Assembly: GCA_910578745.1 (NCBI GenBank) | Contig: CAJTSN010000027.1 | Coordinates: 5,099 to 22,102 of the forward strand | Direction: 5' to 3' | From: an uncultured Bacilli bacterium | GTDB taxonomy: Bacteria > Bacillota_I > Bacilli_A > RF39 > UBA660 | DNA length: 17,004 bases | Part shown: positions 1-17,004 of the stretch, piece after piece | How positions within the stretch are numbered: position 1 is the stretch's first letter | How the letters are laid out: each line of letters starts with the position of its first letter | The notes under the pieces: model-generated | Told to the model about the DNA's origin: nothing | Seen by the model: the letters and a program-made list of their open reading frames with translations, nothing else | Databases searched by the model: none | Program-made: the position numbers and the translations under genes

Positions 1-77
1 AAACAAGCTTGTTGCTTTTCTGTAAATAAATCTCCATAAATAGCAAAAAGGTCTCCTAAATAAATTTGTTTTTCCAT
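1..77 (-). CDS. ylxM: YlxM/UPF0122-like small HTH protein, N-terminal fragment that runs off the window edge
   Basis: The minus-strand ATG at 77 translates as MEKQIYLGDLFAIYGDLFTEKQQAC. The 'LF..Y..L.T.KQ' pattern and the position directly downstream of ftsY match the conserved ftsY-ylxM-ffh arrangement in Bacillota. Only 25 codons are visible. Confidence 0.55.
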   Translation of the reverse strand, partial: MEKQIYLGDLFAIYGDLFTEKQQAC

Positions 78-124
78 CAACAAATCACCTCAAAAAAATC
101 TTTTTCTGTATAGGATTCTTTTCT

Positions 125-1117
125 CTACTCTTCATCATCTTCACCTATATCACTAAATAATCCATAAATATATTTTTCAATATCAAAAGACTTCAAATCT
201 TCTTTTTTCTCTCCTAAACCTATATACTTAACAGGAATACCCACTTCTTCTTTAATTGCTAGTACAATTCCTCCCTTAGCTGTACCATCTAATTTTGTTA
301 AGACAATTCCTGTAATATCAGTGATTTCTTTAAATCCCTTGGCCTGACTAATTCCATTCTGTCCCGTAGTTGCATCTAATACCAAAAGTGTTTCGTGAGG
401 TGCTTTTTGAATATGCGTCTGAATCACTCGATTCATTTTCTCTAATTCATTCATCAAGTTGGTTTTATTTTGAAGACGACCTGCGGTATCAACTAAAACA
501 ACATCAAATTCTTCGTCCTTCGCTTTTTTCATAGCATCATAGATGACACTCGATGGGTCACTTTCTTCTTTCTTTACAATGCTTGCTCCTGTTCGTTCTG
601 CCCACTCTTCTAATTGTTCAATCGCACCCGCTCTAAACGTATCTCCTGCCACTAATAAAACTTTCTTCCCTTCCTGTACCAACTTATAAGCAATTTTCCC
701 AATCGTTGTCGTCTTTCCAACCCCATTCACACCGACAAATAGTAAAACGGTTGGACCTTCACTACTATAATGAATTTTATTTGTTAAAATCGAATCCCCT
801 ACATAAATAATAAACATTTCATCCACGATAATTTCTTTTAAATCGGCTGCATTTTCGATTTTTTCTTGTACAACTCTTTTTCGTAAGCGGTCAACAAATT
901 CCATAACTGTAGAAACACCAATATCAGCCGTAATCAAAATATCTTCTAATTCCTCAAAATATTCTTCATCAATCTTTTTATGACGAAGAGCTAAGGTGGT
1001 TAATTTCGATTTTAAATCATTCCTCGTTTTACGAAGACCTTCTGTATAGGTTTTTACTTCTTCTTTCTCATTTTCATTCTTTTTTAAAACTTTCTTTAAA
1101 CTATCAAATAATTTCAT
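125..1117 (-). CDS. ftsY: Signal recognition particle receptor FtsY
   Basis: The 330-aa ORF carries SRP-GTPase motifs GVNGVGKTTTIGK (G1), DTAGRL (G3) and TKLDGTAKGG (G4). It has the typical charged N-terminal region. Confidence 0.95.
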   Translation of the reverse strand: MKLFDSLKKVLKKNENEKEEVKTYTEGLRKTRNDLKSKLTTLALRHKKIDEEYFEELEDILITADIGVSTVMEFVDRLRKRVVQEKIENAADLKEIIVDEMFIIYVGDSILTNKIHYSSEGPTVLLFVGVNGVGKTTTIGKIAYKLVQEGKKVLLVAGDTFRAGAIEQLEEWAERTGASIVKKEESDPSSVIYDAMKKAKDEEFDVVLVDTAGRLQNKTNLMNELEKMNRVIQTHIQKAPHETLLVLDATTGQNGISQAKGFKEITDITGIVLTKLDGTAKGGIVLAIKEEVGIPVKYIGLGEKKEDLKSFDIEKYIYGLFSDIGEDDEE

Positions 1118-1175
1118 ATTCTCACTTTCCTTATTCTCATTTTACTATAAAACGAAAGAAAACACAAACCTAAAG

Positions 1176-1204
1176 TGGACAAAAGAAAAAAAATAGTCTA
1201 TAAT
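1176..1204 (+). promoter_or_regulatory. Sigma-A-type promoter for rnj
   Basis: TGGACA (1176-1181), an exact 17-nt spacer, then TATAAT (1199-1204). It lies about 40 nt upstream of the RBS-supported ATG at 1245. The ORF-track start at 1203 sits inside the -10 box. Confidence 0.5.
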
Positions 1205-1244
1205 GGACATGTTCATTTCATCTTATAAAAGAAAGGAGTTTAAA

Positions 1245-2942
1245 ATGAAATTTAAAGAAGAGGGCGATACAAAGATATTCGCACTTGGAGGTTTAGGTGA
1301 AGTCGGAAAAAATATGTATTGTGTAATGCATGGAAATGAGATTGTGATTACAGACGCAGGAATGCTTATGCCAGATAGTACATTAATGGGGGTCGATTAT
1401 GTCATTCCAGATTACACATTTCTTAAAAAAAATGAAGATAAAATTAAAGCTCTATTTATAACCCATGGGCATGAAGATCATATAGGAGGGATTCCTTTTT
1501 TACTACAAACAGTAAATATTCCTCTTATCTATGCACCAAATCAGGCGGTTGGATTAATCCGTAAAAAGTTAGAAGATAGAAACATACAATATAAAAATTT
1601 AATCGTTTATGATGAATTAACAAAGGTAAAGTTTAAAAATATAGAAGTTTCATTTTTTAGAACAACCCATTCAATTCCTGATTCACATGGAATTTGTATT
1701 ACAACTCCAAATGGAACCGTAGTCACAACAGGGGATTTTAAATTTGATTTGACACCAATTGGTCCTATGGCAAACTTACATAAAATGGCTTCCATTGGCA
1801 AACATGGGGTAACTTTATTATTAAGTGATTCTACGAATGCACTGAACGATGGCTTTTCACTCAGTGAATCAAGAGTTGACAGTGCTCTTTCTGACATTTT
1901 CGAAAAACAAACGGGTAGAATTATTATTGCTACATTCGCATCAAACATCTACCGTTTAAAACATATTGTGGATACATGTAAAAGAAATGGAAGAAAAATC
2001 GCTATATTTGGAAGAAGCATGCAGAATAATATTGAAATCTCAATTAATGGAGGATATATTAAAAACAAAGATATATTTGTAACCGCAGAAGAAGCGAACC
2101 ATTTACCTTTAGATAAGGTTTGTATTCTTTGTACAGGAAGTCAAGGAGAACCTTTAGCTGCTTTATCAAAAATAGCAGATGGGTCCCATAAACAAATTAA
2201 GCTGCAGTCAAATGATGTTGTTATTTTCTCCTCATCTGCCATTCCCGGAAATGCAGCTTCTATTGGAAAAATTATTAATAAATTATATTTAAAAGGAGTA
2301 GAAGTATACACCAACACTTCTTTAAATGATATCCATACGAGTGGACATGCCAATGAAGAAGAGTTAAAATTAATGATCCGACTTATAAAACCAAAATACT
2401 TTATGCCATTTCATGGCGAATATCGAATGTTAAAAAGACATGCGGATATTGCAGTTTTATGTGATATTCCAAAAGAAAATACTTTTGTAATGCAAAATGG
2501 AGAAGTTTTATCCATGAAAAAAGGAGTAATAAAAAGAGAAGGACTCATTCAAGCTGGAGACACCTATGTCGATGGAAACCGTATTGGTGATGTTTCTACT
2601 TCCATTATTCGAGATAGAAAAATTATGGCATCTGATGGAATTATTGTTATAATTGCTAGCATTGATGCTACGAAACCAGCTCTTTTAGGAAAAGTGAACA
2701 TCTCAACACGAGGATTTGTTTTAGTAAATGATAATCTTGAACTTTTAACAGAACTTGAAAATATCGCACGAAAAACAATCCTAGCAGGATTAACAAAACC
2801 TGTAAATTATTCCAATATTAAATCCGACTTAATTACAAATATTCAATCAAAAGCATTTACAAAAACAGGAAGAAGACCTATTATCTTACCTGTTATCATG
2901 GATATAAAACAAAAAAAAGGAAAGAAAAAAGATACAAATTAG
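1245..2942 (+). CDS. rnj: Ribonuclease J (metallo-beta-lactamase / beta-CASP RNase)
   Basis: It contains the HGHEDHIGG motif, the typical N-terminus KIFALGGLGEVGKNMY, and beta-CASP and C-terminal domains of the expected length. I chose the ATG at 1245 because AAAGGAG lies 7 nt upstream. The 1203 ATG lacks an RBS. Confidence 0.93.
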   Translation: MKFKEEGDTKIFALGGLGEVGKNMYCVMHGNEIVITDAGMLMPDSTLMGVDYVIPDYTFLKKNEDKIKALFITHGHEDHIGGIPFLLQTVNIPLIYAPNQAVGLIRKKLEDRNIQYKNLIVYDELTKVKFKNIEVSFFRTTHSIPDSHGICITTPNGTVVTTGDFKFDLTPIGPMANLHKMASIGKHGVTLLLSDSTNALNDGFSLSESRVDSALSDIFEKQTGRIIIATFASNIYRLKHIVDTCKRNGRKIAIFGRSMQNNIEISINGGYIKNKDIFVTAEEANHLPLDKVCILCTGSQGEPLAALSKIADGSHKQIKLQSNDVVIFSSSAIPGNAASIGKIINKLYLKGVEVYTNTSLNDIHTSGHANEEELKLMIRLIKPKYFMPFHGEYRMLKRHADIAVLCDIPKENTFVMQNGEVLSMKKGVIKREGLIQAGDTYVDGNRIGDVSTSIIRDRKIMASDGIIVIIASIDATKPALLGKVNISTRGFVLVNDNLELLTELENIARKTILAGLTKPVNYSNIKSDLITNIQSKAFTKTGRRPIILPVIMDIKQKKGKKKDTN

Positions 2943-2956
2943 TTGTACCTTTTTTT
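2931..2956. terminator. Possible bidirectional intrinsic terminator between convergent rnj and the histidine kinase gene
   Basis: The stem is GATACAA (2931-2937) paired with TTGTACC (2943-2949), 6 of 7 pairs, with loop ATTAG. An A-run lies on the left and a T-run (2950-2956) on the right. The hairpin overlaps both stop codons. Confidence 0.4.
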
Positions 2957-4214
2957 ATGTATAATTTAAATTTTCGATTCGTGGTAAGGTAATAATCACT
3001 TGTGTCCCCTTTTCTATTTCTGACTCATAACGAATGGTGCCACCATGTCCCCTTATAATTTCTTTTGACAAATAAACACCTAATCCTGTCCCCGCTTTTT
3101 TTGTTGTAAAAAAAGGCTCACTCATCTTTTTTAAGTTTTCACTCGTAATTCCTATTCCAGAATCTTTAATTCGAATTTGAATTGTATCTTTTTTCTCTTC
3201 TGTACAAATCGTTAAAATTTTCTTTTCTCTCTGTTCCATAGATTCAATACTATTTTTAATCAAATTAATGATCACTTGATTTAATCGATTATAATCGGCC
3301 TCCATAAATACCTCCTCATCTGAGATATGCAAATCGGTTTTAATTTGCTTTTCCTTTAGAAGAGGACTTACACTATCAATTACATTTTCCAATAAATAAT
3401 TAATATCTAGTGTCTCTTTTTCAATTTTTATTTTACTAATCGATAAAAAATCTTGCAATAAAGTAAGCACTTTTTCAATTTCACTTTTTAAGATAGGAAT
3501 ATATTTCTTACTATGTTCCTTATTATCCATATCAAACATATCTAAATACCCTTTGCATACCGCAATCGGATTTTTGATTTCATGTGTAATTTTAAATAGA
3601 GAAGCTCTTAATTTTTTTTCTTCATCAAGTAGAGAAATTGCATTCGAATACAAAATCATATCTTCTGATTTTTTCAATATAAAAATAGTGAAAGTAATTA
3701 AAAAGACAAAAATTAAAAAAACGAAAAAGATCTCAATAAATTGAATTCTATTATCATATCCTATAGGTACTTTAAATAAAAAGTAACTGTAAGCAAAAAC
3801 AAATTTAGCTAAAACAAAGACAAAAGCATCCTTTGTATAATCACGTTTTCGATAAGACAACACTTTATACAGTGCGTAGCATCCTACACTATCTAGTAAA
3901 AGTAAAGCGATTTGTTCCTCAAAAAAATGTTTCATAAAAAGAATTTGAAAAACAGTAATCATCAAAAAAGAAAGTTCTCTTTTCTTCACATAGGCCAAAA
4001 TAAGAGGAACATTTAATGAGAAATAAAGAAGATAAGAATATTTGAGATTATAAATTTTAGTCATGAGATAAATCATAGTGAAAAGAGCTAAATCAAAGGA
4101 AATGTTTCTTCTTTCTTTATCTATATTTTTCATATAAATTTGATAAATCATCCAAATGGATAAGGGGAAAAGAATAAAAATCGTTTCTAATAGAATATTG
4201 TCAAATAATGTCAT
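2955..4214 (-). CDS. Membrane sensor histidine kinase (multi-TM N-terminus, HisKA and HATPase_c), with no response regulator in the window
   Basis: The H-box is ITHEIKNPIAV, the N-box is VIINLIKNSIES, the G-boxes are DSGIGI and GTGLGVYL, and about six hydrophobic helices sit at the N-terminus. I set the start at the ATG at 4214 (AGGTGA 4 nt upstream) rather than the ORF-track start at 4253. Confidence 0.85.
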   Translation of the reverse strand: MTLFDNILLETIFILFPLSIWMIYQIYMKNIDKERRNISFDLALFTMIYLMTKIYNLKYSYLLYFSLNVPLILAYVKKRELSFLMITVFQILFMKHFFEEQIALLLLDSVGCYALYKVLSYRKRDYTKDAFVFVLAKFVFAYSYFLFKVPIGYDNRIQFIEIFFVFLIFVFLITFTIFILKKSEDMILYSNAISLLDEEKKLRASLFKITHEIKNPIAVCKGYLDMFDMDNKEHSKKYIPILKSEIEKVLTLLQDFLSISKIKIEKETLDINYLLENVIDSVSPLLKEKQIKTDLHISDEEVFMEADYNRLNQVIINLIKNSIESMEQREKKILTICTEEKKDTIQIRIKDSGIGITSENLKKMSEPFFTTKKAGTGLGVYLSKEIIRGHGGTIRYESEIEKGTQVIITLPRIENLNYT

Positions 4215-4292
4215 AAAATCACCTATTCCCATTATAGGCATATACAATGTCAAATTTTGTCGAATTTTGTTTAAAAGAAAAAAGTGATACTA

Positions 4293-4607
4293 TCACTTTA
4301 AATCATCAATATGTTTTTTTAATTGATAAGCTCCTTCTCCAAGAATAATTTTAAGTTGATTATCAATTTCAACAATACCTTGTGCTCCCAATTTTTGAAT
4401 GGCATCTTTATTCACAATCTCTACATTTTTAAGAGTAACAATAAATCGAGACTTATTGACTTCATAACGAATAATATTATCTTTTCCACCTAAATAAGTC
4501 ACTAGTTTATTTACTTCAAATTGAAAATCTTTCTTTTTTGATTTTATAATTGCAATTGCAACGATCAATAAAACAAAAGCAATGATTATATATTGTATAT
4601 ATTCCAT
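4293..4607 (-). CDS. Small membrane-anchored protein with a PTS EIIB (glucose-family)-like domain that lacks the phospho-cysteine
   Basis: There is one N-terminal TM helix (IIIAFVLLIVAIAII). LGGKDNIIRYEVNKSRFIVTLKNV...LGAQGIVE...LKIILG then parallels the EIIB pattern 'GGKENI..LDACITRLRV....LKKLGAAGVV...VQAIFG'. The active-site Cys position is Asn. Confidence 0.6.
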   Translation of the reverse strand: MEYIQYIIIAFVLLIVAIAIIKSKKKDFQFEVNKLVTYLGGKDNIIRYEVNKSRFIVTLKNVEIVNKDAIQKLGAQGIVEIDNQLKIILGEGAYQLKKHIDDLK

Positions 4608-4761
4608 AGAATCACCACTATTATTATACTATACTTTTTTTCTATTTAATAGTTTTTTTTCTAAATTTTTAGAGCTTGTCCTTTTTTCAGTTCCTTTTTA
4701 AATTTTCTATTCTTTTTGTTTTAAAAGAATTCTAATAAATATGCTCTATGAATAATAAATT

Positions 4762-4794
4762 TTTTCAAAAAAAGATTTCGATTTTAAGCGAAAC
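4762..4794 (-). terminator. Weak intrinsic terminator after the metallopeptidase-VWA gene
   Basis: The minus strand reads GTTTCG-CTTAAAAT-CGAAAT followed by CTTTTTTTG. The stem is short (5-6 bp) and AT-rich, with a U-tract immediately after the stop at 4798. Confidence 0.35.
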
Positions 4795-4797
4795 CTA

Positions 4798-6276
4798 TTA
4801 CCTTTTTCTTTGTCCTACCTCATACTGATGTAATCTTGATAGTGCACTTTCATTTATATATATTACCTTTCCACCCACTGGATTTATTTTACAATTACCA
4901 AATACAATCCAGATTGCATCTATTTGCGTATTTGGCATATCTGCCCATCCATCCGTAAAAATCACCTTATTTTCCACTCTCCTAGTAAAAGCACCTACAG
5001 CTGCATTAAAATCAGTGCCTCCACCGCCATAAAAGGTTAAATTATCAATATCGGATTCATCTTTTATTTCTGTAAACCCATAGAATTTTGTATCAAAACA
5101 TCCTACCTTTACTTTCGAATTTTGCAATATATTTTTACATTCCCTTAAGAAATTTCTAAGAAGTATTTCATCAATAGAACCACTTGTATCCAACACAATT
5201 TCTGTTTCAGGTTTTGGCATTTCTTCTAGATAGGGTGTTACTACACCATCCTCAATTCCAGCGTTTTCATATGACCAATCGATAGCATAATTTACGGCTT
5301 CTTTTAACAATATTCTCCAATCAATTAAGGGTTCAGATATTCCAATAGATGTTATATTTCTTATATTCTCATTTGCATCGTTGCTATGGCCATGTGACTG
5401 ACTTGCTAATGCATTTTTAAGTTCTTCTAGTTGCTTCTTACGTTCAACCTTATTTTGTCTAAAGGCCTCTTTCTCTCCCAATTGTACTATTTTTTGAATT
5501 TCATCATACCTTATGTTTTCTGACTCCAATTCTGGCTCTCTATCTACTTCCTTTTTTGTTTCCTGTGACGATTCTTGTTTTTCCTCTAACCTGTCGTTTG
5601 CACTTTTCTCTTTAGAAGGATTTTCCTCTTCTTTACTTTTTCTCTCGGTTGCTTTTTTCCACATAGAATGTGTATCGTGTCCAACATCATGATATTCATT
5701 CGTATCTTCCCTAACATCTGATTGTGTCATTTTTTCAGATGTCTGATTTGGTTCTTTTTGACCATCCTGCTTTTGTTGATTCTCATTATTTGAGGAACTT
5801 TGTTCGAATTGATTTTCTCCCTGTTGTGTCTTATTTTCTGCATCCACATTTTTTTGATTTTCGCTTGAACTATTCTTTTCTTGTTTCTTTTTCTCCTCTA
5901 ATAGTATCTGATATAATTCTTCTGCGTCATAGTCAATTGCTCCTTGAATATCAACTCCTCCTTTTGACAAAGGTAGGCCATCGTGTTTTAAAAAAGCATT
6001 GATAACGGCATCCGTTGCCATATTCCATAAATCTGGGTCTTTTCCAACACTTCTCCATATATGATTAAAAGCAATATGACAGATTTCATGGGCAAGTATA
6101 AATACCTGTTCCATAATAGGAATAGAGGAAAAAAAGGTAGGATTATAGTATACAACCTCTCCATCCGTTCCTGCTGTTTCTAAAGACATTTCACTTTTAA
6201 ATTTACAATGAGCAACTACACTCCCAAAAAAAGGATACTTTACTAACACTTTATTTATAACTGTCTCTATATTCAT
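4798..6276 (-). CDS. Metallopeptidase-like (HExxH, DUF2201_N-type) plus VWA-like (DUF2201-type) protein with a long disordered linker
   Basis: The N-terminus reads PFFGSVV...TAGTDGEVVYYNPTFF...LAHEICHIAFNH...WNMATDAVINAF. The C-terminal VWA has an intact MIDAS-type set: DTSGS, GGGGTDF and FTDGWAD. I set the start at the ATG at 6276 (AGGAAA 8 nt upstream). The ORF-track start at 6321 has no RBS and overlaps the upstream gene. Confidence 0.8.
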   Translation of the reverse strand: MNIETVINKVLVKYPFFGSVVAHCKFKSEMSLETAGTDGEVVYYNPTFFSSIPIMEQVFILAHEICHIAFNHIWRSVGKDPDLWNMATDAVINAFLKHDGLPLSKGGVDIQGAIDYDAEELYQILLEEKKKQEKNSSSENQKNVDAENKTQQGENQFEQSSSNNENQQKQDGQKEPNQTSEKMTQSDVREDTNEYHDVGHDTHSMWKKATERKSKEEENPSKEKSANDRLEEKQESSQETKKEVDREPELESENIRYDEIQKIVQLGEKEAFRQNKVERKKQLEELKNALASQSHGHSNDANENIRNITSIGISEPLIDWRILLKEAVNYAIDWSYENAGIEDGVVTPYLEEMPKPETEIVLDTSGSIDEILLRNFLRECKNILQNSKVKVGCFDTKFYGFTEIKDESDIDNLTFYGGGGTDFNAAVGAFTRRVENKVIFTDGWADMPNTQIDAIWIVFGNCKINPVGGKVIYINESALSRLHQYEVGQRKR

Positions 6277-6286
6277 AGTATATTTC

Positions 6287-6688
6287 CTAAATTTGAGCAC
6301 ATAAGGAATATACTTCCTCATTCATTTTATGCATTCTTAAATCAGAACAAGTGGCAACAACAAAACAATTTTTAGGTAAATCAAAAGTACTCACTTTTTT
6401 ATATTTTAATATTTCCACAAATTTTGTTTGTTCTTCTAAAGCAATTTCATTAATATTTTCAATCACTAAAATCACAGGACCTAATTTACTTTTCTCTAGT
6501 AATGTTTTATACCATTCTGGAGGACAAAATTCTATATTCTCATAGTGTCCATTTAATTGAAGTCTATCTATATCTGCTTTTATAATAACCGCATTATCAA
6601 AAACAGTAGCAGGGATGTTTTGAATTAATAAAGGAGAGATGCCAGATTGCATATAATTTTCTAATAAACTTAATCTATCTTTATTCAT
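6287..6688 (-). CDS. Degenerate AAA-like protein with no P-loop, a paralog of the core of the upstream ATPase
   Basis: The 133-aa ORF has GGAGG 9 nt upstream, and its ATG overlaps the upstream stop (ATGA). It aligns by eye with the AAA core of the 6685-8295 product. PPEWYKTLLEK matches PPTWYSKVKEK, VILVIENINEI matches IHIIFFDELTNA, LPKNCFVVATCS matches IPSNARIVAAGN, and LLIQNIPAT occupies the place of FLHGRSSEGKS. Confidence 0.6.
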   Translation of the reverse strand: MNKDRLSLLENYMQSGISPLLIQNIPATVFDNAVIIKADIDRLQLNGHYENIEFCPPEWYKTLLEKSKLGPVILVIENINEIALEEQTKFVEILKYKKVSTFDLPKNCFVVATCSDLRMHKMNEEVYSLCAQI

Positions 6689-8295
6689 CGTCTTATTCCT
6701 CCTTGGGTATTCATTTCAGACATTTGTATTTCGAGGAGTCGCTCTAATCTGGATTCATCGCCATGTACCCACATCGATTCAAAAGCCGCTCTTGGCTCTG
6801 CGCCCACTCGTTTCATAAAATCTCTTACTATTTCAAAATGTTCATCATCAACAGAAGATAAACCAACAGCGGTTGCAAATTTCTGTGATACATCCATTTC
6901 GAAGTCCCATTCTGAGTAATTATGATGAATTACATCTTCAATACTTATAACTTGAAGTTTTGTAAATGCAACAAAATCTCTTGTTAACTCCTCTCCTATT
7001 AATGCACGAAGCATTTCTGGTTTTTTCGTCTTATAAAGCACTTTGGAAGCCATCTCCCATTTTCTTGGATCTGCATTTGGCTTATCTCCTGTATAAGGGG
7101 TTCTTAGTACATCATAACCACTATAGGATTTATAAGCCACATAAGCATAAATTGCTGGATGAATAAGGTTCTCTTTTTTTTCCTCTTTATAATCCACCCT
7201 CTCATATTTGTCTCTTGGCGTAGATGCCCATTTTAACCAACTATCTACGGTTGTTTGAATGTATACGTGTGCGAATCGATTAAATAAAGGCTCTGCCATT
7301 TGATTAGCGGCTAACGAGTCATTCAAATCATTCCCAGCGGCCACAATTCTTGCATTCGAAGGAATCTTCCATTTTCCATCTACTTCTCCATCTAACACAA
7401 TATTAAACGCCATTCCCTGAATAGAAGGAAGTGCATTTGTAAGTTCATCAAAAAATATGATATGGATTTTATTTGGTTCTTTTTCACATTTTTCCTTTAC
7501 TTTGCTATACCATGTTGGTGGCACATCGATCATTTCCCCTGTTTGTGCATTATATACACTTTTTCCATTTAAACTATTCGGTGTTGCATTTCTCATATAT
7601 ATAATTTCACAGTCTGGATCAAATTGTTTTACTCTTGCTGACTTACCCTCACTTGATCTACCATGTAGAAACACCGAAATGTTACTTTCTATAGCCCCTT
7701 TAATAATCTCTTCTTCCGATACATTCCCAAAATCAAAATGATAGGGATTTTCTTTTCGTAGTTGTTTTCGTTCATCTGAAATTTCAACTTGCTTTGTGTC
7801 CTTTTGTACATAGACTGTATCAGCCATTATTTCCTTTGCAAAACAAGTATCCATAAATTGTTTAATATCTGTTTTATCAAAGTTTCCATCATAATTCCTT
7901 TGATTTTTAAATTGAACTCCTGAAAATATAATTTTTTTACAAAGTGCAATATTCGTTCTTTCATCTACTAACCAAATAATTGGTTCAACTTCTACCCAAC
8001 ATTCACTTCCAAATTGAACCGATCTTCCATTGGATAGAAACTGACCATCACAGTTTTCATCAACAATAAAACGAATGTATTTTTTTCCATTATATTCATA
8101 TTCTACATGCTTTCTAGCTTTAAATTTTATATCTGTATCTCGATAGCTGACACAATCGGTTGTATAACTTTTTCCTGTTGTTTTTAAATTACCTCTTTTA
8201 TAGAATTCCTCTAATATACGTGCGTCATTATCACTTACTATAGTCTGAGGATATTCTCCATAATTAACTTCCTTAATTCCATTAGCGACTCTCAC
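6685..8295 (-). CDS. MoxR/AAA_5-like ATPase body of the DGR target. As an isolated ORF it has only a GTG start and no convincing RBS.
   Basis: Walker A is GRSSEGKS (7639-7662) and Walker B is IIFFDE (7444-7461). The sensor-1-like segment is RIVAAGND, followed by EPLFNRFAHVYI. Upstream of the AAA core lies a beta-rich segment (YGEYPQ...WVEVEPIIWLVDE). The frame is open and continuous upstream through the VR to the TGA at 8395-8397. Confidence 0.8.
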   Translation of the reverse strand: MRVANGIKEVNYGEYPQTIVSDNDARILEEFYKRGNLKTTGKSYTTDCVSYRDTDIKFKARKHVEYEYNGKKYIRFIVDENCDGQFLSNGRSVQFGSECWVEVEPIIWLVDERTNIALCKKIIFSGVQFKNQRNYDGNFDKTDIKQFMDTCFAKEIMADTVYVQKDTKQVEISDERKQLRKENPYHFDFGNVSEEEIIKGAIESNISVFLHGRSSEGKSARVKQFDPDCEIIYMRNATPNSLNGKSVYNAQTGEMIDVPPTWYSKVKEKCEKEPNKIHIIFFDELTNALPSIQGMAFNIVLDGEVDGKWKIPSNARIVAAGNDLNDSLAANQMAEPLFNRFAHVYIQTTVDSWLKWASTPRDKYERVDYKEEKKENLIHPAIYAYVAYKSYSGYDVLRTPYTGDKPNADPRKWEMASKVLYKTKKPEMLRALIGEELTRDFVAFTKLQVISIEDVIHHNYSEWDFEMDVSQKFATAVGLSSVDDEHFEIVRDFMKRVGAEPRAAFESMWVHGDESRLERLLEIQMSEMNTQGGIRR

Positions 8296-8339
8296 TCCGT
8301 TCGAGGAGATAGATGAGATTAATAAAGAATAAGGTAAAG

Positions 8340-8413
8340 CGGGACGAGCCCCAACAGAACGTCCCGTAACATGGGAGCAGTCCCTATTCCCATTTCAGCC
8401 AACGGCGCGCGCG
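8340..8413 (-). repeat. DGR variable repeat (VR)
   Basis: It aligns base for base with 9922-9995 (offset +1582). There are 13 mismatches, at 8357, 8358, 8363, 8364, 8373, 8375, 8376, 8377, 8382, 8383, 8396, 8399 and 8400. Every one lies opposite a plus-strand T of the TR, which is a coding-strand A. No mismatch occurs at the other 51 positions. Confidence 0.92.
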
Positions 8414-8622
8414 TCATTATCACCATCAGATGACTTTGTCCACCAACAACCTGCTCTATCCTTTCCACTACATCCTTCATTTGTGTAAGAATTTGATGCT
8501 ACATAACCTCCTAATAAAATAGAAAAGTCTGTTATAGCACATGCTGTTCCATACTTTTTCATTATATCTAACGAATTGCTTCCAAATATCTGTTCCTCCG
8601 TTAGAAATGTAAAACTATTCAT
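8395..8622 (-). CDS. N-terminal fragment of the DGR target (variable ligand-binding-type domain), truncated by a stop generated inside the VR
   Basis: The 75-aa ORF has a good RBS. FLTEEQIFG...ACAITDFS...GCWWTKSS...ARAVG followed downstream in frame by VGARPAL resembles the '...WWLRS....A..V..G......GVRPAL' C-terminal half of lectin-like domains that are commonly DGR-diversified in Bacillota. This resemblance is from memory and has not been searched. Confidence 0.65.
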   Translation of the reverse strand: MNSFTFLTEEQIFGSNSLDIMKKYGTACAITDFSILLGGYVASNSYTNEGCSGKDRAGCWWTKSSDGDNDARAVG

Positions 8623-8674
8623 ATATATATCACCACTTTTATTTTAACATATTTTCCCATTATTTGACAATTTT

Positions 8675-9697
8675 TTATTTAAAAGGGAAAGTATCCATTT
8701 TTAGCCTTTCACTTTCTTGTGTATTCTTAATATGATTATAAAAAGCATTTTTTCGAATATATACATATTCATCATCAACGATTCCCTTATTATATAATTT
8801 GTTTACTGTTTTTAAATGTTTTCTCATTCGCTGTTTTGAAGTATACCTTAACTTCACAATGATTTTCCCTGTAGTTGTTAAAATATGACGATACCCTAAA
8901 AAATCGACTCCATTTTTAACCATTCCTATTTGTGTCTTATCATTTAATTCTAAATTCAATACATTTTTACATAATTTTTCGATTTCCTGTTTACATAAAG
9001 CTAAATATTTTTTATCTCTATGAGGTAATATCATATCATCCATATAACGTACATATCCACGAATTCTCAAACTTTCTTTTATAAAGTGATCCACTTTATT
9101 TAAATATAAAAGAGCAAACCACTGACTTGATTGATTTCCTAAAGGCAAACCCACACTTGCATGATCTGGTTGTTCCTGAATCAATTTCCTTATCATCCAC
9201 ATCTCATCCTCTGAAAAATGGATTTCTTCTAAAAGGTGAATCAATATATCATGATTTATACTGGGAAAATACTTACGTATATCACATTTTAAAAAATATA
9301 TATTATTATTATTTTCTCCTCTATATTCTTTTCTTAAAAAAGCATGCAATCTTTCTATAGCAAAATTTGTTCCCTTTCCTTTTCGACATGCACAATTGTC
9401 ATATACTAATCTTTTATCTATTTTAGGTTTTAAACAAGCATCACAAAAACATCGAATGACCACTCGATCTTTAAAGGGAAGCGCTTCTATTAATCGTTCT
9501 TTAGGTTCATAAACATAAAATTTTTTATATTTTCCTAATGTATACTTTTTTGTAACCAATTCTTTATGTAGAGTATTTAAATTAAGCGCTAAAGCGGTTT
9601 CGAATCGAATGACCTCTCCCTTATGTTGCTTAGACATCCTACAATTTTTATAAGCTTCATTCAAATTTTCAAAAGTAAAAATTTCATCCAAATGCAT
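8675..9697 (-). CDS. DGR-type reverse transcriptase
   Basis: RT motifs are present: EPKERLIEALPFKDRVV, FLKCDIRKYFPSI, the catalytic YVRYMDDMIL, and FLGYR. Motif 4 reads LPLGNQSSQWFA, the 'GxxxSQ' form typical of DGR RTs rather than the 'QGxxxSP' form of group II intron and retron RTs. The size is 340 aa and there is no X/En or extra domain. I set the start at the ATG at 9697 (GGAGG 5 nt upstream) rather than 9736. Confidence 0.9.
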   Translation of the reverse strand: MHLDEIFTFENLNEAYKNCRMSKQHKGEVIRFETALALNLNTLHKELVTKKYTLGKYKKFYVYEPKERLIEALPFKDRVVIRCFCDACLKPKIDKRLVYDNCACRKGKGTNFAIERLHAFLRKEYRGENNNNIYFLKCDIRKYFPSINHDILIHLLEEIHFSEDEMWMIRKLIQEQPDHASVGLPLGNQSSQWFALLYLNKVDHFIKESLRIRGYVRYMDDMILPHRDKKYLALCKQEIEKLCKNVLNLELNDKTQIGMVKNGVDFLGYRHILTTTGKIIVKLRYTSKQRMRKHLKTVNKLYNKGIVDDEYVYIRKNAFYNHIKNTQESERLKMDTFPFK

Positions 9698-9921
9698 ACT
9701 TTCCTCCAAAAAATAAACACCCCCTATAACGCACAAAGAGTCATCTTACTCATTGCTTGTGTGAGTGTTCCTATATTTTTCCATCGCATCTTTGAAAATA
9801 CATCTTTTAGCGATTAGAAAAGAAGAAAATTCCTTCACCTTACAATACGGATATATTTTTCTTAAAATATATTTCTCTGATTTGTTTTCTGAATTTTATA
9901 AAAATTCCTTCAAAAGTGAAT
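9698..9921 (-). ncRNA. TR-to-RT spacer, probably part of the non-coding DGR template RNA
   Basis: It has no credible ORF on the minus strand. It lies between the TR and the RT start, where DGR spacer RNA is located in characterised elements. Several AT-rich hairpins are visible, for example GAAUUUU-UAU-AAAAUUC and AUCGC...GCGAU. Confidence 0.45.
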
Positions 9922-9995
9922 CGGGACGAGCCCCAACATTACGTTTCGTAACATTGTTTCAGTTTCTATTCCCATTTTAGTTAACGGCGCGCGCG
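9922..9995 (-). repeat. DGR template repeat (TR)
   Basis: It is a non-coding copy of the VR with 23 coding-strand adenines. In the target frame it reads A R A V N * N G N R N * N N V T K R N V G A R P and is rich in AAC/AAT codons. It is bounded by CGCGCGCGCC at the 5' end and GGGGCTCGTCCC at the 3' end. Confidence 0.92.
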
Positions 9996-10071
9996 AAGAC
10001 GCAGAGGGCTCTAAGGCCAAAGCCAAAAAAATAAATTTTCTCCTTAATTAAAGGTTTTTCAACCTAAAATC

Positions 10072-10665
10072 CTAATTTCTTTTTCTCCATCTTTCATCAT
10101 CGCTTTTCTTCCAAGCAATAACTAAATTAATTGTTTCTGCTAATTGCATAGAGATTTGATTATATTGCTTCTTTAAAATACAACCTGAACTCTCAGCAAC
10201 CATTGCTATATATCCAAGCAATTTCAATTTCACAATCGCTTCTTTTTGATAATGTTCCCTTTTTACTTTGTTTGAAGCAGAGTCCATTCGAATAAAATTT
10301 GCTTCTAATAAACACTCTATAGTATCTAAACAGTAATTCTGCATCCGATTTACAAATACACCTCTAAATTTCTTTGGAGATTTTTCTGTAACTGTAATTA
10401 CATAAGCACACAACTTTTTTGCTACTGTAATAACAATTAAATCATTTGCATTAGAAGGAATTTTATCAATTATTTTTAACTCTTCCTCTTCTACTTTCAT
10501 TTGTTCTCTCATCTTTTTTTGATTAAACTTTTCATGCGTAGCAACAGCGATTCCTTTTTTTGTTGCAATAACATCTTCAATTTCATTGGCTGTTCTTTCT
10601 ACAATCTCTATTTTTTTAGGAATTTTTAAATTATTATCACGACTGACTTGCAACACATGTATCAC
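10072..10665 (-). CDS. avd: Avd-like accessory variability determinant (four-helix-bundle family). The start is uncertain.
   Basis: The C-terminal segment of about 130 aa (KKFRGVFVNRM...LLEANFIR...KREHYQKEAIVKLKLLGYIAMVAES..ILKKQYNQIS..LAETINLVIAWKKS) fits the Avd/four-helix-bundle pattern. The gene sits immediately upstream of the TR. The ORF-track start is a GTG without a well-spaced RBS. Internal ATGs (codons 52 and 56) would give a more typical size of about 140 aa. Confidence 0.75.
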   Translation of the reverse strand: MIHVLQVSRDNNLKIPKKIEIVERTANEIEDVIATKKGIAVATHEKFNQKKMREQMKVEEEELKIIDKIPSNANDLIVITVAKKLCAYVITVTEKSPKKFRGVFVNRMQNYCLDTIECLLEANFIRMDSASNKVKREHYQKEAIVKLKLLGYIAMVAESSGCILKKQYNQISMQLAETINLVIAWKKSDDERWRKRN

Positions 10666-10729
10666 AACCTTATTTCAATTCATTGAAGTAAGCAAATAGC
10701 TCTTTTTCATACTCATTTGAATGATTTAT

Positions 10730-10738
10730 AGTATATCA
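10730..10738 (-). promoter_or_regulatory. Candidate extended -10 promoter for the avd/TR/RT transcript
   Basis: The minus strand reads TGaTATACT (TG at 10738-10737, hexamer at 10735-10730), about 65 nt upstream of the avd ORF. There is no good -35. Confidence 0.3.
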
Positions 10739-10885
10739 CCTTTTTTTATCTTTGAATAGTCCTAATTTAAAATCATGTCATTTTATTTCTTTTCCAATCT
10801 CTTATTCTCTTAAAAAGTATGTCGAAAAAGAAGAGATGAATTGTAATAAAGTATATATTTTAGTATAGTAAGATTGGTGATTATA

Positions 10886-12022
10886 ATGAATCTATCAAAA
10901 TATAAAGTTGAAAAATCATTAGTCCTTATTATGATTTTATTTTTTACTATTAGTCTTATTTCTATTTATAGTGCAGGAGCAATTGATAGTGATAATGTTA
11001 ACTTATACATTAAACAACTCATGTGGTATATCTGTGGCACACTTTTAATATTTTTCATTATGTTTATTGGAAATGACTTTTTCATAAAAAATAGTTTTAT
11101 TTTTTATATTCTTGGAAATATTTTTCTTTTACTTCTTTTATTCTTCGCTCGACCCATTAATGATGCAAAATGTTGGTTTGAAATAAAAGGAATTGGGACA
11201 ATTCAACCCAGTGAGTTTATGAAAATCATTCTTATTCTTTTTTTAAGTAAGCAAATAGATGATTTTCGAGGGAAATACACAAATCCAACGATAACGGAAG
11301 AATTTTTATTTCTATTAAAAATAATTATCATCGTTTCAATTCCTAGTATTCTTACCTTTTTAGAACCCGATACTGGTGTTGTTTTAATTTATCTATTAAT
11401 TACCTTTATTATGCTTTTTGTTGGTGGTATTCGTATTCGATGGTTTTTGCTCTTTATTCTTCTGTGCGTTTTAGGAGTTGGGACTTTATTATTTATTTAC
11501 TTTCAAAACCAAGATTTATTTATTAAACTTTTTGGAACAAGCTTTTTTCTTCGTATTGATCGCTTATTAGATTGGTCCAATAAAAGCGGTTTTCAACTAG
11601 AACATGGTTTATTTTCAATTGGTTCGGCGGGTCCTTTTGGACACGGGATTAAAAAAACGCCCCTTTATTTTCCAGAAGCACACACGGATTTTATCTTTGC
11701 TGTATATGCTTCTAATTTTGGATTACTTGGATCTTTATTTCTTTTATGCCTCATCTTATTTTTTGACCTAAAACTGATCCAAACCGCTTTAAAAGCAAAA
11801 AATAATATTTATAAATATATTACAGCTGGAATTGTTGGAATGCTTATCTATCAACAAATTCAAAATATAGGAATGACTTTTGGAGTCATGCCCATTACAG
11901 GTATTACTTTACCCTTTATAAGTTATGGAGGTTCTAGTTTATTAAGCTATATGTTTATGGTTGGAATTCTTTTCAATATTTCGAATCATGTACTAAAATA
12001 CCACCGAAACTATTATAAATAA
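10886..12022 (+). CDS. SEDS-family peptidoglycan glycosyltransferase (FtsW/RodA/SpoVE)
   Basis: It is a polytopic membrane protein of about 10 TM helices with family motifs QPSEFMKI, EPDTG, PEAHTDFIF and LPFISYGGSS. The ATG at 10886 is preferred over the TTG at 10874, but the start is uncertain. Confidence 0.88.
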   Translation: MNLSKYKVEKSLVLIMILFFTISLISIYSAGAIDSDNVNLYIKQLMWYICGTLLIFFIMFIGNDFFIKNSFIFYILGNIFLLLLLFFARPINDAKCWFEIKGIGTIQPSEFMKIILILFLSKQIDDFRGKYTNPTITEEFLFLLKIIIIVSIPSILTFLEPDTGVVLIYLLITFIMLFVGGIRIRWFLLFILLCVLGVGTLLFIYFQNQDLFIKLFGTSFFLRIDRLLDWSNKSGFQLEHGLFSIGSAGPFGHGIKKTPLYFPEAHTDFIFAVYASNFGLLGSLFLLCLILFFDLKLIQTALKAKNNIYKYITAGIVGMLIYQQIQNIGMTFGVMPITGITLPFISYGGSSLLSYMFMVGILFNISNHVLKYHRNYYK

Positions 12023-12046
12023 CAGAAGAAATCCTTCTGTTTTTTG
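12022..12046 (+). terminator. Intrinsic terminator after the SEDS gene
   Basis: ACAGAAG (12022-12028), loop AAATC, then CTTCTGT (12034-12040) form a perfect 7-bp stem. TTTTT follows. Confidence 0.75.
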
Positions 12047-12130
12047 TATTCGTAGTTTAAATCTATATTTGAATAAATCGTTTTATAATAAAAGCATATA
12101 AATTCAATTTTAAAAAAATACATATCTATC

Positions 12131-12156
12131 ACAAAAAAAGAGAAACAATTCTCTTT
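12131..12156 (-). terminator. Intrinsic terminator after the pilin-like gene
   Basis: The minus strand reads AAGAGAA-TTGT-TTCTCTT (12155..12138), a perfect 7-bp stem, followed by TTTTTTG. Confidence 0.7.
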
Positions 12157-13787
12157 TATTTAATCGTTATAACAGGTCTAAAACCAATTTTCAAATTGGC
12201 AGAACCATTTGTTCTATCATATGCATATAGTCCACTCGTTGTATTTCCAGAATAGTTTCCACCACGAACCATATATTTATTTGTAGCATCTACCATATTA
12301 TGCTTATCTTCATACTTTCCAAATAATGCCCCACCAGCACAATTGGCTTCTGTATTTAAACACGCTTTATTCGGGTAATAATCGACATATTTATTATCTA
12401 TAGCCGTTCCCCCTAAATTCAAAGATGTTCCATTATAGGCCATAACAAATTCTTCGTATCCTCCCGACATATCATAAATACCTGTGATATTCCCAGAAGT
12501 AGTTCCACTCATAGAAGCTTGACTCGCATAATTATTCTTGCACTCCGTAGAAACACTTCCACCAGCATTTCCAGAAGTACAACCTGTTATTGTTCCTCTA
12601 TTATAGTAATTATTAAGCCATATTTCTTCCTTTTTTCCATAATTAGAATCGGTTAGGTAAGCAACAGCCCCCCACTCCACATTCTTCATAAGATGGGTAT
12701 CAACTTGTGCAGAATTTAACCCAAATGAATCTGTAGAAGTAGCCATATTTTGTGTAACTTTAAAAGCATTAGCAAGGGATATACCTGACCAAGAATTTCT
12801 ACCTGGAACGGTTACTAAATCAATATGTGTTTTATTACAACTTGCTATATCTGGCGTTTGAAAGCAACTTGTATTAATAGGAGCACTCGCCTCGAATTTC
12901 GCAACCCACATTCCTTCTAACTGCTTTCCACCAAATTGAAAAGCGGGATGAATTCGATAGCCACTCGTTGGTGAAGTCTGTGTTGTTTTAATAAAGCGAA
13001 TAGCAAAACCATTTCCTTCTTGCTTATACTCATATCGTGGAATCCATACATACATTCCTGTTACATCATCTAAACTAATTTTAGTTCCTGGAACAGCTCT
13101 TTGATAATAAGATCTTGCATGTTTTGCATTTCCATCTAGGCAAGTTACTCCCTGTCTAGACTCACAATCAGACTTATTCTTAGAAAATGTCATCGCATTT
13201 GCCCATTTCTTTTCTCCATAGTTATACCAAGCTGTCGTCTTATCGGCTATAACCCAGTAACCTTTATCTTCCCTATACACAACTGGCACTAATCCATCAA
13301 CTAAGGAAGGATAAATTCCATCTTGCAAAGTATTATCTTTATAAGATGGCTTTGGTTCTTTATTTACATCGGTTGCATTTGTACACTCAATATCTTCAGA
13401 CAAAACATATTCAAATTCATTAAACTCATTCGTCGTTGCATAAATAATTCGCTTTAAAAAATTTTTCTTTTCTTCCTCGGTTTTCCCATAATCAATATAA
13501 TCTTGTAATTTTTCTTCTTCTATCTTTCCAGCATCAATTAATTCTTTAATAGTAATACAATAACTTGCCCTCTCTTCAGGCCCTATATATAGTTTTTGAT
13601 AAGTATTCGTATCGCCACTAGTATAGCTATCAGCTGCATCATACAACATTTGCTTTGCTGTATCACTAATAGCCCCTCTTTTAGATGCTGTCAAATTTTG
13701 AATTTGTGGAAGAGCAACAATAATAACTAATCCCATGATTATGACTACTGCTAACATTTCTACTAAAGTAAATCCTCTTTTTCTCAT
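12156..13787 (-). CDS. Prepilin-type (type IV pilin/pseudopilin-like) protein with a large C-terminal FGE-sulfatase/C-type-lectin-like domain
   Basis: The N-terminus MRKRGFTLVEMLAVVIIMGLVII is a class III signal, with cleavage after G and Glu at +5. The C-terminal part has WVAKFEAS, VEWGAVAYL, GIYDMSGG and a terminal MVRGGNYSG...GFRPVI, resembling the 'RGG....GFR' end of FGE-like folds. Confidence 0.7.
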   Translation of the reverse strand: MRKRGFTLVEMLAVVIIMGLVIIVALPQIQNLTASKRGAISDTAKQMLYDAADSYTSGDTNTYQKLYIGPEERASYCITIKELIDAGKIEEEKLQDYIDYGKTEEEKKNFLKRIIYATTNEFNEFEYVLSEDIECTNATDVNKEPKPSYKDNTLQDGIYPSLVDGLVPVVYREDKGYWVIADKTTAWYNYGEKKWANAMTFSKNKSDCESRQGVTCLDGNAKHARSYYQRAVPGTKISLDDVTGMYVWIPRYEYKQEGNGFAIRFIKTTQTSPTSGYRIHPAFQFGGKQLEGMWVAKFEASAPINTSCFQTPDIASCNKTHIDLVTVPGRNSWSGISLANAFKVTQNMATSTDSFGLNSAQVDTHLMKNVEWGAVAYLTDSNYGKKEEIWLNNYYNRGTITGCTSGNAGGSVSTECKNNYASQASMSGTTSGNITGIYDMSGGYEEFVMAYNGTSLNLGGTAIDNKYVDYYPNKACLNTEANCAGGALFGKYEDKHNMVDATNKYMVRGGNYSGNTTSGLYAYDRTNGSANLKIGFRPVITIK

Positions 13788-13825
13788 ACTCGTCCCTCTA
13801 TTCTTATATTTATTATATCTTTGAA

Positions 13826-13854
13826 AAGAAAAAAATGCAACAACTAAGCTGCAT
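13826..13854 (-). terminator. Intrinsic terminator after rpmF
   Basis: The minus strand reads ATGCAGC-TTAGTT-GTTGCAT (13854..13835), 7 bp with one G-U pair, followed by TTTTTTT. The hairpin overlaps the rpmF stop codon. Confidence 0.7.
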
Positions 13855-14050
13855 CTTCTTGTTTAATAATTTCTTTTCCTTTGTAGGTTCCACATTCTTT
13901 ACAAACTCTATGTGGCTTCACAGTAGCACCACATTTTGGACAAGTAGTCGTTGTATTCTCAGAAATTTTATAATGAGTACGACGTTTTCTTCCTCTTGTT
14001 TTACTTACTTTTCTAAATGGAACTGCAAATAGTTGTAATTCTAATCTCAT
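13844..14050 (-). CDS. rpmF: 50S ribosomal protein L32 (zinc-ribbon form)
   Basis: [18 protein letters not shown] is followed by CPKCG...CKECG. The RBS AGAGAGGT precedes the ATG at 14050. A short N-terminal extension of about 8 aa is present relative to the usual MAVP start. Confidence 0.9.
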
Positions 14051-14065
14051 TTTCTCTACCTCTCT

Positions 14066-14545
14066 TTACTTTAATAAATCATTTAGTTTCTCAAAGGGTG
14101 AATTACTTTTTGTATCACCATTCGTTATTAGACGCCATCCATCACCTTCTAGATGAATCTCTTTTGCTTTATCACTAACAACTTTCATGGGAATTTCCAT
14201 TAGTATATTTTCCCATATAATTGGTAAAATATCAATAGAATTTTCATAATTTCTATATTTTTTTTCTGCTTTTTGAAGTGATTCTTCTAAATCTTCATCA
14301 ATTGAGACAGAAAAAGGATAGTTTACTTCTTCTAAGGTAATCGCACAAGGAAGTACCATTATACCTGAGATAGTCGCTTCAATGTGATAAGTATCGTATT
14401 GTACATCAATTACTCCATCTACTTGAACATCTTTTAAATCCAGTAATTCCGTTTTGTTTAATTCCTCTTTAGTAAAGGTATAACTTTTCGTAAAAGCTAT
14501 AGAACTTTCATAACCACTTTTTAATTTCGTAATATCAATCAGCAC
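14066..14545 (-). CDS. yceD: YceD/DUF177 family protein
   Basis: It holds the conserved position immediately upstream of rpmF. It is an acidic protein of 159 aa with the typical central 'LPCA..LEEV' segment. The GTG start has AGGAGGG 5 nt upstream. Confidence 0.75.
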   Translation of the reverse strand: MLIDITKLKSGYESSIAFTKSYTFTKEELNKTELLDLKDVQVDGVIDVQYDTYHIEATISGIMVLPCAITLEEVNYPFSVSIDEDLEESLQKAEKKYRNYENSIDILPIIWENILMEIPMKVVSDKAKEIHLEGDGWRLITNGDTKSNSPFEKLNDLLK

Positions 14546-14611
14546 AAAATCCCTCCTATCACATGTATTATAACAAAAAATAACCCTTGATACAAATTTT
14601 TCATCTCTATA

Positions 14612-15298
14612 TTATCTCATACTTTTAATAAGTAAAAGAAGGATAAAAAAAGATATAACTATAAATGCAGCCCCTGCACCATACTTAATTTTCAAATTTC
14701 GCTTACAAATTTCCTCTCTGCTTACATCATCGTAAGGATGTAAAAGAAGATCCATTTCTTTTAATTTAAATTCATTTCTCTTCTTTTGAACCAAATACTT
14801 TGCCTCTTCTAAAAGAGAATCAATACTTTTCTTAGACTTTATCCTTTCACTCTCTATAGAGGAATATGTATTTTCGCTATGCCTTGATAAGGATGGATAT
14901 AATTTACTTAAACGGCTAGTCGTAGTAATCGTAGAAATCAATTCTTTTATTTTTCTATCCTCTTTATCTGTAATTCCCCGCGGACATCTTGTTTTCTCAA
15001 CACGTTGAGAGGTCGTTTCATTCATTGTTTTTAACATATGATATATTTCTTCCTCATCATCTATAAAAGTCCTTTGCTCTGTTCTAGGATAATATTTTTT
15101 TTCCCTTTCCTGATATTTATAATCATCATAACTCTTAAAAAGTCGCTCAATTCTTGTAGTAGCAAGTGCCTCTTCTTTATCCACCTCACTACTCCCTATC
15201 AATAAGTCATCCATTTGTCGGTATAATAGTGAATTTTTCTCGCTTCTCTTAGTTGTTTTTTCTTTTTCGCTATAATACCTTTCCATCCTACTCGACAT
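14612..15298 (-). CDS. Hypothetical Lys/Glu-rich protein with a single C-terminal TM anchor
   Basis: The body is highly charged and the C-terminus is the hydrophobic segment AAFIVISFFILLLLI. I recognise no motif. I set the start at the ATG at 15298 (AGGTGG upstream) rather than 15319. Confidence 0.5.
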   Translation of the reverse strand: MSSRMERYYSEKEKTTKRSEKNSLLYRQMDDLLIGSSEVDKEEALATTRIERLFKSYDDYKYQEREKKYYPRTEQRTFIDDEEEIYHMLKTMNETTSQRVEKTRCPRGITDKEDRKIKELISTITTTSRLSKLYPSLSRHSENTYSSIESERIKSKKSIDSLLEEAKYLVQKKRNEFKLKEMDLLLHPYDDVSREEICKRNLKIKYGAGAAFIVISFFILLLLIKSMR

Positions 15299-15474
15299 AG
15301 CACCACCTAAATAAATCATACCACAATTTTATCAATTTAAACCATTTTCTTTTCTTTTCTAAAAGGAACATATTCCTGTTATTTACACTATTTTACACAT
15401 TTTTAAAATCTATTTACATTTATTTGTCCATTAAGCTCAAAAATATGATATTGTAGTTACAAAGGAGTGGTAGT

Positions 15475-16161
15475 ATGTTTGAAAATAGTATGCTCATATT
15501 TATAGCAATAATTCCAATTACTATTTTATTAAAGTACATATTTGATAAAGATAAGATTGAAAAAGAGCCTTTTCCACTACTAATTAGGTTATTTATTATG
15601 GGAATTTTTTCCGCAGCTCTTGTTCTACTTTTAACAAAAAGTCTGCACATGATTCTCCCTATACAGAACGGAGTATATACTTCTTTTGTCGAAGTTGGCT
15701 TTTTAGAAGAAATATCAAAATGGATTTGTGTCTATCTAGTTACTTGGAAAAATAAAGAGTTTGATTATAAGTTTGATGCGATTGTCTACTGTATTTTTGT
15801 ATCATTAGGATTTGCGCTCATTGAAAATATAGGTTATTCCATTACGTATGGTGTAGCTACCTGTCTTCTTAGAGCAGTCATATCTGTTCCAGGACATGCT
15901 TTCTTTGCTATTTATATGGGTTATTATCTTGGAATGGCAAAAATGGCCTATACCAATTACGAAAATCGAACAGGATCAAATTATACAATGTACAGTATAT
16001 TAATACCAACATTTCTACATGGGATTTATAATTACTGTCTTTTAGGTGAGAACGATGGCTTTTATATCTTCTTTATCATCTTTATTATTTCTTTATATAT
16101 TTTATCTTTTAAAACAGTGAATACTTTTTCAAATACAGATATGGCATTTCATACGGAATAG
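15475..16161 (+). CDS. prsW: PrsW-family intramembrane metalloprotease
   Basis: It is a multi-TM protein with FLEEISKW (EExxK), GFALIENIGY, PGHAFFA and HGIYN motifs. AAGGAG lies 8 nt upstream of the ATG. Confidence 0.8.
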   Translation: MFENSMLIFIAIIPITILLKYIFDKDKIEKEPFPLLIRLFIMGIFSAALVLLLTKSLHMILPIQNGVYTSFVEVGFLEEISKWICVYLVTWKNKEFDYKFDAIVYCIFVSLGFALIENIGYSITYGVATCLLRAVISVPGHAFFAIYMGYYLGMAKMAYTNYENRTGSNYTMYSILIPTFLHGIYNYCLLGENDGFYIFFIIFIISLYILSFKTVNTFSNTDMAFHTE

Positions 16162-16184
16162 TGAGAGGAATTCACTATTTTTTT
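16159..16184 (+). terminator. Intrinsic terminator after prsW
   Basis: TAGTGA (16159-16164), a 7-nt loop, then TCACTA (16172-16177) are followed by TTTTTTT. Confidence 0.7.
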
Positions 16185-16222
16185 ATAGTTTCCTACAAAA
16201 ACTTTTTAAATTTAAGTAAATT

Positions 16223-16249
16223 AAAAATTAGACCAAGATCTAATTTTTT
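16223..16249. terminator. AT-rich bidirectional hairpin between convergent genes
   Basis: AAAAATTAGA (16223-16232), loop CCAAGA, then TCTAATTTTT (16239-16248). The A- and T-runs are part of the stem, so the hairpin could serve either strand. Confidence 0.5.
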
Positions 16250-16263
16250 AATAAAATTTTTTC

Positions 16264-17004
16264 TCACTTATAAATGATTGTTCCATCTAATTCAAATTTG
16301 TTTGTCCTTGTGGAAAGCGGCATATTTGCTGAAAAGCATAATTTGTCACCCTTAAGATCAATAGATACTGATGTAGTACAGCTAGATGATGAATCTAAGG
16401 AATTCGTAAGTACAAATAAATTGTTAATAGAATAAAGATACCAATATTGTGCTGTAGCTGAGGAAGAGGCAGAGGAATACCCTCTACTTATTCTAAAACT
16501 ATCATCCCATGAATTGGCATTAGAAGAGCTATAAATTCCTCTTAAGTCAATATTTTTCATTAAAATTTCTTTCGAATCAAAATTCATCCCTATAGAAGCA
16601 CAGAACACAGCTGTATCATTATAAGAACCACTTGCTGAATGGCATCCATCATGCAATTTTTTCCATGTACCAGACTGTATTGTAATAGGTTGTAAAGTTT
16701 CTCGATTATATACTTCAGTAACTGGAACCTTAAAGCTGTACGTTTTCCAATACCCCTGACTCTCACACGTTGGACATGTTGTTTCCCCTGTACCTGTAAT
16801 TCCTAGTACAGTTTGCCCTTTTAATAGCTTACCTGCCGTTAATCCTATCGCACTCGCTACATCCGCATAGGTAGCACTTATCTCTGAACCCCAGCCTAAG
16901 CCTCCATAATATCCTGCTGGTATTCGATAATATAGTGAGTTTTCATAAGTAATTACTGAACTCGCTGTTCCACTTAAATTATTAGGCATTGTTCCTGTGA
17001 CCTT
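16264..17004 (-). CDS. Hypothetical Ser/Gly/Cys-rich, probably secreted protein. This is a C-terminal part, and the frame is open to the window edge.
   Basis: The frame continues with no stop through 16990-17004 (KVTGT upstream of the first Met). I recognise no catalytic motif. The segment 'LLKGQTVLGITGTG' recalls fibre- or adhesin-like proteins. Confidence 0.45.
   Translation of the reverse strand, partial: KVTGTMPNNLSGTASSVITYENSLYYRIPAGYYGGLGWGSEISATYADVASAIGLTAGKLLKGQTVLGITGTGETTCPTCESQGYWKTYSFKVPVTEVYNRETLQPITIQSGTWKKLHDGCHSASGSYNDTAVFCASIGMNFDSKEILMKNIDLRGIYSSSNANSWDDSFRISRGYSSASSSATAQYWYLYSINNLFVLTNSLDSSSSCTTSVSIDLKGDKLCFSANMPLSTRTNKFELDGTIIYK

What the first reader, a model, noticed from the sequence alone, without database searches (positions are those of the whole stretch)
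4798..8622. Three-gene target operon: VR-AAA ATPase, a dead AAA paralog, and a metallopeptidase-VWA protein. It looks like a candidate DGR-armed MoxR-VWA conflict or defence module.
The genes are tightly coupled. The stop of the ATPase overlaps the start of the 133-aa gene (ATGA at 6685-6688), and a 10-nt gap separates that gene from the ATG at 6276. A terminator-like hairpin appears only after 4798. MoxR-type ATPases paired with VWA proteins are an established chaperone or remodelling pair. Such pairs also recur in predicted NTP-dependent conflict systems. Here the VWA partner carries an intact HExxH peptidase-like domain and an intact MIDAS (DTSGS...T...D), and the ATPase partner carries a retroelement-diversified domain. 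A plausible model has three steps: variable-domain recognition of a foreign ligand, ATPase-driven remodelling, and activation of the VWA/peptidase effector. The function is entirely inferred.
Basis: inference. Interest (0 to 1): 0.8.

Follow-up and report, generated by a model that had tools for sequence, protein, structure and literature searches.

The report
Hypermutating sensor ATPase with VWA partner
A gut bacterium carries a three-gene ATPase machine whose binding tip is rewritten by a neighbouring mutagenic retroelement, and in this copy a stop codon written by that retroelement has switched it off; it looks like a new version of the recently described "hypermutating sensor" systems, but its function is untested.

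Summary
On the minus strand lie Avd, TR, RT, a 645-codon target (8622-6685), a 133-aa gene (6688-6287) and a DUF2201 protein (6276-4798), followed by a terminator.

- **Target:** an N-terminal VR-bearing domain fused to a divergent AAA+ ATPase. Pfam misses the ATPase, but its model matches NorQ and CbbQ, which are MoxR-class.
- **133-aa protein:** an inactive paralog of the ATPase core.
- **Third protein:** conserved HExxH and MIDAS motifs.
- **Conservation:** the triad recurs in 49 of 54 related loci, and in distant relatives whose ATPases carry Ank, LRR or WG N-termini.
- **DGR activity:** eight conspecific alleles differ at 93 TR-adenine positions and at one other position.

The TGA is not decay. 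The TR carries in-frame TAA and TGA, so retrohoming often writes null alleles.

The defence reading stays inferred. PADLOC finds nothing, the flanks are housekeeping genes, and the ATPase/VWA pair is homologous to N4 phage gp24/gp25. Only 12-18 of 45 family loci have an adjacent RT, and RT-less lineages have frozen VRs.

DGR-diversified MoxR-vWA systems are already published, so this is a new variant of a known kind: the variable domain sits on the ATPase, the partner is zincin-VWA, and the third component is a dead AAA paralog.

The parts
10072..10665 (-). Avd-like accessory gene (197 aa, with a ~75-aa N-terminal extension)
   Evidence: Weak matches below the curated cut-offs: bAvd PF22296 at E=4e-5 and NF033474 DivGenRetAVD at E=1.8e-6. 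The gene keeps this position in L001-L004 and in metagenome loci.
9913..9995 (-). Template repeat (TR). It holds in-frame TAA at 9979-9977 and TGA at 9961-9959 in the VR reading frame.
   Evidence: 83-nt repeat of the VR with 14 of 16 mismatches at TR adenines. It is 100% identical in the seven conspecific loci that retain it.
8675..9736 (-). DGR reverse transcriptase. The likely start is the ATG at about 9697, giving 340 aa.
   Evidence: RVT_1 at E=6e-17, PADLOC generic RT at E=9e-36 and group-II-like RT at E=1e-26. YMDD and a GNQSSQ motif are visible in the translation. Gene callers give 340 aa.
8641..8670 (-). Promoter-like site (TTGTCA-18-TAAAAT with TG) in the 52-nt gap between RT and target
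   Evidence: Consensus scan; the number of such sites in the region is not above chance. The region resembles the 5' regions of two neighbouring genes (repeats D2 and I1).
6685..8622 (-). DGR target gene. It has an N-terminal VR domain (aa 1-~105), a beta-rich middle domain (~117-260) and a MoxR/AAA_5-class ATPase (aa ~300-645). An in-frame TGA at 8397-8395 interrupts it.
   Evidence: Translation. More than 3000 homologs of about 645 aa at 100% coverage, including intact 99%-identical P0001. Walker A is GRSSEGKS; Walker B (FFDE) and the NRF motif are invariant. The ATPase-region model has pLDDT 90.8 and matches NorQ and CbbQ.
8331..8413 (-). Variable repeat (VR), with a GC-rich hairpin (8353-8340) at its 3' end
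   Evidence: Eight conspecific alleles all differ: 93 of 184 TR-adenine positions changed, against 1 of 408 other positions.
6287..6688 (-). 133-aa inactive AAA-core paralog of the ATPase (no Walker A; Walker B DE replaced by EN)
   Evidence: BLASTP E=5e-5 and hhalign 93% probability. 299 homologs, nearly all of 133 aa. Found directly downstream of the target in 51 of 54 loci, and in distant triads at HMM E=3e-20 to 2e-11.
4798..6276 (-). DUF2201 protein (492 aa): zincin-like HExxH domain, acidic low-complexity linker and C-terminal VWA domain with MIDAS
   Evidence: PF13203 at E=1.8e-31 and PF09967 at E=5e-13, both above the curated cut-offs. Motif conservation. Linker composition.
4773..4796 (-). 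Terminator-like hairpin with T-run that ends the operon

Best explanation
This is a chromosomal, cytosolic three-gene machine.

**Components**
- (i) A MoxR/AAA_5-class ATPase with a small ligand-binding domain at its N-terminus.
- (ii) A 133-aa catalytically dead copy of the ATPase core.
- (iii) A partner with a zincin-like HExxH domain, a long acidic linker and a VWA/MIDAS domain.

**Shown**
- An adjacent, naturally active DGR (Avd-TR-RT) rewrites about 15 codons of the N-terminal domain.
- The TR itself carries in-frame TAA and TGA codons. Many retrohoming events therefore produce null alleles, and the window holds one: TGA at 8397-8395.

**Inferred, by analogy with NorQ-NorD and CbbQ-CbbO**
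- The ATPase forms a ring, possibly incorporating or capped by the dead paralog.
- The ring grips the VWA domain of the partner and uses ATP to remodel its linker and zincin domain.
- The six variable domains decide which ligand triggers or is delivered to this reaction.

**More weakly inferred**
- The ligands are fast-evolving cytoplasmic molecules of invaders such as phage or plasmid proteins. That would make the module a hypervariable sensor-effector system of the MoxR-vWA conflict type.
- The zincin domain would be the output.
For: **Anatomy and coupling:**

**ATPase class**
- Relatives hit AAA_5 (38 of 61, best E=5e-15), AAA_3 and bpMoxR.
- A model with pLDDT 90.8 matches NorQ and NorQD at E=2.5e-9 with TM 0.61, then CbbQ and dynein AAA modules.

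**Other components**
- Dead paralog.
- DUF2201 domains and conserved HExxH and MIDAS.

**Triad conservation**
- 49 of 54 loci carry the triad.
- It also occurs in relatives with 34-39% ATPase identity.

**Sensor-like N-terminus**
- The N-terminus is swapped between relatives: Ank, LRR_5, LRR_8, WG repeats, DUF6273.
- The ATPase core stays constant.

**DGR activity in nature**
- The TR is identical in the conspecific loci that retain it, and all eight conspecific VRs differ.
- Changes number 93 at adenines against 1 elsewhere.
- Ten further intact protein variants differ only in the VR.

**Other support**
- No hydrophobic segment in any of the three proteins.
- Mechanistic precedent: the VWA finger enters the NorQ pore and the ATPase remodels the NorD linker (PMC13036017).
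- Conceptual precedent for DGR with MoxR-vWA conflict systems: PMC7159879 and PMC10907252.
Against: - PADLOC finds nothing for the three proteins.
- The flanks here and in seven other loci are housekeeping genes, with only scattered single-domain PADLOC hits.
- The ATPase/DUF2201 pair is homologous to gp24/gp25, a pair conserved in N4-like phages, and also occurs in PA5oct-type jumbo phages. A host-defence role is implausible there.
- Of 45 family loci, 27 lack an adjacent RT. In three such lineages the VR-equivalent is invariant between samples, so the triad works, or at least persists, with fixed specificity.
- The window ATPase itself falls below Pfam thresholds (AAA_5 E=0.089).
- A C-type-lectin fold for the VR domain is not demonstrated. 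There are only weak DUF6273 and Fib_succ_major hits in homologs, no PDB hit to the sequence profile, and no identifiable match to it in the fold searches.
- L001 has HVxxH in place of HExxH.
- No canonical toxic effector is present.
Confidence: 0.5

Rival explanations
1. The module is a housekeeping MoxR-VWA chaperone or maturation pair. It inserts a metal or remodels a host complex, as NorQD, CbbQO, RavA-ViaA and CoxD-CoxE do. The N-terminal domain is only a substrate adaptor. DGR diversification is an add-on in a few lineages and has no role in conflict.
For: - The closest solved structures are NorQ and CbbQ.
- All flanks are housekeeping genes.
- PADLOC gives no hit.
- Most family loci lack an RT and have frozen VR-equivalents, yet keep the triad intact.
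Against: - No candidate client enzyme is conserved next to the triad, and the neighbours differ in every species.
- N-terminal domains are swapped for Ank, LRR and WG repeats. That is typical of sensors, not of a dedicated maturase.
- Null alleles and a deletion of the VR domain are common within one species, so the full-length protein is dispensable.
- Hypermutation of a ligand-binding surface is hard to reconcile with a fixed host client.
Confidence: 0.2
2. The module is a domesticated phage gene pair, N4 gp24/gp25-like, that still performs the phage pair's unknown function. That could be nucleic-acid or replisome-associated remodelling, or superinfection exclusion. The DGR came from the same phage ancestry.
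For: - tblastn finds the ATPase in 618 phage records and the DUF2201 protein in 641, mostly Schitoviridae and PA5oct-like jumbo phages.
- In Kosakonia phage Kc283 the pair sits among exonuclease and helicase genes.
- DGRs are common in gut phages (established knowledge).
Against: - Identity to the phage proteins is only 24-34%.
- No phage structural, integrase or lysis genes occur in the window or in the related loci.
- Phage ATPases lack the N-terminal domains, and the phage region examined has no homolog of the 133-aa protein.
- The cassette is stably chromosomal in many species.
Confidence: 0.1
3. The locus is a decaying relic. The target is a pseudogene because of the TGA, DGRs in this family are being lost, and the module has no current function in this genome.
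For: - The window's target has an in-frame stop.
- 13 of 23 conspecific contigs carry a precise TR-VR deletion that removes the RT and the first 75 codons.
- Partial RT remnants occur in 6 loci and no RT in 27.
- L002's DUF2201 gene looks fragmented.
Against: - The stop lies at a TR-templated position (TAA in the TR became TGA) with no other damage.
- RT, TR, Avd, the 133-aa gene and the DUF2201 gene are all intact. The TR is identical in the conspecific loci that retain it while the VRs keep changing only at adenine positions.
- Catalytic motifs are almost invariant across about 90 loci.
- The 133-aa protein is 56-100% identical over 120 listed homologs.
- The stop can be reversed by the next retrohoming event.
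Confidence: 0.1

Closest known systems
DGR-associated MoxR-vWA 'VMAP ternary' conflict systems (Kaur et al. 2020, PMC7159879; Doré et al. 2024, PMC10907252)
   Same: A MoxR-class ATPase and a vWA/MIDAS protein sit with a third conserved component, linked to a DGR that hypermutates a ligand-binding domain of a cytoplasmic component. Peptidase domains serve as outputs. The proposed logic is variable sensor, then ATPase, then effector.
   Different: - The variable domain sits at the N-terminus of the ATPase, not at the C-terminus of the vWA protein.
- The third component is an inactive paralog of the ATPase core, not VMAP. No VMAP, iSTAND, FtsH or beta-propeller Pfam hit was found.
- The vWA protein is of the DUF2201 type with a zincin-like domain.
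- The hosts are small-genome, unicellular gut Bacilli or 'Tenericutes' MAGs, not cyanobacteria, Chromatiales or actinobacteria.
- No adaptor, TIR, caspase or trypsin genes are present.
iSTAND ternary systems (Kaur et al. 2020)
   Same: A MoxR-vWA pair plus a catalytically inactive P-loop NTPase as third component.
   Different: Here the inactive NTPase is a 133-aa AAA-core paralog of the partner ATPase itself, not a STAND-family protein.
NorQ-NorD and CbbQ-CbbO (MoxR AAA+ with VWA partner)
   Same: These are the best structural matches of the ATPase. The partner layout is also shared: N-domain, linker, then VWA with MIDAS. They give a mechanistic template, in which the VWA finger enters the pore and the ATPase remodels the linker (PMC13036017).
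   Different: - Sequence similarity is not significant (PDB profile search E>0.1 for CbbQ and McrB).
- There is no cNOR or Rubisco client.
- The ATPase here has about 300 extra N-terminal residues, and a helical C-terminal extension follows the AAA core.
- The partner carries a zincin-like domain.
- A dead-paralog gene is present.
Bacteriophage N4 gp24 (AAA ATPase) / gp25 (vWFA, DUF2201_N), conserved in N4-like phages
   Same: Both proteins are homologous: tblastn E down to 2e-20 and 8e-14. The DUF2201_N + VWA architecture is the same, and HExxH and MIDAS are conserved. Function is unknown in both (PMC2784036).
   Different: The phage ATPases have no N-terminal sensor domain, no DGR link and no 133-aa paralog. 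The phage genes are separated by other genes and sit in the replication region.
Canonical DGRs (Bordetella phage BPP-1 Mtd; Treponema TvpA) and the AAA/Midasin-like 'UVR4' targets of CPR DGRs (Wu et al. 2018, PMC5758913)
   Same: An Avd-TR-RT cassette, adenine-specific TR-to-VR changes, many AAY codons in the TR, and a GC-rich 3' end with a hairpin. ATPase-containing targets have been noted before.
   Different: - The VR is in the N-terminal domain of a 645-aa protein. Wu et al. found this in only 3 of 372 DGRs.
- The TR is short, with about 74 nt matching the VR.
- The TR contains in-frame nonsense codons, whereas AAY codons cannot become stop codons under adenine mutagenesis (my own knowledge of the DGR literature).

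Membership tests
Diversity-generating retroelement | TR/VR pair whose differences fall at TR adenines | tested here: met
   14 of 16 mismatches in the window fall at TR adenines. Across eight conspecific alleles, 93 changes are at adenines and 1 is elsewhere, with an invariant TR.
Diversity-generating retroelement | Reverse transcriptase of the DGR type next to the TR | tested here: met
   RVT_1 at E=6e-17 and a generic RT model at E=9e-36. The gene lies about 180-220 nt downstream of the TR. A GNQSSQ (SQ) motif and YMDD are visible. No DGR-specific RT profile was available.
Diversity-generating retroelement | Avd accessory protein | tested here: inconclusive
   bAvd at E=4e-5 (24.5 bits against a cut-off of 40) and NF033474 at E=1.8e-6 (28 bits against 80). 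Position and size of the C-terminal part fit, and the gene is conserved in the cassette.
Diversity-generating retroelement | VR lies in a C-type-lectin-fold domain, usually at the C-terminus of the target | tested here: inconclusive
   The VR lies in the N-terminal domain, so the C-terminal position is not met. For the fold, there are weak DUF6273 hits (E=1.5e-5 in P0096) and a Fib_succ_major hit (E=0.06) in homologs. The W...G...V..R.GARPAL motif is present. The PDB sequence profile search found nothing, and the fold searches gave no match attributable to this domain.
MoxR-class (AAA_5 / CbbQ-NorQ type) AAA+ ATPase | Walker A, Walker B, sensor 1 and Arg-finger motifs | tested here: met
   GRSSEGKS, FFDE, VAAGN and NRF are invariant or nearly so in 38 homologs. 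Walker A is present in 87 of 89 loci.
MoxR-class (AAA_5 / CbbQ-NorQ type) AAA+ ATPase | Significant match to the Pfam AAA_5 or AAA_3 model | tested here: not met
   The window protein scores AAA_5 at E=0.089, 13.2 bits against a cut-off of 22. The feature is met only transitively: 38 of 61 distant relatives hit AAA_5 (best E=5e-15), 11 hit AAA_3 and 2 hit bpMoxR.
MoxR-class (AAA_5 / CbbQ-NorQ type) AAA+ ATPase | Fold closest to solved MoxR-family ATPases | tested here: met
   The model (pLDDT 90.8) has NorQ and NorQD as its top 14 PDB matches (E=2.5e-9, TM 0.61 on the target), followed by dynein AAA modules, with CbbQ (6l1q) at rank 21.
MoxR-class (AAA_5 / CbbQ-NorQ type) AAA+ ATPase | Operon partner with a VWA/MIDAS domain | tested here: met
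   DUF2201 (PF09967) with DTSGS, T and D motifs lies two genes downstream. It is conserved in 50 of 54 loci.
VMAP ternary conflict system (Kaur et al. 2020) | A VMAP protein as third component | tested here: not met
   No VMAP-family Pfam hit on any protein of the operon. The third gene is an inactive AAA paralog.
VMAP ternary conflict system (Kaur et al. 2020) | Hypervariable FGS/CLec domain fused to the vWA component | tested here: not met
   The VR domain is fused to the ATPase, and the vWA protein carries no VR.
DUF2201 family (PF13203 + PF09967) | Both domains above the Pfam gathering scores | tested here: met
   110.2 bits against 23.2 and 49.7 bits against 26.4.
Known anti-phage defence systems (PADLOC-DB v2) | A hit of any operon protein to a defence-system model | tested here: not met
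   No hit at E<=0.1 for the target, the 133-aa protein or DUF2201. Only the RT hits generic RT and DRT models. DefenseFinder was not available.
Defence-island location | Neighbours enriched in defence or mobile-element genes | tested here: not met
   The window flanks are RNase J, a histidine kinase, FtsW/RodA and ribosomal L32. The 66 flanking ORFs of seven other loci are mostly housekeeping, with isolated single-domain PADLOC hits only. No statistical enrichment test was done.

The most novel reading that the evidence does not exclude
The in-frame nonsense codons in the TR are a maintained feature, not an accident. They occur in 7 of 11 TR lineages examined: TAA at VR codon 2, TGA or TAA at codon 8, and TAA at a later VR codon in L038/L041. 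On this reading the DGR works both as a diversifier and as a stochastic, reversible ON/OFF switch for a costly or self-harmful sensor ATPase. This would be DGR-driven phase variation. Each retrohoming event draws a new specificity and, with a probability of about 0.4-0.8, a null allele. A population therefore always holds OFF cells and differently tuned ON cells.
Probability: 0.25. Interest if true: 0.8.

Novelty: new variant of a known kind. Interest (0 to 1): 0.6.

Why it matters
If the sensor reading is right, DGR-diversified MoxR-vWA systems extend beyond multicellular cyanobacteria and proteobacteria. They would also occur in abundant, small-genome bacteria of the human and animal gut, in a simpler and more tractable three-gene form. 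More than 3000 homologs were found.

The locus also ties the long-unexplained gp24/gp25 pair of N4-like phages to a cellular family with exchangeable sensor-like N-termini. That gives a handle on both.

The TR-templated stop codons and the TR-VR deletion variant show how a DGR can silence or destroy its own target. This matters for DGR surveys, which routinely discard such loci as broken.

Tried and rejected
- **TGA read as Trp (code 4 or 25).** Rejected. TGA terminates 3 of 16 ORFs in the window, including the ATPase itself. Trp is always TGG, and no long ORF has an internal TGA. The TR codon at that position is TAA in any case.
- **TGA as sequencing error or pseudogene decay.** Rejected. The position is TR-templated, and other independent assemblies carry stops at the same two codons.
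- **Most 536-aa database entries as VR stop alleles.** Partly rejected. 13 of 23 conspecific contigs carry a precise 1582-bp TR-VR deletion instead.
- **Full-length AlphaFold model.** It was poor in the ATPase region (pLDDT 59.7), and its fold searches gave only generic AAA+ hits. It was replaced by a model of the ATPase region built on a deeper alignment.
- **Sequence profiles against the PDB.** The ATPase profile gave only insignificant NtrC, McrB and CbbQ hits. The VR-domain profile gave nothing.
- **Inverted repeats flanking the cassette as mobile-element ends (I1 and I2).** Rejected. They coincide with the promoter and Shine-Dalgarno regions of the two flanking genes and resemble the target's own 5' region (D2).
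- **tRNA genes as integration sites.** None in the window.
- **A homolog of the 133-aa protein in an N4-like phage.** None found.
- **Literature on DUF2201.** Four papers, none functional.
- **Literature on TR-encoded stop codons.** Nothing found in the searchable papers.

Full report
**1. What is in the sequence**

The window is low-GC (about 30%) chromosomal DNA. The minus strand between 10665 and 4773 carries one compact cassette:
- an Avd-like gene (10665-10072);
- an 83-nt template repeat (9995-9913);
- a reverse transcriptase (9736-8675);
- a 52-nt gap with a promoter-like site;
- a 646-codon frame (8622-6685);
- a 133-aa gene (6688-6287);
- a 492-aa gene (6276-4798);
- a hairpin with a T-run (4796-4773).

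There is an ATGA overlap at 6688-6685, preceded by AGGAGG. A 10-nt spacer precedes the ATG at 6276, which is the start used by homologs. The one strong terminator-like site lies after 4798. The 646-codon frame has a single internal TGA at 8397-8395.

The flanks are housekeeping genes: RNase J, a histidine kinase, a small PTS-EIIB-like protein, FtsW/RodA and a prepilin-type (N_methyl motif) protein. Ribosomal protein L32 and YceD lie further out in conspecific contigs.

**2. The DGR is real and active**

VR (8413-8331) and TR differ at 16 positions, and 14 of them are TR adenines.

I recovered eight further contigs of the same species by exact look-up of the 133-aa protein. The TR is identical in the seven that retain it. 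Every VR is different. Over eight alleles, 93 of 184 TR-adenine positions are changed, against 1 of 408 other positions. Ten intact protein variants in the 90% cluster differ from each other essentially only in the VR.

The cassette Avd-TR-RT-target-small-DUF2201 is conserved as a block in four other MAG species labelled Bacilli, Bacillales or Tenericutes. Their targets are 60-78% identical to the window's. Several metagenome lineages carry it too.

**3. The TGA**

In the VR frame the TR reads AAC TAA AAT GGG AAT AGA AAC TGA AAC AAT. It has seven AAY codons and also two nonsense codons. The window's TGA is the TR's TAA with one A-to-G change.

The organism uses the standard code. TGA ends 3 of 16 ORFs and Trp is always TGG.

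Among eight conspecific loci with a full cassette, four carry a stop at one of these two codons: the window, L011, L014 and L015. L004, from another species, carries TAG there.

A simple calculation gives a stop in 39% of retrohoming products if adenines are replaced uniformly. With the observed substitution spectrum the figure is 77%.

In-frame TR stops occur in 7 of 11 TR lineages examined. They are absent from L027, L044, L063 and L104. The window therefore holds a DGR-written, reversible null allele, not a decayed gene.

A second way of losing the target is also common. 13 of 23 conspecific contigs have a precise 1582-bp deletion that joins the TR's 5' flank to a VR-type repeat. It removes the RT and the first 75 codons.

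**4. The three proteins**

*Target.*
- Pfam, NCBIfam and PADLOC find nothing significant. AAA_5 scores E=0.089.
- Homologs are abundant: 3143 hits among the 8000 candidates scored, nearly all of about 645 aa at full coverage.
- A full-database phmmer search with the ATPase part found 4110 cluster representatives.
- Of 61 distant members, 38 hit AAA_5 (best E=5e-15), 11 hit AAA_3 and 2 hit bpMoxR.
- An AlphaFold model of residues 286-645 on a 55-sequence alignment reached pLDDT 90.8. Its best PDB matches are NorQ and NorQD complexes (E=2.5e-9, TM 0.61). CbbQ, dynein AAA modules, RNF213 and MCM follow.
- Walker A, Walker B, sensor 1 and the NRF motif are invariant.
- The N-terminal 105 residues hold the VR. 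They show only weak similarity to the C-terminal half of DUF6273 and to Fib_succ_major. A lectin-type fold is therefore plausible but not shown.

*133-aa protein.*
- It aligns to target residues 344-453, from beta-2 to beta-5 of the AAA core, with hhalign probability 93% and E=3e-7.
- It lacks a P-loop and has EN in place of the Walker B DE.
- It is a tightly conserved family of 133-aa proteins.

*Third protein.*
- It matches DUF2201_N and DUF2201 above the curated thresholds.
- Its HExxH is intact in 66 of 67 loci; L001 has HVxxH. DxSGS, T and D MIDAS residues are present.
- An acidic, low-complexity linker of variable length lies between the two domains.
- None of the three proteins has a hydrophobic segment.

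**5. The triad is the conserved unit, and the DGR is facultative**

Of 54 related loci with at least 2.5 kb downstream, 49 have both the small gene and DUF2201 directly after the target. Distant relatives keep the same order:
- a 645-aa protein followed by genes of 126 and 540 aa;
- an Ank-repeat ATPase followed by a 121-aa gene;
- a 1087-aa protein followed by genes of 137 and 480 aa.

Their small proteins match the family HMM at E=3e-20 to 2e-11. ATPase-only versions with the same partners also exist: L006, L008 and L017.

Across relatives the N-terminus is exchanged for Ank, LRR_5, LRR_8, WG repeats or unknown domains. This is the pattern expected of a sensor or adaptor module.

Of 45 loci with at least 3 kb upstream and a VR-type N-terminus, 12 have a full RT, 6 have a partial RT match and 27 have none. 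In three RT-less lineages the VR-equivalent is identical in 3 to 8 independent samples, while SNPs accumulate elsewhere in the gene.

**6. Context and literature**

PADLOC finds no defence model for the triad. The 66 flanking ORFs of seven other loci are overwhelmingly housekeeping.

Both the ATPase and the DUF2201 protein have homologs in more than 600 phage genomes. These are mostly N4-like Schitoviridae, where they are gp24 and gp25 of unknown function, and PA5oct-like jumbo phages.

DGR-diversified lectin-type domains in MoxR-vWA conflict systems are already described. In those systems the variable domain is fused to the vWA protein and a VMAP or iSTAND protein is the third component. N-terminal VRs are rare, at 3 of 372 DGRs, and Midasin-like ATPase targets have been noted in CPR bacteria.

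The NorQD structures show a VWA finger entering the ATPase pore. They also show ATP-driven remodelling of the partner's linker.

**7. Interpretation**

*Shown:*
- a conserved cytosolic triad of MoxR-class ATPase, dead paralog and zincin-VWA partner;
- a naturally active DGR that rewrites the ATPase's N-terminal domain in this species;
- a TR that templates stop codons;
- a null allele in this window.

*Inferred by analogy:* ring formation, VWA docking, linker remodelling, and the variable domains selecting the ligand.

*More weakly inferred:* the ligands are invader molecules and the system is a conflict module.

The housekeeping-chaperone, phage-derived and relic readings remain possible. I rate them at 0.2, 0.1 and 0.1.

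**8. Verdict**

This is a new variant of a known kind. It is of moderate to high interest because of its abundance in gut bacteria, its simple three-gene form, its link to the N4 gp24/gp25 pair, and the TR-templated ON/OFF behaviour.

Noticed in passing
window 9979-9977 and 9961-9959 (TR); 8397-8395 (VR); L001-L004, L038, L041, L076, L088: The TR carries in-frame TAA and TGA codons in the VR reading frame. The same holds in 7 of 11 TR lineages examined. Stops at these codons occur in 4 of 8 conspecific full cassettes and in L004, L038 and L041. The TR design therefore produces frequent, reversible null alleles.
   Followed up: yes
L009 4199-4360 (compare L010 2617-2780 and 4199-4360): A precise 1582-bp deletion joins the TR 5' flank to a mutagenized VR-type repeat. 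It removes the RT and the first 75 codons of the target. 13 of the 23 conspecific contigs read have this form, so a DGR can delete itself by TR-VR recombination or aberrant retrohoming.
   Followed up: partly
L033-L036, L050; L055, L056, L058; L070-L087 (first 130 codons of the target): In lineages with no adjacent RT, the VR-equivalent segment is identical in 3-8 independent samples, while SNPs accumulate elsewhere in the gene. These are frozen former VRs, and the triad stays intact.
   Followed up: yes
L007 10320-11237: In the most divergent genome locus (target 46% identical) a Fic/DOC-family protein (PF02661, E=5.6e-11) follows the 133-aa gene, and no DUF2201 protein was found within 8 kb downstream. 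This may be an exchange of the output component. It is a single case.
   Followed up: partly
L005 6081-7970 and 7992-9911: Two tandem paralogous VR-domain ATPases precede a single small gene and a single DUF2201 gene. No RT lies within 6 kb upstream.
   Followed up: no
phage records H1-H50; L019 (Kosakonia phage Kc283, record coordinates 11831-12901 and 14114-15286): The ATPase and the DUF2201 protein are homologs of the N4 gp24/gp25 pair, conserved in N4-like phages and also found in PA5oct-like jumbo phages. Their function is unknown. Some RefSeq records label the gp25 homolog 'HNH endonuclease', which appears to be a mis-annotation.
   Followed up: partly
window 4611-4665, 8629-8683 and 10861-10895: The 5' regions of the PTS-EIIB-like gene, the DGR target and FtsW share a 35-55-nt motif at 73-80% identity (TATA-rich box, then GTGGTGAT, then the start codon). 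They show up as direct and inverted repeats that bracket the cassette. This is probably a common promoter and Shine-Dalgarno layout and not mobile-element ends.
   Followed up: partly
L001 about 10296-11777: The DUF2201 protein of the syntenic sister species has HVxxH in place of HExxH. It is the only exception in 67 loci, which raises the question of whether peptidase catalysis is needed.
   Followed up: no
window 10072-10665: The Avd-like protein is 197 aa. The recognisable Avd four-helix part covers only residues 77-188, and the 75-aa N-terminal extension has no match.
   Followed up: no
L002 10311-11601: The DUF2201 gene of this MAG matches in three separate tblastn pieces, and no single long ORF was recovered. 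It may be a frameshifted or pseudogenized copy, or an assembly error.
   Followed up: no
window 12156-13787: A 543-aa protein carries an N-terminal prepilin-type methylation motif (N_methyl, E=1.3e-5) and has no other recognised domain. That is unusually large for a pseudopilin.
   Followed up: no

Follow-up and report, generated by a model that had tools for sequence, protein, structure and literature searches.

Organization of the locus

The window, the whole 17,004-nucleotide stretch of DNA that was analysed, comes from an uncultured Bacilli bacterium and carries a chromosomal DGR whose Avd, TR and RT lie directly upstream of its target gene. Two further genes follow the target. The features are listed below.

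10072..10665, minus strand: Avd-like DGR accessory protein of 197 aa with an N-terminal extension (phrog_3206, E 3.5e-17)
9913..9995, minus strand: template repeat, TR (83-nt direct repeat and codon alignment)
8675..9736, minus strand: DGR reverse transcriptase, RT (RVT_1, phrog_1423)
8641..8670, minus strand: promoter-like site, TTGTCA, 18 nt, TG-TAAAAT (weak; consensus scan alone)
6685..8622, minus strand: DGR target frame of 645 codons with TGA at codon 76, comprising a DUF6273-like VR module, a linker, a MoxR-class AAA+ core and a helical C-terminal domain (translation, homologs, AlphaFold model)
8331..8413, minus strand: variable region, VR, codons 71-97 (direct repeat with TR, VR alleles)
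about 8340-8353, minus strand: GC-rich, IMH-like 3' end of the VR, GGGGCTCGTCCC
8395..8397, minus strand: in-frame TGA, codon 76 (TR codon TAA, A-to-G change)
7819..8622, minus strand: N-terminal module, codons 1-268 (AF2 model, DUF6273 matches in homologs)
7213..7737, minus strand: AAA+ alpha/beta core, codons ~296-470 (motifs, Foldseek, phrog_1297)
6688..7212, minus strand: helical C-terminal region, lid and extra helices, codons ~471-645 (model secondary structure)
6287..6688, minus strand: p133, degenerate paralog of the AAA+ core (hhalign)
4798..6321, minus strand: DUF2201_N metallopeptidase, linker and DUF2201 VWA-like domain (Pfam, phrog_1314)
4773..4796, minus strand: hairpin resembling a terminator, with a T-run, immediately behind the DUF2201 gene (consensus scan)

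The hairpin is the probable end of the operon. The promoter-like site falls within the 52-nt spacer between RT and target, and the total of such sites in the region did not exceed the shuffle expectation. In the window the locus is flanked by the housekeeping genes FtsY, RNase J, FtsW and YceD, with no defence island, and its synteny is stable across samples of this species.

Activity of the DGR

VR and TR form an 83-nt direct repeat of 81% identity, and 14 of the 16 mismatches between them, read on the coding strand, fall at TR adenines. The remaining two lie 3' of the GC-rich block, which is common to both repeats and is followed by GCTTTACCT in the VR and GATTCACTT in the TR; they are read as the difference between an IMH (VR) and an IMH* (TR), and a hairpin sought downstream was not clearly found. 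Among eight VR alleles of the same species, changes were present at 89 of 184 TR-adenine sites and at 1 of 176 non-adenine sites, an adenine bias far beyond chance. Proteins and loci of the same species are identical save in the VR, and the TR, recovered from eight same-species loci (the window, L089-L093 and others), does not differ among them. Diversification of the VR between otherwise identical genomes is ongoing, and the DGR is active on it.

The RT matches Pfam RVT_1 (E 6e-17) and phrog_1423 (E 7.5e-101), and contains LGNQSSQ, which fits (I/L)GxxxSQ, a motif that we take to be typical of DGR RTs. The family matched by Avd, phrog_3206, is annotated 'Avd protein of DGR'; NCBIfam DivGenRetAVD (E 1.8e-6) and Pfam bAvd (E 4e-5) match it below their curated cut-offs, and the gene is kept upstream of the RT in 19 related loci. 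The operon stands without an adjacent RT at 33 of 58 informative loci, so the module needs no local DGR; RT remnants alone were seen at 6 of 77 loci.

A stop codon encoded by the template

The target frame (8622-6685, minus strand) contains a single internal stop, the TGA at codon 76. Within the window TGA terminates 3 of 15 ORFs, and TGG serves for all 44 Trp codons of the 15 main ORFs; the window thus follows the standard genetic code, which makes codon 76 a genuine stop. Read in the frame of the VR, the TR itself holds one TAA and one TGA. As these lie in frame and stop-bearing VR alleles are common in the species, the TGA can be attributed to the DGR. It had been advised that this codon be replaced with a sense codon for structure prediction; it is instead a DGR-written nonsense allele, one of the possibilities that the TR encodes.

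Further stop alleles occur at codon 76 and at the codon of the TR's TGA (L088-L096). The stop or frameshift allele differs in each of nine independent samples, and where the frame is broken depends on the VR: at codon 76, at codon 82 or by a frameshift. In one locus, L088, the RT and the 5' end of the target were lost by a deletion at the TR/VR junction. With both TAA and TGA in the TR, a rewriting event will in most cases also inactivate the gene, as has happened in the window. The target is truncated in about 70-73% of the listed contigs of this species, compared with ~78% expected from unselected DGR output, a nearness that argues for weak selection for an intact gene. Full-length alleles with many different VRs persist in the species.

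An in-frame TAA is present in the TRs of 7 of 15 species-level loci, at the same codon in four of them despite 50-70% protein divergence. In the VRs of L006, L014 and L023 this codon does not begin with T, a hint of polymorphism in the TR (AAA versus TAA). TRs are generally described as composed of AAY codons, which are unable to mutate to nonsense. A stop-bearing TR goes against this picture and merits study at the population level; no report of TR-encoded stops was found in the literature searched.

Fusion of the VR to an ATPase

A sequence search with the fusion protein returned 3149 matches, among them more than 100 full-length, uninterrupted proteins of ~645 aa; the homologs form 672 clusters at 50% identity (E<1e-30), and among genomes there were 280 species-level matches. 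One full-length, uninterrupted homolog is 99% identical, with the differences confined to the VR. The more than 100 full-length homologs bear out the sequence-only reading, in which a VR near the N-terminus is joined to an AAA+ ATPase in one protein; its placement of the VR at codons 70-95 of 645 is adjusted here to 71-97. The recurrence of the fusion beside DGRs, which the note had proposed as a check, was also seen, at 14 other species-level loci with A-biased TR/VR pairs at codons ~63-101 and with Avd and RT directly upstream of the target. Judged from these sequences, the fusion is genuine and occurs frequently among uncultured gut Bacilli, and it is apparently undescribed in the literature.

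It is extremely improbable that the frame is split between one gene for a small VR protein and another for a free-standing ATPase, or that its TGA is read through under an alternative code. Mechanical ORF calling does divide the frame into 75 aa and 536 aa, and gene callers list 536-aa proteins for many contigs. However, homologs do not appear as two separate genes, which the earlier note had named as grounds for abandoning the fusion: more than 100 have a single uninterrupted frame, the 99% identical protein is full-length, and the break moves with the VR allele. The GTG at 8295, moreover, has a GGAG directly abutting it with zero spacer, and the use of TGA as a terminator and of TGG for every Trp speaks against an alternative code. 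The homolog survey rules both readings out.

In some homologs the N-terminus of the same ATPase scaffold bears other modules (SWIM or a second AAA domain), and elsewhere the VR module is paired with ankyrin or DUF4116 repeats. The sensor logic appears to be modular.

The N-terminal VR module

In the AlphaFold model, residues 1-268 are beta-rich and residues 269-290 form a disordered linker, followed by the alpha/beta core of the ATPase and then by a helical C-terminal part, in agreement with the order of beta-rich segment, P-loop ATPase and helical C-terminus proposed earlier, and the motifs then quoted are present. The first 110 residues had been expected to form an autonomous domain with a C-type-lectin or FGE-like fold. 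Residues 1-268 instead model as a single compact module (AF2; pLDDT 93.7, pTM 0.92), and Foldseek gave no lectin match; the search with this N-terminal model returned nothing at E<0.001 in PDB or BFVD, and a PDB sequence search with the VR module found nothing. Because Foldseek aligns sequentially, a circular permutation would hinder a match.

The VR-bearing part, comprising the first ~100 residues, appears to correspond to the C-terminal portion of DUF6273, a Pfam domain already known from DGR targets and found, for example, in tentaclins (PMC10743442). Four homologs exceed the DUF6273 (PF19789) cut-off of 23.5 bits (P0096, 25.4; P0002, 27.3; P0213, 34.4; P0240, 35.7), and in P0213 and P0240 the matches (E ~1e-8) span profile positions 53-171 at the N-termini. 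Homolog matches above the gathering score cover the C-terminal part of the profile only, homolog N-termini beginning at profile position ~53-100, and a full-length match arises only across the module junction in tandem-module proteins. The profile did not match the window protein or P0001, and artificial re-ordering of the sequence failed to lengthen the match. The canonical DUF6273 order, which has the VR at the C-terminal end of the protein, is not seen in this 645-codon frame; the polypeptide starts in the middle of that order, which places the VR near the N-terminus.

As had been read from the sequence, no transmembrane or signal segment was detected, the highest Kyte-Doolittle 19-residue average being 1.18 (a crude test). 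Given the absence of a hydrophobic segment, the fusion protein is predicted to be cytoplasmic.

The ATPase core

The Walker A (GRSSEGKS, G321/K327), Walker B (IIFFDE, D392/E393) and sensor-1 (N431) motifs are conserved in an alignment of 42 homologs, each catalytic-motif position in 35-39 of the 42, and the C-terminal helical region is strongly conserved as well. The best Foldseek matches of the ATPase are NorQ, CbbQ (CbbQ2) and RavA (E ~1e-8 to 1e-6, probability 1.0, target-normalised TM ~0.6); MCM proteins, of the same wider clade, rank next. These matches, together with AAA_5 in homologs, support the MoxR/AAA_5-like assignment. In the AAA_5 HMM check proposed for it, the window protein (E 0.037) stays under the cut-off, whereas homologs pass (8 of 42, best E 4.4e-7; P0154, E 1.5e-12). 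AAA_3 matches 1 of the 42, and phrog_1297 matches the ATPase over residues 305-617 (E 6e-39). In the secondary-structure string of the model, which is the sole basis for these elements, strands 354-358 and 363-367 precede helix 370-381, and a short hairpin at ~413-420 lies ahead of strand 424-430; the hairpins at 354-367 and ~413-420 may be read as sitting where MoxR inserts precede helix 2 and sensor 1.

No STAND NTPase family (NACHT/NB-ARC) was matched, the matches being AAA_5, Sigma54 and MoxR. A STAND sensor of the Avs/NLR-like kind was considered and rejected on this basis; its sensor is C-terminal, while that of the fusion protein is N-terminal.

Operon partners

Of 77 loci, nearly all contain the target gene, p133 and the DUF2201 gene together. 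The start of p133 (133 aa) overlaps the target stop (ATGA), and in nearly all related loci the gene lies directly downstream of the target. A Pfam search of p133 gave no match, and hhalign aligned it with ATPase residues ~304-453 (probability 98%, E 2.1e-13). It lacks Walker A and Walker B, and is predicted to be a degenerate, catalytically dead paralog of the ATPase's own AAA+ core. This third component is neither a VMAP nor an inactive STAND.

The last gene matches DUF2201_N (Pfam E 1.8e-31), DUF2201 (E 5.1e-13) and phrog_1314 (E 2e-62). Its translation contains HEICH (HExxH), a long, charged, low-complexity linker and an intact MIDAS-like DTSGS...T...D, and the product is predicted to be a zinc-metallopeptidase that the linker tethers to a VWA domain. 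The true start is probably M16 at 6276, as homologs align from residue 16 on. A VWA partner downstream had been anticipated, and the DUF2201 VWA-like domain, two genes below the target and kept across loci, corresponds to it. In PADLOC-DB 2.0 the ATPase, p133 and the DUF2201 protein had no match, and the RT matched generic RT models only.

Relation to known systems

The sequence-only reading took the logic to be uncharacterised for a MoxR-VWA module, but DGR-diversified MoxR-vWA systems have been published as 'VMAP ternary' conflict systems (Kaur, Burroughs, Iyer and Aravind, 2020, PMC7159879; Dore et al., 2024, PMC10907252). There too the system is predicted to be cytoplasmic and its lectin-type binding domain is varied by a DGR; MoxR-class ATPase, vWA protein and third component, often with a peptidase, are proposed to follow a variable sensor-ATPase-effector logic. 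In those systems, however, the FGS/CLec domain is C-terminal, on the vWA or a separate protein, rather than N-proximal and on the MoxR ATPase; the third component is a VMAP or iSTAND rather than a dead AAA+ paralog; the peptidase is trypsin- or caspase-like rather than a DUF2201_N HExxH domain fused to VWA; the VR domain is FGE-type rather than DUF6273-type; and the hosts are multicellular cyanobacteria, actinobacteria and Chromatiales rather than small-genome gut Bacilli. CLec-AAA ATPase fusions are described as the commonest DGR target architecture in CPR bacteria in the part of PMC10907252 that cites Paul et al. (2017). They share with the present protein the architecture of a P-loop/AAA ATPase and a VR in one polypeptide, with the ATPase motif upstream and the VR C-terminal, the reverse of the order found here; partner genes and host lineage also differ. 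The 'UVR4/Midasin' and category g1 DGR targets (Wu et al., 2018, PMC5758913) belong to the same group. The earlier claim of novelty is overstated, DGR-linked MoxR-vWA systems and CPR CLec-AAA fusions being already published; what is new is that the VR is N-terminal and fused to the MoxR subunit itself, that the partner is a DUF2201 protein and that the hosts are small-genome gut Bacilli.

Tentaclins, phage receptor-binding proteins, have an N-terminal DUF6273 VR predicted to form a surface beta-hairpin (PMC10743442). Unlike the cytoplasmic ATPase predicted here, they are extracellular tail proteins with Ig-like domains, and their module starts at DUF6273 profile position 1 rather than at about 53-100. 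The NorQ-NorD, CbbQ-CbbO and RavA-ViaA pairs (PMC9976466, PMC13036017, PMC6987120) supply the best structural matches of the ATPase, and in them the ATPase gene is likewise linked to that of a VWA protein, with a flexible linker. These ATPases have neither a variable N-terminal binding module nor a DGR and act in metal insertion or enzyme activation, and NorD, CbbO and ViaA lack the metallopeptidase domain of the DUF2201 protein. In N4-like Schitoviridae and PA5oct-like jumbo phages, phrog_1297 and phrog_1314 form a pair homologous to the ATPase and to the metallopeptidase-VWA protein, with one or more small ORFs between them; the phage ATPases, of ~300-370 aa, have no N-terminal module and no DGR.

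Possible functions

It is proposed, with a probability of about 0.55, that the locus encodes a DGR-diversified cytoplasmic binder on a MoxR ATPase which, with its dead paralog and a VWA-metallopeptidase partner, acts as the sensor or adaptor of a remodelling-protease machine. By analogy with NorQ-NorD, CbbQ-CbbO and RavA-ViaA, an ATPase ring would dock the VWA protein and display several copies of the hypervariable module. These could bind a ligand in the cytoplasm, the most plausible being a protein from an invading element, and the module may gate the NTPase, as the sequence-only reading suggested; ATP hydrolysis would either remodel the ligand for transfer to the metallopeptidase or switch the peptidase on. 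The DGR would supply changing specificities by rewriting codons ~71-94, and the TR stops would turn the gene off in most rewrites, from which a later rewrite could restore it.

The stops invite other explanations. In this species the system may be decaying, a DGR-target pair under relaxed selection whose TR gained nonsense codons and whose TGA is a pseudogene lesion in a locus heading to loss. This is possible though rather unlikely. The in-frame TAA and TGA, the separate stop or frameshift allele of each of the nine samples, the ~73% truncated share among listed contigs against ~78% without selection, the L088 deletion and the 6 of 77 loci with only RT remnants all agree with it; but RT, Avd, TR, p133 and the DUF2201 gene are intact in the window and in sampled relatives, the non-VR part of the target is perfectly conserved among strains, full-length alleles with varied VRs persist, and a TAA in 7 of 15 species-level TRs, four at the same codon, is hard to square with independent recent decay. 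That recurrence in divergent species could also be a sign that the nonsense codons are adaptive and that the DGR, besides diversifying the VR, serves as a reversible switch for phase variation. An example of the benefit would be a limit on the cost or self-reactivity of a protease-coupled intracellular binder. The stops do fall exactly at the two TR nonsense codons, the other DGR parts are intact so that an off allele can be rewritten, and TR-encoded stops were not found reported in the literature searched. Yet the off fraction agrees with the neutral expectation, so no selection for switching need be invoked; the TAA also reaches Trp, Phe, Tyr, Leu and Cys at an often-aromatic position, which may be its sole benefit; and the non-T bases of L006, L014 and L023 hint at TR polymorphism rather than a fixed design. 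Programmed switching is accordingly judged distinctly unlikely.

Similarly improbable is a module derived from a phage or other mobile element and serving that element in superinfection exclusion, inter-element competition or takeover of host proteins. Under such a role the DGR would track a variable host or rival factor. Both the ATPase and the DUF2201 protein resemble phage families (phrog_1297, phrog_1314), a triad made up of an ATPase, a small ORF and a metalloprotease is found in N4-like and jumbo phages, and one related locus adjoins a Mob_Pre relaxase, others IS605/TnpB, RhuM and HipA genes. In contrast, the N-terminal module occurs in no phage record (query coverage reaches at most about 49%, over the ATPase part only), the window flanks are FtsY, RNase J, FtsW and YceD, and the synteny of the locus is stable from sample to sample within the species.

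Published examples of intracellular DGR targets are tied to multicellular bacteria or CPR. If the locus is a sensor or adaptor of a remodelling-protease machine, a hypervariable binder wired to an NTPase is now found in common unicellular gut Bacilli, with a distinct wiring: the MoxR subunit itself bears the VR near its front end and is paired with a VWA-metallopeptidase. Being compact (three genes and a DGR) and modular, with a conserved ATPase and a hypervariable binder, the system is a tractable candidate for studying recognition by an intracellular DGR sensor. A bolder version, which is doubtful, would make it a widespread, unrecognised system of programmable binder, unfoldase and protease in gut Bacilli, with the TR stops as on/off switch. 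Here the DGR would write specificities onto MoxR ring subunits and so aim the tethered VWA-metallopeptidase at changing cytoplasmic targets such as phage proteins, while the switch would limit cost or self-reactivity; if true, this would amount to an adaptive-like defence by remodelling and proteolysis in unicellular bacteria. Lytic phages commonly carry the ATPase-DUF2201 core, whose basic task is therefore not necessarily host defence, and the locus offers a first functional handle on this widespread, uncharacterised phage pair.

The locus and its DGR

The elements of the locus all lie on the minus strand, with the gene for the accessory protein of the DGR (Avd) first and that of the last operon partner at the end.

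Features of the locus, in minus-strand order
10665-10072, minus strand: Avd-like gene
9995-9913, minus strand: template repeat (TR), 83 nt
9736-8675, minus strand: reverse transcriptase (RT) gene
between 8675 and 8622, minus strand: spacer of 52 nt between RT and target
8622-6685, minus strand: target frame, 645 codons
6688-6287, minus strand: p133 gene, 133 codons, with its ATG overlapping the target stop
6321 or 6276 to 4798, minus strand: gene for a protein with a DUF2201_N metallopeptidase domain and a DUF2201 VWA-like domain, followed by a terminator-like hairpin

The variable region (VR, 8413-8331) occupies codons 71-97 of the target reading frame and is 81% identical to the TR, with 14 of the 16 differences at TR adenines. 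The other two come after a common GC-rich block, GGGGCTCGTCCC, where the IMH and IMH* of a DGR are expected to differ. Across eight same-species alleles, 89 substitutions were counted at 184 TR-adenine sites (adenine retention, 52%) versus 1 at 176 other sites. The RT matches phrog_1423 (E 7.5e-101) and RVT_1, and Avd matches phrog_3206 (E 3.5e-17). From the adenine-specific differences, the allele counts and these matches, it is clear that the DGR is active and that frame 8622-6685 is its target.

The locus, in DNA of about 30% GC, is flanked by ordinary genes of the chromosome (FtsY, RNase J, a histidine kinase, FtsW/RodA and YceD), and identical loci are known from mouse-gut metagenomes and MAGs. 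Elsewhere, a DGR-operon locus adjoins genes for a Mob_Pre relaxase and HTH proteins (L087:281-1564 and neighbours), and another adjoins IS605/TnpB, RhuM and HipA-like genes (L001:6032-7775). These neighbours suggest that in other genomes the cassette resides in mobile or variable regions, unlike the housekeeping surroundings seen here. Upstream sequence was sufficient for a judgment in 58 loci: the RT is complete in 19, reduced to remnants in 6 and absent from 33; the operon therefore occurs both with and without a neighboring DGR. No local TR was found within 10 kb in the RT-less loci. On a contig from the same species (L088:2306-2501), about 195 nt separate Avd from a truncated target, and both the RT and the 5' end of the target are missing. 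This spacing fits a TR-VR deletion, whether through recombination of both repeats or an aberrant homing event. At the junction, the 5' part of the repeat carries mutations and the 3' part resembles the TR; a simple crossover from TR to VR would produce the reverse pattern.

A single fusion gene with an N-proximal VR

Relatives of the target are numerous: 3149 were found among 5.8 billion proteins searched, and the best 120 of these are nearly all uninterrupted, about 640-690 aa long and aligned over 100% of the query. One relative, P0001, has 645 aa and is 99% identical, its differences confined to residues 75-90; another ten proteins from the same species vary only in the VR, which is different in each. 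An exhaustive HMMER search (E<1e-30) yielded 672 clusters at 50% identity. Within the GTDB species set there were 280 matches, mostly in MAGs of uncultured gut 'Bacilli' or 'Tenericutes', and including Coprobacillus sp. CAG:605 and Clostridium sp. CAG:417. Another 14 species-level loci have TR/VR pairs whose mismatches are biased to adenines; each has its VR at codons ~63-101 of the fusion gene, with Avd and RT immediately upstream. The uninterrupted homologs and these 14 loci show that the fusion is genuine and that an N-proximal VR is an architecture found repeatedly. A two-gene model, with a VR protein and a separate ATPase, is ruled out by the homolog survey, so the single VR-ATPase gene of the sequence-only reading stands.

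In three proteins of 909-922 aa (P0002, P0003 and P0101), the 268-residue N-terminal module is itself tandemly duplicated. In about a dozen genomes it is the whole fusion gene that is repeated in tandem, with two to five copies for a single p133-DUF2201 pair. Loci with one or the other arrangement are L027, L033, L049, L058, L063, L064, L071, L072, L078, L083 and L084.

The N-terminal module

Modeled alone, residues 1-268 reach a pLDDT of 93.7 and a pTM of 0.92, and are thus predicted to form one compact unit in which residues 1-110 are no separate domain; in the model a disordered linker (269-290) joins this unit to the ATPase. A lectin or FGE-like fold had been expected at residues 1-110. 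This was not confirmed, since Foldseek comparison of the N-terminal model with the PDB and the viral BFVD set gave nothing significant, and when the N-terminal alignment was run as a profile against PDB sequences, only spurious short hemopexin-like matches appeared.

Sequence profiles point instead to DUF6273. Residues ~23-97 of close homologs match positions ~103-169 of the 172-position profile, two of them above the gathering score, and in the distant fusions P0213 and P0240 the first ~125 residues cover positions 53-171 (E ~1e-8). In the tandem-module proteins the full profile (5-170) is matched across the junction between the end of one copy and the start of the next. The motifs FTFLTEEQ, CAITDFSILLGG, CWWTKSS and GARPAL, which we take to be the closing motifs of canonical DUF6273, lie within target residues 4-96, while GEYPQ, IIWLVDE..ALCKKIIF and DIKQFMD..FAKEI, presumably its opening motifs, lie within residues 122-265. 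From this motif order and the matches across tandem-module junctions, we infer that the module is probably a circularly permuted DUF6273 domain in which the chain starts mid-domain. Such a permutation would leave the VR at its customary structural position yet bring it to the front of the protein. A direct test gave no confirmation: in a Pfam scan of the artificially re-ordered module (105-268 followed by 1-104), the DUF6273 match remained limited to the C-terminal third.

The ATPase and its cellular location

Against Pfam, the target gives only sub-threshold matches (AAA_5, E 0.037; Sigma54_activat, E 0.0036). AAA_5 is matched by 8 of 42 homologs (best E 4.4e-7) and, across the whole profile, by more distant fusions (E down to 1.5e-12). 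The AlphaFold model of the target has a mean pLDDT of 83.7, mostly 80-90 in the ATPase region, and among PDB structures it is most similar to NorQ (E ~1e-8, probability 1.0, target-normalised TM ~0.6), CbbQ2 and RavA, all of the MoxR class; MCM proteins, from the same wider clade, rank next. Walker A, Walker B, sensor 1 and two candidate arginines (R449 and R520) are conserved across the 42 homologs, and the secondary-structure string of the model has hairpins at the positions expected for the helix-2 insert and the pre-sensor-1 hairpin. The label 'MoxR/AAA_5-like', first given from sequence, is thus a fair one on the strength of the structural matches, the homolog AAA_5 matches and the conserved motifs.

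In other members of the ATPase family the N-terminal region is of another kind, for example a SWIM finger or a second AAA domain, and the VR module is also found with ankyrin or DUF4116 repeats. The pattern is that of a scaffold swapping sensor modules. No 19-residue Kyte-Doolittle window averages 1.6 or more in the five proteins scanned; the target peaks at 1.18 and lacks a hydrophobic N-terminus. Since this crude measure shows no hydrophobic segment of transmembrane or signal type and the protein is an AAA+ ATPase, the diversified module is almost certainly cytoplasmic, as had been proposed.

Operon partners and phage relatives

The target heads a conserved operon, and the order of fusion gene, p133 and DUF2201 gene is kept in almost all of the 77 related loci. 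The p133 protein had no match in Pfam; profile-profile comparison aligned it to ATPase residues ~304-453 (probability 98%, E 2.1e-13), with Walker A absent and the DE of Walker B replaced. It is a dead, degenerate copy of the AAA+ core of the ATPase itself. The DUF2201 protein has an HExxH motif (HEICH), a charged low-complexity linker of ~180 residues and a VWA-like domain with DTSGS...T...D. It matched no PDB sequence, and literature searches for DUF2201 returned nothing specific.

Both the ATPase (phrog_1297, E 6e-39) and the DUF2201 protein (phrog_1314, E 2e-62) match phage families. N4-like and PA5oct-like phages encode consecutively the ATPase, at least one small ORF, and a 'metalloprotease' or mis-named 'homing endonuclease'; the N-terminal module is absent from all phage records matched. 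In PHROGs and in some phage records (L085, L086), phrog_1314 is labeled 'HNH endonuclease' or 'homing endonuclease'. The DUF2201 domain content suggests that such labels on this metallopeptidase-VWA family are mis-annotations.

Stop codons encoded by the TR

The target frame has a TGA at codon 76. An alternative genetic code is ruled out by the TGA terminators, the exclusive use of TGG for Trp and the intact ORFs: TGA terminates 3 of the 15 window ORFs, including the target, TGG accounts for all 44 Trp codons in the 15 main ORFs, and with table 11 intact ORFs cover 88% of the window. The window therefore uses the standard code, and the TGA is a real stop. In the VR frame the TR reads AAC TAA AAT GGG AAT AGA AAC TGA AAC AAT..., and the TGA of the window is the TAA of the TR with its first adenine changed to G. 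With TAA and TGA in its TR, the DGR is able to write stop codons into its own target.

In nine other same-species samples the VR differs from one to the next and is in every case disrupted, either by a stop at the codon derived from TAA or from TGA, or by a 1-nt indel; the TR is identical wherever it was recovered. Among the forms listed for the 90% identity cluster, truncated proteins of 536 aa occur on at least 43 contigs and full-length ones on 16; at 52% adenine retention, ~78% of rewriting events are expected to produce a stop, close to the observed share. An in-frame TAA is found in the TRs of 7 of 15 species-level loci (the window, L014, L015, L019, L023, L026 and L042), and of the six found among the 14 other loci, three have it at the codon position of the window. 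Among the TAA-bearing loci, the VR has stops in L019 and L026 and a frameshift in L042.

To our knowledge, TRs are described as built from AAY codons and unable to mutate into stops. The open-access papers and preprints searched contained no report of TR-encoded nonsense codons. The TR-encoded stops and the TGA could mark a system in decay; alternatively, the stops in the TR could serve a purpose, as a built-in off switch.

At the VR codon opposite the TAA of the TR, L006/L007 (P0001), L014 and L023 have GGG, AGA or CCG, and so differ at the first base, which is not an adenine in TAA. These codons fit derivation from AAA, as present in the TRs of L015 and L081, rather than from TAA, which hints at TR polymorphism, a recent TR change or a second TR.

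Relation to known systems and proposed working

The sequence-only reading had regarded a hypervariable sensor on a MoxR-VWA module as uncharacterized. The observed fusion was confirmed and its interpretation upheld in part, and the idea proves less novel than claimed, as the sensor logic has already been described. About 80% of the VMAP ternary systems (MoxR, vWA and VMAP) of cyanobacteria and gammaproteobacteria are DGR-associated, with the variable FGS domain usually fused to the vWA protein (Kaur et al., 2020; PMC7159879). This was extended in a proposal that the DGR target is a sensor signaling through MoxR, with the further remark that among CPR bacteria the DGR target architecture met most often is the CLec-AAA ATPase fusion (Dore et al., 2024; PMC10907252). 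Only a handful of N-terminal VRs have been recorded (Wu et al., 2018; PMC5758913), and most cellular targets are membrane-anchored and bind extracellular substrates (Roux et al., 2021; PMC8144416). The present family differs from the published systems in that the VR is N-proximal, the MoxR ATPase subunit carries it, its domain is DUF6273, apparently permuted, the partners are a dead AAA+ paralog and a DUF2201 peptidase-VWA protein, and the hosts are unicellular, small-genome gut Bacilli. No paper on this N-terminal VR-MoxR architecture was found among open-access papers and preprints, including DGR surveys. The family is of interest in being widespread, compact and testable, and for its TR-encoded stop codons.

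An active DGR thus rewrites a DUF6273-type module fused to a MoxR-class ATPase that looks catalytically competent, at the head of a conserved operon with a dead AAA+ paralog and a VWA-metallopeptidase. The known behavior of NorQ-NorD, CbbQ-CbbO and RavA-ViaA offers a model (PMC9976466, PMC13036017, PMC6987120), by analogy with which the ATPase would assemble into a ring, dock the VWA protein and expose several of the variable modules for binding to a cytoplasmic ligand; energy from ATP might then be used to remodel the bound ligand for the peptidase, or to activate the peptidase. The most parsimonious interpretation is a putative role in conflicts involving phages or other mobile elements; the presence of a DGR, the modularity of the sensors, the occurrence of paralogs in tandem and the patchy distribution are all consistent with it, as are earlier proposals for DGR-linked MoxR-vWA systems. 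PADLOC had no defense-system model matching the operon, and the phage origin of the core pair of ATPase and DUF2201 protein allows other roles.

Other features of the window

A 543-aa protein (12156-13787, minus strand) has a type IV pilin-like N-terminal methylation motif and a C-terminus ending ...NLKIGFRPVITIK, similar to the G-x-RP terminus of lectin domains of the DGR type. The window yielded no further VR that matches the TR. An Rfam scan of the window at gathering thresholds found no RNA family, a promoter scan of the AT-rich region gave site counts not above shuffle expectation, and no convincing hairpin was found downstream of the VR. A 55-nt direct repeat with 73% identity (4611-4665 and 8629-8683) lies just upstream of both the target gene and a 104-aa EIIB-like gene (4293-4607); both copies have a ribosome-binding-like GGTGAT element, and the one upstream of the target gene also has a promoter-like site. 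Shared regulation could account for the pair, as could coincidental similarity between AT-rich sequences.

Follow-up and report, generated by a model that had tools for sequence, protein, structure and literature searches.

The locus examined here raises the question of whether two 74-nt repeats, an Avd-like gene and a reverse transcriptase (RT) on the chromosome of an uncultured, low-GC gut bacterium (labelled 'Bacilli'; genome GC content of 31%) form a diversity-generating retroelement (DGR) that is still at work, and upon which protein it acts. The window (the whole 17,004-nt stretch of DNA that was analysed) was found to carry a chromosomal cassette in the order Avd, template copy (TR), RT and target, with every part encoded on the minus strand. 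The locus is a currently active chromosomal DGR that rewrites part of an ATPase-linked protein, and the initial annotation was right about both the identity of the element and its recent activity. Its description of the DGR as complete stands for the cassette, of which Avd, TR, RT and the variable copy (VR) with its target are all present, but not for the target ORF, which is broken by an in-frame TGA inside the VR.

The repeat pair, delimited by repeat search and alignment, consists of the TR (9922..9995, minus strand), which is non-coding and holds 23 adenines, and the VR (8340..8413, minus strand), which covers target codons 71-95 and encodes 16 variable codons. As initially annotated, the 74-nt copies align without gaps (minus-strand 9995..9922 against 8413..8340) and differ at 13 positions, all of them adenines of the TR (13 of 23 changed, with 0 of the 51 other bases changed; 7 A>G, 4 A>C and 2 A>T). 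For 13 random mismatches all hitting the 23 adenines of the TR, the hypergeometric P is 1.1e-8. The repeat search returned the same pair stretched to 83 nt at 81% identity; past the 3' end TR and VR differ at non-adenine sites too (TR GATTCACTTT, VR GCTTTACCTT), and 74 nt is therefore the correct repeat boundary. At this end of the VR lies a GC-rich block (GGGGCTCGTCCCG, 8340..8352, minus strand) that is common to the TR at 9934-9922 and for which a small stem-loop is possible. It is followed by a fixed difference (GCT in the VR, GAT in the TR) in all species and all alleles compared, and block and difference together appear to behave like an IMH/IMH* boundary. No inverted repeat that would form a hairpin or cruciform downstream of the VR was found in 8200-8340; this element is a feature of BPP-1-like DGRs and is not universal. 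In other species, 15 more TR/VR pairs were identified, with a spacing of ~1.6 kb, 0-1 non-adenine mismatches and 6-16 adenine mismatches.

Read in the target frame, the TR gives ARAVN*NGNRN*NNVTKRNVGARP and the VR gives ARAVG*NGNRDCSHVTGRSVGARP. The richness of the TR in AAC/AAT codons, remarked upon initially, is borne out by seven AAY codons in this frame. In the same frame the TR is also interrupted by two stops, TAA at 9979..9977 and TGA at 9961..9959, both of which the initial annotation had missed.

An intact RT of 340 aa was identified at 8675..9697 (minus strand), with matches to RVT_1 (6e-17) and to the phage RT family phrog_1423 (1e-100). Its best match among solved structures was 8ub7_A (328 aa, E=7e-38), which carries the PDB name 'Reverse transcriptase' alone and which we take to be the bRT of Bordetella phage BPP-1. 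The GxxxSQ signature is present, as had been reported, in the form LGNQSSQ, and is readable in the sequence together with YMDD, the two aligning to IGSLTSQ and YMDD of 8ub7_A. Group II and retron-type RTs scored just ~1e-8 against the RT of the window, and judged by these search scores the clade of the enzyme is in favour of a DGR RT. The accessory gene was identified at 10072..10665 (minus strand; 197 aa from a GTG start, annotated as 194 aa in sister contigs), and its designation as Avd-like was supported by a match to phrog_3206, 'Avd protein of DGR' (E=3.5e-17). The first ~75 aa form an N-terminal extension, and the Avd domain follows at residues ~75-190. NCBIfam DivGenRetAVD (1.8e-6) and Pfam bAvd (4e-5) matched the same Avd residues, both under their curated cut-offs, and a PDB sequence search with this protein gave no match. 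The TR is located between this gene and the RT, in agreement with the earlier description.

The sequence on either side of the TR is predicted to be transcribed into a structured RNA. The 5' leader of the DGR RNA (9996..10071, minus strand) was defined using a 12-species alignment, RNAalifold and pair counts with compensatory changes, and the TR-RT spacer RNA (9698..9921, minus strand) using RNAalifold and covariation. A GAAA-tetraloop hairpin was predicted in the leader at 10065-10052. In the spacer, the IMH*-like TTCACTTT at 9920-9913 pairs with 9841-9834, and hairpins were predicted at 9907-9891, 9872-9851, 9818-9780 and 9770-9715. A long-range helix of 13 bp joins a 5' arm in the leader (10045-10033) to a 3' arm in the spacer (9832-9820). 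Over the 12-species alignment, 98.8% of cells at the predicted pairs were paired, compared to 44-57% with slid partners, and two-sided pair changes numbered 26, compared to 1-8 for slid partners, with the observed values being reached by 0 of 500 shuffles. The covariation thus shows a structured RNA in which the long-range helix closes the TR into a loop. A search of the spacer RNA against Rfam gave no family matches.

Comparison of contigs from the same species supported the claim of recent mutagenic retrohoming, with 11-17 of 74 positions differing in the VR versus 0-2 of ~5,794 aligned bases outside it, a divergence of 15-23% in the VR versus ~0.02% in the 5.8-kb flank. Among 16 distinct VR alleles of the species, 192 of 368 adenine sites (52%) were changed versus 4 of 816 non-adenine sites (0.5%); a non-adenine mismatch rate so far under the adenine rate in related genomes favours a DGR. 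Variation among strains touches every one of the 23 adenine positions but not the flanks, and the TR was identical in 12 of the 12 same-species contigs that reach it. Strict adenine specificity, as claimed initially, applies to the window but not to the population, in which rare non-adenine changes and deletions of 1-3 nt were identified. These comparisons show retrohoming to be ongoing at the population level, and for the strain of the window the between-strain differences suggest the same.

The target gene is one frame of 645 codons (6685..8622, minus strand), as defined by full-length homologues, of which more than 3,000 were found (645-aa proteins among them, one at 99% identity), with hypervariability exactly at codons 75-90. 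In the window it is split into a 75-aa ORF (8622-8395) and a 536-aa ORF (8295-6685) in the same frame, the in-frame TGA in the VR (8395..8397, minus strand; target codon 76) deriving from a TAA codon of the TR via A>G. The target copy of the window is a null allele.

A module with the VR forms the N-terminal portion of the target (residues ~1-130) and a beta-rich segment its middle (~130-260), and an AAA+ ATPase region with Walker A GRSSEGKS at 321 and Walker B IIFFDE at 388 takes up residues ~305-617. Assignment to the AAA+ ATPases is suggested at the sequence level by a match to the phage ATPase family phrog_1297 (6e-39), by the Walker motifs and by Pfam matches to AAA_5 and Sigma54_activat that were weak and below threshold. 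Foldseek with the ATPase region returned MCM-type AAA+ proteins at low TM, and AlphaFold confidence for this domain was low. Residues 1-262 gave a confident model (pTM 0.85), for which Foldseek found nothing significant (best E of 0.13 in the PDB and 0.04 in BFVD) and no CLec protein among its matches, a search in which a small divergent subdomain could be missed. No signal peptide or transmembrane helix was found in the target (maximum KD19 of 1.18). A Pfam search with the target protein of the window itself gave no match above threshold; of 28 members of the target family, three matched DUF6273 (PF19789) at E<1, with the gathering score being passed by P0096 (25.4 bits, cut-off of 23.5) and by the duplicated domain of P0002. 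In these homologues residues ~23-97 align to the C-terminal profile positions 103-169 of 172 (~65 positions), and the VR maps to the C-terminal part of this putative DUF6273-like module. The target is putatively a DUF6273-like binding module joined to a MoxR/AAA_5-like AAA+ ATPase.

Two further genes follow the target in the same operon. The start of p133 (6287..6688, minus strand) overlaps the target stop (ATGA), and its small product reproduces the Walker-B-to-sensor-1 half of the target AAA+ core in degenerate form (BLASTP to residues 368-453, E=1e-4). In 70 of the 78 species loci compared, p133 stands immediately 3' of the target. The next gene (4798..6276, minus strand; 492 aa counted from the sister-contig start) encodes a DUF2201 protein (Pfam DUF2201_N 1.8e-31, DUF2201 5e-13), found in 62 of the 78 loci. 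A long linker of low complexity separates its N-terminal metallopeptidase-like domain, which has the HExxH motif (HEICH), from a VWA-like domain that lies at the C-terminus and carries DTSGS. Just 3' of it, a consensus scan identified a terminator-like stem-loop with a T-run (4773..4796, minus strand), which probably marks the end of the operon. With PADLOC, the target, p133 and the DUF2201 protein matched no known defence family, and no VMAP or recognised effector domain was found in the three with Pfam, NCBIfam and PADLOC. The HExxH of DUF2201_N is the sole candidate effector. The three-gene module is present in at least 78 species-level gut Bacilli genomes, being diversified by a DGR or by tandem paralogs, with tandem paralog arrays occurring in species without a DGR.

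The DGR of the window shares with the prototype, that of BPP-1 (avd-TR-brt, target mtd), an Avd and a DGR-clade RT ([I/L]GxxxSQ, YMDD), a non-coding TR placed between the avd and RT genes, adenine-specific transfer from TR to VR, a 3' GC-rich block followed by a TR/VR mismatch, and a TR set in structured upstream and downstream RNA. However, the BPP-1 DGR is phage-borne, whereas that of the window is chromosomal with its target downstream of the RT; the BPP-1 VR is C-terminal, whereas that of the window lies near the N-terminus of its protein, and because of this position the IMH-like element is coding sequence (GARPALPYS). Unlike BPP-1, the window showed no hairpin or cruciform beyond its VR, TAA and TGA stand in the target frame of its TR, and its target is an intracellular AAA+ protein rather than a tail-fibre tip. 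The DUF6273 targets of gut-phage DGRs ('tentaclins' and Faecalibacterium prophage targets) are comparable in that the VR of the window maps to the C-terminal part of a putative DUF6273-like module, but they are phage receptor-binding or decoration proteins with Ig-like domains, whereas the target described here is cellular and fused to an AAA+ ATPase. A tblastn search with the N-terminal 262 aa of the target against 50,697 phage genomes gave no match. A C-type-lectin-like fold is reported for DUF6273, but Foldseek did not recover one for the target of the window.

Among the closest known systems are the DGR-diversified NTPase 'antigen sensor' systems and the MoxR-vWA ternary conflict systems (bioRxiv 10.1101/2023.09.22.558884; Kaur et al. 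2020 as cited there). In the systems of Dore et al. (bioRxiv 10.1101/2023.09.22.558884) vWA/NACHT/STAND proteins carry the VR in CLec domains at their C-terminus and the MoxR ATPase has a gene of its own, whereas the ATPase described here itself bears the variable module as an N-terminal fusion. A partner with a vWA domain is present in both, but here it is the DUF2201 protein (HExxH plus VWA), and a VMAP/effector-associated domain was not found. Furthermore, the hosts of the Dore et al. systems are multicellular bacteria and those of the present module are small-genome gut Bacilli. Likened by description, the 'UVR4' targets of CPR DGRs, which have an AAA domain of Midasin type (Wu et al. 2018, PMC5758913), share an AAA_5/Midasin-like motif and an unclassified VR type, but belong to a different phylum from the host of the window. 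Phase-variable contingency loci (slipped-strand repeats, invertons) also combine a programmed hypermutable tract with ON and OFF alleles in one species; at the present locus, by contrast, the mutator is templated reverse transcription, the OFF state comes from template-encoded stops and the ON alleles are all different.

Null alleles were not confined to the window. A stop or frameshift was found in 10 of the 16 VR alleles and 4 of 8 places in a p133-anchored sample were interrupted, counts taken from a small sample of redundant public assemblies (consensus sequences). The exact 536-aa truncated product was indexed in 55 collection blocks compared to 107 for the neighbouring p133. Null target alleles are therefore found in about half or more of the same-species assemblies. 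Because the TR holds an in-frame TAA and TGA, nonsense alleles would make up a large share of retrohoming products.

The explanation as a whole (an active chromosomal DGR, a stop-bearing TR, a null target allele here and an AAA+ target) is considered highly probable. An ordinary diverged duplication next to the RT of some unrelated retron, group II intron or defence system would be in keeping with the sub-threshold matches of the RT to group II, Drt3a and retron models and to many PADLOC DRT models, matches that are expected for any RT. This reading was refuted by the adenine-only mismatches, by the RT scores (30 orders of magnitude better for the DGR RT than for group II/retron-type RTs, with an Avd present) and by the strain comparison, in which adenine and non-adenine substitution rates lie ~100-fold apart over 16 alleles; the same architecture was moreover found in 15+ species, and the probability left to it is negligible. 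It is also very improbable that TGA is a sense codon (code 4 or 25, as in Mycoplasmatota or Gracilibacteria) and the target thus intact. The low GC content of the genome, the label Tenericutes on related MAGs and the fit of Trp to alleles with W at that VR codon would suit such a code, but under table 11 the 15 ORFs (4,946 codons; coding density of 88%) contain no internal TGA, three of them end in TGA, and 44 of 44 Trp codons are TGG. Other null alleles, furthermore, carry TAA/TAG at the same codon or frameshifts and are beyond rescue by a change of code.

A DGR that is a recent fossil in this strain, with the VR frozen as a pseudogene and no more homing, would agree with the interrupted target and with decay products in the population and in other species, namely TR-VR deletion hybrids without RT (L081/L091, L015), an in-frame VR deletion (L007) and frameshifted VRs (L086, L087); Wu et al. 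set aside over half of candidate DGRs as inactivated (PMC5758913). Nevertheless, strains with other VR alleles share the same intact RT (340 aa), Avd and TR, the VR of the window has zero non-adenine differences from the TR, and the nearly substitution-free flanks mean that inactivation, if any, was very recent. A fossil is accordingly judged improbable. The stops themselves might be kept by selection, the DGR serving in addition as a stochastic ON/OFF switch that pays by reversibly silencing a costly AAA+/VWA module. They do recur across species: variable codon 2 is TAA in the window, L003, L009 and L017, codon 8 is TAA or TGA in the window, L003, L010 and L014, and L020 has a TAA; ON and OFF alleles coexist within one species with TR, RT and Avd intact, and VR stops also occur in representative genomes of other species (L014, L020). 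On the other hand, with a genomic GC content of 31%, G>A drift within the non-coding TR would be enough to give TGG>TGA>TAA without selection, and irreversible decay exists too in the TR-VR deletions that remove the RT. Intact alleles amount to ~50% versus 12-25% expected without selection, the 12% being derived from the BPP-1 misincorporation rate (PMC12875486), an excess that suggests selection against nulls; of the four non-adenine changes, two replace the T of the TAA codon (T>G), and both occur in intact alleles, as if to rescue the frame. A selected switch is thus possible but rather unlikely, and only tentatively can the TR stops be viewed as a maintained feature by which the DGR both diversifies and stochastically switches a sensor-AAA+ ATPase/VWA-peptidase module, itself a candidate immune or conflict system.

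For an active DGR, the following course may be proposed. The region from Avd to RT would be transcribed, and the resulting non-coding RNA of ~370 nt would fold with the TR looped out by the long-range helix, as the covariation shows. Following the BPP-1 paradigm, a complex of RT and Avd would make cDNA from the TR, misincorporating opposite adenines, and this cDNA would replace the 74-nt VR between two GC-rich blocks, an outcome seen among strains. With RT, Avd and TR intact, renewed homing could in principle bring back an open target frame. The target may act as an intracellular ligand sensor coupled to the ATPase and a VWA/peptidase partner, in the style of a conflict or immune system.

DGRs are usually described as avoiding truncation, as AAY codons cannot become stops, and the bias of the DGR RT is said to minimise premature termination (PMC12875486; bioRxiv 10.1101/2024.11.15.621889). 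The element described here is of a known kind and an unusual variant of it, an active natural DGR whose TR, in several species, retains target-frame TAA and/or TGA codons. It thereby offers a natural test case for whether nonsense output is a tolerated cost or a used OFF switch, and for the strength of selection on DGR targets in the gut. If the switch were true, retrohoming would amount to templated phase variation, against the accepted view of a nonsense-avoiding template. The covarying RNA that encloses the TR offers ready comparative data on the rules of DGR RNA architecture. The locus also exposes an uncharacterised module, in which an AAA+ ATPase with a variable domain at its N-terminus is accompanied by a degenerate AAA fragment and by a DUF2201 protein of HExxH/VWA type. 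This module would carry the idea of a hypermutated intracellular sensor from multicellular bacteria to gut commensals with tiny genomes.

The diversity-generating retroelement (DGR) was found to be a genuine element of known kind, and the reasoning by which the initial annotation had proposed it was sound. Its template repeat (TR, 9995..9922, minus strand) and variable repeat (VR, 8413..8340, minus strand) were shown to align over 74 nt, ungapped, with 13 mismatches, all of which lie at TR adenines (7 A>G, 4 A>C, 2 A>T); 13 of the 23 adenines and none of the 51 other TR bases are altered in the VR. These figures were reproduced exactly on recount, an independent repeat search of the window recovered the same pair, and the chance of 13 random mismatches all landing on adenines is 1.1e-8.

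The TR is non-coding and lies between an Avd-like gene (10665..10072) and, after a spacer of 224 nt, the ORF of a 340-aa reverse transcriptase (RT, 9697..8675), with a further 52 nt separating the latter from the target gene (ATG at 8622), all on the minus strand. The presence of an Avd-like gene upstream of the TR was confirmed by a match to phrog_3206 ('Avd protein of DGR', 3.5e-17, PHROGs); Pfam and NCBIfam Avd models match the same residues below their curated cut-offs, and a PDB sequence search with this protein gave no match. The RT (Pfam RVT_1; phrog_1423, 1e-100) has as its closest solved relative 8ub7_A, a 328-aa entry named 'Reverse transcriptase' (E=7e-38), compared with approximately 1e-8 for group II and retron-type RTs, which bears out its earlier placement as a DGR-type enzyme. 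In this alignment LGNQSSQ stands opposite IGSLTSQ and YMDD opposite YMDD. The database name is silent on the identity of 8ub7, which is presumably the RT encoded by the DGR in Bordetella phage BPP-1 (bRT). A literature search on this entry brought up nothing of use.

The locus is surrounded by chromosomal housekeeping genes (FtsY, RNase J, histidine kinase, FtsW/RodA, YceD, PrsW), with no phage genes found in the genomic context of the window. A 543-aa protein is also encoded in the window (12156-13787, minus strand), of which the only recognisable part is an N-terminal prepilin-type methylation motif (N_methyl); it has weak ComGC/GspG-like matches and is of unusual size for a pilin-like protein. 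No inverted repeat was found 3' of the VR, a promoter scan returned no more sites than in shuffled sequence, and a literature search yielded nothing useful on DGRs in RF39.

The non-coding sequence between the Avd stop and the RT start (9698-10071, minus strand) was found to be conserved beyond the level of the proteins in a 12-species alignment, and to fold into a covarying structure across these species. This DGR RNA comprises a hairpin with a GAAA tetraloop (10065-10052), immediately following the Avd stop, a 13-bp long-range helix that closes the TR into a loop (10045-10033 with 9832-9820), a helix in which the bases next to the 3' end of the TR (9920-9913) pair with 9841-9834, and four more hairpins, all on the minus strand. 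Cells were paired in 98.8% of cases against 44-57% with slid partners, and compensatory changes were identified at 26 pairs against 1-8, with none of 500 shuffles attaining the observed values. No Rfam family matches anywhere in the window, the DGR RNA included. A well-supported structured RNA surrounding the TR is one of three features whose combination takes this DGR beyond the routine.

Translation of the TR in the target frame (ARAVN*NGNRN*NNVTKRNVGARP) revealed, besides seven AAY codons, two stop codons that the initial annotation had overlooked, TAA at 9979..9977 and TGA at 9961..9959 (minus strand). In the VR of the window (ARAVG*NGNRDCSHVTGRSVGARP), the first of these stops, TAA, now reads TGA (8397..8395), and the second, TGA, reads TGC. 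ORFs of 75 aa (8622..8395) and 536 aa (8295..6685) lie in one frame and jointly correspond to a 645-aa protein. A search for homologues of this target returned more than 3,000 matches; the best 120 listed span the full length, and one is 99% identical. Their variation falls exactly on codons 75-90, flanked by conserved WWTKSSDGDNDAR and GARPALPYS. Across 15 ORFs (4,946 codons), TGA terminates three and is never internal, while tryptophan is encoded by TGG in 44 of 44 cases, and TGA is thus a true stop in the source organism. The target allele in the window is therefore a null one, generated by the DGR. Reading TGA as a sense codon under code 4/25 was rejected in view of this codon usage and of other null alleles carrying TAA, TAG or frameshifts. 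An assembly chimera between TR and VR is an unlikely origin of the stop, the longest exact run shared by the two being 17 nt, shorter than usual assembler k-mers. The VR allele of the window also occurs in GCA_949435665.1, possibly from the same underlying data.

Contigs of the same species were gathered with three proteins as queries, the 536-aa truncated form of the target, its full-length form and the adjacent 133-aa protein; an exact look-up of the RT protein returned two contigs only, and was unusable as an unbiased strain sample. Outside the VR, these contigs differ from the window at 0-2 positions per approximately 5,794 aligned bases (with two exceptions, at 10 and 25), compared with 11-17 differing positions within the 74-nt VR. 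Among 16 distinct VR alleles, substitutions were identified at 192 of 368 adenine sites and 4 of 816 other sites, along with five deleted bases. All 23 adenine positions vary in at least one allele, and the TR is identical in the 12 contigs that reach it. The initial annotation had set ordinary repeat divergence, with non-adenine mismatches at a similar rate in related genomes, against a DGR, and the site counts favour the latter. Recent and ongoing adenine-directed hypermutation is thereby shown at the level of the species, between strains rather than for the individual strain of the window. A further 15 loci in other species-representative genomes carry a TR upstream of the VR at a distance of approximately 1.6 kb; their mismatches number 0-1 at non-adenines and 6-16 at adenines. 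A metagenome scan for exact copies of the 26-mer upstream of the VR gave no matches.

Non-adenine changes in the VR were rare, being limited to contigs L001 and L096 (TR position 17), L084 (position 4) and L088 (position 13). Two of these four convert the T of the TAA codon to G, both in intact alleles. Deletions of 1 nt and 3 nt were identified in L086, L087 and L095, two of them causing frameshifts, which suggests indel errors of the RT.

Null alleles, in which the target is interrupted inside the VR, made up 10 of the 16, through a stop at variable codon 2 (TAA, TAG or TGA) or codon 8 (TGA), or a 1-nt deletion, in a sample that is partly biased as some contigs were retrieved through the truncated product. 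In a sample anchored on the neighbouring gene, the target was interrupted in four of eight displayed places, and 55 collection blocks index the exact truncated product against 107 for the neighbouring protein. On these three counts, approximately half or more of assemblies carry a null allele. Unselected homing would leave a stop-free VR in 22-25% of outcomes according to pooled outcome frequencies, or in approximately 12% by our own arithmetic with the misincorporation rate of 31% reported for bRT (PMC12875486). As the observed share of intact alleles exceeds both predictions, these alleles are enriched, and this enrichment, together with the T>G changes at TAA in intact alleles, suggests selection for function.

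Relatives, too, have TR stops in the target frame, as TAA at codon 2 (L003, L009, L017), TAA or TGA at codon 8 (L003, L010, L014) and TAA in L020. In representative genomes, stops were found in the VR of L014 and L020, and the alignment of L036 breaks within the VR; none were found in the VR region of 71 target copies at loci lacking an RT. In the literature, stop avoidance is described as a design principle of DGRs (PMC12875486; bioRxiv 10.1101/2024.11.15.621889). The TR stops could be adaptive, acting as an ON/OFF switch of the target, or merely tolerated, and the adaptive reading is considered rather unlikely. A nonsense-prone template whose null alleles are common in nature, the window included, is the second feature in the combination that lifts this DGR above the routine.

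Routes of decay were also identified. In L081 and L091 (same species, ERZ28571897 scaffold_143, ~3883), a hybrid of TR upstream flank, mutagenised repeat and VR downstream flank remains, with loss of TR, RT and the first ~70 codons of the target. The same hybrid arose independently in another species (L015, ~5960-6080); its origin is either recombination in the shared 5' GC block or aberrant retrohoming. In L007 (~5098), the whole VR and ~30 target codons were removed in frame, with Avd, TR and RT still upstream.

The target protein showed no hydrophobic stretch that could act as a signal peptide or membrane-spanning helix. Its residues ~305-617 match the phage ATPase family phrog_1297 (6e-39), with Walker A (GRSSEGKS) and Walker B (IIFFDE) motifs and a weak likeness to AAA_5 and Sigma54_activat, and Foldseek with a full-length model gave MCM-type AAA+ matches of low TM. 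Comparison of the family profile with PDB sequences gave nothing meaningful. The VR segment of several homologues matches the C-terminal third of Pfam DUF6273, one of them above the gathering score. DUF6273 is a C-type-lectin-like DGR target reported from gut phages, in which context N-terminal VRs were called rare; Wu et al. found them in 3 of 372 DGRs (PMC5758913). Residues 1-262 were modelled confidently by AlphaFold (pTM 0.85); as Foldseek found no significant neighbour of this model in PDB and BFVD, the variable domain was not filed as a C-type lectin. The peptide DNDAR before the VR (GDNDARAV, 8413-8430, minus strand) reappears 57 codons downstream (SDNDARIL, 8230-8250), a repeat that may have been left by duplication within the N-terminal region.

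The start codon of p133 (6287-6688, minus strand) overlaps the target stop. Its 133-aa product can be aligned with the segment of the target from Walker B to sensor 1 (BLASTP E=1e-4); it has no Walker A, and DE is replaced by EN. Judged from this alignment, it is a degenerate copy of that half of the AAA+ core. The DUF2201 protein that follows (4798-6321, minus strand) possesses HEICH and a VWA-like domain with DTSGS. It matches phrog_1314 (2e-62), whose annotation, 'HNH endonuclease', looks like a misannotation because of these HExxH and VWA features. NCBIfam gave no match for the target, p133 or the DUF2201 protein, PADLOC assigned no defence family to these three or to Avd, and the literature held nothing useful on DUF2201 paired with an ATPase.

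Of 78 species loci, this gene order is kept in 70 for p133 and in 62 for the DUF2201 gene, whereas the RT adjoins the module in just 21. Many RT-less loci possess two to four tandem target paralogs, placed before a single p133 and DUF2201 pair in L052/L069 (one contig, CAKOQK010000005.1), L057, L066, L079, L080 and others; the several identical copies of L066 are possibly an assembly artefact. Such paralogs look like a second means by which this module is diversified. A tblastn search of phage genomes with the target N-terminal domain gave no match, and an IMG/VR scan found the family on one contig only (L099, IMGVR_UViG_3300006217_003178), which gives no support to derivation of the module from a phage. 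At one end (positions 1-7622), this 40-kb, putatively viral contig has the complete Avd-RT-target-p133-DUF2201 set, with the Avd match in two pieces. DGR-linked MoxR/vWA and STAND systems (bioRxiv 10.1101/2023.09.22.558884) offer an analogy, on which the target may be a variable sensor inside the cell, coupled with an ATPase and with a partner of VWA/peptidase type; this function stays an inference since no defence model matches. The N-terminal position of the VR on an AAA+ fusion, within an uncharacterised module that is widespread among gut Bacilli, is the third feature of the combination.

Follow-up and report, generated by a model that had tools for sequence, protein, structure and literature searches.

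The target gene of a DGR in the window, by which we mean the whole 17,004-nt stretch of DNA analysed, is broken at codon 76 by a TGA (8397-8395) that the DGR itself has very probably written, and each rewriting of the variable repeat (VR) would re-draw both the ON/OFF state of the gene and the sequence of its sensor. The element combines an Avd-like accessory gene, a template repeat (TR), a reverse transcriptase (RT) and a VR in the adjoining target gene, the features on which the argument rests being the following.

8395..8622, minus strand: target gene, part 1; 75 codons and the TGA, N-terminal part of a putative DUF6273/C-lectin-like variable domain
6685..8394, minus strand: target gene, part 2; 569 in-frame codons 3' of the stop
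8395..8397, minus strand: in-frame TGA, codon 76, inside the VR
8331..8413, minus strand: VR; 13 adenine-specific differences from the TR, more than 20 alleles among near-identical strains
9913..9995, minus strand: TR; intergenic, between the Avd-like gene and the RT, an 83-nt direct repeat of the VR
9977..9979, minus strand: TR codon 76, TAA, template of the VR TGA
9959..9961, minus strand: TR codon 82, TGA, second in-frame template stop
8377..8379, minus strand: VR codon 82, TGC (Cys), rescued from the TR TGA
8340..8355, minus strand: GC-rich 3' core common to VR and TR, GTTGGGGCTCGTCCCG
8675..9736, minus strand: DGR-type RT; 353 aa from TTG, 340 aa from the ATG at 9697
9023..9025, minus strand: private Leu-to-Pro change of the RT (CTT to CCT), four residues past YMDD
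10072..10665, minus strand: 197-aa accessory gene, Avd-like in its C-terminal half

The repeat pair and the stop codons of its template

The letters at 8395-8397 are TCA on the plus strand and TGA on the coding strand. Translation of 8622-6685 yields 645 sense codons and a terminal stop with a single internal stop, at codon 76, which bears out the initial annotation in its claim that the TGA is the sole break in a 645-codon frame that stays open 3' of it; no further lesion is found in the downstream codons of any allele. A Shine-Dalgarno sequence, GGTGAT, lies 6 nt 5' of the target ATG. One could argue that the TGA is decoded (by code 4 or 25, as selenocysteine or by a suppressor) and that the protein is intact, given the low GC content of the genome (~31%) and the labels 'Tenericutes' or 'Mollicutes' carried by some relatives. 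We give this idea almost no credence: in the 17 main ORFs Trp is encoded 46 times, always by TGG, the genes for RNase J (579 aa), FtsY (330 aa), FtsW (382 aa) and the RT contain no in-frame TGA, several ORFs of the window end in TGA, and a tRNA scan of the window found no tRNA gene (an Rfam scan of the window was likewise empty). TGA is a genuine stop in this genome, and an alternative code or recoding is ruled out by the codon usage together with the sister alleles that carry TAA or TAG at codon 76.

The anatomy of the repeat pair, its adenine specificity and an invariant TR with two stops are all directly observed. The VR (8413-8331) is a direct repeat of the TR (9995-9913) at an offset of 1582 nt, and from 8400 to 8357 every one of the 13 differences is a TR adenine replaced by another base in the VR. 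An A-to-C difference at 8339 (GAT in the TR, GCT in the VR) is fixed between TR and VR in every strain and species, and the first differences at template positions other than adenine, 8336 and 8333, fall at the end of the repeat. The 16-nt GC-rich core is present in exactly two copies in the window, with none expected, and is followed 3' by CTTTACC in the VR and ATTCACT in the TR, a border that resembles an IMH/IMH* boundary. A small hairpin was also flagged at this core. The AAY-rich frame of the VR is the frame of the ORF, AAY making up 7 of the 13 adenine-containing TR codons from 75 to 89. Another VR frame is open through the repeat but lacks the AAY pattern and ends just past the VR, and was rejected; within the window, no further VR for this TR was found.

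At codon 76 the repeat alignment agrees with the original description of a TAA in the TR from which the VR differs by a single A-to-G change (9978/8396). The further claim, that the TGA arose by adenine mutagenesis and is not a random nonsense mutation, is supported by the confinement of all core differences to TR adenines. The second TR stop, at codon 82, is absent from the initial annotation.

From this arrangement we infer a mechanism in which the TR would be reverse-transcribed with misincorporation opposite adenines and the cDNA copied over the VR. Codon 76 would then still end translation unless the rewrite turns it into a sense codon, of which 13 are within reach (encoding F, L, S, Y, C or W), and codon 82 would do so unless a change of its adenine gives W or C. 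In this genome codon 82 was rescued, but codon 76 turned into TGA. Translation of this OFF allele is predicted to yield only 75 residues, and the remainder of the 645-residue protein is most probably missing, a loss that we infer from a stop so early in the frame and from the absence of any convincing internal start. With a VR at the gene's 5' end, each retrohoming event would re-diversify the sensor and re-draw the ON/OFF state at once, and since the template holds two stops and not one, only about 23-30% of rewrites would be expected to be ON. Natural populations do hold both ON and OFF alleles.

An alternative is that the ATPase part is translated from an internal start and that the stop merely uncouples the sensor from it, without switching it off. 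Gene callers indeed annotate a 536-aa ORF from GTG 8295, and ATG 7827 has an AAGGA 4 nt upstream. Yet GTG 8295, the first in-frame start after the stop, has no Shine-Dalgarno sequence at a usable spacing, in line with the earlier remark that the ATPase ORF lacks an ATG or ribosome-binding site of its own near its start, and neither of the first in-frame ATGs, at 7854 and 7827 (codons 257 and 266), is matched by a conserved Met in homologues. Independent initiation of the ATPase had been named at the outset as an outcome that would refute the OFF interpretation; we looked for it and found no evidence, and homologues with an intact VR are all single fused proteins, more than 100 of them being contiguous sequences of ~645 aa that match both halves at 100% coverage (one is a 99% identical ON allele). 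While low-level reinitiation in OFF alleles, for example at ATG 7827, cannot be excluded, we regard internal translation of the ATPase as an unlikely explanation.

ON and OFF alleles among same-species genomes

Allele diversity among near-clonal strains, a high frequency of OFF alleles and TR stops in relatives are matters of observation. Same-species contigs from mouse gut have 0-2 mismatches to the window over 3.2-9.4 kb of sequence outside the VR, as against 10-17 within its 83 nt. The TR, both stops included, is identical in all same-species contigs that span both codons, from more than 10 mouse-gut samples, apart from one A-to-G variant in the TR of L006/L007. A tabulation of the codon at 8395-8397 in sister genomes, as first suggested in the initial annotation, reveals that the TGA is not fixed, so that the other refuting outcome named there, one and the same TGA in all strains, does not occur: TGG, TAT, TCT, TGC, GGG, GCG, TAA and TAG are found as well as TGA. 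In some ON alleles the T of codon 76, a non-adenine position, is altered, which is unexplained by simple adenine mutagenesis.

A full-length ON allele of 645 aa (P0001/L001) differs from the window at 17 positions, all of them within the VR, and further ON alleles are L015, L018, L019, L021 and P0124-P0134. Other OFF alleles have a stop at codon 76 (TGA, TAA or TAG), at codon 82 (TGA, in L004, L005, L011, L016, L020 and L104) or at both, and VR indels are another cause of the OFF state. ON and OFF alleles thus coexist in otherwise near-identical genomes. That the window holds an OFF allele is upheld by these ON sisters; that another round of retrohoming could reopen it, as had also been proposed, is not assured in its own lineage because of the Leu-to-Pro change beside the YMDD of the RT. 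This Pro is confined to the window and L003, Leu being present in 14 other same-species contigs and L, V or I at the same site in other species, and it might lock this strain's OFF state. Reversible switching within a clonal population has not been directly observed and is supported only indirectly, by the invariant TR, the intact ORF downstream of the stop in OFF alleles and the purifying selection described below; reversion rates are inferred.

A stop of this kind could also be an artefact of assembly or sequencing, for instance if TR reads were threaded into the VR of a mixed population. Many contigs do end at the TR or VR or close by, and some assembled VRs strongly resemble the TR (L020, L109). 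Such an origin is nevertheless barely credible for the window, in which the codon is TGA, whereas the TR has TAA, and the neighbouring VR codons are mutated in allele-specific combinations; moreover, identical OFF alleles recur across independent samples and assemblers (L017 = L106, L102 = L107, L004 = L105), and reads of 100-150 nt cover the entire VR.

To count alleles without regard to the VR we used look-ups with neighbouring genes, which are blind to the VR state and give an unbiased set; it holds 7 OFF and 4 ON distinct alleles. The 536-aa truncated ORF product occurs in 54 collection blocks, compared with 107 for the neighbouring 133-aa protein, or 39 compared with 54 when only contigs of at least 10 kb are considered, and in the 90% cluster the 536-aa forms are on 43 contigs as against ~17 for full-length forms among those listed. 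By contig or block counts the OFF share is 50-72%, and OFF alleles are about as common as ON alleles in nature. In 10 ungapped alleles, which contain 101 adenine changes and only 2 changes at non-adenine positions, the 20 adenines outside both stop codons gave a per-adenine substitution frequency of 101/200 = 0.505, from which an ON fraction of 0.23-0.30, and an OFF fraction of up to ~77%, is expected. The observed OFF frequency in the window's species is close to this mutational expectation. The allele counts rest on assemblies, each one consensus per sample, with no read-level or time-series data behind them, and two scans of JGI metagenomes, one with a degenerate pattern of the VR and one with the 3' flank specific to it, returned zero matches.

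Template stops in related species and selection on the target

Among close-clade cassettes or TRs from other species, 12 of 14 have an in-frame TR stop at codon 76, 82 or 84. TR codon 76 is TAA or TAG in 8 other species, and TR codon 82 is TGG, TGA, TAA or AAC. Of 73 distinct VRs of full-length homologues, 45 encode W and 13 encode C at position 82. The representative genomes L033, L041, L042 and L051 are OFF through such stops. The L022 species, in contrast, has the same two TR stops and is ON in 12 of the 15 cluster members listed, which indicates that OFF is not equally tolerated everywhere.

Downstream of the VR, a dN/dS of 0.15 for codons 98-645, at dS 0.9-1.4, shows long-term purifying selection on the target gene and implies that, over evolutionary time, no OFF state can be permanent. 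This bears directly on the possibility that the target has become a fixed pseudogene or is being lost as its DGR decays, with no way back from the TGA. The private RT change near the active site in this lineage is in keeping with decay, as are the loss of the RT, VR or N-terminus in L014, L035 and L026 and the RT remnants in ~10 loci. But the stop is not fixed, the VR varies on a near-identical backbone by changes from the TR at adenines only, and the rest of the frame is free of lesions and, by the above ratio, constrained. The pseudogene reading is already contradicted at the species level, and we consider it very unlikely for the window.

If the DGR wrote the stop, as we favour, it remains unresolved whether the toggling is selected or is a tolerated by-product, and phase variation as an adaptive trait has not been shown. 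It may be that the mechanism is the same and that the stops are a non-adaptive cost, OFF alleles being tolerated waste and not a selected switch, a view to which we give slightly less than an even chance. TAA and TGA are the only T-first codons that can reach Trp (TGG) by adenine mutagenesis, and they limit the residues sampled to a set rich in aromatics and Cys, as the sense outcomes listed above for codons 76 and 82 illustrate. The states of TR codon 82 across species, with Trp fixed in some and variable in others, resemble drift, and the ON frequency in the L022 species is far above the mutational expectation, suggesting that OFF is purged there. Nor is there a statistical sign that at least one stop is kept: 2 of 14 cassettes have no TR stop, when ~2.9 would be expected if both sites were independent, and with these 14 cassettes a complementary keeping of the stop at codon 76 or 82 could not be distinguished from independence. 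A mere cost, on the other hand, sits less easily with an OFF frequency in the window's species near mutational expectation (7/11; 50-72%), which speaks for weak selection against OFF there, and with the fact that one substitution in the TR, TAA to TAY, would do away with the stop risk and retain F, S, Y and C, whereas TAA or TAG has been kept in 9 lineages at dS ~1.

One could also speculate that the TR nonsense codons are a selected, conserved design, a device for phase variation and diversification together that hedges carriage of the sensor against its silencing. We put this forward tentatively, as a possibility that is less likely than not. Were it true, each rewrite of the sensor would also decide whether the MoxR-VWA module is made, the population would hedge a costly or self-reactive intracellular sensor against silencing of the MoxR-VWA module, and an unmutated copy identical to the template could never be expressed.

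The module and its relation to known systems

Among the features that assign the element to the DGRs, the RT matches Pfam RVT_1 (E=6e-17), and the motifs LGNQSSQ (9142-9122) and YMDD (9046-9035) can be read in it. The accessory gene matches Pfam bAvd (E=4e-5, 24.5 bits) and NCBIfam DivGenRetAVD (E=1.8e-6, 28 bits) below the curated cut-offs of 40 and 80, respectively; it lies upstream of the TR and is kept in related cassettes, and this position and conservation fit an Avd. The remaining features of the module lie around and downstream of the target gene.

8641..8670, minus strand: promoter-like site 5' of the target gene, TTGTCA-18-TAAAAT with an extended TG; consensus match only
6287..6688, minus strand: 133-aa gene of unknown function, with a 4-nt overlap with the target stop codon
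4798..6321, minus strand: putative metallopeptidase and VWA-like protein (DUF2201_N and DUF2201), two genes downstream of the target
4773..4796, minus strand: terminator-like hairpin and T-run that closes the module; consensus match only

Both downstream genes are kept in most of 79 related loci. No match in Pfam, NCBIfam or PADLOC was obtained for the 133-aa protein; the protein encoded next to it matches DUF2201_N and DUF2201 in Pfam (E=1.8e-31 and 5e-13) and is, by inference, likely a partner of the ATPase. Given the overlap of the 133-aa gene with the target stop, both genes may be down-regulated in OFF alleles too, an effect of polarity that is inferred.

The target itself appears to be a DUF6273/C-lectin-like domain, whose role as a sensor is inferred, fused to a MoxR-like AAA+ ATPase. 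Part 2 is laid out as a beta-rich middle domain, the ATPase and a helical C-terminus, with Walker A GRSSEGKS at residue 321 (7662-7639) and Walker B IIFFDE at residue 388 (7461-7444). Pfam matches of the target to AAA_5 and Sigma54_activat are weak, and a sequence profile search of solved structures gave no matches. Foldseek places NorQ (9qhg_E, E=7.6e-7), RavA (3nbx) and CHU_0153 (2r44) at the top for the AAA+ region, alongside sigma-54 AAA+ activators and MCM, and the Walker motifs and this predicted structural similarity identify the MoxR-like ATPase, the model being of moderate confidence in this region. DUF6273, which has a C-lectin-like fold (PMC10743442), was matched in 5 of 32 homologues, the window protein itself having no Pfam match. 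The AlphaFold model of the ON allele has a mean pLDDT of 58.9, with 50-60 for the N-terminal variable domain; it gave interpretable Foldseek matches only for the AAA+ region and was not used to place codons 76 and 82.

The element shares with canonical DGRs (Bordetella phage BPP-1 Mtd, Treponema TvpA, Legionella LdtA) the RT motifs GxxxSQ and YMDD, TR/VR differences confined to TR adenines, AAY-rich TR codons, a GC-rich 3' boundary with a VR-specific tail and, less securely, an Avd-like gene and a C-lectin-like variable domain. It departs from them in its template. According to the literature, the placement of TR adenines avoids stops (10.1101/2023.09.22.558884; PMC12875486; PMC4372165; 10.1101/2024.11.15.621889), a rule that does not hold here, where TR codons 76 (TAA) and 82 (TGA) are stops in the target frame that consist in part of adenines. 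The VR, usually placed at the extreme C-terminus (PMC8144416), here falls within the N-terminal domain of a cytoplasmic protein of 645 aa, so that a stop within it removes almost the whole protein, and the target lies downstream of the RT. Among the papers that it could reach, our literature search for DGRs with stops or phase variation found only statements of stop avoidance and an engineered kanR repair reporter, in which the adenines of TR stops (TAATAA) were mutagenised and sense variants recovered (PMC12875486). In contrast to this artificial, antibiotic-selected construct, the TR stops described here are natural and conserved across species, and unselected OFF products persist.

Two groups of DGR targets come closest in architecture. 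In phage tentaclins and other DUF6273 targets an N-terminal C-lectin-like DUF6273 domain carries the VR (PMC10743442), but tentaclins are phage receptor-binding proteins with Ig-like domains, whereas the present target is encoded on a chromosome and is a cytoplasmic fusion to an AAA+ ATPase. DGRs also diversify the MoxR/vWA ternary conflict systems and the CLec-AAA targets of CPR/DPANN (Kaur 2020 and Paul 2017, via Dore, 10.1101/2023.09.22.558884 / PMC10907252), for which a role as intracellular antigen sensor has been proposed. A putative C-lectin sensor diversified by a DGR, a MoxR-like AAA+ ATPase and a vWA protein are common to these systems and ours. Ours differs in the N-terminal fusion of the variable domain to the ATPase itself, in the DUF2201_N metallopeptidase domain of its vWA partner, in its hosts, which are small-genome gut Bacilli and not multicellular bacteria, and in the stops of its TR. 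We found no VMAP, STAND or recognised effector domain and no VMAP-like gene in the module, which does not qualify as a VMAP ternary conflict system (Kaur 2020), and PADLOC gave no defence-system match beyond generic RT models.

With classical phase variation by slipped-strand repeats or invertible promoters the proposed mechanism would share stochastic, heritable ON/OFF states brought about by early termination near the gene start, and the coexistence of ON and OFF in otherwise clonal populations. It would differ in acting through templated reverse transcription and adenine mutagenesis, not repeat slippage or site-specific inversion, and in that every switch, at rates that are unknown, would also alter the binding surface of the protein.

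DGRs have been described as truncation-safe, with template adenines placed in AAY codons, and this clade of gut bacteria keeps stops in its template; in at least one of its species the majority of natural target alleles are OFF. If the finding is confirmed at the level of reads or cultures, in-frame, adenine-built TR stops would serve as a sequence signature for finding more cases, which current pipelines for DGR detection and gene calling would take for pseudogenes or split genes. The module would then give access to what the still poorly understood, DGR-linked MoxR/VWA sensor modules do and what they cost, and ON/OFF switching would join the known outputs of DGRs.

The cassette and its stop codon

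By its defining features the locus is a DGR, with its genes arranged on the minus strand in the following order:

10665-10072, minus: Avd-like gene
9995-9913, minus: template repeat (TR), 83 nt
9736-8675, minus: reverse transcriptase (RT)
8622-6685, minus: long reading frame (target gene)
6688-6287, minus: 133-aa gene
6321-4798, minus: DUF2201 metallopeptidase/VWA gene

Translation of 8622-6685 yields 645 sense codons and a single internal stop, the TGA at 8397-8395 (codon 76), in agreement with the initial annotation, which had called it the only interruption of the frame. This stop is part of the variable repeat (VR, 8413-8331), which repeats the TR in direct orientation with a 1582-nt offset. 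The TR codon opposite it is TAA, with the VR change at the middle adenine (9978/8396), and each of the 13 differences between TR and VR in the stretch 8400-8357 replaces a TR adenine by another base, which upholds the earlier proposal that adenine mutagenesis had turned one stop into another. On the best-supported account, the TGA would have been written directly by adenine-mutagenic retrohoming from a stop-encoding TR. The TR contains a second in-frame stop, absent from the initial annotation: a TGA at codon 82 (9961-9959), where the VR of the window has TGC. The A-to-C difference at 8339 (TR GAT, VR GCT) is fixed in every strain and species and thus marks the 3' boundary; template positions other than adenines do not differ until 8336 and 8333, at the end of the repeat. 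The organism uses the standard genetic code: all Trp codons of the main ORFs are TGG (46/46), in-frame TGA is absent from long conserved ORFs, and several ORFs end with TGA.

The GC-rich 3' core could form a small hairpin with loop CTCG in both repeats, with a 5-bp stem in the VR (8340-8353, minus) and a 7-bp stem in the TR (9922-9937, minus), and was picked up by a terminator scan. In BPP-1 a hairpin adjoins the IMH, and by analogy the core hairpin may be relevant to target recognition. Elsewhere in the window (12156-13787, minus), a 543-aa protein with an N-terminal prepilin-type methylation motif (N_methyl), otherwise unannotated, adjoins the housekeeping genes FtsW, YceD and L32.

The fused target protein and its likely partner

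With the read-through protein as query, we found over 100 homologues, each about 645 aa long and aligned at 100% coverage, and one homologue, P0001, is 99% identical and uninterrupted; judged from these sequences, the fusion is the usual form of the protein. Between the gene of the window and the DNA encoding P0001 (contigs L001 and L002) there are 17 differences, every one within the VR at gene nt 223-266; the 1913 nt downstream match fully, and the 880 nt upstream contain one mismatch. The first in-frame start past the stop of the window is a GTG at 8295 without a Shine-Dalgarno sequence, followed by ATG codons at 7854 and 7827, the Met of both being unconserved in the family. The earlier statement that the ATPase lacks an ATG or RBS of its own near its beginning is thus confirmed; a separately translated ATPase finds no support among the in-frame starts after the stop and the homologues checked, nor is there evidence in the sequence for independent initiation at 8295, which would have refuted the proposed ON/OFF allele.

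The N-terminal domain of about 100 residues matches DUF6273 in some homologues, described as a C-lectin-like, DGR-targeted domain of phage receptor-binding proteins (PMC10743442). The ATPase (residues 300-450) carries Walker A GRSSEGKS and Walker B IIFFDE, and in this part of the model, which is of moderate confidence, it resembles the MoxR family (NorQ, RavA, CHU_0153) and also sigma-54 activators and MCM. VWA partners are typical for MoxR ATPases; a VWA-like domain is present in the DUF2201 protein encoded downstream, and NorQ-NorD entries (a MoxR ATPase and its VWA partner) were among the structural matches. Both CLec-AAA ATPase fusions and DGR-diversified sensors tied to MoxR/vWA modules have been outlined before (10.1101/2023.09.22.558884). 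Unlike in those sensors, the variable domain here is N-terminal and fused to the ATPase, and no VMAP or effector is recognisable. PADLOC found nothing at the locus. We infer that the target is an intracellular ligand sensor.

ON and OFF alleles within the species

We collected contigs through the neighbouring Avd-like and 133-aa proteins, a look-up that is blind to the state of the VR, and obtained many mouse-gut contigs at least 99.6% identical to the window. Same-species contigs show 0-2 differences from it over 3.2-9.4 kb outside the VR, against 10-17 inside the 83-nt VR. The TR is identical, both stops included, in every same-species contig that spans it, except for a single A-to-G variant (ACG GAA) in the slightly divergent strain L006 (98.3% identity to the window). 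In L006 the RT (4969-5992) is split by gene callers into ORFs of 91 and 262 aa, which suggests a frameshift.

Target alleles from the VR-blind look-up (L, contig; ON, full length; OFF, interrupted)
L004: OFF; codon 76 TAA, codon 82 TGA; 1-nt deletion
L005: OFF; codon 76 TCT, codon 82 TGA
L011: OFF; codon 76 TAT, codon 82 TGA
L014: OFF; codon 76 TAG, codon 82 TGT; RT and N-terminus deleted
L016: OFF; codon 76 TGC, codon 82 TGA
L017: OFF; codon 76 TGA, codon 82 TGC
L020: OFF; codon 76 TAA, codon 82 TGA
L015: ON; codon 76 TGG, codon 82 TGT
L018: ON; codon 76 TGG; 3-nt VR deletion, 644 aa
L019: ON; codon 76 GCG, codon 82 TGG
L021: ON; codon 76 TAT, codon 82 TGT

Targeted look-ups added five OFF entries (L102, L104, L106, L108 and L109, where L106 carries the L017 allele again, from another sample) and seven ON alleles (P0124, P0126, P0129, P0131, P0133, P0134 and L001). 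The 536-aa truncated ORF product is indexed in 54 collection blocks, compared with 107 for the neighbouring 133-aa protein (39 and 54 on contigs of at least 10 kb), and in the 90% cluster the 536-aa forms occur on 43 contigs and ten full-length forms, among the matches listed, on about 17. Since the unbiased alleles and these counts agree, OFF alleles are no rarer than ON alleles in this species. A single TGA shared by all strains would have indicated a fixed pseudogene; instead, ON and differing OFF alleles sit on near-identical backbones.

One-nucleotide VR deletions near A-runs (L004/L105, L102/L107, and also L065) are a second route to OFF, via frameshift. Together with the 3-nt deletion in L018 and P0129, which is one codon shorter in the VR, such small indels, all near A-runs, suggest slippage in cDNA synthesis or integration. 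Separately, L014 (= L101) shows a precise TR/VR collapse at 2776-2849, in which only one, hybrid repeat stands between the Avd-like gene and what is left of the target; this 1582-bp deletion takes out the RT and the first 70 target codons. The same collapse is found independently in a MAG of another species (L035, ~3909-4001), and reflects either genuine recombination between TR and VR or an assembly artefact that recurs.

In ten ungapped alleles, leaving out the three stop-codon adenines, TR adenines were substituted in 101 of 200 cases (0.505; G 62, T 23, C 16). With this spectrum codon 76 stays a stop with probability 0.55 and codon 82 with 0.495, and the ON fraction should be 0.23, or 0.30 if the spectrum were uniform. 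The ON fraction in the unbiased set, 4/10 or 4/11, is not significantly above expectation (P ~0.17-0.22), and purging of OFF alleles has little support in this species. In the related species of L022/P0005, whose TR has the same two stops, 12 of the 15 cluster members listed are full length, so tolerance of OFF varies between species.

The first base of codon 76 (window 8397), the T of the TAA-templated codon, is a non-adenine substitution hotspot in several ON alleles, changing to G in L001, L019 and P0165, to A in L028 and to C in L037. The adjacent adenine is mutated too in every case with DNA, and these are the only non-adenine VR changes across the ten ungapped alleles. They could reflect misincorporation at U after a mismatched A-run, or selection for ON, possibilities that we cannot distinguish. 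The RT of the window has a private CTT-to-CCT change (Leu-to-Pro) at 9024 (codon 9023-9025, minus, after YMDDMIL), four residues past YMDD, found only here and in the identical contig L003; 14 other strains have Leu, and other species L, V or I. This substitution may impair the RT, in which case the element would be disabled in this strain and the present OFF allele locked.

Template stops across species

Scanning a single genome for each species gave 79 loci (L022-L100), in most of which the target, the 133-aa gene and the DUF2201 gene stand together as a three-gene module. Intact Avd and RT are present in about 22, with RT remnants in about ten more, so the DGR has repeatedly been lost from a conserved module. 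Pairing TR and VR in the DGR-bearing loci gave the TR codon states.

TR codons at the stop sites
Codon 76 TAA: window, L022, L028, L037, L042, L051, L065, L097
Codon 76 TAG: L040
Codon 76 AAA or AAT: L026, L029, L033, L041
Codon 82 TGA: window, L022
Codon 82 TAA: L029, L033, L051
Codon 82 TGG: L026, L028, L037, L065
Codon 82 AAC: L040, L042, L049, L097
Codon 84 TAA: L041

At least one in-frame TR stop occurs in 12 of 14 close-clade cassettes, the exceptions being L049 and L026. In L026 an in-frame deletion (~4210-4230, joining DGDNDAR to SSNGVRG) has removed the whole VR from the target, and the locus retains Avd, a stop-free TR and RT, so that its DGR has nothing left to write into. TR stops are mostly absent from a more distant clade, with the exception of L095 (TAA at codon 75). 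The representative genomes L033, L041, L042 and L051 are OFF through stops at codons 76/82/84, and L065 through its 1-nt VR deletion. The view of the window as an OFF variant of a DGR-driven switch is thus supported and extended, with two template stops, retention across species and abundant OFF alleles. Position 82 of full-length homologues, counted over 73 distinct VRs, is W in 45 and C in 13, the hallmark of a template with TGA or TGG there. Tandem or nearby paralogous target copies occur in L046, L049, L095/L098 and L081/L100; those of L046 and L095/L098 are identical over 270 nt, VR region included.

Throughout the DGR papers searched, TR adenines are described as placed to avoid nonsense codons (10.1101/2023.09.22.558884; 10.1101/2024.11.15.621889; PMC12875486; PMC4372165), two large DGR surveys leave stops in TRs or VRs unmentioned (PMC8144416, PMC11661182), and in the literature searched TR stops appear only in an engineered reporter (PMC12875486). 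The locus departs from this commonly stated avoidance, and also from the usual C-terminal place of the VR in the target. Our literature search, which was incomplete, found no DGR linked to ON/OFF switching of its target, and prior description elsewhere is not excluded.

One could speculate that the stop capacity is an adaptive switch, although we hold this only tentatively. The codon argument favours a by-product or cost of residue sampling. TAA, TAG and TGA are the only T-first codons able to reach Trp (TGG) via adenine changes, so a fixed-T template that samples W, C or aromatics is necessarily a stop codon. Yet a change from TAA to TAY would drop the stop risk and keep F, S, Y and C, and TAA/TAG still persists in nine lineages; nor are OFF alleles purged in the species of the window. 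The gene 3' of the VR is under purifying selection (dN/dS 0.15 over codons 98-645 at dS 0.9-1.4; 0.08-0.11 in the ATPase part). Being conserved and yet often cut by template-encoded stops, it must regularly regain the ON state, and because the gene carries its VR at the 5' end, ON or OFF would be re-drawn along with the binding surface at every rewrite.

Follow-up and report, generated by a model that had tools for sequence, protein, structure and literature searches.

What becomes of a DGR when the template repeat (TR) that rewrites its target gene spells stop codons in that gene's own reading frame? The question arises from the window, the whole stretch of 17,004 nt analysed here, in which a first-pass annotation had picked out a TAA and a TGA in the TR and had suggested that they could be a filter or silencing device or, alternatively, a sign of decay. 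Stop-codon avoidance in the TR has been proposed as a mark of DGRs under selection (PMC10907252), and our search of the literature, which was limited and is no proof of absence, found no description of natural TR-encoded stop codons. One survey dropped more than half of its candidate DGRs because of premature stops, truncations and similar defects, and cases with TR stops may therefore have been filtered out (PMC5758913). In the window, a TR codon design that excludes nonsense outcomes, typical of DGRs though no strict part of their definition, is absent: TAA and TGA lie in frame, and AGA and AAA are stop-capable. With a probability of roughly 0.82, we conclude from comparative sequence data that the TR-templated stops produce ON and OFF alleles of the target via an active chromosomal DGR; the figure is for this mechanism and does not extend to an adaptive role.

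A complete DGR in a bacterial chromosome

The minus strand of the window carries a complete DGR in the order Avd-like gene, TR, reverse transcriptase (RT) and target; all features given below with coordinates lie on this strand. The flanking genes RNase J, FtsY, RodA, YceD and PrsW place the DGR in a chromosome. The genome has a GC content of 31%, related records are labelled uncultured Bacilli or 'Tenericutes' gut MAGs and, judging from record names, the close relatives come from mouse-gut metagenomes. The Avd-like accessory gene (10072..10665) is a 197-codon ORF, called as 194 aa in relatives. It matches bAvd (PF22296) at 24.5 bits and DivGenRetAVD at 28 bits, both weak and under the respective cut-offs of 40 and 80, and its position upstream of the TR is conserved in every related locus. 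The RT (8675..9736) is a 353-codon ORF with a Pfam RVT_1 match (E = 6e-17) and a YMDD motif, and the motif ...GNQSSQW... is legible in its translation; its start is likely the Met at 9697, which gives 340 aa, as called in relatives.

The target gene (6685..8622) spans 645 codons with a single in-frame TGA inside, and the variable repeat (VR; 8331..8413) covers its codons ~70-97. The ATG of a 133-aa gene (6287..6688) overlaps the target's own terminal TGA (ATGA), an arrangement that suggests translational coupling, and this gene always follows the target in related loci. The third gene of the module (4798..6321), downstream also in related loci, encodes a DUF2201_N plus DUF2201 protein, a putative metallopeptidase with a VWA-like domain. 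No known RNA element was found in the window with Rfam.

The target protein carries its VR domain at the N-terminus, is beta-rich in the middle and resembles AAA+ proteins in its C-terminal half. The window's protein has no match in Pfam, NCBIfam or PADLOC, defence models included. Its homologues give weak matches, below or near threshold, to AAA_5 and DUF6273, a sub-threshold match to Sigma54_activat, and a weak match to the C-terminal part of DUF6273 and Fib_succ_major. PDB sequence searches came back empty, both with the single protein and with a 61-sequence profile. An AF2 model built on a 61-sequence alignment reached a pLDDT of ~80-90 for residues 1-260, the ATPase half being of low confidence. 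Searched whole with Foldseek, this model had no significant PDB match and weak similarity to MCM and dynein AAA modules.

Adenine-specific differences between two repeats

One 83-nt direct repeat pair stands out in the window, 8331-8413 versus 9913-9995, 81% identical and separated by a TR-VR distance of 1582 nt. Over a 73-nt core, 13 of the 23 adenines of the copy at 9995-9913 are changed in the other copy and no non-adenine position is; by our own arithmetic, the chance of all 13 differences falling on the 23 adenines is ~(23/73)^13, or ~3e-7. Because every core difference sits at an adenine of the 9995-9913 copy, this copy is the TR (9913..9995) and 8413-8331 is the VR. The TR core homologous to the VR runs from 9995 to 9923 and is followed by the TR-specific 3' flank GATTCACTT. 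At their 3' end both repeats have the GC-rich element GGGGCTCGTCCCG, then CTTTACCTT in the VR versus ATTCACTTT in the TR, and this divergence past the GC-rich element is of the IMH-like versus IMH*-like type. Differences between TR and VR likewise fall at TR adenines in 13 further related loci. TRs in relatives were found by an ungapped scan that forgives mismatches at TR adenines; it replaced lenient local alignment, under which AT-rich DNA gave long matches that were spurious.

In minus-strand codons, the TR is GCG CGC GCC GTT AAC TAA AAT GGG AAT AGA AAC TGA AAC AAT GTT ACG AAA CGT AAT GTT GGG GCT CGT CCC, and the VR is ...GTT GGC TGA AAT GGG AAT AGG GAC TGC TCC CAT GTT ACG GGA CGT TCT GTT GGG... 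The two codons singled out by the first-pass annotation, TAA at 9977..9979 ('position 2', the first site) and TGA at 9959..9961 ('position 8', the second site), are where it placed them and in the target frame. Its count of eight AAY/AAA codons is about right (three AAC, four AAT and one AAA), with an AGA besides; AGA and AAA can also mutate to stops, at ~6% each. Its reasoning that a faithful cDNA copy yields a truncated target, and that full-length protein needs mutation at both sites, is borne out by the TAA and TGA read in frame. Its reading of the window's VR holds as well: the TGA-templated codon is resolved to the sense codon TGC (Cys; 8377..8379), and the TAA-templated codon has become another stop, TGA (8395..8397). 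This stop ends a 75-aa N-terminal fragment (ORF 8622-8395). Downstream of it lies a remnant ORF of 536 codons (6685..8295) whose GTG start has no convincing ribosome-binding site.

The stop codons are genuine

Everything that follows depends on the frame and on the code. The ORF that begins at ATG 8622 and the ORF that ends at 6685 have the same phase, with the single TGA (8397-8395) between them, and more than 100 homologues are uninterrupted proteins of ~645 aa in the target frame. The possibility that the true target frame is a different one, which would have voided the initial observation, is thereby removed.

In Mycoplasmatales and Gracilibacteria TGA is recoded to Trp or Gly, and Bacillus subtilis reportedly reads UGA as Trp at low efficiency. 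A target read through its TGA, by an alternative code or by efficient readthrough, would be no null allele at all, and the label 'uncultured Tenericutes' on relatives invites the thought. We examined stop-to-stop ORFs with TGA as sense, together with TGA and TGG counts, in the window and in six related loci, and reject the idea. In the window's real genes, Trp is encoded by TGG, there is no internal in-frame TGA, and the final codon is TGA, TAA or TAG; the long genes of the related loci L003-L006, L024 and L027 likewise use TGG for Trp with zero internal TGA. TGA is therefore a genuine stop (code 11). In addition, ARAGORN found no tRNA or suppressor tRNA gene in the window, and OFF alleles carry all three stops, including unmutated TAA, and TAG. 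A TGA that is not a stop is thus highly improbable, and a recoded genome is essentially refuted. As read from its DNA, the window has the target as a null allele, split into a fragment of 75 aa and a remnant of 536 codons.

ON and OFF alleles in one genetic background

Compared with seven other samples (L092, L093, L094, L097, L098, L001 and L002), the window has 11-17 mismatches within the VR and 0-1 differences outside it over 3.2-8.6 kb, leaving the VR as the sole hypervariable stretch. Across 12 samples, ON and OFF, the 1611-nt remnant ORF shows no DNA difference. A diverged strain differs in the remnant region by 21 synonymous versus 8 non-synonymous codon changes, a codon-level pattern that shows purifying selection. 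Since the DNA outside the VR is all but identical, ON and OFF alleles are recent retrohoming products in one background and not old pseudogenes. By these between-sample comparisons, mutagenic retrohoming is demonstrably ongoing and the DGR active, and ON and OFF alleles coexist in otherwise identical DNA.

In the window's species we read 15 distinct VR alleles in DNA, each adjoining an essentially invariant TR. Across samples, the first-site VR codon is TGA, TAA, TAG, TGC, TGG, TTT, TCT, TCG, GGG or GCG, and the second-site codon TGA, TGG, TGC or TGT; one further allele has a 1-nt deletion upstream of the second site that shifts the frame. VR stops in this species fall exactly at the two TR stop codons, leaving upstream fragments of 75 aa (first-site stop) or 81 aa (second-site stop). 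Its 90% protein cluster holds full-length proteins together with the 536-aa remnant ORF, the latter as proteins P0121-P0123, P0127 and P0130 on 43 contigs. Three codons are not accounted for by adenine mutagenesis: in two ON alleles the TAA-templated codon begins with G in place of T (L001 GGG and L109 GCG), and L004, from another lineage, has AGA opposite a TR TAA.

A sister species, with a target 78% identical, gives a second view. In its full-length VRs, position 2 is confined to Y, S, L, F and C, with a single V besides, and position 8 to W and C; apart from that V, the residues of its ON alleles are those reachable from TAA and TGA. Truncated alleles occur there too, one of them with both stops unmutated and a 1-nt deletion, and ON alleles clearly predominate.

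We also drew a tblastn-based sample of 88 loci that is independent of intact ORFs. In-frame stops in the N-terminal region appeared only in L006 (TAG), L024 (TGA) and L027 (TGA), each at a TAA-templated codon. Zero in-frame VR stops were found in the ~70 loci of this sample that have a stop-free TR or no TR, and clusters with stop-free TRs (P0012, P0009, P0102 and P0087) had no VR-truncated members.

All of the data come from metagenome assemblies or MAGs, and assemblers cope badly with heterogeneous regions such as VRs, so it could be argued that VR variants were mixed during assembly, or that the target frame was misassigned. We consider such an artefact very unlikely. A stop codon is three adjacent bases and thus lies inside single k-mers and reads, stops stand at both predicted codons in many independent assemblies made with different pipelines, and the frame is fixed by the flanking ORF and the full-length homologues.

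How template stops would switch the target

The following sequence of events most probably connects the template with the alleles. Each retrohoming event keeps or replaces the adenines of the TR's TAA and TGA: the first codon becomes one for Y, S, L, W, C or F or stays a stop, and the second becomes one for W or C or stays a stop. A VR rewrite is thus a draw between a full-length (ON) and a truncated (OFF) target, and the window, with TAA turned into TGA and TGA into TGC, carries an OFF draw. With the VR at codons 70-97 of 645, a stop there leaves little of the protein; at codon 76 or 82 it is expected to abolish the product, and the next in-frame ATG lies ~180 codons farther on. As the 133-aa gene starts at the ATGA overlap, a premature stop probably lowers expression of the two downstream genes as well. 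An OFF allele should in principle be resettable by later retrohoming, and the locus would therefore behave like a stochastic ON/OFF switch layered on diversification.

Template stops recur in the family but are not universal

The first-pass annotation proposed comparison with the TRs of the closest homologous DGRs, on the grounds that sense codons there would mark the stops as recent lesions. TAA and TGA are identical in the TRs of the window (WIN), L092-L095, L109, L110, L114 and L117-L121; the TR of a second strain differs at one other, non-stop codon (AAA/GAA). In the sister species, TAA and TGA stand at the same two codons (L003, L099/L100 and L111). Shared by all examined samples of the species and by its sister species, the stops are not recent lesions. 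The TRs of L012, L013, L101 and L106 have AAA and TGG at the two positions.

Further afield, the TRs of L004, L006 and L062 have TAA at the first site, that of L005 has TAA at the second site, and those of L024/L027 have TAA at a third codon, distinct from both; the TRs of L030, L049 and L090 are also stop-free. In-frame stops are thus present in at least seven TR lineages of the family, and sense codons occupy both positions in about half of the sampled related TR lineages; on these codon comparisons, in-frame TR stops are not universal in the family. In a neighbour-joining tree of targets, a first-site TAA is found in lineages that do not form one clade, and TR stops therefore arose or were lost repeatedly.

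Two candidate lines of evidence were set aside. Retention of both TR stops in the two species is not significant alone as evidence of selection at 83% TR identity, neutral retention of both having a probability of 0.83^6, or ~0.33 (own arithmetic). Reading a TR TGA from a Cys at position 8 proved unsafe, as in L101 a TR codon TGG faces a VR codon TGT; among 153 full-length homologues, the second site holds W in 97 and C in 36.

ON alleles exceed the neutral expectation modestly

Simulating the ON fraction and comparing it with observed ON/OFF ratios was another check proposed at the outset. The remaining TR adenines are substituted at a frequency of 0.46, with G at 53%, T at 26% and C at 22%. 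Under a neutral model with these values, the TAA codon gives a stop in 55% of copies and the TGA codon in 54%, and the neutral adenine-mutagenesis model puts P(ON) at 0.18-0.21 of retrohoming products. The 133-aa neighbour, which is independent of the VR, is found on 65 contigs and the 536-aa remnant ORF on 43, the latter including RT-deleted alleles besides VR-stop alleles; about one third of contigs are therefore ON. The rough partition by contig counts is ~1/3 ON, ~40% OFF via a VR stop and ~1/4 RT-deleted, fractions that are estimates from public assemblies, non-independent and drawn without a sampling design. The check could thus be made with contig counts in place of reads, and returned ~1/3 where ~20% was predicted. 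The ON share is ~1.5-2.5x the neutral expectation, and null alleles are very common.

The target and its RT are also inactivated by other routes. In 6 of 23 Avd-anchored contigs, the RT and the target N-terminus are missing, and these RT-deleted contigs have the TR 5' flank fused to a mutagenised VR-type repeat. The RT is frameshifted in the sister species. In the window, RT codon 238 (9023..9025) is CCT (Pro), where all other samples have CTT (Leu); the change, L238P, lies four residues after YMDD at a position held by L, V or I in relatives, is private to the window and is its sole difference outside the VR in up to 8.6 kb. Through this substitution, the window's OFF state may be frozen and not switchable. 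A broader claim, that all 14 similar places of L091 are RT-deleted, was rejected after the Avd-anchored sample showed that the grouping was loose.

Device or tolerated decay

Of the filter or silencing device suggested at first pass, one half stands: TR stops give ON and OFF alleles. The other half, a selected design, is weakened by an ON share so near the neutral value and by the other routes of inactivation, which together are explained by weak or fluctuating selection no less well than by design.

Decay that is merely tolerated is a reading to which we give about even odds. The TR is untranslated and would be selected through rare retrohoming only; if the module is weakly selected, nulls would be nearly neutral and the system heading to loss. 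In a genome of such low GC, stops would be added by mutation, G-to-A drift (TGG to TGA to TAA) included, and the ON/OFF behaviour would be a by-product. This reading concerns the origin of the stops and is compatible with TR-templated ON/OFF alleles. It is favoured by the narrow excess of ON alleles, by the deletions, the sister species' RT frameshift and the window's L238P, by the stop-free TRs (AAA and TGG) of close relatives, and by the fair chance that both stops would persist between the two species under neutrality. It has to contend, however, with a highly active DGR whose target is otherwise intact and identical in ON and OFF alleles, and with the purifying selection on the remnant region of the diverged strain. 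The predominance of ON alleles in the sister species indicates that target function is selected, which counts against decay, and stops in at least seven TR lineages, with a position-2 TAA that is not monophyletic, are much for pure accident.

Alternatively, the stops may have been selected for bet-hedging or phase variation. On this reading, which we hold to be unlikely though worth stating, they silence, in most cells, an AAA+/VWA module that is costly or self-reactive, and a minority of diversified ON cells is continually regenerated. In its favour, ON and OFF alleles coexist in an isogenic background, and the stops recur, at position 2 (WIN/L003, L004, L006 and L062), at position 8 (TGA in WIN/L003, TAA in L005) and at the codon of L024/L027. 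The N-terminal VR makes a stop a clean null, the ATGA probably couples the next gene, and there are known MoxR-vWA conflict systems whose sensors a DGR diversifies (PMC7159879, PMC10907252). Yet ON and OFF alleles occur in nearly the neutral ratio, irreversible inactivation is frequent too, the target is without a PADLOC or NCBIfam defence match, and about half of the sampled related TR lineages have no stops. On balance, the likelier source of the stops, and of their persistence, is selection that acts weakly and at second order on a template that is not translated, in a genome biased towards AT; we assign it a shade over an even chance, and would credit selection for switching with little more than a quarter of the probability.

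Implications

The DGR of the window is natural and demonstrably active, and it breaks the design rule of stop avoidance, a breach kept in two species and recurrent in the family. In wild populations, a large proportion of alleles are null as a result, against a genome that otherwise does not vary. The locus opens the questions of how strongly selection acts on an untranslated template and of whether a DGR can double as an ON/OFF switch. In practical terms, pipelines that discard DGR targets with premature stops will undercount active elements of the TR-stop type. Were TR stops in fact selected, the DGR would be both diversifier and phase-variation switch for an N-terminally sensed AAA+/vWA module, and surveys that discard stops (PMC5758913) would have systematically missed such DGRs.

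Comparison with known systems

With canonical DGRs (BPP-1 Mtd and those of Legionella, Treponema and Thermus), the window's DGR shares a TR, an RT and a target, together with a putative Avd, adenine-specific differences and an AAY-rich TR, as well as a GC-rich element followed by IMH-like versus IMH*-like divergence at the 3' end of the repeats. Its gene order, by comparison, is avd-TR-RT-target. Canonical TRs are described as avoiding nonsense codons (PMC10907252, PMC4372165, PMC12875486), whereas the window's TR holds TAA and TGA. The canonical VR lies at the C-terminus of the target, in contrast to the window's VR near the N-terminus of a 645-aa protein; N-terminal VRs account for 3 of 372 curated DGRs (PMC5758913).

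The module loosely resembles, in its predicted domains, the DGR-linked MoxR-vWA conflict systems of PMC7159879. In these MoxR-vWA (VMAP)/NTPase systems (Kaur et al. 2020, PMC7159879; Dore et al. 2024, PMC10907252), and putatively in the window, a DGR diversifies a small lectin-like domain, and an AAA+-like ATPase and a vWA-like/metallopeptidase partner form a cytoplasmic multigene module. The FGS/CLec domain of those systems is C-terminal and usually on the vWA component, whereas the diversified domain of the window is N-terminal on the ATPase-like protein. Their TRs are reported to exclude nonsense outcomes; the window's TR does not.

An engineered kanR repair reporter with a TAATAA TR provides an experimental parallel (PMC12875486): adenines of TR stops are mutagenised and written into the target like those of other adenine-containing codons. 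That reporter is artificial and its stops terminate the reporter gene, whereas the stops of the window are natural, lie within the target frame and are conserved in wild populations. A conceptual analogue, unrelated in mechanism and phylogeny, is the non-productive V(D)J rearrangement of vertebrate lymphocytes, with its many null outcomes filtered afterwards.

Classical phase variation works through slipped-strand repeats and invertible promoters. The window's locus has in common with it stochastic, locus-specific null and functional alleles in an isogenic background, with OFF states made by stops or frameshifts near the 5' end of the gene. It differs in that an RT rewrites the locus from a template, so that every ON state is a new variant.

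VR alleles that adenine mutagenesis does not account for

Some VR alleles depart from the TR at bases other than adenine. Namely, the T of the TAA-templated VR codon (equivalent to window 8395-8397) is altered in some loci. Two ON alleles carry GGG and GCG at this codon where the TR reads TAA (related loci L001, 278-356, and L109, 2811-2889), and a third locus, L004, has AGA in its VR opposite the TR TAA at about 4220. These T changes in L001, L109 and L004 are unexplained by adenine mutagenesis; rescue mutations, RT errors at U and a recent change of the TR are all possible origins. Measured against the TR, several VR alleles also lack 1 nt, which shifts the frame, or 3 nt (contigs L095, L096/L117 and L111-L113; proteins P0125 and P0129), so indels are a further output of retrohoming in these DGR loci.

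Inactivated and rearranged cassettes

The RT of the window carries Pro (CCT) at codon 238 (window 9023-9025, minus strand; YMDD plus four residues). Every other sample of the species encodes Leu (CTT) there, and relatives have Leu, Val or Ile. Compared over up to 8.6 kb, L238P is the sole difference outside the VR between the window and these other samples. The substitution may have disabled the RT and thereby frozen the OFF allele of this strain.

In the sister species, a frameshift divides the RT in several samples (L099/L100, 1574-2595; L111, 1947-2995), whereas the RT of L003 is intact, and a further contig, L107, combines a TR truncated at its 5′ end with a broken RT. The sister-species frameshift and the L107 damage are independent cassette inactivations.

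In other contigs, the 5′ flank of the TR is fused straight to a mutagenised VR-type repeat followed by the VR 3′ flank, with the RT and the target N-terminus deleted (L091/L116, 3300-3470; L115, about 2950-3050; equivalent to window 8331-9995). Two different kinds of these TR/VR hybrids occur, in two strain backgrounds. The exact sequence common to both sides of the junction spans only 17-18 nt, which makes misassembly at k ≥ 21 look unlikely. The hybrids could instead have arisen by TR-VR recombination or by integration of an over-long cDNA.

Target borders, neighbouring genes and the module

At its 3′ end, the target stop codon overlaps the start of the 133-aa gene in an ATGA (window 6685-6688), an arrangement that suggests translational coupling within the module and bears on the polarity of VR stops. 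Upstream of the target ATG, window 8629-8683 is 73% similar to 4611-4665, which precedes a 104-aa EIIB-like gene; the two may have regulatory sequence in common, or the likeness may be a coincidence of AT-rich DNA. Positions 8670-8641 hold a promoter-like site (TTGTCA-18-TAAAAT with TG). Past a divergently oriented RodA gene that lies upstream of the cassette, a 543-aa protein (12156-13787, minus strand) has a prepilin-type methylation motif (N_methyl) at its N-terminus; its gene adjoins the cassette in related contigs too.

Homologues at a greater distance, with 50-67% identity, form tandem paralogue pairs (L019, L020, L022, L036, L032, L033, L051, L052 and L057), with neither TR nor RT near them, and in L102 and L103 the three genes of the module stand with no DGR beside them. 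The module thus occurs independently of diversification.

Conserved sequence at the TR 3′ end

Both the TR and the VR end in a short GC-rich hairpin, GGGGCTCGTCCC. Directly 3′ of the TR core (window 9913-9925) lies GATTCACTTTTGAAG, conserved in related TRs and replaced by GATTTGCTTTTGAAG in four distant lineages. This 3′ flank is conserved in 14/14 loci, although target identity is only 50-80%, and may be part of the DGR RNA element responsible for priming cDNA synthesis.
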